The notes beneath the pieces are model-generated. The model was not told where the DNA came from. It worked only from the letters and a program-made list of their open reading frames with translations, and made no database searches. Shown here piece after piece: positions 1 through 64,000 of a stretch of 64,000 bases of DNA (position 1 is its first letter; every line of letters starts with the position of its first letter). Source of the DNA: Takakia lepidozioides. Lineage: Eukaryota; Plantae; Bryophyta. The position numbers and the translations under genes are program-made. The stretch is from the NCBI GenBank assembly GCA_030704615.1, contig CM060733.1, positions 24,676,001 through 24,740,000 of the forward strand, given 5' to 3'.

Positions 1-329
1 AGGCAAGTCCGCTATCTTTATGAACAAGGACCGCAAAATGACATTGGATACGGACAAGGAAGTGGTAACGACAAATGCACCAGTGAGTAGTCCTTCCAGT
101 CTGGTGAGTCTGGTCACTCCAGTCTACTCAGAAGTGTGAGTCTGCTCAGTCCACTCGGTCTGACCTGAGTCTAGTGAGTCCACTCAGTCCGCTCGGTGTG
201 GACAATCTGATGAATGGAATCAGTCCGCTTAGACCGTTGCGTACATGGATTTTCACACAAGGCCGTGGTCTGTGTGCAGGTTGGGTTCTCGTTTTGCCGT
301 GGCCCTGCGACAGAATGTGGCGGCCGGCC

Positions 330-1374
330 ATGCCATGGTTCAGTTTTATGAAGGCGACCCCCGGTATGAGTGCTCCATCGGGCCTCCGGACTTGAAGCCA
401 CTTGAGACGGTGGAGTCAGAGTGCACAAATAGAATGTTGGAGCTGTGGTGTCATTTCTATGGTTGAGGAGAAGTACTCAAGTACTGTTGCTCTTCTACTA
501 GCCTCAACGTGGTATCTTATGATGACATACTGGGACGGGCCACGAGAAATGTATTCTTGCTGGAGCGTCCCTCGGCTCGGCAAAGACATAAAAGACTGCC
601 TTCATATAATCGTTCCGATTGTGGAGGAGTTGATCTCGCATATCCAGTTTGTTCTGTCGGGCTAGTCTTTTGAATGACATCAATCCGTTTACACTGGCCT
701 CTCGCTGGTTGAGTCCGTTCAGTCTGCTCAGTCTGGCAAATCTGCCCAGTCTTTTGAATGACGACAGTTTGCTCGGTCTGCCCACTCTGCCGAGTCTGCT
801 GAGTCTGCTCAATCTGCCGAGTCTGCTGAGTCTGCTCATTATGCCGAGTCTGTTGAGTCCGCTGCGTGTACTAGGACCAAGACCCAGCCTACTTGCGAAT
901 CTGCAGAGTTTGTTGGAGAGTCAGTTGGAGTGGTCTGCTGAGAGGACTATGGGCTGAGAGTGTGCTGCCATGAGACTCATGAGAATCGTCTTGCAGGGGG
1001 CACTGAAGTGTTGTTGTCATCGACGTGCGGAAAGGCTGTTACACTCACATGAACTCCATCGAGTCATGCATGGTTGCCCATATGTTTTGTCATGGACACG
1101 GAAACTGCATGCGGAGTGTTTAGGCTACAGTGTTGATTCACCGGGTTGGGAGGAGGTTAGGGCATTTCAGTTCAACCAGCCTGAAGTGCCCCAACAGCCA
1201 TTCAGCTGGGAATGTGGGTTTTACGTCATGTCCTTTATCCAAGGATATTATGAATGGCTACAAACTAGGCATAGTCAAACCTCTCCTAAAAAGGCAGAGA
1301 GATGAGTACCTTTCACGAAAAATTGGTTTACGTTCAAGTTTGCACTTGGCCAACGGATGCAGTGTCTTAAATAC
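330..1374 (+). pseudogene. Ulp1/C48 SUMO-protease-like pseudogene (MULE-associated)
   Basis: Pieces read IIVPIVEE, then an intron ending at acceptor tcttgcag (~996), then GH*SVVVID (catalytic HW, W changed to stop), then PQQPFSWECGFYV (catalytic Q/C motif). Frameshifted, and interrupted at 1375 by a CACTA terminus. Confidence 0.7.
660..960. repeat. Degenerate 9-bp (GAGTCTGCT-like) minisatellite in the Ulp1 intron
   Basis: Repeated gagtctgct / cagtctg / aatctgcc units; these produce the spurious LLSL and RLSR ORFs. Confidence 0.75.
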
Positions 1375-2291
1375 CACTAGTAGAAAATCCGGCTTTTACG
1401 TCTGCTATTTTCCAGTCGTATCAGCCTTTTATGACTGCATGACTGCCCAGTCAGATAAACCCAGTCAGTTGTGACAAATGAGTCGTAAGCGCCATAGAGT
1501 CGTATCTGCCAGTCGTGGAGCTCACTGTTGACGTGGCAACAGGGACGCCTAATCATAGTCATTGATAAGACCGTAGTAAATGACTGTGAATCCATGTCAG
1601 CTTCACGTGGAACAGAAGGGATATGCCACGTGTCACAACAAAGAGAAGGCGACAGGGTCTTCACTACTTATACGACTTTCGCGGATTAACCCCATGACAA
1701 CACGTGGACAATACCGGGCATGACACGTGGCACGACAGGGTGAAGAGAGGGGGTCTTCCAAGACTGGCATGTATGACTTCCGCAGTTTAACCCCAGGACA
1801 ACACGTGGCATCAATTTATGCATAATGGGAGTGGTCGTTATGACTGGAACACATGACTTTGAGGGACGGACTCTGGATACCGCACGTGGCACACGGGTAT
1901 GGGCAAACACATGGGGTACAATGAAAGTGCCACGTGGAGAGGGTCTTTGGATGGGAGGCAGTCGTATACATGACTGTGTCCAGGCTGCCATGGTAAACTT
2001 ACATAATACTCGAATACTGTAAGGAAAAAAATAAAATACAAACTACTACACCAAGCAAGGCAACAGGTTGTGTGGTAGTAGACAAGCAATGAAACATGAC
2101 AGCACCATTGAAATTGGAACATCGATTCAAACACAACGTAACTTAATGTTTCGTTGATCCGTTCCAACAGAGGAACACACTCATGAAGTCCTGCTTGGAT
2201 TACTGCATAGAGTACCCAAAATCTAAGCACTGCCAAGTGTACACCACCTACCACCCGGTGGTGCTACAAAAAAACCACAAAGCTGCAAAGT

Positions 2292-2513
2292 CTAACATGC
2301 AAAGTCATACATGTTGACAAGGGTGTTGAGTAGAAAAATATTTGGCGTGAATCCACTTTGGATAATGTGAGTGTGCGCCTGCTTTCCACCTTCCAGACCT
2401 TCCATCTTGATGCACTCAAGCAAGAGACAGACATATGTATCTGAATCTGCTGACTGTGGAAGCCTTCTTTTCATATGCCTGACCACATTTAACAAAAGAT
2501 GGAACTCAGGCAT
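2292..2513 (-). pseudogene. PLS-class PPR gene fragment
   Basis: DTYVCLLLEC...LEGGKQAHTHIIQSGFTPNIFLLNTLVNMY is a typical PPR L/S motif; the fragment is isolated and truncated. Confidence 0.75.
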
Positions 2514-2716
2514 GAGATGCTGAATTGCAAACAGTCAATACCACTCAGAGAGATCCTGCTCATGGTTGCACGCTCGAATTGTTCCGTTTCCCTGAGATTT
2601 CCCTGAGATTTTCCTGAATTCCCCACCCCCTAGGCATAATATCGGTATGGTTCTTACTTCAACACGTTTTCTTACAGTTAAAACACCATCCTTGTTGTCT
2701 GTTCACAGGTTAGATC

Positions 2717-3140
2717 ATGGCTGGTCTCTTCAGCCAACAAAGGTGTTCGGTCGCTGTAACTCTGTGCCTTATATCTTTCTTTTTCTTTCAGCAAACATGT
2801 GCCAAAACACTTACTGTTGGTGACACTTCTGGATGGACCGATTTTGATACTTCAATTGGTAGTGCACCAAACTATGCACTGAGCATCGAGATTGGTGACA
2901 TCTTAGGTGATTCGGCTATACTCTCGTGGACCACTGTTCATGCTATTTTTTTTGGTCCAGAGGACGTTTTATTCTTTTTTTCTCTTCAACTCTGATGGGA
3001 TACTTGAACTGAAGCTCATACTATAGCTTCAATTTTATCGGTGTGGTTGGATAGCACGGATCCATATCTCAGCTCAATTTGTCTAGCTATCTCATACAGC
3101 CTGGATCAAGTACTTATGACCAGTGTCCCCAAAAAGACAA
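2717..3140 (+). pseudogene. Phytocyanin (plastocyanin-like) gene fragment
   Basis: Signal-peptide-like N-terminus followed by AKTLTVGDTSGW..PNY..IGDIL, an intron, then a TYDQC remnant. The WA motif region appears deleted. Confidence 0.55.
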
Positions 3141-4699
3141 TGTGACAAATTGGTTGAAAAGGACAACGAGTGTCTGCAATAAAATGGAAATTGTTCGGCT
3201 GAATGAAGGAGGCCTAGCATAGGGTTGTCACATGGTGCACCTCAATAGTTGTTGTGTTGTCCGCAACCAATGCCACACCATTTTCTGCCTTGACCTCCTT
3301 TTCCCCATTGCTACCTACTGCTGGAATTAGCATGGCTCATGTTCCTGGGCTATCTTTCGAAGATTCCAATTTTCCATACTATGATGAAGACTCCATCGGC
3401 TGTGCTGAAGAAGCTTCATCCGTGCAGCTTCAGCAGCACTAGAAAATATGAACAATGTCATAAGCAAATCTGAGTAATGTCAAGGGCACAGCTGTAGGCC
3501 AGGGTCATCACACATGCAGGTCTCGCTGAAGAAGTTACTCTAGTTTATTCCTTCAGAAGCCAAAGTATTGTCAATGACAAAGGTACAGACATGCAGCAAA
3601 ACAGAGCCAGACATCCACCAACATAACCTAGAATTGCCAGGACCATTATTTTCGTAGGATACGTCCAGAATAGTACGAAGGACTGTCCAACCAGCCCCCA
3701 CACACAAGTTCAGTGCATCAATCAGTACAAGGTGCTGAGCATACATGCTTTTCCTACCATCACCTCCTTCAACACAGCAAACAGATGAAGAACTCTGAAC
3801 CTAGGTTCCCCTAAAAACCTTTCATCTGTAAGGATCTTCACCAATCTTGCAAAAACTCAACTCAACCAGATACTTTCATGGCAGAGAGGCGTCATTCACT
3901 CATTCCGCTACCCATTTCAGCCATGAAACATAGGCAAGTGCATGTCCTCGAAAAATATGAGGAATAGCCTAAGAGCGCCACTGGTAAAGATACGGAGGGT
4001 CAAAAGAAGGAAGTGGAACACACCATAAACCCTTGAGTGATGCCATCAAAGGTAATCCGCTGCCATGAATCAAAGTAAGAGAAGATGTCGAACTTGGTTT
4101 TGGCTGCAATGCCTACTGATGCTAGTATCATGATCACAAAATAGCAAAGAAAGAAGGAAGAACTTGTAGTTACGAGCTCCAACACAGTTGACCACCCAAA
4201 CACAGTGGTGCATGGTCCATCTTCAAAATGCATCGCCCACCTGTCCATTGCTATTCCATCCCATCCATCACTTGTCCACTTGATCTCTTACTACATTGGA
4301 CACAAATGCAACAGTTACTACAACATGTAGCATGCCTACAGTGGCATGGTTATTCTCATACCATAGACAGGCTTGCTTGTTCGGTTATTCCTCAAGGGAT
4401 TTTGGGACCAGTGGGGCTCTGGACAAGTGCTTGTGGAGTGGAAACTATAAGGACTCAACAATAATGGGCTGCTTACAAAGAGCATTGGTCACATAGGACT
4501 GACAGGACTTCCGGGAGTTCACAACGTACTCAGAATGCTCAATCAACCACAACACTTTGAGGCAAAAGGAGCAAACACATCTAGTAGAATAAATAAGCTG
4601 TCAAGTATACAATACCCATTTCTCGATTCTGTTGCAACAACATAACCTTCAACAGTAACATTAGTGAAGACTTGCATTACTCTCCTGAAAGTATTTACA

Positions 4700-7110
4700 G
4701 AACAGAAGGAACCTCTTAGGGTCCCACCCGTGGTACCATTGACTGGGGTCAGAAAGTATTCATTCCACAACTTCTCCTCGTCTCTGTTACCTGTTTGTGG
4801 ATACTTTCCTGTTGTCACAGTGGCAGTATCATGTGAAAGTCACTCCAAACTATCAAAGAATTCAACATGAAAATTTAGGGCCGATTCTGATAAGAGGGAA
4901 AAACAGGGTGAATTGTGTTGAAGAAGGTGCCTTGATTACCAGTGCCTGATTTTATCAATTGTGCCGCTGCTACCAGTTGACCATCTACCCATGGAGGTTT
5001 CTTGTACCTATCCTTCCACATCGAATCATAGGTAATCTGGAGCTTCAGATCTGGCCCTCTTGGATGAATCTGGACCCACACTCTATCCCTGCTCCTCCAG
5101 GTCAGAAAAGCGTTCATTCCAAAGCTTCTCTTCATCTCTGTTATCTGTTTTTGGGTACTTTCCTGCTGCCATATCGGCAATAACTTGTGAAAGTCACTTC
5201 AAACCACCACAGATCCACCCAACGAGCTAACTTACAGAATTTAATATGCAAATTCAGGGCTGAGTCTGATGAGAGGGAAAAACAAGCTGAAATAGGTCGA
5301 AGAAGAAGGTATCTTTACCACATTGTCCTCATCCTTGTGTCATGACCCATGGAGGATTTGACTGACCATGAACCCAAGAGGACCTCTTGTGTGTGCTGCT
5401 TGTGTCTGTAATCAGGTAATGTCGGATTGGTCCGTGAAAACCACCACTGTGCAACTGAGCAGGCAGAGATTGAAACACGACAAGGGTGAAATCTGTTGAA
5501 GAAGGTACCTTCATTAGCAATGCCTTGTTCTACCAATTGTGTTGCTGCCCCTGCTGTTTCCAGTTGACCATCCACCCACGCAGATACTTTCCTGCTGCCA
5601 CATCAGCAGGGACTTGTCAAAGTCACCCCAAACCACCAGAGATCCATCCAACGAGCTAACTTACAGAATTCAATATGCATGTCAGGGCCAAGTCTGTCCA
5701 AAGCTTCTCCTCATCTCTGTTATCTGTTTTTCGACACTTTCCTGCAGTCACATCGGCATTAACTTGTCAAAGTCACTCTAAACGGCCACCACACATCCAC
5801 CCCAACGAGCTCACTTACAGAATTCAATATGCATCTCGGGGCCAAGTCTGATGAGAGGGCAAAACAAGCTGAAGAACTCCAGCCATGAACCTGTCACATG
5901 TCAAAATCACTCCAAAACCACCAGAGATCCATCAAGGAGCTAACTTGCAGAATTCAACATGGAAAATTGAGGGACGACTCTGATGTCAGAGAAAAACAGG
6001 CTGAAATGTGTTGAAGAAGGTGCCTTCATTAGCAGTGCTAGTTGATACTGCACTAGCAGTGCCACTGCCAGTTGACCATTTGTTTCTTGTAGCTATCCTC
6101 CACAGGGAAGAGCTTGAAATCCGGGAATCTTGGATGAATCTGGAACCACAATCTATCCCTGCACTCCTTCAGCTATCCATGCCTATGTACAAATCGTGAA
6201 TACATCCTCAGCCTTGCTGCAGCTAGCAGCTGAAGCAGCTGACACTGACGCCCTAACCCTACCTACAGCAACATGTCAAAATCACTCCAAAACCACCATC
6301 GATGCACCAACGAGCTTCTCCTCATCTATGTTATCTGTTTTTGGATACCTTCCTGCTGCCACATCGGCAGTAGCTTGTCAAAGTCACTCCTAACCACCAT
6401 AGATCCACCCAACCAGCTAACTTACAGAATTAAATATGCATCTCGGGGCCGAGTCTGATGAGAGGGTAAAACAGGCAGAAATAGGTTGAAGAAGAAGGTG
6501 CCCTCACCACATTGTCCTCGACCTTGTGTCTTGACCCATGGAGGATTGGACTGACCATGAAACCAAGAGGACCTCGTGTGTGCTGCTTGTGTCCGTAGTC
6601 AGGTAATGTCGGATTGGTCCGTGAGAACCACCACGGTGCAACTGAGCGGGCAGAGATTGAAACACGACCTGCTAAGACCAAGCTGACTCTCCCAAGAACC
6701 TTGTAAACATCAGGAAGAATACCAAATCATGGTACTAACAGGAGCCGAGAGCACATTTGCAGGATGGACAAACTTCTTCACATCGTACATTAAGAAAAAG
6801 CCACACCTTCCGATTACGGTTGTCCCACCAGCGTGAAGGATCTTTCAAAAACTCATGCCAGCTCTGCTCCGTGCTGCAAATGCAGGGCCGAGTCTGATGA
6901 GAGGGCAAAACAGGCTGAAATAGGTCGAAGAAGAAGGTGCCCTCACCACATTGTCCTCGACCTTGTGTCTTGACCCATGGAGGATTGGACTGACCATGAA
7001 ACCGAGAGGACCTCTTGTGTGTGCTGTTTGTGTCTATAGTCAGGTAATGTCGGATAGGTCTGTGAGAGCGGCCACGGTGCATTCGAGCAGGTAGAGATTG
7101 AAACACGGCC
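4700..7110 (-). pseudogene. Tandem array of degenerate OSB-type PDF-motif modules
   Basis: At least five copies each of the two halves: (DEEKL/EQS)W.E.F..P..WWDNR..K and xNP/HP..PD(Y/F/L)(R/K)HK...W...PPWV..Q. Many frameshifts. Confidence 0.7.
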
Positions 7111-8589
7111 TGCTATCACGATGCTTTGGCACTAGGAAGACGCAGCCCGCAAAAAACACTAAGTCCCCTGCACTCTCTGCGACCTAGCAGCCCTAAATTC
7201 GAGCCAATCTTTTGAATTTTTTGAACGTTTTGCACCCTAACAATATATAAAATGATTATATATTCCATGTCATTATATAAAGGTATTTTTAGCTTTATAT
7301 ATTTGTATATATATATATATTCATATCATTAAATGAGTCACAGTTAAAACGACTGTATATTTTATTTAATTACTAATATATATCTCAAATAATATGAATT
7401 TAAAATATAATTGTGGAGGTTATTGAAATCACTTACAATTTAAAATAAATCACCTGTAAGTCGACGTCACCCTCGAAGTCGTATCATTTGCAGCCGTTAG
7501 ATGCACTTGCATCCAATACACCACAATATTTCAACCACGCGAGCAATGATATGTAGACACGTCGTCATTTGCAGTCACATCCTCGTTCTATTTCATCCAT
7601 TTATCTTTGCATTTTCCACATAGACATTCCTTGGGCAACCAACGATCGCCACGTGCAGTCGTGAATACTAGCAGGCATACTTTGCAATGTCCATGTCATC
7701 ATAGTGTAGATTTGGCCATGACTCGTAGTCGTATCTACCATCGGAGGCACACAGTGGCATATACGTCTTTTGGTGGTCACAATTGGCATCCAGGACTGCC
7801 CCCTTGCATTTTGTAGACATATATGCTACGACTAGGCAAATGTGGCAGACGTTAAAGCCAGGATCTATTGTAGTGTACATCTTGAATGGTTTGGCCGTTG
7901 CTGAGAAAGCAACATCCTCATAGATATCCGTCTGGGCCCGAGATTAGAGGTGCACCATATGACGCATTTGTCATGTAAGCATGCTTTTGAGCATTTGCAA
8001 CGAAATAAAAGATGACTTTGCATACACATCCTATTGGTCGATTATGAGTGCAGTCTGAAGTACTCGCTGTAGACTTGTGATCAATTCACTGCATGTTATT
8101 AAGCGGACTTACCCCTGCATAGTGCGAGCACACACAATCATTTTGTTTAACTTACCAAGGGAGTCCACTGGTCAGCAAACAGCCGAGAGTCAGCAGACTG
8201 CCAGAGTACGCGAAGAGGGCGTGCCTAGGCTGGTGAGCAGACGGCTTTCTCTTCTTCATCGGTTTGTTCATCTCATTTAAAGATGCGATTGGGAGCCATG
8301 AGTCTGCATTGGTGAGCAGACTGTCGAGAATCATCGGAGTGTTAGAGTACAGGCGGATGACATTGGCCAGTAGTCTGCCAAGTCTGGTCAGCAGAGTAAG
8401 TGAGGGTCCACCGAATGGCGAGTCTGATGGGTAGACCGCATGAGGGTCACTAGTCAGCCGGGTGCATGCACATTCAGAACCAGGAGACTGGTCTGCTCAA
8501 GAGACTGTGTACTCCGCACCCTGCATACTTTGTTTTCCTGGTGATGTACAGGTCCGAGTGTTTACAAGCCTATGACCACAATGGTTCGA

Positions 8590-8820
8590 AGGCTGGCACA
8601 GCAGACTGTTCGAAGACTGAGCAGAAGCCTAGTATAACAGACTGGTTCAGACGCTAGAAGACTGGTTGAGCAGACTGGTTCAGACAGTAGAAGACTGGTT
8701 TAGCAGACTGGTTCACACAGTAGAAGACTGGTTGAGCATACTGGTTCAGACGCCATAAGACTTGTTCACCAGGCTGGTCCAGACACCACAAGACTGGTTC
8801 AACAGACTGATTGGCAGACA
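8590..8820. repeat. 33-bp tandem repeat, about 7 copies
   Basis: Unit agaagactggttgagcagactggttcagacagt starts at 8656, 8689, 8722, 8755 and 8788. Confidence 0.85.
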
Positions 8821-8974
8821 GGTTGGAAGTCTTGTGCACATACAATCGTACCACCGAAATTTTATTTCATCGGGAGAATGATAGTGTACATTTCTTACAT
8901 TTTTTACTCTACTTTACAACTGGTATACGGTCTGCAACCCTCCGGATTGTGGAGTACAAAATCCCGTTTCATTT

Positions 8975-10082
8975 TCAGCGGCATATATTGTTGTTGTCAT
9001 TTACAGGATAGAAGCTCTTTGTTGCCGCAGGGTGCAACATTCCTGCAGCACTCTTGGCGAGAATATCAACAAGCTGCCCCCTACAGATTCGAAGAGAAGA
9101 CAACACATGTTTCTCCAGGTATTTGTCGTCACCAACAATGCGAAGTTTGTTTGCAAATTCTTCGTCCATGGAGGATGGTACGAGGACAGGCTCCGCATCA
9201 TAGGGGAAGTCATTTGTGGAAGGGCTCTCTGTTGCATTTCCCAAACCCTCTTCGTCGCCGCCACTTGCATGAACCCTAAACACATTATGCAATCCTCCAT
9301 GAATGGTTCCTAGCGCCGTGCACTAGCGCGCTCTATGAGTCCATCCTACAAGTGTGGATGAAGCAACTTTAGGACTCGGACTTGATGCTTGCACAAATTG
9401 CCCCTCATTGCCCATGGGCAAGTGCAAGAAGCCCATTCGCATCTGGGGTTGTAAACAATGTAAATTGTGTTTGGGTGATTGGTGCTTAGAACATAGGTTG
9501 GTTGCCCAGGATGGAACGGCAGAATGACATTGCAAGCTAGGATGTCGCATGCCGCAAGCATAGAATTGGACATGTACTTCTCCTGTTTGTCATTCGTTAT
9601 GAATCCGTGCGTCTTCAGGTAAATTGCATACCAGTACACGTGTGTTAGCACACGGCCTGTGAGTTCCCATATGAGCCAATCCATTCTACGCCCAATCATT
9701 TTGCTTTTCCCCATCCTCACTCTTGCCTTCAAGTTTCCATGGTATGCCTCAATGCTAGCGTTTGTGTCTTGACTGGCATGCGGAACATGGCGAGTTGCTG
9801 TACACCACATTGCTATTTTAGGACGTCATTCTTTATCGATGTAGTCCAGAAATTCATGCCCATTCGGATATTTCTTTCTCATGCCTCGGAGCGTTATTGC
9901 TACCCACACAAGATCTTCTTTGGGATCGATTGGTCCACCTCTACAGTACATGAGGTCTCCCATATCCTTTAGCAAGTTTGCGGCAGTGATAGGATCTTTG
10001 ATTTTCGCGCATGATTGCTTCACCCAAGCCCGCCGGATATGCCAAAGGCACAGGAAAATGAGCACTCCTCGGAAAACAGCCC
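8975..10082 (-). pseudogene. Mutator-like (MULE) transposase, 3' exon with SWIM zinc finger
   Basis: LCLWHIRRAW (CxxH), DTNASIEAYHGNLK (catalytic E region) and CTCPWAMRGNLCKHQ (SWIM). Splice acceptor near 10083. Frameshifted; the upstream exon was not recognised. Confidence 0.85.
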
Positions 10083-10327
10083 TGCAAAGTACACATGCCC
10101 ACATGAGAAACTTCAAAGACGACTTCGCCGGTGGACTTGGGCACTAACCCAGTAGACTCTCTGGTGGACTGGTCTGCCCGTCTGTTCCAGTGGATTTGCC
10201 CAACGGATTCAGCCAGCAGACTCGCACACTATGACCTGCCATGAGTGTTGCCCTCACGAGACCACCAGCAGACCTGACCACGCTGATCTCGCAATGGACT
10301 TGTGTAAGTGAGTCTTGCAACGGACTT

Positions 10328-11045
10328 TGTCGCGCACCTCACTTCGGTAAGCTCCCCTTCAAGTCATAGTTACTCGCTTTGATGTGCGCACCTAACTCCC
10401 AAACTGGCCAACTCGGAGCTTCGGCTGCTCCCCGGAACATAACGGTCCCCTTTTGCCCCTCCAAAAGACCCTCCACCAATTTGGGCCTAGTGGAAATTCC
10501 CTTTGGTAGATGGCAGTCGGGAATAGCTCCCCACTCCTTGGTCGCTTTTCGGCTCGCTCGCTCACTCACTAGTTTTTGGTCACCAACGGGCTTGCACCGT
10601 TCTCGGGGTTAGTACTCCCTATATATACTTCTGTGACTGTCCGCAGGGGTTTCACAAACAACCCTGCCATTTTATGGCGAACCACCACGGAGACCCTCGA
10701 TTCCCGGTGATGAGTCGCGGTGAGTCTTGGCCCACTCACCACGGCCCCATTGGACCGTGATGAGTCCCAAGACTCCCCACGACTCCCACCACAAGGTCTC
10801 CGCCCCCATGGTGAGTCATATGCCATCCCCACTAAGTCCCACTAAGCTACCACCACCCCTCGTGGAACCACCCCCACCGCAACCCGGTGTGCGGGGCTCC
10901 ACCTAGTGAGCGCCTCCACCTCCTTGACTGCCTTGGGCACTCAAGGGTGCTTCAGCCCCCGTACCTATTGTTGCCACTACCCCCACCATAGGGGCAGCCC
11001 CTCTTGTGTCCCGACCCCCTGCCCTCAAGGCAAAAGGCCGCGACA
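10328..11045 (-). repeat. 3' LTR of the Galadriel-like element
   Basis: tgtcgcgca...cgcgaca; about 95% identical by hand count to 24742-25467. PPT-like agtaggggtgtg on the minus strand at 11046-11057. Confidence 0.95.
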
Positions 11046-11948
11046 CACACCCCTACTAACAGGGAGTCGATGTCCTCATCGACTTGTCCATTTTGTAGAA
11101 ACGAACATCCAAGTTGTGGCGTCCCACATCAAGGAGTTTGTTTCCATACATGGCGTCCCATAGCAAAGAACCAAACTCCCACTTGACTCAACTCTCCACT
11201 AGCTAGTTCGGCCGACTTCCTCCAAGTCCCGGCCAAGGGTGGAGCCTCTCAAGCTCCACCTAGTGCACTCTTCTTGGCCGACTTCAAGGCCAAGGGTCGA
11301 TCCTTCCCGAGGATTGAATCGCCTTACTGCAACAACATTGCTTGCGACCGCTCATGATGCCAGTTTTGGCATCACCTTGAGCAAGGGTTCACCTTGAACC
11401 CTTTTTGACTAGGAAGATAACCTTGAACCAACCGTGCGTCCCAATCACTACAATTGGGTCCGCCTTGGAATGTTGGCCTGAGGTACGGGAACACGTCGAA
11501 GCCGCATTACGACTTCGTCTCGAGGCTACACGATTATAGTATGTGAACGGAAGCACGTAGCTTCCGCGTTAGCCCGCACTACAAGGCAACCCCCTCGGTA
11601 GCGTAGTTATAGTATGCGCACGCGCCAGGTGCGCACTAGCACGTGAACTCCTAAAGAAGGCGCAAGTTACCTTGAACCTTGGATGGGAGTCACCCGATTT
11701 TGGCACTACACAAACACACGATTAATCCAATTTGTCTCTCCCACTTTTGTAAGCTAGCATGCATTCTACACACTAGCCAACCATACCATGCATCACCATT
11801 CTAAACAAAATAGGCAGCACTATATTTGGAAACCATTTCATTTATAACAAAATTTGTACAACACAAGTTTTTGCAATCGGATTCCTGAGCTAGCTAAGTC
11901 GGGCTAAGCATGCATTTCCTCCCCCAGGTTCCAAGGTTGATGTCCCCA

Positions 11949-14770
11949 TCAACGCTTCTTCCGGTCGCCTTCGAAAGCTGTAACCGCCTCGGATGCGTTT
12001 CCCATTTCTGAGGCACGCACCCAAGTTGCCTCCACTTGACGATAGCCCTTCCATTTCACGAGATACTCCGTTTCTCGATTCTTGAACCTCCTTGACTTAA
12101 GCACTGCCTCCACCTCGTACTCATGTTCATTTTCATGATCCAACGGCACAGGTGGCGGACGCAACACTTGATGCCGATTCGGACGTGCTTCATCTTTGAA
12201 GTAAGGCTTCAAGGGAGACGTGGATACCGGATGCACCTTGCTGTTTGCCGGCAACTCCAATTCATACACATCCTCATTCATAACCTTCCGGATGCGAAAG
12301 GGTCTCGCATACGAGGTACGAACTTCGGACTCACTTCCGGAGGTAGTCGAAAATTCTTGATGTTCAACCAGACCTCCGTGCCTGCCTCAAACTTAATTTC
12401 CCTCCGTTTCCGATTTGCCTGCCGTTCATACCGTTTCCTAGCTTTGGCAATGTTGTACTTTGCGAGCTTCAACAAACGTTCACGTTCTTCCAGCACTACT
12501 GCTATTGCCAGTTCCTCAACGTCCTGGGCGGCCCAACTTGTTGGCACCAGAGGTGCTTTTCCATAGACCAATACGAAAGGGGAAACTCCCGTTGCGGAGT
12601 GATTTGTGTTATTATAACAGAACTTTGCCGCATCCAAGTGCTCCACCCAGTCCGATTGGTCTGCCGACACGTAATTCCGCAAAATCTGCTTCACCACGGA
12701 ATTCATCTTTTCCGTTTGGCCATCCGTCGTAGGTCGGAAGGCGGTGCTCATCTTGATCCTCGTCCCCATTTTCTTCCAAAGTGCCCTCCAAAATTTACTC
12801 GTAAACTTTGGATCGCGGTCCGAGACAATATCCTTCGAGAATCCATGATGCTTGAAGACGTGGGCGAAGTAAAGTCGCCCCGTCTCCTGCGCCGTTGCTG
12901 TCTCCTTGGTGGGGATGAAATGGCCCATTTTATTGAACCTATCCACCACCACCATGATTGCATCGAATCCTTTTGACAGCGGCATAGCAGTCATGAAATC
13001 CATCGAGACACTTTCCCAAGACCCCTCTGGAATCGGCAAGGGTTGTAACAGCCCCGCTTGTTTTTTGTACTTGTTCCGGTTTTGTTGGCATGTGGTGCAT
13101 GTCTTGACATACTCCTCAATCTCCTCCCTCAGTTTGGGCCAGAAATACTCTTTCTTCAGGAGCGCCGCGGTGCGCTTGGCTCCACTGTGGCCCGCAAGCG
13201 GGCCATCATGGCATTCTCTCAAGAGACTATCTCTGATCCCTCCCTTTGACACATAGAGACGCTTTTGCTTGTACCGGAGTAGTCCATTGTGCAAGTGGAA
13301 CTACGATTTAACCCCCATCCTCAAGTCCCCCATCACGGACTTCGTCATCTCATCCTTCCGGTAGGCCTTCCGGATCTTCCTTTGGAACGTCATCTCGCCT
13401 CTGTACACCAACATGAGCTGTTGCTTTCTACTTAAAGCATCGGCCACCACATTGTCCCGTCCCGGTTTATCCACGTCGAACAGAACCAAGGTGTCTTGCC
13501 ACCTAAGTTGTTTTGGGGACAACTTAGGCTGTGTGGTAAAATACGTCACCGTGACATTATCCGTGAACACCTTCACCAGGTTGGAACCAACATAGTGGCG
13601 CCAAAGCTCAAGGCAATGCACCACCGCCTTCATTTCTTTCTCGTGCGTAGGTCACCTTCGCTCCACTTCATTCAGTTTCTTACTTTCGTAAGCCAATGGA
13701 CGTCCATCCTGCATGAGCACACCCCCAATTGCGAAGTCCGACGCATCCGTATGAATCTCAAATGGACGGTCGAACTCCGGGATTTTTAGAACTGGAGCTT
13801 CTGCCATCCGCTGCTTCAACTCAACAAAAGCTTGGCCACAAAAGGTGTTCCACACCCAAACTTTGGACTTATATAGAAGGTCTGACAGCGGCCCCGCGAT
13901 CTTGGCGAAATTTCTCACATACTTTCGGTAATAGGAGGCAGTCCTAGGAAGGATCGCACTCCCGGAAACGAAGTCGGAGGTTCCCAATCCAAGATCGCCC
14001 TCACCTTTCTGTCATCCAATTTGATTCCATCCTGTGTAATCACATGCCCTAGGAATTCCACTTTTGTGACCCCGAATTTGCACTTTGAAGCTTTGGCATA
14101 TAGCTTCCCTTCCCGCAATTTCTGGAACACCCTTTTGAGATGCTCCAGGTGCTCTCCTTTTGTTTTCGAGTACACCAAGATGTCGTCGATGTACACGATT
14201 ACAAAGTCATCTAACCACTCCTGGAAAAGGCTGTTCATTAGCGTGCTAAAGGTTGCGGGTGCGTTGGTGAGCCCAAAAAGCATCACCAAGAACTTATATG
14301 AACCATATCTTGTCATGCACACGGTCTTCTCCTCATCTCCTTCCGCCACTCGGATTTGATGGTAGCCGGAGCGCAAATCGATCCGGCTGAAATACTTCGC
14401 TCCTGCCAACCGATCGAAGAGGTCGTCGATCCTTAACAAATGGTACCGGTTCTTGATAGTCATCTTATTTAGAGCCCTGTAATCGACACACATCCGCAGC
14501 GTCACATCCTTCTTGTCTACGAATAGCACTGGGGCTCCGTAAGGTGACTTACTCGGCCGGATGTACCTCTTTGACATTAGATCCTTGAGCTGAGCCTTCA
14601 GCTCGACCAACTCTCTGTGGCTCAACCGGTAGGGCGCCTTGGCAGGCGGCTCCTATCCCGGTATCACCTCAATCTTGTGGTCAACTCCTCTTCGCGGTGG
14701 CAAGCCGCTTGGTAAATCCTTCGGCATCACATCCTGGTATTTCTCCAAGATCCCCTTGATCCAATCCGGA
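11949..14770 (-). pseudogene. pol (RT-RNase H-integrase-chromodomain) of the Galadriel-like element, frameshifted
   Basis: RT: [17 protein letters not shown]: TDAS. INT: HHCC (HDGPLAGH..CTTC), SMDF / SDRD / DGQTE. Chromodomain: EYEVEAVL..EYLVKWKGY..EATW. Confidence 0.95.
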
Positions 14771-14772
14771 AC

Positions 14773-15236
14773 TAACGTATCGTTGTTGGTGGACACATGA
14801 GCGTCGCACTCCTTCATGACACCGGCAATGACACGAAAGCTGGGGCTCCCGATAAGTGATGTGGGGGCCTCTATTGAAGTCGTTCTGCCAAAGGAGAACC
14901 ACAACTGGCGACGGGTTGACATTCGATGTTCCTCTTCAGCTGAGGAGTTGGGAGGGACGTGAGAACTTCACCATTTGCGAGATCGATAGAGTGGATCTCA
15001 TTTTGGGGATGACATTTTTGAGCAAATCAGGAGCGATCATAGATGGCCGCAAGAGAGTAGTCACGCTACCGTGTGGGAATGGTGGTGAAGTTTTACGAGT
15101 TTCGGAAACGCCCAACCCAGTGGGAGAGCGAATAAACCTGCTGTCAACAAAGGAGTGGGCCGTGGAAGAGCCACACGAGCCCCAGTTTTTGCTTTACGTA
15201 AGATAAGTGGAAAGAGAAAACGATAGGGAGCCGAGC
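14773..15236 (+). pseudogene. Aspartic protease of the Galadriel-like element, locally inverted
   Basis: The + strand reads SLLVDT*ASHSFM...DLILGMTFL, whereas the flanking gag and pol are on -. Confidence 0.85.
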
Positions 15237-15239
15237 TTA

Positions 15240-15674
15240 TCCCACTCACGAACATTAACTGACTCCTTTTACGCAATGGGTCAGTCTCCTTATACAATTC
15301 ACAAGAGTAGTTGCCTACCTTGCAAGTCTTGGCAACCAGCGCTTCCACCAAGCGGCTGATGGAATCTTCGGACAGCTCCGTGGTTGCCCGAGTCATGTTC
15401 AATTGTCGGGGTTTCGCGCACTTCTTGGCCATGTGCCCAGGCTCCCCGCAATTAAAGCACACTCCATCGAAGGTCGCCTTCTGTCCGCCATAAGCCGTCG
15501 CACCTGATTTTCCTTTTGGAGCACCAGGTGCCGCCTTGATGTGTGAAGGCTCTCCCTTCAATTTCCATGTGCCATTGTCGACGCGTGGCCTATCCCACTT
15601 CTTTTCCGGTCGGAAGGAGTCACCCTCCCGCCGAGTCTTCTTGCGATTCAGCTCCGTACGACCTTGTCTTTCGC
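15240..15674 (-). pseudogene. gag C-terminus with CCHC zinc knuckle (Galadriel-like element)
   Basis: CFNCGEPGHMAKKC. Confidence 0.9.
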
Positions 15675-17097
15675 TGTTAGTCCATATTTTCCCTCCATTT
15701 TTGAATTGTATATGCTACATAATTATTTATTTATTTCACAAAACGAAGGGAATGGAAAACTGACATTTTTTATAATATGGAAAATGATCACAGATATTAT
15801 AGTTCTTCTTCCATCGCTTTCCTATTTCCTATGCTACTATTTATAACCTTTATGTAAATAAGCCTTCTTCATAGTTTCAGATCATAGTCTCTCATACTAC
15901 AACCCCTCATCTAGTCTCCTTCCTTGATTCCTATTCTAATCCATGTTCTTTAGTCATCTCTCCCCTTCGCCTCCTTGTCCTTTTTCATCCTTGTCCTTCA
16001 AGAGACAACGCTTTATTTCTTAGATACCAATGGTTCCTTCCTTCTCATTGGTCACTATAATTTTCTGTGCTAGCACCTTTTAATTTCCATGATTCCAATA
16101 ATTTCTTTGTTTTTCCTCCAAATTCACTCCTTGGAGATTTTAGGATCAATCCATGACACAACAAAAGTTTTTGGAATGTTTTAAATTATTCTCACACCTC
16201 ATATTCGCAAGTAAGTTCAAAGCTCATATCAATTGGTGTTAATACTCTCTATAGATCATGTCTTCCCATTAATTGCTTCTAAAAGTCATCTAAAAGGAGA
16301 TTTTAGCACAATGCTGTAAATTCACTTAACATTTTTGGCGATCATACCGATACAGTTAGTCCCTTAACGACGAACCCAGAATCCCTGGTTAGTGTGAGAG
16401 AGATAATAAGTGAAAATATTATCATATATACCCAAATAATCTCTTTGTAAAATAACTATGGAATTATAAATAAAATGATTCACTCATTATAAAGTCAAGG
16501 AGATCATTCTCGCTGTAAGAAAAACTTTGTTGGAACCCAAGATTTACAATCCAACCTTGGCAGTAATTTGCATTAACTTACAAGAACTTATGTCTTTTAA
16601 ATATTCCGCCCTTTATCTTTTGTGCATTATTTTTGGGCTGTGCAGAAAATACATTTGTACACGTTTATATTTTGTAAGTGATGACAGCAAAGTGTGTGAC
16701 CGTCCCTCATATGAGAGATCTTCCCATTTTAACTTTTAAAAGTGGTTGAGTGCAGTGAAGTGATCTAATCCGGAAAAGGTTATCCGGTCCCTTGTCCACC
16801 GGCTTATGCCAGGATGCATGCTTAGGTTTATTCTTCCAAAACAGATGAGTATCAAACAAATGCACCCAAATCTTTTTCCCATGATATACTGCGGTCCATT
16901 ATGGACTCTTGTGTATGCTTGTGTAGTACTTTATAGATATACATACCCTAATATAAGGTTATTGGGTTACAACGAATTATTTTAAGCCCGTGGAAAGTTA
17001 TCCAAGTGGTGCGTTAAGTGTAAATGCAAGAATGCTTGGATTGCTTGAAATAAATGCAATAAGGTATGAGCCATTTGCTCAATTTGTTTTTCCATCA
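15675..17097 (-). repeat. Probable full 3' LTR of the nested element
   Basis: Starts with TG at 15675. The first ~330 bp match 22651-22959. It ends ...catca directly beside the PPT. The extent beyond 16006 is inferred from the PPT only. Confidence 0.55.
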
Positions 17098-17302
17098 AAC
17101 CCCCTTCTCCCCAACTGGTCCCATTAATCTTTGGTGAATGTTAGGCTGATTGTGTGTGACAAAAATAAAATAAAGACCCCCCTTTTCTTTGATTAGAATT
17201 TGTTATTCTTCGCTTGAAATCATGATGTTAAGTGAAGCTTCTAAGAAATTGGAGTCTAAAAACCTTGGAAAGACGATTATGAACAGTCCGGATGGTTAAA
17301 CA

Positions 17303-20300
17303 TTACACATAATATTTTTTCACTTGTTCTCCAGCCGTCTTAGTTGGAAACAATATACCGTCACTATCCTTTAACTGTAAAGAACCGTTTTTAAAAGCCT
17401 CCTCTACTATGAAAGGACCAAACCATTTATGTGAAAATTTACCAGGAAACAGCTTTTGTCTGGGTTCGTTTATCATTACTAAGTCCCCTGGTTCCCACGA
17501 TACCGGTTTGAGACCCTTATCAAATCTGATTTTCCTTTGTTTTTGTTGGGTCTCTATATAATGTTGAGCGGTTGTCCGCCATTCATCCAACTGAGATAAC
17601 ATAAATAACCGTTCTTTCACCGAGTCATCTAGTGGTAAGTCATGGGCCATGGCGGTCCTAATGGTCTGGATTTCATGTTCTATAAGAAGTACACACTCTG
17701 TCCCATAGACCAATGCATATGGTGTGAAACCCATGACAGTTTTGATAGCAGTGTTATATGCCCAAACTGCCCCTCGTAATTTTAAGTCCCAGTCTCTTTT
17801 ATTGGTATCTACAGTTTTTCGTAAAATTTGAGCCAACGTTTTATTAGTGCTCTCGGCTAACCGATTAGCTTGTGGATGATAAGGCATACTTTTCCTATGT
17901 TTTATACTAAAGGTCTCTGTAAGATCGCTTATCACATCATTAAGAAAATGTGAACCTCTGTCCCAGACCAGTTCATATGGGGCTCCAAACCTGGTGATGA
18001 TATTATTAAATAAAAAATTAGTCGTGGTTTTGGCATCTTTCTTAACAACTATCCCCTAAGCCCACTTTGTAATATAGTCTATGGCTACCAGAATATAATT
18101 TTTTCTAGAACTTGAGGTAGGGTGAAATGGACCCATAAAAATCTATGCCCCATTTTTCAAATGGAAGCAAAGCTATGATTGGCACAAGCGGTCTAGTTTG
18201 ACTCTTAATAAAAAGGACCAGTGAACCGCTGACAAGTATCGCATTTCTGAACAGACTCAAATGAGTCTTTAAACATACTTGGCCACCAATACCCTGCTCT
18301 TAAAATCTTTTGGGCTGTAGTTAGTCCCACAAAGTGACCTCCGCAACAACTATCGTGACAGGCTTCTAAAATTACTGGAATTTCTTCGGAAATAACACAA
18401 TGCCTATACATCCCATCCACACCTTCTCGATACAATTTTCCAGCAATAATGCTGAATTTGACAGATTGTAAGTGTAGTTTTCGTCGCTCAAGTTTTGTAG
18501 ATCCTTCCGGGTACTTAAGTGTAGATAAAAAATTTGCCAGCTCTTTATACCATGAGGCTACTTCTCTCACATAAAATAAATTCATAAAAGATTCTATCCC
18601 AAACAAATCGACATCCGGAAATTCTTCTTCTGGGGGTACTAGTTCAAATGGTACACATGAAACCGCCCCACAATCAACCAAAGAATGAATTTTACTAGGT
18701 TTGTTAACTAGATCGTAATCAAATTCCTGCAAAAATATTATCCACTTCATAATTCTTATTGGAGGATTTAATTTGTTCATGAGGAGTTTAATTATTGGAT
18801 CATCAATATAAATTACAAATTTTCTACCAATCAAATAATGGCGAAAACGAGCTACTGAAAACACCAGAGCCAAACATTTCTTTTCGGAAGGAGTATAATT
18901 CTTTTCAGCAGTTATCAATGGTCTACTAGCATAAGCTATCGGATGATCCAACTCCACTCTCTGGGCTAAACAACTAGCCACCGAAACTTCAGTATCACTC
19001 ACATATATGTAAAATATTTTTCCAAAGTCTGGGGCTAGCATTATTGGAGCAGTTACTAATTTTTGTTTAATAGTTTGGAATGCTAATTGACAAAGAGGAT
19101 TTCCCTCCTTATCAACACTATTCCTTTCTTGGTCAAGTTGGTTAAAGGTAGCATTATTAATGCAAAATGATTTACGAACCTTCGAAAATAACCAGTTGAC
19201 CCATTAAATCTGCGTGTCTCTCTCACATTAGTTGGTGCTGGCATTTTCATTATTAACTCAATTTTTGTTGGATCTACCTGAAATCTTTTTTGGCTAATCA
19301 CGTGTCCTAGCAAAACTCCATACCTAGCCCCAAAAGAACACTTCATAGGATTGAGGGCTATGCTATACAGTCTACATTTTTCAAAACATTTTCTTAAAGC
19401 TTTAAGATGTTCCTTTTTAGTAGTGCAACAACATAAATCGTCAACAAAAATTCTTACAAAATCATTAAGATATTTTTGAAAAGCATTATTCATCATCCGT
19501 TGGTATGTCCCAGGAGCATTACACAAACCAAAGGGCATGACGTGGTAAGCAAAAGTACCCCAAATAGTGGAAAATGTTGTTTTTAATTTATCACTCTCCT
19601 CAATAGCTATTTGGTTGTACCCGGAAAAATAGTCCATAAAACTATAACATTCTTTCCCGGCCACTGAGTCTAAAATTTGATCAATAAAAGGTAATGGATA
19701 ATAATCTTTTTTGGTTACCTTATTTAAATATGAATAATCCACGAAAAACCTTAAACCCCTTGTTTTCTTCGGGACAACTACTACTGACGAGACCCATTCT
19801 GAATTATCTACTTCAAAAATCAAACCATTATCTCTTAGTTTCATCACCTCTTTTTGTAAGGCTTCTAAGCGCACAAGATTAACCCTCCTTTGGCGTTGCC
19901 GAATAGGCTTGGCTCGTGGCATTAAAGGAATTTTATGCGTCGCAATGTTTGGTGGTATTCCTTTTAAGTCCGTATATGACCAAGCAAAAATGTCTTTAAA
20001 TTCCTTACACAAAGCTGTGAACTCATTGACTTCATTAATTGCAAGTTCTTTACTTAGTCTGATTGGTTTACTCTCTCCTTCAGTACCTATATTTAGCTCA
20101 ATAACATTTGGTTTCAAACTTTTAGTTTGTACTTCCAGCTTGTCAGAGACTTCTTCTTTAGTACTCTCAAAACCATCGACTCCATCTAAAATCTCAAGTT
20201 CTTCTGAAAACAACACATCCAGAACTCCCTTGAACTCTTCTGGTAAAACCCTTTTTGTTTCATTATACATCAATTCTTCGTTGGAGCTATCATATTCATC

Positions 20301-20813
20301 TGATTCACTTGTAAAATATTCCAGCTCACTTAACTGGTTTGATTCAGAAGTAACTACGACGTAAGCCTCTCGAAGCCAAGGCCTTCCTAAAAGAAGTAAA
20401 TATCCGCAACGAGGATTATCTACTCTTAACACATGAAAGTGGGTTTTAGTGATTTGACCAGCCACCGATATTTCTACATTCGTTATGATACCTTCTGGTT
20501 TCATGGAAGTGTGATCAGCCATTCTCAATGAGTAAGGAGACGGTCCATGCAATTTCAACCCTAGTTCCTTCATGGCTACTAAAGTCATCACATTTACCCC
20601 CGACCCTGCATCAACCAAGGCTCCATATACTTCCAGTTCATTCACAATACAATTTACCTTAGGGCAATCTCTATCTATAATGGCTGAATCCAACGCTCTT
20701 ATGACCCTTACTGGTTTATGTTTTCTTACTAGATCCAATTTTAATTCTTTTTGAATAGCTGGACAAATAGTTATCAATTGGGATAACATGATATTGGCCT
20801 TATTTTCTGCCAA
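17303..20813 (-). pseudogene. pol (PR-RT-degenerate RH-INT) of the nested element
   Basis: PR: ALVDAGSGVN..LLLGRPWL. RT: LPFIDQILD, MPFGLCNAP, FVDD. RH: IAYASRPL..AEKNY. INT: HDSCCGGH..CDTC, WGIDF, DRGSHF, QAN.LAE. Several frameshifts. Confidence 0.95.
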
Positions 20814-20829
20814 GTCTTCTAATACACTA

Positions 20830-21834
20830 TAAGATTTTGCGTATTTCTTTATTGGAATTTCTTCTTCTTTCTTTTGAACTCTTGATTCTGGTCAGCAAAA
20901 GTGACAATCTTTGATCGATTGACTTTAGGAAGTTGTTCTTCTACAATATTCTTTTCTTTGACCAGATTATTTTTCTGATCTTGTTCATTAGGAGACTGTT
21001 TGGGTATACCAAAGTCATTAGTTTCTTCATTAGTTTCATCTTCATCCTTAGGGACAGGCTAGGGTTGTTTAACAGGGTTTTTGACTTTAGACCGAGTGCT
21101 TACTTCCCACACTTCCCGTGTGTTATTTCTTATTTTAGACCTAATCCTGTCCTTCGGTACAGATGAAGATTTTTCGACCATAATTAAATTCACACTTGGA
21201 GAAGAAGCACCCTTGTCCCGCGTTAAAACATTATTTGTTACGATTTGAACAGGAATATGTGGGTTAGGATGTGACCCTTCTTGGTTTCTATGATTTATAG
21301 GACCAGGTTGAGCTCTATTTCTTGTCACTTCATCCTTTTGTCCTCTACTACAAGGCTGACTGCACACACATGTAAATTTTTTTGAATGTGTTGTTCAGCA
21401 TCTTCGGTAACTAAACCATAAAATAGCGGTATATCCCTTACTATGTTAGGTGGTGCAGCTGTATTAGCTGGAATGACGATAGACAAACCTGCCGCGGCTT
21501 GTTGGACAGCCATGATAGGTGGTACAATATTAATTACACTAGGATTTGGGTTGGCTGGGACACTAACATTTGAGGTATTAATATTCAAATTAATAATGGC
21601 AGGCAAAAAGATTCTAGGAGATAGAGATTCTTGAGGTTGTTCCTCATCTTCTGGTGGTCCAAATGTTCTTAGGATCCTTCTTCATTCCCTTTCGGCTTCT
21701 TCTCGTGCTAACGCAAGCTGCCTAGATCTACTTCTTATTTCGACACGTAATTGTCTTGGCGTCAAATGTCTTGAACGAGCTTCATTAAGGAAATCAATTT
21801 TAGAATTTCCATAAGTGTTAGCTAAATCTGACAT
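20830..21834 (-). pseudogene. gag of the nested element, internally deleted
   Basis: ATG at 21834. IPLFYGLVTEDAEQHI resembles the gag capsid start; most of the capsid is missing after ~21330. Confidence 0.6.
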
Positions 21835-21917
21835 AAGTCATAATAAAATGTAGTATTATGGAATTGGTTTAAAGAGATTGCATTAGGCATGACGCTCAAT
21901 AATTCAGTGGTCTGGAT

Positions 21918-22367
21918 TCAATGTAACACTCTTTCTAACCCCACTCTAGTAGTCAAAGCTATGTTTGCTAATGAGTTTGCTAGGTGATTTTCCTCCCTTG
22001 GAATACATTTTATTGTGACAGAGTCAAATAATTTTAACAACTTCTGGACTTCTTCATTCAATTGACAAAGTTTCCTATCACAAATATTATACTCTCTAGT
22101 GATTTGACAGTAGACCAATTCAGAGTCTGTATTAATTTCAACACTAGAACTGCCATGAAGCTTCGTTTCCTCCAAACCCCTTATGAGAGCTTTATATTCT
22201 GCCACATTATTAGAAATTGGGAAACCAATATGCTCAGCTAATTGCTTATATATTAGACCGAACGGATCAATTAAAACCACACCAATTGCTGCATGGCTTG
22301 GATTATTACAAGCAGCCCTATCAACAAATAACTTCCATGAATGTGGGACTTCTTGCAACAAATTCAT
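21918..22367 (-). CDS. Archaeal-type RNase HI (aRH / RVT_3-like), stand-alone ORF inside the retrotransposon
   Basis: WKLFVDRA..NP..AAIGVVL...SNNVAEYKALIRGLE...VEINTDSELV..QI...Y......IPREENHLANSLAN. Catalytic D, E and D are present; the last D reads N. Confidence 0.9.
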   Translation of the reverse strand: MNLLQEVPHSWKLFVDRAACNNPSHAAIGVVLIDPFGLIYKQLAEHIGFPISNNVAEYKALIRGLEETKLHGSSSVEINTDSELVYCQITREYNICDRKLCQLNEEVQKLLKLFDSVTIKCIPREENHLANSLANIALTTRVGLERVLH

Positions 22368-22631
22368 AATTTAAATCTTTGGACAACAAAATTGTGTTGT
22401 TTAAGTGATTCCTTGTCATTGTGAAATCCGAAACTGCTATAGTATCTCTTAAATCCTTTAGAGCATTTATAGTCAGCTTCAGAATACATATCACATTTAA
22501 TAAATAAAATAGATATATTTTGAGTTTCCATTATTATTATTATTATTTTCACTCGAGCAATATAACCTTGATCCTTTTCAGCTAGATCAGAGAAAGCTTT
22601 AAACTCAACTAACGAGAGCAGACAAAGTCTG

Positions 22632-22649
22632 CTCCTGGCAGACGCACCA
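22632..22649 (-). promoter_or_regulatory. Primer-binding site complementary to the tRNA-Gly(UCC) 3' end
   Basis: ctcctggcagacgcacca versus the plant tRNA-Gly(UCC) end CTCCCGGCAGACGCACCA (recalled sequence), one mismatch; 1 nt from the LTR. Confidence 0.75.
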
Positions 22650-22650
22650 A

Positions 22651-22959
22651 TGTTTGTCCATATTTTTCCTCCATTTCTGAATTGTATATGCTACATAATT
22701 ATTTATTTATTTCACAAAACAAGGGAATAGAAAACTGACTTATAATATGGAAAATGATCACAGATATTATAGTTCTTCTTCCATCGCTTTCCTATTTCTT
22801 ATGCTACTATTTTTTTTTTAAATGTAAATAAGCCTTCTTCATAGTTTCAGATCATAGTCTCTCATACTACCACCCCTTATCTAGTCTCTTTCCTTGATTA
22901 CTATTCTGATCCATGTTCTTTAGTTATCTCTCCCTTCACCTCCTTGTCCTTCAAGAGAC
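22651..22959 (-). repeat. Truncated 5' LTR of the nested element
   Basis: Matches 15675-16006; homology stops abruptly at caagagac. Confidence 0.85.
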
Positions 22960-23211
22960 GATTATTTGTGTTTGTTGAAGTGACGAACATTTCCGCCATA
23001 GTGCGGAAGAAGTGCATTGGCCACATTAAACGGTTGATGTGATACCATTTCACAAATATATCACATCGCATTTGCTAATGTATCACATGAACCGTTTCAT
23101 GTTGCCTGCGGAAGTCTTCGATTAGTACGACATCCGGACTAGGGGGAGGTATGATTGGACATCATTTTAGAAGCGCTTCAAGTGATGAACGAAATAATTC
23201 ATCATTGAGCA

Positions 23212-23640
23212 TAGCCCTCAAATAGGTGGGAGCCACTTTCACCCGATCTTCGTCACTCAATTTGGCCACCCGGAAGTACTGCTCTAGCTCCAAGAGCCAA
23301 GTGTTGAGTGCCTTCCGATTTCGGATGCCCTCGAAGTTGCCGGGTCCGTTAGGCTTCACCTTAAACTTTGCCTTAGTGGAAGTGACATTAGTCGCCTTCA
23401 ACACGTTTTTCAACGTCCCGCCAAACTGCGCCAACAACCCTTCCCAAAAGGCTGCTGGCAAGGGAAGCATCTGTTGGTCTGCCGGAGCTCCCGAGACCCC
23501 GAGAGGTCATCGGGCTCCGACTCCCCAGATTCCTCCCGTTCTTGAGCGGCCTCTCTTTCAAAAGCATGAATCGCCTCCTCAAACTGCCGCTTCGGTGAGA
23601 GGAATGTTTGGCCGCGTGAGGGTGTGAGCACGTGAGCGCA
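23212..23640 (-). pseudogene. gag N-terminus of the Galadriel-like element
   Basis: KPNGPGNFEGIRNRKALNTWLLELEQYFRVAKLSDEDRVKVAPTYL is a typical chromovirus gag segment. Confidence 0.85.
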
Positions 23641-24727
23641 GTCAGACTCACGTCACGTCAGCAATTCTTGCCACGTTGGTTCACGGGTGTTACGACACGT
23701 CAGCAGTCCACGCCATCGACAATCACTCCTGCTCTGTTTTTTTGTTTTTTTGTTTTTTTTTCCGTAATTAAAAAAAAAACAAAAAAACAAAAAAACAGAG
23801 TAGAAGTGATTGTCGGTGCCGATCATCAGAAGTGATTGTCACAATCACTTCTGCTCTTTTTTTTTTTTTTTTTTTTTGGAACAATACGGAGAAGAAAAAA
23901 TAAAATAAAATAAAAAACGGAGCTGTTTTTTTTTTTTCTTTGGGAACAATACGCAGAAAAAAAAAAACAGAGCAGAGCAGAAGTGATTATCGGCACCGAT
24001 CATCACTTCTGTTTTTTTTTTTTTTTTTTTTTTTTTTTTTCCCGTATTCTCCCCTTAAAAAAAAACGGAATCAGAAGTGATGATCGGTGCCGACAATCAC
24101 TTATGTTTTTTTTTATTTTCCGTATTGTTCCTTAAATTGTTTTTTGCTTTTGTGTCGCTATGTACTGTAGGCTTCTTTTTGATACCGTAATCCTTCTTCT
24201 CTTCGTTATTTTGGGAGGAAGCGGGGTCTTCCTGGGTTACCCTCAATGGAGCCTTATGAGGTTATTTTGTCCTCATTGTAATTGTTATTGTAAAACTTAC
24301 TATTGTAATTGCAGAATGTTGTGGAATGGATGCCACAGTTTTAGGCATATGTTCTATTTCGGGTATTTTGATGGTATTCTTGATGGTATGTTGGTTTCAT
24401 GTTCCCTAAATTCATCCCACGGTCATAGGACTCCGGGTATAGGCGCCGCATGTTTCGGTTGACGTTGCGGATGCTGACATGGCGCCACGTCAATATTCGA
24501 CACCATGGCAACCTACTGGCATCACGCTCACACCACGTCACCAGTGTGTGTGCGTACGCTTACACGCTCACGCGCGAGGCTCATGCGGTTGCATCGTTGC
24601 TTCGGTGACACATCGCTCCCAGCGGGCTCACCAGGATCATCATCTTTCGAGCCGTTCCGCTTTCGCTTTGGCTTGCCCGACCCCATGATGAGGCCGATCC
24701 CAAGGACGATCGCGTACTGAACTCTAA

Positions 24728-24739
24728 GCTCTGATACCA
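24728..24739 (-). promoter_or_regulatory. Primer-binding site for initiator tRNA-Met
   Basis: TGGTATCAGAGC on the minus strand, 2 nt inside the 5' LTR boundary. Confidence 0.95.
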
Positions 24740-24741
24740 AG

Positions 24742-25467
24742 TGTCGCGCACTCACTTCGGTAAGCTCCCCTTCAAGTCATAGTTACTCGCTTTGATGCGC
24801 GCGCCTAACTCCCAAACTGGCCGCCGGGCCAACTCGGAGCTTCGGCTGTTCCCTGGGACATAACGGTCCCCTTTTGCCCCTCCAAAAGACCCTCCACCAA
24901 TTTGGGCCTAGTGGAAATTCCCTTTGGTAGATGGCAGTCCGGAATAGCTCCCCACTCCTTGGTCGCTTTCCGGCTCGCTCGCTCACTCACTAGTTTTTGG
25001 TCACCAACGGGCGTACACCGTTCTCGGGATTACTACTCCCTATATATACTTCTGTAACTGTCCGCGGGGGTTTCACAAACAACCCTGTCATTTTATGGCG
25101 AACCACCACGAAGACCCTCGATTTCCGATGATGAGTAGCGGTGAGTCGTGGCCCACTCATCACGGCCCCATTGGACCGTGATGAGTCCCAAGACTCCCCA
25201 CAACTCCCACCACAAGGTCTCTGCCCCCATGGTGAGTCCTATGCCAACCCCCACTAAGTCCCACTAAGCTACCACCACCCCTCGTGGAACCACCCCCACC
25301 GTAACCCGGTGTGCGGGGCTCCACCTAATGAGCGCCTCCACCTCCTTGAGTGCCTTGGGCACTCAAGGGTGCTTCAGCCCCCGTATCTATTGTTGCCACT
25401 GCCCCCACCATAGGGGCATCGCATCTTGTGTCTCGACCCCCTGCCCTCAAGGCAAAAGGGCGCGACA
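24742..25467 (-). repeat. 5' LTR of the Galadriel-like element
   Basis: TG...CA, homologous to 10328-11045, followed by TSD GACTT. Confidence 0.95.
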
Positions 25468-27239
25468 GACTTGGCCAGAGGGCATTCCGAGCGGACTAGG
25501 TTGCCAGCAGACTTCCGAACAGCCCCCTCCGACAGACTCGCCTGCCAGCGGATTTGCTAGACTAGACTGACCTCGCAGCAGACTGGCGCACGTGAGTCTT
25601 GCAGCAAACTGCTTGCGAACAATCCTCTCCGGTGGACTGGCCTGCCAGCGGACTTGCCCTTAGGAGACCGGCATCAGACTTACCCAGACTTTGCTGGCAG
25701 CACACCCGAGCAGACTGACCTTGCAGCATACTTGTGCAAGTGAGTCTTCCAGCGCCAGAGACATTATCAGCGGACTAGTTTGCTAGCATACTTGCAAAAA
25801 GGAATGGGCCGGAAGTCTTGCAGCCAGGACTGCGTTGTATGGCAGGGGACTTGCCAAAGAGACAGATAATGGACGGGTGGGGGGAGCCGGGTGTCCGTGC
25901 GGGGGGCCCACCGATCAGCTCGCGCGTGCGCCATAACGTCCCAATTATTGTAAAATGAGAGGCTTCTATCGCAAGATGGTCGAGCTTCTTCATTTTTTTT
26001 TATACCTATGTGTGAGCGGACTTTTATGAAATGTTTGGATTAGCGCAATGAAGTCACCTGTTGATGGTTTGGATGAGATGGTTGATAGGGTGGTGACTGC
26101 ATGAGGAAGGGTTAGCAATGTGATTACGTAAGAGAAATAAGGAGGTAAAGGTGTCAGTGAAAATGTAATGTATATGTGATAAGGAATGAAGTTGGGTGAT
26201 TGCTTCGTGTATGGCCATAAGTTCACCACGAAGTATGGTAGGAGGGACAAATAGTCTATGGAATTTGTCTTGGTTTGTGGCAACATGATATACCCCATAA
26301 CCAGCTTTAGAGCCTTGTCGTACACCTAAGCATCATGCCACAATATACATTGTTGTCCAACTACACTTCCTAGCATACAATCCTAGAAAGCTATGCCACA
26401 ATTGTCCCCTTAGCTGGTGATTAGGTCCCTCTAACACCGGATAACTGACAAGTATCAATTCCAATTGGATCATCGTTTGGTCTTCAACCTCATAGGTCAT
26501 AGTTTTCAAAGTCTTATATAGATCAAGAGACCGGGTGTAAAGAAAACCCCATCGTTAGTTATCTTCCTACAATCCATGATCATCAGTTGAGTAACCACGT
26601 CGTTGAACTCCCATTAGCTAGGCCTTGGGTTCTTGTTGGCCTCACCATGGTCATGCCCACTATCTTTGTCCAAGGCATCATGGACACAACCATTGTTCAA
26701 CATGAACCTCCTCAAAATGATAGTATCAAACATCCCATGCATCATCCCCTTGAGCATTTATCATATACCAAAATGATTGCGGCACCACTAGCATGCAATG
26801 CAACCCTACAGATATCATTGCAAGATTGTGATCTATCCTCATGTGAAATGTGATATGGTGCACAATCGCGTATATGGTCATTCCAAAATTCATACCATGT
26901 CATTTCGACCTTCCAAAATCAACACTCTTGAATGTAACACCTCATTGACTATTAGAATCACACGTCTTGTCTTGCTATGACATCCAAGGTGTAGTGTCAC
27001 AAGGTCGTAGGTACTGTCTGCTGCAAATAAACGTAATCCCCAAGGTGGAATCGTCGAACCCCTAGGTTATATCCACCTCAGACGAACGGTCGTACCTCGA
27101 TATATCATTGTGTTACGCTATGGCGAGGTTCTCAAAAGCCATGCCATGACTCTCTTAAACAACTCCGCTTTCTGCTCACACATCTGAGTCATCAAGGTTG
27201 AGGATTAATGCAGCTTCCTTACCAAAAACATAATGTCTC

Positions 27240-27660
27240 CTGAGTGATCTCATTTGTCTTAGAAAAATGTGACAGAAAAAGGCTATTTCTAACTATAGAC
27301 CTATTACTCATTTCAATTTTTTTTACACTTTATTATTAATCTTCAATATATTGGTTGTATATCATCAAGCTAGAGCAATCAAGTTTTTTCAAAGACAAAA
27401 TGATTATTGACAACATTATCTTTGCTAGAAAGCTCTTCCCATTGCATGGGCTTGAAACCAAATCTTAGCTTTGATTTTAAGAAAGCTTTTGATCATATAA
27501 ATTGGGACGTCGTTGGGCACCATTGAAAAGGTTGGCATTGGAGGCTCTTCCCTCAGATGGATTAGAATCTTCACATTTTTGGTGTCTAATAGCAGGGTCA
27601 TAGTAAATGATTATCTCTCTAGACCCATTCCCATATCTCGCTCCCATATCTCGCTTAGTA
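27240..27660 (+). pseudogene. L1-type LINE reverse transcriptase relic
   Basis: NYRPIT, DNII, DFKKAFDHINW and RWIRI...SRVIVNDYLSRPIPISRS motifs in the expected order. Confidence 0.8.
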
Positions 27661-30003
27661 TGACAATATTGCTCATTAATATAAACATCCAACGTCATAT
27701 GGCCCAGTGATTAGGCCGCTTACAAATGGTCGCGTGTTCAAAGTCACCTAGGTGTATGTTAGATGTCATCCCAACCCAGCCATAAAGTGGAAACCCTGGT
27801 CAACTGGTTCTTCAATGTGTGCACTAGGGTAACCTGTGCCGTTGGCCCAATTATCCAATGTCATCTAAGTCATCTAAGTCTAATCATTTTTTTTCCATAG
27901 AGCCAACGACCAGATTTGAACCGGAGACCTTTCCCTTGATGTCTCTCCTGTCGAGGCTCCAATTGACCAAAAGTACTTGAAATAGCGACCAAAAGTACTT
28001 GGAATTCCACATCTCCCACACCACAGGTCCAAAAATCAGCATACCCAAAAATCATGAGACCAAGCCCATGCACCCCTCCTCATCGAGGGCTTTCCGAGGG
28101 TAGCCTGTGCCGTTGGCCCAAGTGTCCAATGTCATCTAAGTCATCCAAGTCTAATCATTTTTCTTCCACGGAATCTACGACCTGATTTGAACCGGAGACC
28201 TGTTCCTTGATATCTCTCATGTCGAGGCTCCGATCATTGTGCCAGGAAAGCCCACTTTCGTATTTTTCGTGAATTCCCAGCATCAAAAGTACTTGAAATT
28301 CGACATCTCCCATACCGCAGGTCCAAAAATCATGAGACCAAGCCCGCGCACCCCTCCTCACTGAGGGCAAGCACCAAGGTTAGGCCCGCAGTTTGCCGTT
28401 GGCCTAAGTGTCCAAGTGTCATCTAAGTCCAAGTGCAATCCCCTATGTATCAAAGTGCGTTTCCTATGTCGAGGCCCGAATGCAACCTCTACTAGAAGAA
28501 AAATGCGGAATAACCACTGGCCCTTTAACCACTACTGTCTTTTCCCACTCTATAGACCACTAGTAACCACTTGCCAGTGGTTAATCCCGATGAAATGCCA
28601 CGGTGGCATCACAGACAGTGGTTGGAAGTGATTTAACCACTCAGTAGTCCAAGTGTAATAATTTGTTTTTATTTATTATTTTTATTTGGTAATATATTTT
28701 AATTAATAAATATCCACGTGGACGAGTGCAGTGGTACATTGTGAGTGGTTATAGACACCTCAGTGATGGGAAGTGGTTGAAACCACTTGCTACTCCATGT
28801 GTAATAATTCAAATTTTATTTATGATTTATGATTTAGAAATCTATTTTAATTAATAAATATAATATTCCACGTGGACGGGGACAGTGCACGTTGATCTTG
28901 AGTGGTTAAAGACACCTCATTGATTTGTACCACTTTGACAGTGGTGGAGAGTGGGTGGTGAAAGACACCGCACTAATTGGAATCACTATTCTAGTGGTCG
29001 CTCATGAGTGGTTGCTTACACAACAGTGATTGGTACCACTTTTGTGGTGATACATGAAAAACTTTAAGTGGTTTGTGCACCTGTGACAGACTTTGAAAAA
29101 CAGACAAATGTCCAGACCATTGTAGGATGATGCTATTGAACAAAATTCAAATGGTTTCAACAATAAACTTTATTCTGAATCTGAAACATGTTCGTCACCT
29201 TCTAAATCACTTTCCTCAATTGGAATAGTGATTGGTTGTACAAATGCCACTTAAATGCAGGTAGCCAACATAGCCAGGTCTTCAGTCTCTCATGTTAATT
29301 CTAGAATGTTATTTGGTTAAAGACACCTTAGTGATTAGTACCACTTGGATAGTGGTACATAATTAGTGGTTAAAGACACCGCAATGATTGGTATCACTTG
29401 GACGGTGGTAGATTGTGAGTGGTTAAAGACACCTCAGTGACTGTACCACTCTTGTGGTGATACATGAAAATGTTCAAGTGGTTTGTGCACCTGTGGCAGA
29501 CTTTAAAAAACATACAAGTGTCCAAATCATTGTAGGATGATGTTATTGAACAGATGGTTCCAAACAATCAACTTTATTTTGAATCTGAATCACAGTATTC
29601 ATTCTCTAAAGCACTTTCCTCAACTAGAACAATGTTTGATCATACAAAACTAGCTTGAAATGTGGTAGCCAACATAACCAACTCTTCTCCACTTAGAGCC
29701 GTGGCACCATCTAATGACCTAGATATGGGCTGATCTGATAAGGTAGAGGATGCCCGTAGACCATCAAAATTTGTATTTTCTCCAATGTCCAAATTTCAAC
29801 GATGAATTTTAGAATGAAAATAAATTAAGCTAATTCCAAAAATACAAAATTTCCAAATAATTGAACTCACTACAAGGCTTGAAAATAGTTGTTTACATTT
29901 CATTCAAATTTTTATATGTCACATCTAGTAGATAAGCCAGATAATTTGTGAGCTGTAGCTCCTAGGTGTTTCCCTTTATTTTTTTTTTTTTTAAATAGAT
30001 AAT

Positions 30004-31270
30004 TAAGGGGTTTTGGTCTGGCACCCAACAGATCTGCACTTGTAGTTCAAGTTTCCGGACGTTCAACTATTCAGATGGGCCTATCTCCTTGCCAATTGCT
30101 CCAATTGTGGTGTGCTATGGCTTGAAAAATTTCTAACAACTACTGTGATCAAGTTATGGTGGCCTCTTGGGCTCTGAATTTTCTTAAGGGGTTGTGGTCT
30201 GGCCCCCAACAGATCTGCACTTGTAGTTCAAGTTACCGGACGTTCAACTATTCAGATGGGCCTATCTCCTTGCCAATTGCTTCAATTGTGGTGTGCTATG
30301 GCTTGAAAAATTTCTAAGAACTAGTGTAATCAAGTTATGGTGGCTCCCTGAGCTCTGAATTTTCTTAAGGGGTTGTGGTCTGGCCCCCAACAGATCTACA
30401 CTTGTAGTTCAAGTGTCCGGACTTTCAACTATTCAGATGGGCCTATCTCCTTGCCAATTGCTCCAATTGTGGTACGCTATGGCTTGGAGAATTTCTCACA
30501 ACTAGTGTGATCAACATATTATGGCCTCCAGAGATTTAAGGGGTTGTGGTCTGGCACCCAACAAATCTGCACTTGTTGTTCAAGTTTCCAGACGTTCAGG
30601 TACTCAAATGGGCCTATGTTCTTGTCAATTGCTCCAATTGTGGTGTGTTATGATTTAACACAGTTCTAAATTATGGAGGCCTACTAAGATATGAACTTTC
30701 TTAAGGGGTTGTGGTCTGGCCCCAAATAGATCTGCACTTGTTGTTAAAGTTTCCGGACGTTCAGTTACTTTGATGGGCCTATCTTCTTGCCAATTCCTCC
30801 ATTTGTGGTGTGCTATGGCTTGGCACATTTCTAACAACTAGTGTGATAAATATATGGTGGCCTCCAGAGCTTTGGAGTTTTTTTAAGGGGTTGTGGTCTG
30901 GTCCCCAACAGATCTGTACTTGTTGTTAAAGTTTCCGAACGTGTAGGTACTCAAATGGGCCTATCTTCTTGCCAACTGCTCCAGTTTGGGTGGGCTATTT
31001 GTTACAGGAGGGTGATGAAGATATGTAGCCTCCCTATCCATAAACATTTATAAGGGGTTCTGGTCTGGCCCACAATAGATCTGCACTTGTCATTCAAGTT
31101 TCTAGATGTACAGATACTCAAATGGGCATATCTTCTTGCCATTTTCTCTAGTTTAGGTGGGCTATGACTTGGTGGATTTGTTACAAGTAGGGTGATGAAG
31201 ATATTATAGCTTCTAGAACCATAATGGTTTCTAAGGGGTTGCGGTCTGGCCCCTAGCAGATCTGCTTGGA
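30004..31270. repeat. ~180-bp tandem (satellite-like) array, about 7 units
   Basis: Units start taaggggtt(g)tggtctggc at 30004, 30185, 30366, 30537, 30702, 30884, 31051 and 31232. Confidence 0.95.
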
Positions 31271-31299
31271 AGTTGCAGCAGCAACGACACAATTGTTAA

Positions 31300-31845
31300 A
31301 ATCGGGCACTGCTAATGAAGGCACATTCTTCAACTGTACATTCCATCATGTTTTTCCCTCTTATCAGAATCGGCCATGTTGAATTCTGATAGTTAGCTGG
31401 TTGAGTGAATATTTGATAGTTTGGAGTGAATGACATGATAATGCCAATGTGACAACATGAAAGTATCCAAAAACAGGTAACAAAGATGAGGAGAAGCTGT
31501 GGAATGAATACTTTTTTGACCCCAGCCAATGATGGGACATCGAGGCATGAAGGTGAATGCCTGTTGGATTATAGAGAGTAGTAGATGCAATTGAGCATAA
31601 GAACTAGTATAATAAGTAGGGTTGGGGTGTTTGCTGGAACAACTCTAGGCTGTCATTGTCAGCTGCTAGCAGCAAGCCAAGGATGAATGCATGATTTGTG
31701 CAGAGGCATGGATAGCTGAAGGAGCAGAGATAGAGTGTGGTTCCGGATTCATCAAAGAGGGCCAAATTTCAAGCATAAGATTACCTATTATTCCCTGTGG
31801 ATCAATAGCTACAAGAAACCTGCATGGGTAGATGGTCTATCACTG
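31300..31845 (+). pseudogene. Captured OSB/PDF-module gene fragment with intron
   Basis: GNKDEEKLWNEYF...MK, a gt donor and intron, then IHQRGPNFKHKITYYSLWINSYKKPAWVDG. Homologous at DNA level to 4740-5100 and 6100-6260. Confidence 0.75.
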
Positions 31846-32955
31846 ACCAAAAGGCATGAAAGTAGTTCATGGCTTTTAGCATGCCTGCGGAGACGTAGTG
31901 TAGATGTAGTATGTCACTCTGTATCATGGTTGGATTTTGTTGACTATGTTCCAATGCTTATTGTCTTGGATTCTATTCTGTTTATTGAATGGTGAATCTT
32001 CAAGAGTATTTGGATTTGCAGATTCATTTGGAATGTATGGGAATTGTAGGAGAATTGTATGGGAATGTATGAATCACTTACACACCACTCTGTTAGTGGT
32101 ATATGTAAGATTGTGACAATAGGCAATAGTGATTGTACTCCTCCAGATGTAGCCCCAATCACTTACATACCACTCTGGTAGTAATAATTCAAATACATGG
32201 TTCATACTTGGTGGGACACACTGAATGACTCAGTCAGTGGTTTTAACACATAACCTAACCACTACATCAATACTGGTAGAACCACTCCGTCAGTGGTTTT
32301 AGCACACAACCAAACCACTACATCAATACTATTAGAACCACATTTGTAATATGGCCACACGTCCAGATAATGGAGCCCATAATCGTCTAACTGGATTCGG
32401 CCACGTGTCTGTGTGAATACGGACACGTGTCTGTCGATTACTAAGTATGATCGACGGATTGGCTGCATCCACGTCGCATACGGTGGAAGTGGTATGTTGT
32501 GAAGTGGTTGGTTTACCACTGTGACACGTCAGACGTGGTTTGGCTTACCACTGTGACACGTCATAAGTGGTTAGTTTACCACTGTGACACGTAAGCGAAC
32601 AGCTGGACTCGGAGGCAAGTGATCGTAACCACTGTCTTTAACCATTTCGGACACGTCATATCTTTAACCACTGCTGAGTCAATATCCACTGGTTCTAGAC
32701 CACTCTGGGCCAGAGTGGTTGGGTGTCTTTTCCCACTCAAAATGAGTGGTTGCCAAAGTGGTTATTCCGCGTTTTTCTCCTAGTGCTTTGCCGTTGGCCC
32801 AAGTGTCCAATGTCATCTAAATAAGTTTTTTTCCACAGAGCCTATGACCAAATTTGAACCGGAGACCTTTCTCTTGATATATCTCCCCTCGAGGCTCCAA
32901 CCATTGTCCCAGGAATGGCCACTTTGCCATTTTTGCTATTTTTGTGAATTTCCAG

Positions 32956-33129
32956 GACAACCAGCATGTAGCCCAGTGGTAATGGGCACATACCACGTTG
33001 GATGTGGTTGTGGGTTCAAACCACAGTTTGGTGTGTCATGAAGGTGTCCACCTTTCAGCTGGAAGGCAGTAGCCCGTGTGGTGAAGAGACACCATAATTT
33101 ATGCTCCCTTCCAGAGGCGTCTATATATT
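32956..33129 (+). mobile_element. tRNA-derived SINE, full length
   Basis: A box tagcccagtgg; B box ggttcaaacc; 11-bp TSD tgaatttccag at 32945-32955 and 33130-33140. The empty site is visible in the paralogous repeat at ~33628. Confidence 0.85.
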
Positions 33130-33489
33130 TGAATTTCCAGCGACCAAAAGTACTTGGAATTCCATATCTCCCTCACCGTTTGTCCAAAAATCATGAGATT
33201 AAGCCGGTGCACCCCTCCTCATCGAGGGCTTTCCAACGGCACCAAGCACCCGAGCTGGGCCCGCGGTTTGGGAGATCTCAACGGCGCTACAAAACAAAAC
33301 AAACGTCTTGCTCTATATATTGATATACCATGGTGAATAAGTTTAGGTACTTGGATGTATACCCTTATGTTAGGGTAAATTTTTATGATATACCCTTATC
33401 CTTCATTTACCCTCCATCAAGAAGTCTAGCATACCCTACTTTTCTGAAGGGTATATGTTAAAATGAAGGGTATATCCAATCAGGGTGAC

Positions 33490-34833
33490 GCAAGCCATAT
33501 CTAATCATTTTTTTTCCACAGAGCCTACGACCAGATTTGAACCGGAGACCTTTCCCTTGATATCTCTCCCGTCGAGGCTCCAACCATTGTCCCAGGAATG
33601 CCCACTTTGCCTTTTTTGCTATTTTTGTGAATTTCCAGCGACCAAAAGTACTTGGAATTCCATATCTCCCGCACCGTAGGTCCAAAAATCATGAGACCAA
33701 GCCCGTGCACCCCTCCTTGTCGAGGGCTTTCCAACGGTACCAAGCACCAGCGCTGGGGCCTCGCGGTTTGGGACATCTCAACGTGACAAAACAAACAAAC
33801 AAACAAACAAATCGTCTTAATTCATAGATTGATATTGACTGGGGTAGCCTGTGCTGTTGGCCCAAGTGTCCAGTGTCATCTAAGCCCAAGGTGCAATCTC
33901 CTATATATCCAAGTGTGTCTCCTATGTATCCAAAGGCATCTCCCATGTGTGTCTCCCATGTCGAGGCCCATCTAAACCCAGTGTGCGAATCTCTTATGTA
34001 TCCAAGTAGGTCTCCCATGTCAAGGCCCGATTAATTTTATTTTCATGAATTTATTGAGTAGTAATATATCATATCATTATTGATATATCTCCCGTCTCTA
34101 GGGTAGCCTATGCTGTTGGCCCAAGTGTCCAACGTCATCTAAGTCCAAATGCATCTTTTTTCCACAGAGCCCAAGTGTCCAGTGTCATCTAAGTGCAAGT
34201 GCAATCTCCTATGTATCCTAGTGCGTCTCCAATGTCAAGGCCCATCTAAGCCCAAAGCCCAAGGGCCATCTTCTATTCATGTATCCAAGTGCATCTCCTA
34301 TCTAGAGGCCCAAGTGTCCAGTGTCATCTATGCCCAAGTGCAATATCCTATGTATCCAAGTACGTCTCCCATGTAGCCCAATTTATTTTTTCCATGAATT
34401 TATTGAGTAGTAATATAACCGATCATTTGCTGTCGAGGCTCCAATCATGTAGCCTGTTGGCCCAAGTGTCCAATGTCATCTAAGCAAGCCATATCTAATC
34501 ATTTTTTTTTTCCACAGAGCCTACGACCAGATTTGAACCGGAGACCTTTCCCTTGATATCTCTCCCGTCGAGGCTCCAACCATTGTCCCAGGAATGCCCA
34601 CTTTGCCATTTTTGCTTATTTTTGTGAATTTCCAGCGACCAAAAGTACTTGGAATTCCGTATCTCCCACACCGCATGTCCAAAAATCATGAGACCAAGCC
34701 GGTGCACCCCTCCTCGTCGAGGGCTTTCCAACGGTACCAAGCACCAGCTGTGGGGCCTTGCGGTTCGGGACATCTCAACGCTACAAAACAAAACAAACAA
34801 ACAAACAAACAAACGTCTTGATTCATATATTGA
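33490..34833 (-). mobile_element. Further copies of the same non-autonomous Helitron family, head-to-tail
   Basis: 5' TC ends at ~33838 and 34833 after (TTTG)n; 3'-end-like ct(a/g)gggtagcc at 33839 and ~34098; same internal sequence as the first copy. Confidence 0.6.
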
Positions 34834-36407
34834 TACATGAGACTTTTGGGTCCTTTGGGATTAAAGCAACCCGTTGCCCGCCATTAAAGGTGTCTATATT
34901 CCAAATGGAAGGTTGTAGTCTTTTGGGATGAGCTCATGTTTGTTTTAACAAAGAATCTTGCTTCCTTCTTTGCTCATTAATACTCTTTTGTCTCTTTATT
35001 GTAGCTGACATTTTGTGATATTTGCAAGACTCAAAACCTAATGTGTGTGGCCTTGAACTATATTTCTTTCAAGTTAGCAGCAATTGAAATTATCGATAAA
35101 CATCTTTTGTTTTTTTTCTAGACAACTCTTCTATTTCTCAGGATCACCCCAAGATTGACAGATTGGTGCTGAAAGTTAAGAGGGGATTGCGTGATTATGG
35201 CTTACAAAAGAGACACTTGGGAGATTGGGACCTTCAATTACCGTGAGGTTTAATTGGCCATGGGCTACACATTTAGCAAACAAGCATCATTGCCTCATTC
35301 TCACCTTACTTCCTCTTCTTGGAAACAATTAGTGTTAGGTGGGTATATATGTTGACATATATCCCTGACCGGGTAACAAATAGGATATCACACTATTGAG
35401 ATCAGCCACCCAAATTTTGGATGGATTGGTCATTTCGCCACTTATCTGGCCTATTAACTCTTCTTGTGCCATTTTTTTGTAAATTTGTAGTATATCTGTT
35501 CAAACCATTCAAAGATGTGGAAGCTTTTGTCATTTTTCATAGAATTGTTCAGGAATATCTTAGGATTTTGTATCATGTCTAGATTGTTTGGACAACAACT
35601 TGATTTTCTTTTCTTTTATTGAACAAACTTGACTTATTGAGAGGGAAAAACTTACTAAATTATTAATGGATTATAATTTTAAGTGGATTTTATTGCATAA
35701 ATTCAATCCTGAGACTGCACCACTTTAGCTTGTTGTCTTCCAAAGTAAGTTTCAACCTATGTGATACTACAGTGTTAAGTAAAATAAAATTTAGTTCACC
35801 TTTATTTGCACTGTAGAAGTTAGAAACATGACATTGTTTTACTCCCTAATGTGCTTAATTTCATAAAACTACGAATTACATCTGTGGGTGGGTTTGTCTC
35901 TTTAAGATGCAACTGTTTAAGAACACACAAGTCACCAATCAGGTGGTTGAAAGAGGAGGGAGAAGAGATATGATGAGGCAAGTCTCCGAAGAGAGGTGAA
36001 GGTAACAATGCAATGCATCAAAGTAAAGGAACACAGTAAGTTAAGATCCATATTGATCAAGCTTGCATCATTCAAAATGCATCTCATGAGGTAATCTGAG
36101 GCTTGACCCAATATGGTTGATGGAATCTGAATCACTAGCATTGTACATATCCACATTGCATGATACTTGAGGTGAATTTGTCACCATGTATCACTTAAAC
36201 CCGCTTCTCCAGCCCACATGGGTAAAAAAGCTATTAATCCATCCCACTTTTGTCTAAGCATCCAAAAGACTAGATATCATCCTACAAAGTTTCATGTTTG
36301 TGGTGCAACTTCAGGTACTGTGAGCTCTGATGGAGAACCCACAGAGACCAATCCACTATCTACAAAGAATGCTCACCTAAAGTTGGCAAGTGATGTATGC
36401 TTCTTTA

Positions 36408-39400
36408 CTAAGAGTCACCTTGTCTGTTACCCCGGCAACCCTTGTTTCGTGCATTCAAAATGTTTTGAAGCTCAACTGCGCCTCCAACATCCTCTAGTTC
36501 CTGCACTCGGTGAGGAGAGAGATGTATATTTTCAGAAAAGACAATTTTTATTTTGCATTTCAGCAACAATATCCCATCATAGACATAGAGGCCTCTGTGA
36601 GTGAACCTTCTTCCTGCCTTCCCAGTATACAAACAATATTACAAAAGTGCCTAGTGTCAATAGACTGCCACAACTATAACAGACAGACCTAGAACAACAG
36701 GATGATGCAAGATGCGGATGAACAGAATATTAGAGGAAAGGAAAACACACCTTGGGCCCAAGGAAAAGGCCGTAAGGAACCCCACCAAACAAATCGGCAT
36801 GGTGCAGCTGAAGTACACAGATCATACAGCTAAGTCAACAAAGTAGCTCAAATCTCAGGTTGAAGTAATTATATATCAAGGTTTTGCTCTTTATACCAGG
36901 GGAGAGCCACTTTCGATTACCTGATGGGCAGCTGCCACCTTTTGGAGGTAAGGAACATCTGCAATAGGTCCAACCGAAAATCGACGATGAACTAGACCGT
37001 CATGTACAAACATGTAGGCCATGCCAAACATGGTTATCCCTATTCCCTGCACACATGCAACAGCTCACTCCATCCAGAGTCAGACAGGACAGGCAGATGT
37101 ACTTAACCATCTATCAGTGGTGGAACTTCATATAAGGAGCTTGAAGTGAGACTGAGGAATTCTTTAGTTGAGCCTATGGCAACTTCTGCACAACTATTTG
37201 CATGCAACATAGAAGAAAGCTAATTAGAAAACAGGGAAGGGAAGGTTGACCCCTTGTACTAGGGTTTGCTACAGGACTGTTGGGGGTTTAGACAAGAAAT
37301 GGGGGGTGAGAGCCTGTGAAGAAGATTGCAAAAAGATTTGCTCACGATCATTGAGCCAGCTCTTAGATAAGGGAAAAGATTGGAATAAAAAGACTGCAAA
37401 GAGAGAAAAGGAACCAATAGAATTTTCCAAACATTCTTTTAGAATCACGAAGACCAGTGGGGATGGAAAATATGTAAAACACAACCCTCTAAGGTGATCC
37501 AGTCTAAAGGTGATGCCCACAAGGTCATTGAAGCAACCAGTGGAGGTTCAGAGTACGCAGCCAAAGCCAAGTACAAAAACAAAGTCATCAGGCATAGAAC
37601 CACTGGATAAGCATGCTGATTCAGAGAAAATGAACTCACCGCTCCAAAGCAAAGGCCTGGTACAAAGCCTTTGTTGAAAAACCCATATGTTATCAGCAAA
37701 ATGGCAGGAACTGCATTGATGATGGCAAATATATCATTGAGCTCAAACGCCCCCTCCCGCGGTTGATGGTGTGACTGACAGTACATACATGGATTCACGT
37801 CAAATGGTGCTAACTGAGAGCATAAAACCATATGTATTGCTAGCCATCTATTCACCTGAAAAAGAATCTTTATACATATCTGACTACCCTTAGCTGAAAT
37901 ACTCAAGCAATCTCACCTCATGCATGTTCCAAAGTGAGGCATGCCACAGAGCTCGATGGGCCCAGCGTGCCCAATATTCCATGCCAATCTGACAACCGAC
38001 CAGATACATAATGTGTGCCCAAGTAAGATTTTACTGAAGGGCACTTCCCTTGTTCATATGGTGGCTTCCCCACTATGGTTTGAATACACATCCAACGTTG
38101 GCCACATTAGCTGTTGGCTTTGAAATAAATTCAGCACTCACCAGAAGCATCTCAATTCCTTTCTCAATCATGTGATGAATTAGCCCCCAGACTCCGACAT
38201 ATGGCATGTGCTAGGACAAACACTACCCTGTACGCCACAAGGATCATCTTGCAAGAGATGAGGCTCTTATTGACGCCAACATTGGCCAGCATCCTCCTTC
38301 TCTCTGCTAGAGCAAAGAAAGGGAACCATTGCTGATGACACCCACTGCCCAGAAAGTTAGGCTAGGAAGATGTGACAGATGAACCAAATAGTTGTGAGCG
38401 GGCACACACATAAGGCACCTGAAAGTTAATAATGGATGATTCAACTTACCGACGCACCAATTGCCAATGCAAATGTTCCCAGCATCTCTGCAACAGGCAC
38501 ATCCCCATTGCCCTGCAGAAGTCCAGCACAAGTCAGTGAGGATAGGTACTAATGGGAAACACCATTGTACCGACTTGGGACAGATCTGCCCCAAAAAGGA
38601 TTGAAAACAGCAGGAAAAAACTATACAAAAAAAGGAAGTTCACACACAAACAAATGGAGATGGAAATGGTTCAAATTCATGTTAAGACTTAGTTTCTATA
38701 GGGCAGGACAAGAGTCTGAGCCTTGACCCACTAAACTAAACAATTTGTGACTTTAGGCCCAAGTGAGGCCGTGCAATCGATCAGTTGAGCATGACACAAT
38801 TGAGCTAATCCTCCCAATGCAAAATGGTGAAAATTTTAAATGGTCCACCTAGTGTACCAGCTCAAGATCCCAGGAAAATAATTAGATGCACTTTGCATGA
38901 AGAAATTGCGGCTCTAGAAACTGATCTTCAGTTCTTCTGAGGTGGGTTTTAGATTAAGAGTATGGCTAGTACCGTATCGACCCTACCCAATACTTGAGGG
39001 CATCGAGCTAAAAAGGCTCCGAGATAATTGTTGTGAGCTGGAGATCTCAAACTTCTCGACTATGTTTTCACCCACTCGTAAAAATACAGAGACTCGTATA
39101 ATACGCCATTCAAGCTGGTATCATCAGTCTGTATGTAAACTCAACGATGAGCTCTCCTGCAAAGACCATGTCAAAGACAAATACCTCAATATATATTTTT
39201 TTTCACGTACTTCAAAATAAGTGAGAAACTCGTACCTCCACTTGCCAAGCAAAACGGTAGTACACAGCACCAGCTGCCAAGGTTGTGATTCCAACGCTGG
39301 AGGCAATGGCTGCCAGTAAGTAAGTGAAACGTTCCGATTGCCTCTTACTCTGCCTTTCAAATCGTCTTTCTTCAGCTGCAGCCTTCTCTGACTCTACTGC

Positions 39401-39709
39401 TGACACCACCGATGATGCAAACTCAAAGGCAGTTGAAGGCGGGAAGTTGGGTTGGCAGTCAGTCACGAGCGCTGCGCCTGCTGCAACGTTCACCTCTGCC
39501 GGTTGTTGCGCCGCCATACAGAAAGGAATTTTCCTCCTCGTCTGCAAGCCCCGATGAACAACTGCAGAACATAGCTGTCCTCTTCTTCGCAGGGACAACT
39601 TGACAATGCCATTATCTGGTACTATTACAGTATCCGCAACAACTGCGGTGCACGAGGCCTGCCAGACAGAAGCTGCCTTCAGCACATACGTACACCCAGC
39701 TCCCCCCAT
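36408..39709 (-). CDS. BCH: Beta-carotene 3-hydroxylase (non-heme di-iron), 7 exons: 39709-39236, 38512-38450, 37988-37917, 37774-37640, 37046-36921, 36807-36751, 36500-36408
   Basis: SERFTYLLAAIASS, GMEYWARWAH, HESHH.PREG.FELND, MAYMFVHDGLVHRRF, AAAHQLHH, GVPYGLFLGPKELE. All junctions are GT-AG and in frame; N-terminus resembles a transit peptide. Confidence 0.97.
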
Positions 39710-41594
39710 TTGCAGAATCTCGGTACTCAACTCCTGTGCCCTCAACCGCTAAAAAAAATAGACACAGATGCCCGTCTACAAAACCCAAAGACCATCTACT
39801 ACAAGATACTCAGCGTGACACTCCGGATTGCTGGTTGCTGCATCCGAGGTCCGAGCAATCTCAGAATTGCAACAACCAAGCACAGCCTCCAATTCACTCC
39901 CCTCAAAATTCGATCAGGTCTCGATCAGAACCAGGGCGAGGAAATGCGGAAGCAATCGGAATGCGGTGATTGCTCGAACTCAGCAGCTTAATAAATAAGC
40001 CTTCGTCCTCACAGAGATGGCCCCTCCGAGAGCGGAGGCTGGCGGGGGCAGCAGCGCAGTCTGCGGGCAGCTAGCGGGCATGCCCGTCAGCAGTGGGCTT
40101 GCCATATGGTCTTGGCCACGTGCCTCCCTGGCGACTGGCCACGCATACTTCTATCGTATTGGTCGGGTTTGCACTTTTTTCTTTTTCTTTTTTACAGCTG
40201 ACCAGGATAGAGAGAGTTGACATCAACCTGGGAGACCCTGACCGGACTGAATAGACGCACATGGCGCGCAGACCGCAGGCGATGGACCGCGCGGAAGGAC
40301 CTCGGGATTTGACAACCGCGTGCAAGGCGGAGGGAGGTCGGCCACGCGCTCGGGTAGCCTACGGGCGATTGCCACCCCCACCCCACCCCCCGGGGGGAGA
40401 GGGGCTGGGGACCGCACGGACGTGGCGCTTGGGGCATGAAAACGCTTGAGATGTCTTAGGATACGCGCCTTATTTTTGTTTAATGGGAGGGAACATCTCA
40501 CAATTCAGGCCTTACAAGAGGAAGGGGGGAAGGGGGAAAATAAACTCATATATATATATATATATATATATGCGTCTACTGCGGCGGGGGTACTTGGTCA
40601 TATCCCGGGTACGTGGATAATTTAAATGAGGCGAATAAATTAGAATTGCAAGAAAAGAACCTAAAGTTGAAAAAGCTGAAGTTCGATTATCAGGTGCTTA
40701 CTGAGAAAGCTAAAAACGCGGATCAGCTGTTGAAAGAGGCTAAAAGAGGAAGCCCTTTAGAGCTAAGTTTTCTTTTTCTTTTTCCTTATAAAGCTTTATT
40801 GAAGGGAAGAATTTGAGGCCTAGATGCATAGTGAACCAGCATGATAAAGCCTGAGAGAACTGTGACCAAAGAAAGAATGAGGTGGGAAGGAGTAACCCCA
40901 AACCTTGTACAAAGGAATTATGGGGGGGGGTGAAAACCAGGGTTGGGTGGTTTCGCCCAGCTTGGTCCTAGTATTGAAATATTTTTATTTTTCAATACCT
41001 GCTGGTTCTATAGTATTAGAATATTCACAAATTTTAATGTCCATCCGTTCTCAATAGATGCAGGACTTTAAATTTGCCGTCGGTTATCAACCAGTAGTAT
41101 TCTAATTGCCAGCCGGCTACCGACCTGGGCATAGATAATTTAATTTAATTTAATCTAATTTCAAGTGGTAGCCTGAGTATGGGGCCAATTTATAGGTATA
41201 CCTGGTTTCTCAAAGAGAATAAAAATGTTGCAAAGTCAAGTCAAGTGCAATCAGGAAAACTGGTTCCAAATCTCAGTGTCCAACGTGGCCAAATCTGCAA
41301 TGGAGAGATTCTTCTCATCCAACACATTTGTGTGTTTTTCTTTTTCTTTTTAAGAAAAAAAGTATGGGGACAGATGCCCTGTAAATTTGTGCTTACACAG
41401 AAAACATATCTTCATCAAGGAGAGACAAGATCTGCAAGGTATGGCATGTTGGGTGAATCGCAACCCTAAGTATTACAAAAGTAGATATCAGCCGGGTCGG
41501 TTCGTAAATACCAGGGTTGCTACCTGGCCAGACCCTATATACCGGGCCAGTCCAACACTGGTAAAAATGTAAAAACAAATAACAGCCAAAAAGT

Positions 41595-42030
41595 GCATGT
41601 ACTTGAATATCAGGAATTCTGCCATTGTGGACCCATTAAGACATGCCACCTGTTATAAAGCCACTTTTCTACCCCTGCCACCTCATTATTCTCACCACAT
41701 GGGCTCTGCGTAGATTTGATTTTTGTTTTCATTTTTTAAGAAAGAACAACACATGTGGCCACTCATTGTTTTTTTTTCCTCGCCAAAAATTGCCAGATTT
41801 CGACTTGGAAAATGGGTTAGCTACTTGTACAAAGGATTTACGGGGAGTAAAAATTAAAAGATTCCCAGAAAGCCCAGTAATTGAATATCAGGAGCCTGAA
41901 TTTGCCTACATGGACCTGTAACAGTATGCCACCTGTTTAAATAGCCACTTTTCTAACCCTGCCACTTCATTATTCTCGCCACATGTTGTTGGGTGGAATT
42001 TACATGTGGCCCCTCTGGCAACTATGAAAT
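41595..42030 (+). repeat. Dispersed repeat (two internal copies); inverted copy at 61520-61775
   Basis: ttgaatatcagga...atgccacctgtt...gccacttttcta.ccctgccac at ~41603 and ~41881, and as reverse complement at ~61540-61770. Confidence 0.8.
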
Positions 42031-42816
42031 AATGGAAAAAAACACTGACTTGCATAGAAGCCAAGAGTCAAGGTTGCTTTTTGTACTTGTCACGACACAG
42101 TTGAAAGCAAAAAAGAAATCGAAAGGCAAAAGAAAAACATAACATTGTAAAACTAACATGAGAGACTCTCTTATTGGTGTAAGCCCCCAAGTTTGCGTGG
42201 GCCCGGTCCATTAGAGGGTCCAGGAATTAAAAAGCAGGGGTTATAGTAAGCTATACCAGGATTTGTATTAATAATCGTCAAGTAAGGGGGTAAGAAAAAA
42301 GAAGGTAGAAACTAGAAACGCGACAACTATTAAATTGGGGATGGTTCAGCCGCCAAATTGGGGTAAGAATGTGTGTGGTGGTTTCTAGGGCTTTTAGAAA
42401 GGTCCCACCGCCCTCAGAGGGTATATACAGCAGAGGCCACTACTTACTATGTAAGTTAGTACGTAGTGGGCTCTGCAGACGCAAGGGCCTCCAAAAAAGC
42501 GCAAACATAGATGTGTATGGACGGTACGCTGAGTAAATAAGGGGATATGTGCGATAGTGTAGTATAGTAAGGGTTAATAGCAAGTTGTGGGGACATATTA
42601 AACATGATGATTAATGTTTAAGGATGATTGCTTTTAAGTTGGATGAAAACAAGTATATATCATTCCCGACCACCATTGGATATGGATGACGCATGATGAA
42701 ACACTATTAATATATAACCTAAAGTACGTGTATACAAGATTGGGTCATAATGGTTTTTTGGTGTATGTGTGTATTTTGAATCTTATATGTTTGTAACACT
42801 TCGACTACACTACAGC

Positions 42817-42998
42817 CGGTCATCCCATCGCCATTACGGATGACCGACTATAGCCCATCCAATATTTAAAAAAAGCGCATCTTGAAAAAATAGATATGTG
42901 TAAGTAGCATCCATTTGTACCGAGATACCCGCAAGGGGAAGAGCCGCTAGCTTTGGTTGGCGTCATATATATACCGAGATACCTTTTTTGATGAGGCT
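42817..42998. repeat. Dispersed repeat with hairpin; second copy at ~45496-45607
   Basis: ggtcatccc...cattacggatgaccgactata...ccaatattt...gataccttttttg.tgaggct is shared by both copies. Confidence 0.7.
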
Positions 42999-43760
42999 AT
43001 GTAGGGAGTCTTATAGAGTTGAGTCAAACATAAGTGTTATGAAAATAACTTGTCAAGAAAAAGGCACAAACTACAAAAGAAAGGTATAAATTACTGATAA
43101 TTACTAGTCATCTTGCTAGTAAATCCAGCTAGGCTTGCTGAGTCACTACCAGCTGCCCTTCTTTTTCTTTCAAACTCTAAACCTATCCTTCTTTCGTACG
43201 TGCTCCAATCAAGCTAATGTAGGGTACACAAGAACATGGACCCGAGCATTGTGGTTTTTTTTCGCAAAGTTTCGCCAAAAGGCTCCCTTTCTTTTGGGCG
43301 AATCCTACCTCACTAAAGGAAAATGAAGGCATGTTTTTTCTAGGTTTTCATTAAAATTGGAGCTTTGGGATGAAATTATCAAAATTTCATCCAATGTTTC
43401 CCATCTTCAACTATTTCTTTTACACTGGACAAACACCAACGCCCGTCAGGCAGGCGGCTTGGGTTTCTTGTTTCTTCCTTCTATCAACAACATTCCATTT
43501 TCTTTCTCTTCCCTCTTGTGAACATGTCTCATACTCTTGGATGAAATGCAATAGCGTTCTACAAGGTTGCGGGCGCCACGAAACTCGATCGCCCCTTATG
43601 AAGGAACGTCTTTTTTGCGCGCCCTTTCGCAAGCGGCGATTTGGTGGGGGTGCCCCTTAGTGAATATTCATTTTAGACTAGCGCCTTGTTAAACATGGGG
43701 GCGATTACTTAGAGTGCCCATGAAACTTGACACCTATATAATTAAAACTACAAGAATTAC

Positions 43761-43842
43761 CTTCCTGCTAGAAGGCAGTAGTCCTTCGGGGTCAAATGAC
43801 ACCATAAGTTACGCTCCCTTCGGGAGGCGTCATACTTTACTT
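43761..43842 (+). mobile_element. 5'-truncated copy of the SINE
   Basis: gaaggcagtag...gacaccataagttacgctcccttcgggaggcgtca(tactt)n; TSD tacaagaattac / tacgagaattac. Confidence 0.75.
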
Positions 43843-45944
43843 TACGAGAATTACACATTTCATTAACTTGTCGGGCCTTAACCGGTACTTCTACCCTAGC
43901 TCTTATGGTGTTCCATGGCAATGCTTATTTTGTGGCTGGGCCTCTGTCCCCCTTTTAAATTAAATAAACTATTATGGGCCTATGTCCCCTTTTCAACACG
44001 TGCAATTTTATAATTTTAATTTTAAACTTAGATTTTTCTTCTGGACTCAGCCCCTTTCTTTCAAAAATTCACTTTTTTCCATGGTCACTAATTTTTTCAT
44101 CTACCGTTTCCTCATCGGTTATTGTACCACCAATGCTGCATTTTGACACCTGTCCCCCGAACAGTAAAATAAAAATTTACTTTCAAGAAAAAAAAGTCAA
44201 GGCTATTTGGCCAAGATATATTGAAGAATCTTCCAAAATATATATTTTCTGCCCATTGCAACAAGAGCACATTATACTCATCCCTAGATTCTATTATATA
44301 ATCAGCTAAAAACTTAATGCTCTAGGAATAGAATATGAGGGTAATTGAGCTGCTAGTCGAGTTTGGCTCCTCTTTGTGAATATTGGAATATACTTTCATC
44401 CATAATAAACTTGAAAAACTTTCATCCATTTATTTTTCATAAGTTGTTTTAACGTAGATGTTACATGAGGGAGGTGTTACCTAGAGAAGGCACATCATGG
44501 AGGTAGTTTTCAGCAAAGGAGAGGAGGTGACACCTAGAAAAGGGACAAGGGGGCTTAGCGGACTTTGACACGGATGCGTGGTCTCCACTTCAGTATAAGA
44601 AGAGCCAAGGACACAGAAAAACAAAACAGTCATTTGACGCGAGTTTTGGAGGCCATGATACAAAGTCTGGCGATGGCGCAGCACCCTGCGAGCACGCAAC
44701 GATCTCAGTCATGTGTAGGCTAGCGACATATAACTTTGGCAATTCCGAGGGCATCTCGTTAACGGCAAGGTTCTCTTTGTTCTGGGTTTTGTATTTTGTT
44801 GCAGGATCTGGGTGGCATCTTACGTCGAACTGGGAAAATATTTGGAGGAAGAGCAAGTACTGCACAGTCGTTTTCAGAGTTTGAGTTCATTGTTATTGCC
44901 AAATTTGTTGTTGACAGCAAGAAGCATGTTGATCAGTATCAAGAATTATAATTTGGACCTAATAATATGCCATAATATAGGATGTTCTATAAAATCCCTC
45001 AGTCTAGTTTCTACTCATCTCACAGTCATGCTTTTGTGCATCTGTGTGGCGAACTAGCCAAGTGAGAGCTGCAGGGAGGGTGTGCTGATGCAAAAAATAG
45101 ATAGATAATATTTACCTGGCCCATGTCCGATTTTCCTTTCAGACACCAAAGCATTCTGGCAGGAAGCTGTTCTCAAGTTTCAACTAAAGTTTGAGATCAA
45201 CCAATGTTGATCGGTTTATTATTTGTTAACGGAACTCTCGCTACTGAAGGCATGTTGACAAGAACTTGCAATATTTCGTTGTGACTTGGTGCCCCTCACT
45301 TGGGTGTCCTATAACCATGGGGTGGAGTATGTACTAGCTACTGTAGTCCATCTCCACTCTCTTGTACAGGAGGACAACAAGGCTTAAGGGGGGAGGCTGG
45401 AAATGCAGATGAAAACTGTACCCCTAGGCAGATCCGAAGCCATAGCTACCATGGGTAGCTAATGCAAAAACAAAAAACATAGATCCACTTTTCATGGTCA
45501 TCCCATTACGGATGACCGACTATAACCAGTCCAATATTTTGAAAAAAGGTATCTCTATACGTGTAACTAGCATCCATTGTACCAAGATACCTTTTTTTGG
45601 TGAGGCTTAACCCTTAAACGCCCACTGCCCCAGCCTGCCTGTCTTGGGCTTTTGATTCGGGCCAAAAAAAAAAAAAAAAAAAAAAAAAAACAAAATTTGT
45701 TTTGTTTTTTGGAAAACTTGCAAATGAATGCTTTGAAGTAAAAGACCTGATGTTTACCCAACATGGATTTCTGGTCACATGAAAGAAGGACATGACAACG
45801 AATTATTATGTAGTTTTTTTTTTTTTTGAAAACTTGCAAATGAACCCAACCCCTGCTTTGCAAGTGGCGTTTACCAGCATGGATTTTTGGTCACTTGGAA
45901 GAAGGACATGACAACAAATCATTATGTAGTCCAAGCAATTTGTA

Positions 45945-46340
45945 GATAGACAGGTAAACAGACAGACATGGTAGGACTTGAGTGGTTGCTACTTTTCTGT
46001 TTTCAATATCTTTTTTCTTAGAAGGGTGGAGATTAAGCTGGCATCAACACTATCTTAATCCAGACCCAGACGGACAGACAAGTAGACAGACAGACCAATT
46101 TCCTTGCGCTTTAGAGGGGGTGGAGATTAAGCTGGCATCAACGCCATCTTAATCCAAACCCAGAGAGATAGGTAGACAAGCAGATAGGTAGATAGATAGA
46201 TAGGTACACAGACAGACAAATACAATAACAGACGGTAGGACTTGAGTGGTTGCTTCTTTTTTGTTTTTCAATTTCCTTGAGCTTAGAGGGGTGGAGATTA
46301 AGCTGGCATCAATACCATCTTAATCCAGACCTAGATAGGT
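45945..46340. repeat. Three hairpin modules separated by (GACA/GATA)n microsatellites
   Basis: ggtggagattaagctggcatcaa...atcttaatcca at ~46025, ~46119 and ~46290. Confidence 0.75.
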
Positions 46341-46434
46341 AGCCATTTAGACGTACCATTGCAATGACTCTCTGTGATGTGGTCGAGCAAATTCACTTAA
46401 TGGAGATGGAACACAAGATGCAACACAGAAAAGG

Positions 46435-46830
46435 GTGCGACCGATCATGGTCACTTCATTAGTGGAGTCAATGTATATGCCAACCTTGGATATCTGGGGA
46501 AGGGCAAGCAAGTCCATGCTCATCTCATCAAAGCAGGAATTGCATCATACATCAGACAATATCACCTTTATTCTACTTATCTCTGCTTGCAGTCACGTGG
46601 GACTACTGGTCATGGTGGAGGTTCTTGGCCGCCCGGGGATATTGGATGAGGCAGGCGATTTGATTGCCAAACTGTCAATGGACCCAGGCATGTTGGTGTG
46701 GGGGGCATTGCTTCGTGCCTATAGACTTCATGACAAAGTGGGAGTAGCACAACGTTGTGCATAAAGTCTTTCTAGAAAGGCATCCACAAGATGCCACAGC
46801 TTACGTGCACACTTCCCAAGTCATGATTCC
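46435..46830 (+). pseudogene. PLS-E class PPR pseudogene fragment
   Basis: ITFILLISACSHVGL..MVEVLGRPG.LDEA..LI...P..LVWGALLRAYRLH...P.DATAYV; internal deletion and frameshift. Confidence 0.85.
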
Positions 46831-47409
46831 TACTCAACACATCAGCTTTTCTGCCAACAAAAACTATTGTGTCACCATGGGTAGAAAAGCTGATGCGCTG
46901 AGAAGGAATCCTCTTGTGAGATTGCTGCAGACGAAACCTGTTGGCCATCGTACACGGAAAGCAGCATCACCCCCTCTCTCTTCCAAAGCAAATTCTTCCT
47001 TCTTCAAACCTTTTACCTTCCTTACGCGATAAGCGGACTGGAATCGACATTTTACATTCATCCATATTTTATCATATTATATTCATCCATCATTCATCCA
47101 CTGACCAATCTTATTGCCAAGCCTTAGTCACACTCTAGGAATACTAAGCTCCCATTTTCGGCGGTTAAGCCCTGCGGCAATAGGGCTTCTAGGAGTTGAC
47201 GGACCGCGGTAATAGGCCAACCCTAAATTCTAATTCCGAGGAACGTGAGCAGAATTCTGCTCACATGAGCTGCTCACAATCTAGCACGCCCCCCCCCCCG
47301 AGCCACTACTTCTTCTCAAAGTCTCTTGTGATTTTTTCCAACCTGCGGCCAGTTGGGCAGGATATGAGGTGTCCGAGTACATTACAAATTACAAGGATTA
47401 CCTCCCTCA

Positions 47410-47931
47410 TGATGCCGTAGACTGCAGATCAACCAATCCCTGCTTTATCTGCAACAAATGTGCAAGTATGGCCATGTATGAGTTTGTATAGGGTGACAAC
47501 TACCTTCTTTTCAACACTTATTGGCTCCCTCCACTTTGTGTGCTTGCCTTGCACATATGGCCGCAAGTCATCACAAAGTTTCTCAAATGTCCTACGTCGC
47601 ATCCTCACAATATCAAACCACATTTCTTTGGGTATGCATATCGAATAGAAATGTGTCAAACCAACAAGTTGACCTAGGTTTAACGTCATATATGTACCAT
47701 AGATTGTTCAATATGTTTAAGTGCCAACCGATAAGATCCAACACTGTTTTTGTGATGAGGCACTCCTTCTATTTCACCATCCTCATCCTATTTGTATATA
47801 GCTTGTTTGGTCATAAGATCTTGCTCCTCATCACAATCTCTTTTTCTTTTTCTGTCAACATGAGATATACTAGCTTGAATGTTGTTAAAGCCTAGTGTGA
47901 TGTTTAAGGCTGCCAACACCATGTCTGCCAT
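47410..47931 (-). pseudogene. PIF/Harbinger transposase N-terminal fragment
   Basis: VKPRSTCWF..FL, then WFDIVRMRRRTFEKLCDDL...T.WREPISVEKKVVVTLYKL.HG....VADKAGIG (HTH region). The DDE domain is absent. Confidence 0.8.
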
Positions 47932-48497
47932 GGAAAAAAATAGAGACAAGACTTGTAGGAGCTGGGGTAATGATCTGAAGACAATTGTTGTGTTGTGGAC
48001 TATGGGACTTGTTGGAGGTGTTAGCAGGGGCCATACGTGCAAGCAAGCTCAGGGTCAATGGAACCATTTGTAGGTGGCCAATCTGGAGGCATGGGTCATG
48101 ATGACCATGTAGGAAAAATGTTTGGGAGCAATTCTTGGGGAATGGCAAGGGGCTCTTTTTGGCAACTTGTTTACACCAGTCGATCGTAGACAGAAGACAC
48201 CTGTTGAGGTGGGTAGTGACAGCGACGAAGAAAGGTGAACAAGTGCTGCAGGTGGAGGCTGGGGATACACATTTCCCTAGTGCTGCAATTGAACCAGGTG
48301 AAGGGAGCAGAATAGGCGCTCATTTTCGAAGTCATAGCAACCCGGACATCATTTCTACCATATAGATGTTTGTGAATAACATCGTATGTATACACTTTGT
48401 GCCATTCAGGATTATAAAGAGATGCATAATTTTTTATTTTTTATTTTTTATTTTTTATTTTTTTTGTGAGTTTGATCTCCTAGTATTTTCCTTAGGA

Positions 48498-48567
48498 GGG
48501 CTGGAAGGCAGTAGCCCTTGTGGTGAAGTGACACCATAAGTTACGCTTCCTTCGGGACGTGTCATAC
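48498..48567 (+). mobile_element. 5'-truncated copy of the SINE
   Basis: Matches the SINE 3' half; 12-bp TSD ttttccttagga at 48486-48497 and 48568-48579. Confidence 0.8.
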
Positions 48568-51500
48568 TTTTCCTTAGGATTGTCATTTATGGGGATGTCA
48601 GTATATGCTCTGGAAAAAAAGAAGGTAATATGGAAGGGTAGGGGACAAGAAGGGAATGTGAATTAAACTATACTAAATATTGTACTCCATGAATATCATT
48701 GTCCATTGCAGCAAAACGTCGTCTGGATTCAGCAAGGGGGGTGTTGGTCAATGTCAAAACTCTTGAAATTTCTTGTTATGCCCAAATCTCCAACTGAATC
48801 CTCCGCCTATCACAAAGTAGCAGTTGGAAGTTTAAAGAAGCACTAGTGGTTTGAAATGTATTTGTGCTGGAGCTCCAAGAGGAATGCGAGATGATTGTAG
48901 TTGCTGGATGTTTGTCCAGCAGGAAGAGCAAAATTTTGACTGGGAAAAAAGTTCGGGGTGCAAACTACCAAAGTGTAGCACCTGTATCAACTGCAGTAAA
49001 ATCTGGCCATTCTCGTGAGTGCTCAATTTTGCTACATTGTCGAAACAATCAGCAAGGGCTCTGCAAAAGTTATCAAAGTGTGAGTAATTGCTTATTGTTA
49101 TCCACCGAGGCATAGGTTGGGGATGTGAAGCCTCTTGAAGTCTTGCCTGAGATCACTGCAGTCCTCATTGCTCTAGAGGAGATACATTTCAATGAGGGGT
49201 AGAATTGAATTCACTACCGCATAGACACTTTGCCTGCGCCCATCCGTAGATCGGACAATGTGTTCATGTGCCATACGGCCGTGCGGAATGCAAAGATGTA
49301 CCAAGATAGAAAAGGAATTATTGCATCTCACCCGAAATTGCATTGACGAAGTGTCTGGTCCATGTTTGCTCACGAATAGTGGATTCATATACGAGGAATG
49401 ATGAAGCGCTGAAGGGAATCCTGAGCCCTTGCGAAATTGAGCTGTGCCTACGATGGATTTTTGATACATACGAGGAATGATGAAGCGCTAAAGAGAATCC
49501 TGAGCCCTTGTGAGGGATTTCTGACACATGGAATCCAGTGGTGTAGCATTGGCATGCAGTCACGGCAATGTTGCGGTGCCATTTTGTCTGTTCCCCTCAT
49601 GTGACACGAGTTGTTCCATAGCGCCTTCCCAAGCAAGAATGTGCACGATGGATGAACGCGCAAGTGTTGAAGTCGTTTTTTGTACCTATGTCAGGTTAAG
49701 CACGTTAGGGGTCAAGGCACTACCCTATAAATCTGGCAATTGAAAGTGCCCGTTACCTCACTACTTCGGCTCCTTAACCCCCCCCCCAGGTGCGGCCTAG
49801 CCCTTTAGCCAGTGACTGCTTGCAACACGAAAGTGCCAAAGTCCTAAAATTAGAGAATAAATTAATTGTAATGCTATTCTCCAATTGTCTAGTCATAAAA
49901 TTACGTAGGAAGTGTTGCATGCTTCATACATTTGCTTCTTTTGTGTGTATGTTTTTTGTGAAAGTATGGAATTTGTATGGTTTTACAGTGAGACAATGTC
50001 ATCATAGGTTTATAAATCTTATTAATAGTCAAATTATCGTTATATGCCACTCTTTAAAAAAAATAAAAAAATAATACCCAGGAGCGACCGCTCACAAATC
50101 AGGCCCCTTAATTATAGTGAGAGGACACTCTTCTCAATTGCACAACACAGAGAACAATGAACTAGGAGACTTGCATGCATACATTGTAACTGTGCACATC
50201 TAGAATACATTGCTAAAATCAAATAGCAAAGTACTCTAGTAGCAGGCTTGTCGCGAAGATTTATACAAAACTCACACCAAATCAACCTTCTTGCACTCAA
50301 TCTCATATCTTTTATAAATCTCCCTATAGATGCTCCATTTTACAGCTTTGGATTTCGTTGAGAATCCATTGCACATGACACGTTGAAGTAGAACGCATCG
50401 GCCATTGGAGGGCTGCTTAGGTGGTTAGGGGTTAAGTTGTGAGCATAAGACTTGAGGTTTTCCTACTATCATCCACCCACTTTTCTGCTTAGCTCACATG
50501 AGTCTACCCAACCTATGTGAATAGAGATTCTAAGAGTTTCATAATAATTTTGGAGTAGTTTTGAAACAACACTAAACTACAATATTGGGCCTCACCAGTC
50601 CCATCATAGCCACTCACAGATAATCATACTTAGTGTCAAGCTATGGAATGAACCACTTAAGAACAACTGCCTATCTCCATCTCATAACCGAAAGTCCACA
50701 TAGTCTAGGAATATCCGAAAAATTGTGAGTTATGACGAAATGAAAATGTGTTTACGCTCATGGTAGCGGTTGAGCTGTAGTCTAGAAATCTCCAAAGTAT
50801 CGTGAGTTATGGCAAAACAAAAATGTGCTCGCTCTAGAAAATTGTTTCAAATTTCTTGTAATGTGAGTAGAGGAGTATTCTAACTTCTCTGCATGAGATA
50901 TCCATCCAGGAAAAAGTTGGAAATGAATTCTACCAGCAAAACTATTTTCTTGACTTTCACTTTTGTTTTTATTTTTTGCAGATGAAACTTCCCATCAACT
51001 CAAATAGATGTGATATATTTGAGTGATGCTTATCATTGGCTGGTGAAATGCTGTCGTTTATGATACTATAGAATTAGAAGATTCAATTATGGCCCAAGTG
51101 TGCTGGATATTTGCCTAATGAGATACTTTTTTACTTAAAGAAATTGTTAGCTTCTCTCAAAGGTCTCATGTGACAGTTGTTGCAATAGGAGAGTTACATG
51201 TGCAAACCACAAACTTGTTGGAGAGCCTCACACAAGTCAGATTGGAGTTACCCTTGTAATGAGTTGTGAGCCCTGGGATTTAACGGTGGACTTAAGAAGC
51301 CACCTAGAGATGCTTTACGCCCAATCATTTCGCATAAGGCTTGCAGAGTCATTTGGCTCTAGTATAGATTATTTATTATTTTCGGTTGCAGAAACATATG
51401 AGTTTGCTTCTTGCAAAAACAAATTGAAGTAGTAGTGAAGTAGTAGTGACTGCATGGTCTCCCCTCTTTTTAGAAAAGTTGCTTCTGGGTTTTTCTCTTT

Positions 51501-52382
51501 CTTTGGAAAAAACCCATGGCAACAAATTAGTTCTCTGTTGATATTGGAGCAGTTAAAGATGTCACTCTGTAAAGCTTTACAGGAGACTAATATGAGGTGA
51601 ACAAGAGTTGACAAGAACCCCTTTGCAGTAAGGTAAGCCTGACGCCAATATATATTTATATATTGGCCGCAGGTGGGTGTCTCTTCTCTGGCCATAGCCA
51701 ATAACATGTCATTTCCAGAATTCTTCTTAAATTTTCAAACTTTCTGGGCCATCATTCTTCAGGCTACTTCAAGGGATTTACCTTCTCTTCTAATCACTTG
51801 TGAGGTAGCCCCACCCCCTTAGTCTGTGGTCCACAACCCAGGTTTCTCCAAAGCTGGCGGAAGTGGAGATATAAAACCTCGTAAAGAAAGGGAAATGCAT
51901 AGACAACAAAGCCCCTCAAACTTATCTAGCATCACCTATTTGCCCGAAGTAGATCAGGCAGCAAGAAGGAAGGTGGGTCAGAAAGAGCAGGGAGGCCAGA
52001 TGAACACACCATTGAACCCACATTATGAGCACAAACACACCTCCTCTATATACTCATAGCCCATAACTCAAATTCCAGTAAGCTCTCACTGATGTTCCTC
52101 AGTATATAAAAGTTTCACCTAAAAAAATTCCACCTCCGTCTTCAGAGGTCAGAATGCACAACAGGTTTTTCCTGCTTCAACCATAGGGGTGTCCCTGCAC
52201 GAGCAAAAGCTATCTGACTTCATTGGCATCTGCACTCTACACTCAGACCCACAAGTAGACGAAGGGCAGCTTTCACATCGTAATAAGTGCACTTTGAACA
52301 CTTCACTACAACCAATTGTTACAATCCTGCCTGAAATTGCAGTTGCATTCAGCAGGGAGCGTGGATAAGTAGTGTACATTCC

Positions 52383-53113
52383 TTAAAAAGGATTGGGGTT
52401 GTTAACTTGGGGGGGGCGTGACAACTGTACAATCATCTGTTGGCAGGGCTTGTTGCCCACTACTCCTGAGTAGTGCTGTGGCTGATTGTCAGCAGGAGAA
52501 TTCTTAGTATTGTCCTGAAACAATACGTCTCCAGCCTTGAATTCGTGCCTGCTTCCATCACTAGTCTTCACATACCTGACACCCAACCATTCCAAGAGCG
52601 TCATTGTCAATTTCTAGCTCGCCACAATCGTCACTCATTCATGCTGCATTACGGGCAAAGCTGACCTACTGTCATCACTGCTTGAAATTCAGGAGAAGCT
52701 TCACAAATTGAGGGAAGTATGAATTTAGTGGCCTACCAGGAACCGGAGAGCGTGACGACGAACTGAACCTGCGGGCAACTGTGAAGCGGCTGCTCCAGCC
52801 CAGGCGCCAGCTGGGTGAACACAAGCTTGATGGGCTCGCCCCCAAAGTCGGACCGCACGAACTGTGGCTTGGAGCTGTAGGATTGCAGATCGAACCCATG
52901 CATCAGGCACTCCGTGAAATGGGTGGTGCCACTCTCAGAGGCGTAGATCTGGTAGTACCTGAAGTCCTGGGGCTGCTCCTGCTCATCCGCTGACCCCGGC
53001 TGGTCCGAAGCGGATGCCATGAGGAGAACGCTGGCCGGCAATGCAGCAGAGACCAGAAAGATGGCAACGGCAGACAATCCCACCACCGCTGCACCTGGAA
53101 ATCCTCCGCCCAT
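52383..53113 (-). CDS. Cupin-fold protein with N-terminal signal/TM segment, 2 exons (53113-52737, 52575-52383), ~189 aa
   Basis: YYQIYASESGTTHF...PGLEQPLHSCPQVQFVVTLSGSW|YVKTSDGSRHEFKAGDVLFQDNT...QH.S. A GT-AG intron splits the W codon and restores the frame. Confidence 0.75.
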
Positions 53114-55248
53114 AGGCCACACTGCAGGTGATCTGAATTTCCAATTCCTCTGAGGCGGAGTAAGAGAGGCTTGCAACTTCAGTCCTACAGGTGCGTTGAT
53201 GAAAGTTGGATGATTCCTCAGAGAAATTGCAGGTGTAGCTTGTGGGGAAGGAGACAGAGAAAGGGCAACCCACTTACTGAACGAGGAGTAATGGTTAGAG
53301 GAAGCAAGCATGGCAGGAATCATGAATATACTGGGACTTAAGCTGAAGAGAGCATGCCCACTACAAATGTAGAACGGAGTGTGTGAAGTGCACAATTCTG
53401 GACATTGATGTTAAGTGCAGTACAATGAAGCTCACCGGGACAACTTTCTGCCTTGAGGAAATTTGCACTCTGCCCTTGTATGTGTGGTAGGCAGTAGAGA
53501 CGATGAGGCGGGAGGAAAAAGGGAAGCAAAAGACAACGACCCAATGTGTCATGCCCCTCTTGCTGCCAGGTGGGGACTTAGATGATCCACCTGGAGCCTT
53601 CGCAGGGGAAGCACGTAGATATGGAATCCCATTTCCAACACTTTGGTGAGGTGAGACCAACAAACCACCATGGATCACCAGGGTGACCTCTCAAAAACTC
53701 ATCTGAACGATCTGCAGACAACCCGGTACACAAATCTGGTCTATACCTTCGTCCAGCCAGACTTCCTTGGTGGATGAGCTGCATATCAATGAAGACTTCC
53801 ACCTCCCTTGCATCATATGCACCTTACCCGCATAAGCTATAACTTACCTACATGGCGATCTCCCAAAACCCTTACATCATTCGCAAATGTTTCTCATATA
53901 TAACTCACACATTTCAATGAGTCTTTCTCATCCCTAAGATTTCTGAAAGAGAATGTAACCAAAGTTATATGGGCATTAGAATTGCTTCACTTTGTGTTGG
54001 CTCGAAATTGAAATCAGAAGTGGTCTTGATGTGCGGAACGGTTTAGTTCAACAGTGGCTACCCCAGAAAAAGCCCTAGTCTCACCCCACCTCAAAGGCTC
54101 ACAACCCACAACCCCACTCAGCCCTGAGTGAGAGAGGAGCATAGTCACGATGCGAGGGGTTCCCCACAGAATGCAGCAGGTCTTTGGAAAGTGACGAGAC
54201 GGAACCCACGATGCGAGGATTGAGCGAAAAGAGAGTGAGGAGACTAAGGTTGACAGATGTGTGCTGAACTCCACGCTCATCCTCGTGGGGAAACCGGACG
54301 TTGAGCTTGATTTGAATGTGGTCGAAGGGCGAATCTGAGTGACTCCAGAATTGCAGGACGGTTGTGTGCGCTTAAACCAGCGAGTGTGCAGCTGAAGCCA
54401 ACTCACAGCGATCAAGTTAGCTGCAATTTCAGTACTTAACTTGCATTGGTATTTGTAATTCTACGGAGCTATGTTCGGAGTGGAACTCGATTTGTTCTTA
54501 GCCATTGTCAATGTCACAGTTGCTTGGGCCGGATCTAAAAGCCTTGGATGAGATTACTACTGTGTTGTGGTAAGCTTAACCCCATAGTTAGTACTCTTCT
54601 GTCCTGTTTGATGTTTGTCACTGTCGTCCCTAAATGGGACTTATTATATGCTGGTTTCCTTCCCTGGGAAATGTCCGTCGCGAGCTGAATTACCAAACAT
54701 GCATTTTCTGCTGCAATGCGTCTCTCTGGCGTAAGACCAAACTTCTTTCGGTGCTCTCGATGACTTGTTTTCTTTCTTTTCTTGAGAGCTGAGAAAACCG
54801 TCAGGTCGTTTGCTTTTTGTATCCAAGGCGACATACATATTGAGCGATGTACATAAAAAAAAGCTCATTCTCCTTAGAAGTCTGCGAACGTCCATGGAAG
54901 CATGTCAACACACCCATCCATTGCGAAATGGACTTTGAAGTTAAGTAAGCTGTCTCAGCGTTGAGGGAGAAGCTTTGTAAAAGACTTCGTTGCCATATCC
55001 ACTCCCTGCAAATTCGGGTTGGCATGCACATCGATGCAGGAACCGTTCTGAGGGATTGTGTCTCTCATGGGACTCCAAGTGCTCTGCAAGAAAACAATCC
55101 AGGCCAAGGGCTTGAAGCTTGGATTCAAGTTCTTTTTCATCTTAACATAGCTTAACTTGAAAGCTTTCCTGTAACCTTTCTATCCATGACATTAGCATAA
55201 CAGAGCAGTTGCGGGTCTGTCAGTAGGAGTTTGTGTCAGAGGAAAGAA

Positions 55249-56973
55249 ATGGAAGTGGAAGTGACTGTCCTATCAAAAAGCATGGTGGTTCCCACGCCAC
55301 GTCCTCACGAGAGCCGGGAGTTGCAGCAGCTCCCACTTACCAGCCTCGATCTCCGCTTCGACCTCCGCATGACAACATTTTCTCCCCTCAGGTGGGTGCT
55401 CCTGTTTGATGCAAGCGCTGAAGAAGACCTCATTGTGGAGCAGTTCAATGAAAGACTGAGGGAGAGTCTCTCAATAGCGCTGGCAGACTACTACCCATTT
55501 GCAGGTAAATCATCCACCCTTCAGTAGTACCAATGCCATAGCGGCTACAGTACTATTTATGTGATTATCAAAGTCTGTCATGCCAGCTTTGGTATATATA
55601 AGCTTCGTGGAAACTGGATAACGACGTTGGGAGACCATGACATGTCATGCAGGGCGGTTTGTACAAGAATTCGGGCAGACAGCTGTGGACTGTAATGACG
55701 CAGGGGTGGAGTTTGTTGAGGCTTCAGCTCCCATCAGTGTGCGTGAGCTAAGTAATTACAACATGGCTGACATGTATCAACACTTTGCCCAACCAATCCC
55801 CTTCAATCCCAGGGACGAGGGGCATACCCGCGGCCCTCTTTTCGGTGCCCAGGTCAGCTTCCTTTATCTGTGTCATTAAATGGCTCTATTTCAGGTGTGA
55901 AGGTGATGAGCACATTCCATGTGCAATTGTAGCTTAGTACTTTTTGGAGTGCAAATGTGACACAATTGGAGTTTCAGAGTGATGTCAATTCTCTTTGAAA
56001 TATGCAGATCACTCATCTCAAGTGTGGCGGCTATGTAGTTGGTTATGTCTACTTCCATGCAGTCGCAGATGGAATGACGCTGTGGCAATTTCTCAAGTCA
56101 TGGGCAGAGGTCGCACGTGGGGAATGCATCTCCCTTCTTCCCAATTTTAGCTCACGAGCAAATGTAGTCAAATTGGCGTCAGAGTCAGACAACTCAGATT
56201 GGAAAGAAATTGCCCTTCCAAAAATTTGTATTAAGAGATTACCGTTGTTGGGTAATCGTTGTGTCGAGCATTCAAAGGGTCCTCATGCGACTGCCCTGGA
56301 CTCTACAACTTTGCACATTCTTTTTGATCTACTGATGCAAAAGAAGCTCAAAGACAAAGCATTGGAGGATTCACCAGATGGGCCTCCGTTCAGTTCTTAT
56401 GTAATGATCAGTGCACATGTCTGGAGGGCCATTATCCGGGCTCAATTGCTTGCAGATACGGAGGAAACTCGCTTCTTCAGTACCATCAATTGCAGGAAAC
56501 GGTGGCCAGAGCTCCCTCAGAATTATTTCGGAAATGCAATTCTCGACGCAGTGGCAGTCACCACCGTGAGAAAGCTTTTGGGAAATAAAATCTCATATGC
56601 TGCAAACCTGCTGCACAAGACCATTGCAGATTGCACTGCACAACACATCAAGTCTTATTTTACCATGACGGAGAAAGGAAAAAAGGAATGGATCATTGTC
56701 CAAGATTCCCGACCTTTTACCGATGTCATTACAGGTGGTTCAACTCGATTCCCAAGTCTTGAGCAATGTGACTTTGGATCGGGCCCGGCTTTTGCTAATA
56801 TTGCTCTGTTACCCAAGGGAATTCCTTGTTCTAGGATCGGTTTCATACCAAAGCATAGTGATGAAACAATAGAAATAAACTTCAAACTGCCTCATGATGT
56901 TGCGAAGAGACTGCAGAAAGATCCAGACTTCATATCTTGTGTATCATCTGTCACCGCTGCTACACACGGATAG
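55249..56973 (+). CDS. BAHD acyltransferase, 3 exons (55249-55504, 55653-55852, 56008-56973), ~473 aa
   Basis: SLSIALADYYPFAGR, DCNDAGVEFVEA, Q|ITHLKCGG, HAVADG (HxxxD), NYFGNA, DFGSG. GT-AG junctions are in frame. Confidence 0.93.
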
Positions 56974-57569
56974 GTCTTGTTGTATAACTTTCTAAGTGGC
57001 TGTAAAGTGATTAACATAATTATGGCCTGAGTATAAGAATACCTGTGACAAATCCCAAATTCTGTGCACTAATGGGGTTGGCTCATTTGTATAGAAAGTC
57101 TGTAGATGAAACCGTAAACTTGTACCATTGCTTGGCAATGTGTCTCTATGCATGGTGTGGCTCAATGCATCAACTAGACCGCATGAACTGCATCTTGTTT
57201 ACATATTTCCTCTATAAGTATGGATGACATATGCCATCTACACCTTGTCTTGAGCTAATTCATTTGCCAATTTCCAGAGACCCTTTGCTTAGTCCTGCTT
57301 TGGGTAGGTAGGGTTCTACACACTAATCCAGATGGCACCTTTGTGTATGATTAGTTATCAATGTAACAGAAAGTTTTAAGGAAACAAAAAAACATAGAGA
57401 GGGATTAGTTAGAGCCTAACTGAACTTGGCTGAAATTTAAAAGAAAAAGGCCAAGGATGCACACATGAAGTGCATGGTATGAGGGCAAACAGCAAAAGTG
57501 GTTGAAGAATTGAGAGAGGATTGAAGAGAGCATTGATGAGAGGATAAGAAGTAGAAATAAGCTTATTAC

Positions 57570-60500
57570 CTACAATTAACCTTTCACTGATTCCCAGGGA
57601 CTCAACAAATGCTGTAGGTGTTGAACTAATTTTGCAGGCACATGAACAGTAATGAGAGACTGTGGATTACTAACGACAAAGCTACAGGAGTGGGTAGGTG
57701 GTCAACTGGAAGGAGCAGCTGCACTACTTCGCCATGAAACTGGTGGTGATGGCAGAGGCCGTATTGATAAATGAGGGAGGACTGGTATCACATGAAGGTT
57801 AACAAAGCAGAATTCTCCAACTCAGAGAATCTGAGCACCTCTGGAAAACCAGTGAGATAGAACCTCCATTGATAACTAAATAACCGTATTGGGGAACAGC
57901 CTAGCTAATTGATTGAAGTTCTGAAATATACAAAATTGTGGATAGTGGGCCATCTCTTGAATGGAGTTGCTCTGTATGATTGAAGTTTGACATGCTACTG
58001 CACCTTCAGCACTTCAAAGCCCAGTTGTTGCTGTATTACTTCTAAGGAGACTGTTTATCTTGTCAGTAGTCTTATCCCAAAACAACCTTGGACATCCTTA
58101 AGCTCTTGAAATGCCTGGTCACTGGCTGAGTTCTGGCTTGCACTGTCCTGCAAAACCCAGATAGAGCCACACCAGGATCACGTACACAACTCTCATTCAC
58201 AGTCATATGTTTTGGTTCATGGTGGAACAATTTGTGAGCTGATTCGGATCTACTCTACCACAATCTACCTGCACGCATAGAGATGAGTCATATATCTATT
58301 TTCAATTTGTCTGTTTGATACAAGTCAGCCTACATCCAGTATGCTAATTGAGGGAGTAAAAGTCAGAGAGAAGCAAATGCAACAGAAGGCGATAGCAGCA
58401 CACTCAAAACGGGAATATAAACCTTCATTCTACATCAGAGGAAGGCCTCTTTTACGAGAGAAGGATAGGGTTGATGGAGAATGAACAGCAGAGGAAGAGG
58501 TACACCCACCACCAGGTTCAGCACACCCACATCAACAAGTTCAATGCTATAACCAGTCCCTTGTTTGTGCCTTAAACTGCACACAATATCTCTTCTAGGC
58601 ATATTGCATTGATTGTTATGCTCATGAGAAGCTCATTTGTGGTTGGGGTTTAGTCGTGTGGGGGGCTGGCATACATCTATGTTGGCTTGGCGAACAATTC
58701 TTTCAGGACTTGGTTCAAAAGCTTGTGTGGCATTGTCAGGACAACTGAAGGAATGCCAAATGGTGTCCACCAGGTTGGTTCCAGCCCATTGTATCATGCT
58801 GGCACCTTTTGAATTGTTGCTTGGCCCATCATTCTTTCAATCTAATTTGCAACAACTCACTATGACATATCCACCATAAGTTGTGTCCACATGCCAAAAG
58901 CCTAAGACTAAGAAAAGGTCTTGGGTCGCATGCTTGGAACTGTTTTGTGGGTAGAGTGAGTTCTCAGGTAGAGTCTTCCTCCCTTCACAGAGTAAATGCC
59001 AAGTTGAGATAACACAATGGCACATGACAAGGTAGCTTGAGTCCTAGCTTTACCGGCGTGCAGTCCAGTGGAAGATGACATGCATCAATTACAACCAAAC
59101 ACTGTCAATGTCATGAGCCATGCAATTAAGTTGCGGGTACCATGGCATGCGACCAGCAAGATGGTTGGGACGTTTGGACATGGAGTCCATGCTGCCCAAG
59201 ACATTGATTCCCAGCAGCAATCAGCAGGCTCCGGTGGATGTTTTCAGGGTTTTCTGCTCTTACTCATATCTTACTCTCATTTTTACCCATCGGCCTGATG
59301 TACATCAGAGCTGAAATAAACTTCAATAAGACAACCATGTAACATTTCAAACATTGTTTGATTCAAAAAGAAAGACCTTCTGGAGAATTGACACAATCAA
59401 TGCAGGAAAGAAAGCCTCTTAGATGGAGCCTCTCATGTGTGCTTTTGATACAGATCTTATTACAAGTCACCCCTGTTTAAGCAGGATGGGATCAGCAGGG
59501 ACACTGGAGTGTTATCCAGCACACCCATAAAAGGTGGGTGTGGATATATCCAATGTATGACAGACACCATAAAATTTGCAAATGTCTCCACAGACACCAA
59601 AGTCTAAGTGAAAGAGCTTGCTCAAAGTGGTCCACCCAACCTGTCTGAGAGAAAAAGCTACGACTCTGCTAACAGCCAAAGATTGTGAGGAGGTGGCCCA
59701 AAAACTTTCAATTGCCTTCGAATGTGTCATGAAGTTGCAGGATATACAGCTGTGACGAAGACAACGCTACTTCAGAAACTGTAGCCCATGAGGTATAATC
59801 AATGCAAAAGTACCTCAGCAACAGCCCTGTTGATATCACGCAGCGATTGTTTGGCGATCAAATTATCAAACTGCTGAGAGACAGATTCACATTTTGCTGC
59901 GGATTGCATTCGCCATTGCTGCTGCCATTTGTGCTTCAACCCCATGCATGTCCTCTGACTTACGCCATCATCCATTGCAAAGCTATGCTTGAACTCCCGA
60001 AAATTTTCATCTTTGTGGCCACTCTTCGCGCTGACTTTCAGAGTAGACAGTGGTTGGTCGACTTCAGAACATCCAAACGTTTCCATCTGTACCATGGTAC
60101 ATCTAGAAATTTCTGCTCCCCCTGACAAAAAAGCAGAATCGCCACCCTCGACATCTGTTGCATTAAGGGATGTCACTACCATATTGGTGGTTTCTACGTT
60201 AGCCAACATTGCATCTGAACCACATAAGTCCACCTTATGATCATCTTGAGTATCCTGTAGCTGGGATCCACAGCTGTGACACCCTCCATTCAAAATGCAC
60301 AAAAAGCAGTCAACACATATCGATGTAAAGGAGAACTCCATGCAAGTTTCGGGGTAACTGCATAGAGGGGGAGAGGAGACAATAGCCATGCACCTACAAT
60401 TCAACCATTAGTGAATAACAGTAACTGGCTGCTAAGACTCCCTCTGACCTTATCAGCTTGGGTGCAATTGTGCTGGGTTTCAGTAATGTTTCCAAAAGAG

Positions 60501-63500
60501 GCAGATGACTAAGCCAACAAACAGCATACCTTGGCAGTCAACCTTGTCTGGTATAATAAGACAATACAGCATAAGCAACAGAGAAGAATTTTTGTCTACA
60601 TAGTGTAATCTAGAGCAAGGACAAGAAATGCACAAAGAAAGAACAGATGAGAAGAAAACCTGAAAGAGAAAAATAGACAGAAGAAAAGCTAATGAGGGAA
60701 TCAAAGTGGTCTAAAAAAGCTCCCCACTCGTGACATCAACAATCTGTCCATGATCATTTTGATTAGACCAAAGGCTGTCTACAACATGTGAACATACCAT
60801 TCAAGTTTGTCTCCAGCACCGCCTCCTCTCTTCCGTTTACGCCTGTACAAACCCCTTTCTTCATCCTTGCACTGTTCAGAACTCAAGGATTCAAGTTCGG
60901 CAGCAGCTTCCAAGAGGCTTGAACTATGCACAGTTGGGGACTGGTCATGCAGAGCAGATGACTGAAAATCTACCTGTTCCAGTCTTACAAATGCAGGCGA
61001 TGCATCGAAACAATGGTCTTCTAACATTTTGCAGTCGCTCCCTTTCTCCAAGTGGCATGTGCCACCGTGCCTACTATTTGCATAAGTGGGGGATGTTGTG
61101 TTAGTTGCCACAGCTTGTTGGTTGGGGCCACAAGAGAAGCCGTGGCCACTGCTTATGCAAATGAGCATTGCCGCAACTTCCTCCTCGCTGCTGCTGTCAA
61201 TCGCACCACCACTGATGGCATCAACACTACTGCCAAAGCCAGCACTGTCGCTGCTGATGCAAGGCCGCAACCTTCGGACTGTCCGATGCTTCTTGAATGA
61301 TGCAGGTGGTAAGTCCCCTATCACTGTTTTGTCTGCCAGTAGCTGTGCAGTGCCTCCTATGTCACTTTGAGAATGCTCTTTGCATCCACTTCCCACGTCT
61401 GCTGCTGACAGCAGCTCCAACTGTAGCTTCAGTTTTGGCTCATGGCTGCATGGATTCAAACAAGGAGTCACACAAAATCTACCTGTGGAGCACTTAACAT
61501 GATAGAGCGGGTGGCTTTCTTTCATTTTTCAAAAATCGCCACAAGGGCCACATGTAGATTCTACCCAGCGCCCATGTGGCCGAGAATAACGAGGTGGCAG
61601 GGTTAGAAAAGTGGCTTATATAACAGGTGGCATGTTTTAACAGGTCCAAGTAGGTAAAATCAGGCTCCTGATATTCAAATACTGGCGCTTTCTCGCGAAT
61701 TTTTTGATTTTTACCCCCCATAATCCCTTCCTAGTAGCTGACCCATTTTCCAGGTCAAAATCTGGCGACTTTTCGCAAACGGTGATAGAGGTAACTTAAG
61801 TGTCTGTTAATAGAAAGATATCATAGGAGTTATCAGATTCCTCTTTTGGACCATTGAGAGATTAAGAGCATGGCCTATTTTCAACAGTAACCAAATCCAT
61901 ATGCGGAGTCAGCATTGAAACCTTATGGAAAAGGTATGTACTCAACAATGGTAAGATATGATTCTAAAGCTGTCAGAAGCATCATTGTTTCTCTAGCTTT
62001 ACAAACCTACCTCATGCCTGGCTTGCTTTGTTGAACTGCAGATGACAACACTCTTTGCTTCTGCTTTGACATGCTCACCTCCTTCTGACCAGCCCCCAGC
62101 TTGTTAGGTGGATAAAGATCCATTAAAAAATTTGCTGCTCATACGTACTAAGAACTGCCCTCATCGAAACATTCTCCAGGGCTACTCTTGCATATGTGCA
62201 GGGTTGTGTCACAGAATATTCAGGTGGAGGATGAACCTGCACTGTCAATCAAATAGATTGGTCCACATGGAGATCCCATATGATCACCAAAAACATAAAT
62301 TCAAAATGTTCCCATGCCAAGCTAAGATCTAGGCTGTTACTGTTATAAAACCAGATATGGCTGTCAGTAGTGTCCATCACCTAAGTTCTCATGTAAAACT
62401 TGGATCAACACCTGTACCGACAGTTGATATGCTGCTAATTAACAACAATCACCCCAGTCTGGTTACAATCTGAAACCTGGGAAGACGTGAAAATTCATGA
62501 AAATCATGGCTAAGAAGCAAAAGATTCTTCAGTTACCTCAAACAATTTCGCAATGTGGCTCCGGAGTGCCAACGCCATGTTGTGTGTTTCTGTCCCCTTC
62601 TTATTGTAGACCTACGCCATAGCAGTCCACCGTCAGTCTCTGCACTGGCACCCTCATATACATAACTGAATTGAGTTAGCTTCTGATTCTGGAAAAACCA
62701 TTCTGTGTTCAAACAATGTGATAGCCCTTCAAACCTTAGGTTTGGTCAGTAACAACATAGAACATGCAAACAAAACTACAACATGCACCAAACTGCCAGC
62801 AGACGAGACATTGTGCAAGTGAACAACGGAGTGCAAGGGATGCACCACCCACCAAAGCATTTGTAACCATCAGTATCAAATCCCGATGCAATTCACCGAT
62901 GCTGTAAGAAATCTTATTCTGCTCACCAAGTAAAGGACACAAGTAGGCCTTCAGAACAGTGCTGTAAATCAAAGGGGGATTAGACATAGATTTCTAGCAG
63001 AGTGTAAAAAGCATGGGACATTTCTTTAGTATAACTAGAGTTGCTGGACCAAACCTTGAACATCAAAGCATGGAACTTCCACAGGCAGACAAAGAGTTGT
63101 GTTTTGGCAATGACCATAATCTGAAACCTCCATTTCAAAATGATTGAACAGAAAAACAGTCTGGAAAACATTGGAATCAGCTCTGACCTCAAGATGTCGG
63201 CGAATAGTACTAAGATCCATCCGCTGATAAATGATTGAATCATAGTCTTCCTGTGAAGCTACAGGTCTTCAACATACATTGACAGTAACCCATGTCAGTT
63301 GTATTCATATATACTTTATGAGATAAGTCTTCATAAGCTCCTGTGAAACGATTAAGCATCTGGGAAAAGGAAGCAGAGGTATGGAGAGTGAAGGCTTTAG
63401 CCTCACTCCTTGAGGAAGACCTGCAGCAGTACAACAAATTGACCAAACATGTGGACACAAGTCAAAAGCTCATGTGCAACAATGCTTTAGGAAAGAAAGA

Positions 63501-64000
63501 GTGACTAAAGGCCATTCACTGGTTGAAGTTAGTACAATGAACACCCTTCCCAACTTACACAATGGATTGGGTTCTACCTGCGAAAGGGAGCTGCATACTT
63601 GGATGCAGAAACAACCTTCCATATATCCAACAATGGGTCTGCTTGTGCCCATCTTCTCCTTCTATCATCTGAATGTCTGGAGAAAAATAGCATTACAAAT
63701 ATAGACGATGTCAATAGATGGAGGACAAATCCAATCCACAGCCGCAGTTGCTTGTTCAGCATGCAACAATCACCCCTACTAGCAGAAGCCGCTGAGGGGA
63801 ACTACATCCTCTTGTTAGCAGAAGAACCATTGGCCTACAATCAGAGCTCATACTGTCCCCCAAGTACACCCAAAATCCCATGCCACTTTACCTCTTCTAC
63901 ACGTATCAAGAGACTGTCACTAGAAGAAAACTGATGAGGACGATCTTAGCTGACAACCCCTGGTAAGTGGATGCATCCACAAAGAATAATAAACAAGCTC
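57570..64000 (-). pseudogene. Heavily decayed multi-segment coding relic, weakly hAT-transposase-like
   Basis: Residual ORFs 60779-61525 and 59799-60404 plus splice-like sites. Weak hAT-like strings RAVAEVLL, GWTTL and LNCMAH occur in the right order. Many stops. Confidence 0.3.

What the first reader, a model, noticed from the sequence alone, without database searches (positions are those of the whole stretch)
21918..22367. Archaeal-type RNase H encoded as a separate ORF upstream of gag in a Ty3/gypsy element
Seen: a 149-aa ORF with clear RNase HI motifs (FVD, SNNVAEY, TDSELV, IPREEN..A..LAN) lies inside the element, between the PBS (22632-22649) and the gag ATG (21834). It is on the element's coding strand and has its own stop, and pol contains no aRH. 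Known: Tat/Ogre/Retand elements carry an extra aRH, but to my knowledge always within the pol polyprotein. Inference: this may be an undescribed architecture in which RNase H is made as a free protein from the 5' leader, either an independent capture or an intermediate in Tat evolution.
Basis: partly seen in the sequence, partly recalled or inferred. Interest (0 to 1): 0.85.

Follow-up and report, generated by a model that had tools for sequence, protein, structure and literature searches.

The report
Known Tat retrotransposon with RNase H before gag
The stand-alone RNase H gene in front of gag is real, but this layout was already published in 2023 for moss and clubmoss Tat retrotransposons, and the copy here is an old, broken member of that kind.

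Summary
Window 21918-22367 (minus strand) is a 149-aa ORF with an archaeal-type RNase HI fold: Pfam RVT_3 E=2.4e-21, and a predicted structure matching Halobacterium RNase H1 at TM 0.85/0.95. It lies inside a 7.3-kb Ty3/gypsy element (LTRs 15675-16007 and 22651-22960), between the PBS (22631-22649) and the gag ATG (21834). It has its own start and stop. Pol carries only the native RH.

The claim of an undescribed architecture fails. [quoted passage not shown] Prokopeva et al. 2026 call this layout "pre-capsid".

This copy is decayed. Its LTRs are about 92% identical, gag has an internal deletion and a stop, and pol has three frameshifts and two stops. The aRH has Asn at the fourth catalytic Asp (D in 59/59 relatives) and Arg at an invariant Gly.

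Three things are new here, all modest:
- The RT is sister to Adiantum elements that carry aRH as a separate ORF after integrase.
- The aRH does not group with theirs (AU p=0.0004).
- A leader frame, open from the LTR across the PBS, stops on the aRH start (ATGA).

No RNA evidence was found. The scan noted the same layout elsewhere in this genome (s1-461275, unchecked).

The parts
22651..22960 (-). 5' LTR (310 bp) of the aRH-bearing element
   Evidence: Direct repeat with 15675-16007, about 91.6% identical; ends in ...ACA
22631..22649 (-). Primer binding site-like stretch (TGG...), one base after the LTR
   Evidence: Read directly; unique in the window, none expected by chance. The matching tRNA was not identified.
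22364..22690 (-). Leader frame open from inside the LTR across the PBS; first ATG at 22531; its TGA stop overlaps the aRH ATG (ATGA)
   Evidence: All 94 leader codons are open; 2 of 5000 mononucleotide shuffles are as open. A contig from another copy spans 22320-22591 without gaps. No Pfam hit.
21918..22367 (-). aRH: free-standing 149-aa archaeal-type RNase HI ORF. D16, E57 and D81 are kept; N131 replaces the fourth catalytic Asp; R17 replaces an invariant Gly.
21835..21917 (-). Spacer between the aRH stop and the gag ATG. Reading through the aRH stop ends after 31 codons and is not in the gag frame.
   Evidence: Three-frame translation
20814..21834 (-). gag remnant: ATG at 21834, one in-frame stop, a capsid N-terminal motif, an internal deletion at about 21340/21341, then a frame change
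   Evidence: Homology to the Adiantum gag stops at 21340. Contigs of other copies run on unlike on both sides of 21341. No Pfam hit on the pieces.
19083..20813 (-). Protease and reverse transcriptase ORF (576 aa)
   Evidence: Pfam RVT_1 3e-22 and weak aspartyl protease hits; 42% identical to an Adiantum pol
18205..19041 (-). Native RNase H (gRH) plus integrase zinc domain, in a different frame from RT
   Evidence: Pfam RT_RNaseH 6e-24 and Integrase_H2C2 7e-12. In alignment A3 the E, third D and fourth D columns are kept; the first D column holds Ser, with Asp one residue later.
17303..18139 (-). Integrase core, broken by frame changes and two in-frame stops
16008..17302 (-). 1.3-kb 3' region without a recognisable ORF or aRH remnant; purine-rich stretch just before the 3' LTR
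15675..16007 (-). 3' LTR (333 bp)
10391..25470 (-). Outer LTR retrotransposon (LTRs about 10391-11048 and 24812-25470) whose gag is split by the insertion of the aRH element
   Evidence: Direct repeats D1/D2; outer gag, RT and INT ORFs

Best explanation
This is an old, defective copy of a Tat-type Ty3/gypsy LTR retrotransposon with the published 'structure #4' or 'pre-capsid' layout: LTR, PBS, aRH ORF, gag, PR-RT-native RH-INT, LTR.

Shown:
- The ORF encodes an archaeal-type RNase HI fold.
- It is a separate cistron inside the LTR pair, 5' of gag.
- At least one other copy shares the leader-aRH junction.
- This copy is dead: gag is deleted, pol is frameshifted, and the aRH has Asn at the fourth catalytic Asp and Arg at an invariant Gly.

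Inferred: in working family members the aRH is translated from the 5' end of the genomic RNA as a free protein of about 17 kDa. It would supply RNase H activity in trans to a Pol whose own RH is partly degenerate. That activity covers template RNA removal and primer processing during reverse transcription.

The overlap between the stop of a long open leader frame and the aRH start (ATGA) suggests translation by termination-reinitiation. This last step is the weakest; I put it at about 0.2.
For: - ORF, domain and fold.
- Element boundaries and order.
- No aRH elsewhere in the element or window.
[quoted passage not shown] The moss LTRs are 256-356 bp, compared with 310-333 bp here (naming).
- The RT is sister (SH-aLRT 96) to Adiantum elements that also carry a separate aRH ORF.
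- Other copies: contigs 85-99% alike tile the whole 6 kb in two DNA runs. One contig (4 differences, no gaps) bridges the leader and the aRH start.
- Scan note s1-461275 reports the same layout on another piece. I did not check it.
- Decay of this copy.
- Leader frame and ATGA overlap. A parallel pol-stop/aRH-ATG overlap (TGATG) occurs in the uninterrupted Adiantum nelumboides element.
Against: - No curated Tat or Athila reference RTs could be included, and the RT backbone is unresolved. Tat membership therefore rests on the aRH, the layout and the aRH-bearing sister clade.
- The native RH keeps three of four carboxylates in register, whereas the 2023 paper reports degraded native RH in all aRH-bearing Tat.
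- There is no transcript evidence: two putative RNA runs of the species laid nothing.
- There are five upstream ATGs before the aRH start, and reinitiation after a long ORF is normally inefficient in eukaryotes (general knowledge).
- The second Adiantum copy lacks the overlapping ATG.
- Selection on the ORF could not be measured, because no other copy's sequence could be fetched.
Confidence: 0.85

Rival explanations
1. Independent capture. The RNase H of this family was acquired separately, from a host, LINE or prokaryote-like RNase HI gene, into the leader of a Tat-like element. It does not descend from the aRH shared by other Tat elements.
For: The aRH is 40-47% identical to prokaryotic RNase HI but only 24-36% identical to 13 Tat aRHs. 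Those 13, including the aRHs of its RT-sisters in Adiantum, form a 100/99 clade without it. The AU test rejects grouping it with the Adiantum aRHs (p=0.0004), although the RTs are sisters.
Against: In the same tree all LTR-element aRHs, this one included, lie on one side of a branch (support 84/39; 86% of bootstrap trees), so one origin is not excluded. The prokaryotic rows were picked as this ORF's best hits, which biases the identity comparison. No moss Tat B or Selaginella Tat C aRH, host RNase H or LINE aRH was available. I named the AU group after seeing a quick tree. The 2023 paper finds the aRH tree unresolved and prefers a single acquisition followed by recombination.
Confidence: 0.2
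2. The aRH is not a free protein. It is joined to Gag or Gag-Pol by splicing, readthrough or frameshifting.
For: There is no direct evidence. Splicing is known in some Tat/Ogre elements (general knowledge), and no RNA data exist here to exclude it.
Against: An in-frame stop lies two codons before the ATG. The ORF has its own stop. Readthrough ends after 31 codons and is out of frame with gag. The published description is a separate ORF.
Confidence: 0.07
3. A one-off event. An unrelated RNase H fragment, for example from a LINE, landed in the leader of this single copy.
For: Only one copy lies in the window, and no target-site duplication was found for the element.
Against: A contig that differs from the window at 4 of 272 positions bridges the leader and the aRH start. 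Contigs less than 99% alike cover the whole ORF. The ORF begins and ends cleanly at the domain borders. The same layout is published for five species, and another scan note reports it in this genome.
Confidence: 0.03

Closest known systems
Tat LTR retrotransposons, structure #4 / 'pre-capsid' (clusters Tat B in mosses and Tat C in Selaginella tamariscina; representatives Cpur_2, Scan_2, Cplu_2, Psch_2, Stam_3; Biryukov & Ustyantsev 2023, Prokopeva et al. 2026)
   Same: [quoted passage not shown] The LTRs are short (310-333 bp here; 256-356 bp in the moss representatives). Copy number appears low and copies are often old.
   Different: The host is not identified, so it may or may not be one of the five published species. 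The native RH here keeps three carboxylates in register, whereas the paper reports degradation. No sequence-level comparison was possible.
Tat structure #3 / 'post-integrase' (separate aRH ORF 3' of pol; conifers, Cycas, Ginkgo), together with the Adiantum elements found here (L083, L085)
   Same: The aRH is a free-standing ORF next to an LTR rather than a Pol domain. The Adiantum elements are the closest RT, RH and INT relatives in the databases searched (42-53% identity).
   Different: The ORF sits on the other side of the LTR, after integrase. Their aRH belongs to the main Tat aRH clade, and the window's does not group with it.
Tat structures #1 and #2 (Ogre/Retand-like 'retroviral' dual RH; 'copia-like' aRH before RT)
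   Same: An archaeal-type aRH is added to a Ty3/gypsy element that retains a native RH next to RT.
   Different: In those structures the aRH is a domain of the Pol polyprotein and the native RH has lost its catalytic residues. Here the aRH is a separate cistron.
Archaeal-type (type 1) RNase HI: Halobacterium salinarum RNase H1 (4e19), LC11-RNase H1 (3u3g/4h8k), M. tuberculosis Rv2228c N-domain (3hst), Sulfolobus tokodaii RNase HI (2ehg)
   Same: The fold and size match (TM 0.77-0.86 by query). The DED part of the tetrad and the R..N..A motif are present, and the identity to prokaryotic homologues is 40-47%.
   Different: It is encoded inside a plant retrotransposon. This copy has Asn at the fourth Asp and Arg at the Gly next to the first Asp.

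Membership tests
Tat lineage, structure #4 ('pre-capsid') | aRH encoded as a separate ORF between the 5' LTR/PBS and gag, on the coding strand | tested here: met
   LTR 22651-22960, PBS 22631-22649, aRH 22367-21918, gag ATG 21834
Tat lineage, structure #4 ('pre-capsid') | The extra RNase H is of the archaeal type, distinct from the native Ty3/gypsy RH | tested here: met
   Pfam RVT_3 2.4e-21. Best solved matches are Halobacterium, LC11, Rv2228c and Sulfolobus RNase HI. The native RH is a separate RT_RNaseH hit in pol.
Tat lineage, structure #4 ('pre-capsid') | RT falls inside the monophyletic Tat clade (sister to Athila) | tested here: inconclusive
   The RT is sister (SH-aLRT 96) to aRH-bearing Adiantum elements. 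However, the backbone is unresolved and no curated Tat or Athila references could be used.
Tat lineage, structure #4 ('pre-capsid') | Native RH catalytic core degraded (reported for all aRH-bearing Tat) | tested here: inconclusive
   The first Asp column holds Ser, with Asp one residue later. The E, third D and fourth D columns are kept. The core is better preserved than in pol-embedded-aRH Tat or in the Adiantum sister. This rests on a single decayed copy.
Tat lineage, structure #4 ('pre-capsid') | No aRH inside pol or after integrase | tested here: met
   tblastn with the window's aRH and the fern aRHs finds only 21918-22367. Pfam on the pol pieces agrees.
RNase HI (type 1, archaeal-type) | RNase H fold | tested here: met
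   Model pLDDT 92.6; match to 4e19 at TM 0.85/0.95, rmsd 0.8 A
RNase HI (type 1, archaeal-type) | DEDD catalytic tetrad | tested here: not met
   D16, E57 and D81 are present. Position 131 is Asn where 59/59 relatives have Asp. This holds for this copy only; the state in other copies is unknown.
RNase HI (type 1, archaeal-type) | Cleaves the RNA strand of RNA/DNA hybrids | not testable with these tools
   Needs an enzyme assay

The most novel reading that the evidence does not exclude
The pre-capsid aRH is not the same acquisition as the pol-embedded or post-integrase Tat aRH. It would be a second, prokaryote-like RNase HI capture, or a very early-branching one moved by recombination. It would be expressed as a free protein by termination-reinitiation after a leader ORF that starts in the LTR and reads across the PBS. 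That would answer the question the 2023 paper leaves open, namely how a separate-ORF aRH is made and used.
Probability: 0.12. Interest if true: 0.5.

Novelty: already known. Interest (0 to 1): 0.22.

Why it matters
As an architecture it adds nothing new. It is one more, decayed, example of a rare Tat layout that is already in the literature.

It still has some value:
- It is an LTR-bounded example. The aRH clearly lies inside the LTR pair and after the PBS. That matters because pre-gag and post-integrase positions can be confused when LTRs are not defined.
- It gives three testable leads on an open question: how a retrotransposon can use an RNase H that is not part of Pol.

The three leads are:
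- A stop-start overlap with a long open leader frame.
- A sister lineage in ferns with the free ORF on the other side of the LTR.
- Disagreement between the RT and aRH histories.

Tried and rejected
- **Close copies of the aRH in the 5.8-billion protein collection.** None found; the best hits were prokaryotic RNase HI at 40-46% identity.
- **Metagenome contig scan with the aRH.** It returned 80 loci, all prokaryotic-type RNase HI at 37-47% identity.
- **Viral contig scan with PR-RT.** Nothing.
- **Contexts of six more distant RT relatives** (L001, L002, L084, L086-L088). None holds an aRH.
- **Post-integrase aRH remnant in the window's element.** None.
- **Target-site duplication.** The flanks ATAAT and GCGAA do not match.
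- **Host identification.** There are no Rfam or tRNA hits in the window. The BAHD acyltransferase ORF at 56002-56973 found only one unnamed 71% hit. The organism stays coded.
- **Expression.** Two putative RNA runs of the species laid no contig. This is no proof of silence.
- **Scan notes by sequence.** Blank twice, which means nothing according to the operators.
- **dN/dS and catalytic residues across copies.** Not possible, because no other copy's sequence could be fetched and the reads table was cut before the aRH region.
- **Splice-site scanning for an aRH-gag fusion.** Considered and dropped as uninformative without RNA.
- **Complex prediction.** Not run, because I do not claim a specific binding pair.
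- **PBS.** The matching tRNA was not identified.

Full report
**Observation.** The minus-strand ORF at 21918-22367 is real: 149 aa, from ATG to TGA. It matches Pfam RVT_3 (E=2.4e-21) and RNase_H (E=2.3e-7). By sequence it matches solved archaeal-type RNase HI chains: Halobacterium 4e19 at E=3e-14, then LC11 3u3g/4h8k, Rv2228c 3hst and Sulfolobus 2ehg/3aly. An AlphaFold model built on a 60-row alignment has pLDDT 92.6. Foldseek returns the same proteins at the top, with 4e19 at TM 0.85/0.95 and rmsd 0.8 A. "Archaeal-type RNase H" is therefore correct.

**The element.**
- Direct repeats define a minus-strand LTR retrotransposon. The 5' LTR is 22651-22960 and the 3' LTR is 15675-16007, about 91.6% identical.
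- A TGG... primer-binding stretch at 22631-22649 starts one base after the LTR.
- The order on the coding strand is: LTR, PBS, a 284-nt leader, aRH (22367-21918), an 84-nt spacer, the gag ATG at 21834, PR-RT (20813-19083), native RH plus integrase zinc domain (19041-18205), integrase core (about 18139-17303), 1.3 kb with nothing recognisable, then the LTR.
- The aRH has an in-frame stop two codons before its ATG. Reading through its own stop ends after 31 codons, out of frame with gag.
- No other aRH exists in the element or the window.
- The whole element is inserted into the gag of a larger LTR element, whose LTRs are about 10391-11048 and 24812-25470.
- I found no target-site duplication.

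**State of this copy.** It is old and defective.
- LTR divergence is about 8%.
- gag has an in-frame stop and a frame change. Its similarity to the closest gag (Adiantum) ends at 21340, and contigs from other copies run on with unlike sequence on both sides of 21341. This copy has therefore lost part of the capsid region.
- Pol changes frame three times and has two in-frame stops in integrase.
- In the aRH, D16, E57 and D81 are kept. Position 131 is Asn where 59 of 59 aligned relatives have the fourth catalytic Asp. Position 17 is Arg where 58 of 58 have Gly.
- From memory, E. coli RNase HI D134N keeps part of its activity. Such mutants were crystallised (1kvc appears). I did not check the activity claim.
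- With about 7-8 disruptions in about 4.5 kb of other coding sequence, an unbroken 450-nt ORF is expected almost half the time. Its intactness says little about selection.

**Is it a family feature?** Two DNA runs of one sample of the same (coded) organism tile the whole 6 kb with contigs 85-99% alike. One 272-nt contig, with 4 differences and no gaps, bridges the leader and the first 47 nt of the aRH. At least one other copy therefore has the same junction. A first-stage note from another piece of this genome reports an archaeal-type RNase H between PBS and gag (s1-461275). I could not check it. Two putative RNA runs laid nothing, which does not show silence.

**Literature.** The layout is published.
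- Their Table S2 gives 5-12 such elements per moss genome.
[quoted passage not shown] The LTRs here are 310-333 bp.
- Prokopeva et al. 2026 (PMC13468544) call the layout "pre-capsid" and also credit Wang et al. 2021.
[quoted passage not shown] That question is still open.

**Relatives found here.**
- The PR-RT ORF has no close match. The best is an Adiantum nelumboides protein (42% over 92%), followed by Marchantia, Riccia and many unnamed contigs. Legume Tat/Ogre-type proteins with aRH in pol also appear.
- In an RT tree of 101 rows, the window's RT is sister (SH-aLRT 96) to two Adiantum elements. The backbone is unresolved, and I had no curated Tat or Athila references.
- Both Adiantum loci are LTR-bounded elements with gag, then pol, then a separate aRH ORF right after integrase. 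The A. nelumboides element has LTRs 98.9% identical and uninterrupted gag and pol ORFs.
- A second element in the same locus has the retrovirus-like order RT-gRH-aRH-INT.
- Six more distant relatives have no aRH at all.

**aRH history.**
- The window's aRH is 40-47% identical to prokaryotic RNase HI but only 24-36% identical to 13 Tat aRHs.
- In a careful tree of 34 rows, those 13 Tat aRHs, the Adiantum ones included, form a 100/99 clade on a long stem. The window's aRH sits at the junction with the prokaryotic rows.
- All LTR-element aRHs still lie on one side of a branch (84/39; 86% of bootstrap trees), so a single origin is not excluded.
- Holding the window's aRH together with the aRHs of its RT-sisters is rejected (AU p=0.0004).
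- Caveats: the prokaryotic rows were chosen as this ORF's best hits, no moss Tat B aRH or host or LINE RNase H was available, branches are long, and I had seen a quick tree before naming the group.
- The result agrees with the published remark that the aRH tree does not follow RT, INT and native RH. It fits recombination or a separate capture, and I cannot tell which.

**Native RH.** Against intact Ty3/gypsy RHs, the window's native RH keeps the Glu and the third and fourth Asp columns. The first Asp column holds Ser, with an Asp one residue later. Legume and JGI Tat proteins with aRH in pol, and the Adiantum sister, have lost the first and third Asp. Read from one decayed copy, this is only a hint that degradation of the native RH may be less advanced in this family.

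**Expression.** Five ATGs precede the aRH start. One leader frame is open for all 94 codons from the PBS to the aRH, and for 14 more codons into the LTR. Its first ATG is at 22531, and it ends in a TGA that overlaps the aRH ATG (ATGA). Only 2 of 5000 shuffles are as open. In the A. nelumboides element the pol stop and the first ATG of the aRH frame overlap as TGATG. The older A. capillus-veneris copy has no ATG there. These overlaps suggest translational coupling by termination-reinitiation. The evidence is thin and mixed, and I give it about 0.2.

**Verdict.**
- The interpretation as an undescribed architecture is not supported.
- The element is a decayed member of the known Tat structure #4 / pre-capsid kind.
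- Interest is low. The residual value is a cleanly LTR-bounded example and three small leads.
- The host could not be named. I therefore cannot say whether the family is one already catalogued.
- I built no consensus and mended no frame.

Noticed in passing
L083:6962-15844 (Adiantum nelumboides, GCA_022343405.2) and L085:5342-15700 (A. capillus-veneris, GCA_014529385.2): These fern Tat-like elements carry the aRH as a separate ORF directly after integrase (L083 13678-14370; L085 12817-13500). The 2023 survey lists only the retrovirus-like structure #1 for ferns. In L083 the pol stop and the aRH-frame ATG overlap (TGATG).
   Followed up: partly
L083:21902-25051: A second Adiantum element in the same locus has the retrovirus-like order RT, native RH, aRH, integrase. 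Two Tat layouts therefore lie within 26 kb.
   Followed up: partly
window 22364-22690 (minus strand): A leader frame is open from the end of the LTR across the PBS to a stop that overlaps the aRH ATG (2/5000 shuffles as open). Other scan notes report ORFs that start in the LTR and read through the PBS in other Gypsy families of this genome (s1-479741, s1-477129, s1-468025).
   Followed up: partly
window 10391-25470: An outer LTR retrotransposon (LTRs about 660 bp, 93-95% identical; RT at 13915-14625, integrase at 12278-13294, zinc-knuckle gag at 15061-15561 and 23162-23470) is split in gag by the aRH element.
   Followed up: partly
window 56002-56973 (+): A BAHD-type acyltransferase ORF (Pfam Transferase, 1.9e-33), probably a host gene or part of one. 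Its only close database hit is an unnamed 71%-identical fragment, so the host's proteome seems absent from the collection.
   Followed up: partly
window 9346-9810 (minus strand): A 154-aa ORF with a SWIM zinc-finger hit, possibly a remnant of a MULE-type transposase.
   Followed up: no
window 18640-19041 (minus strand): The native RH of the aRH-bearing element keeps three of four catalytic carboxylates in register. This is more than the pol-embedded-aRH Tat proteins and the Adiantum sister retain.
   Followed up: partly
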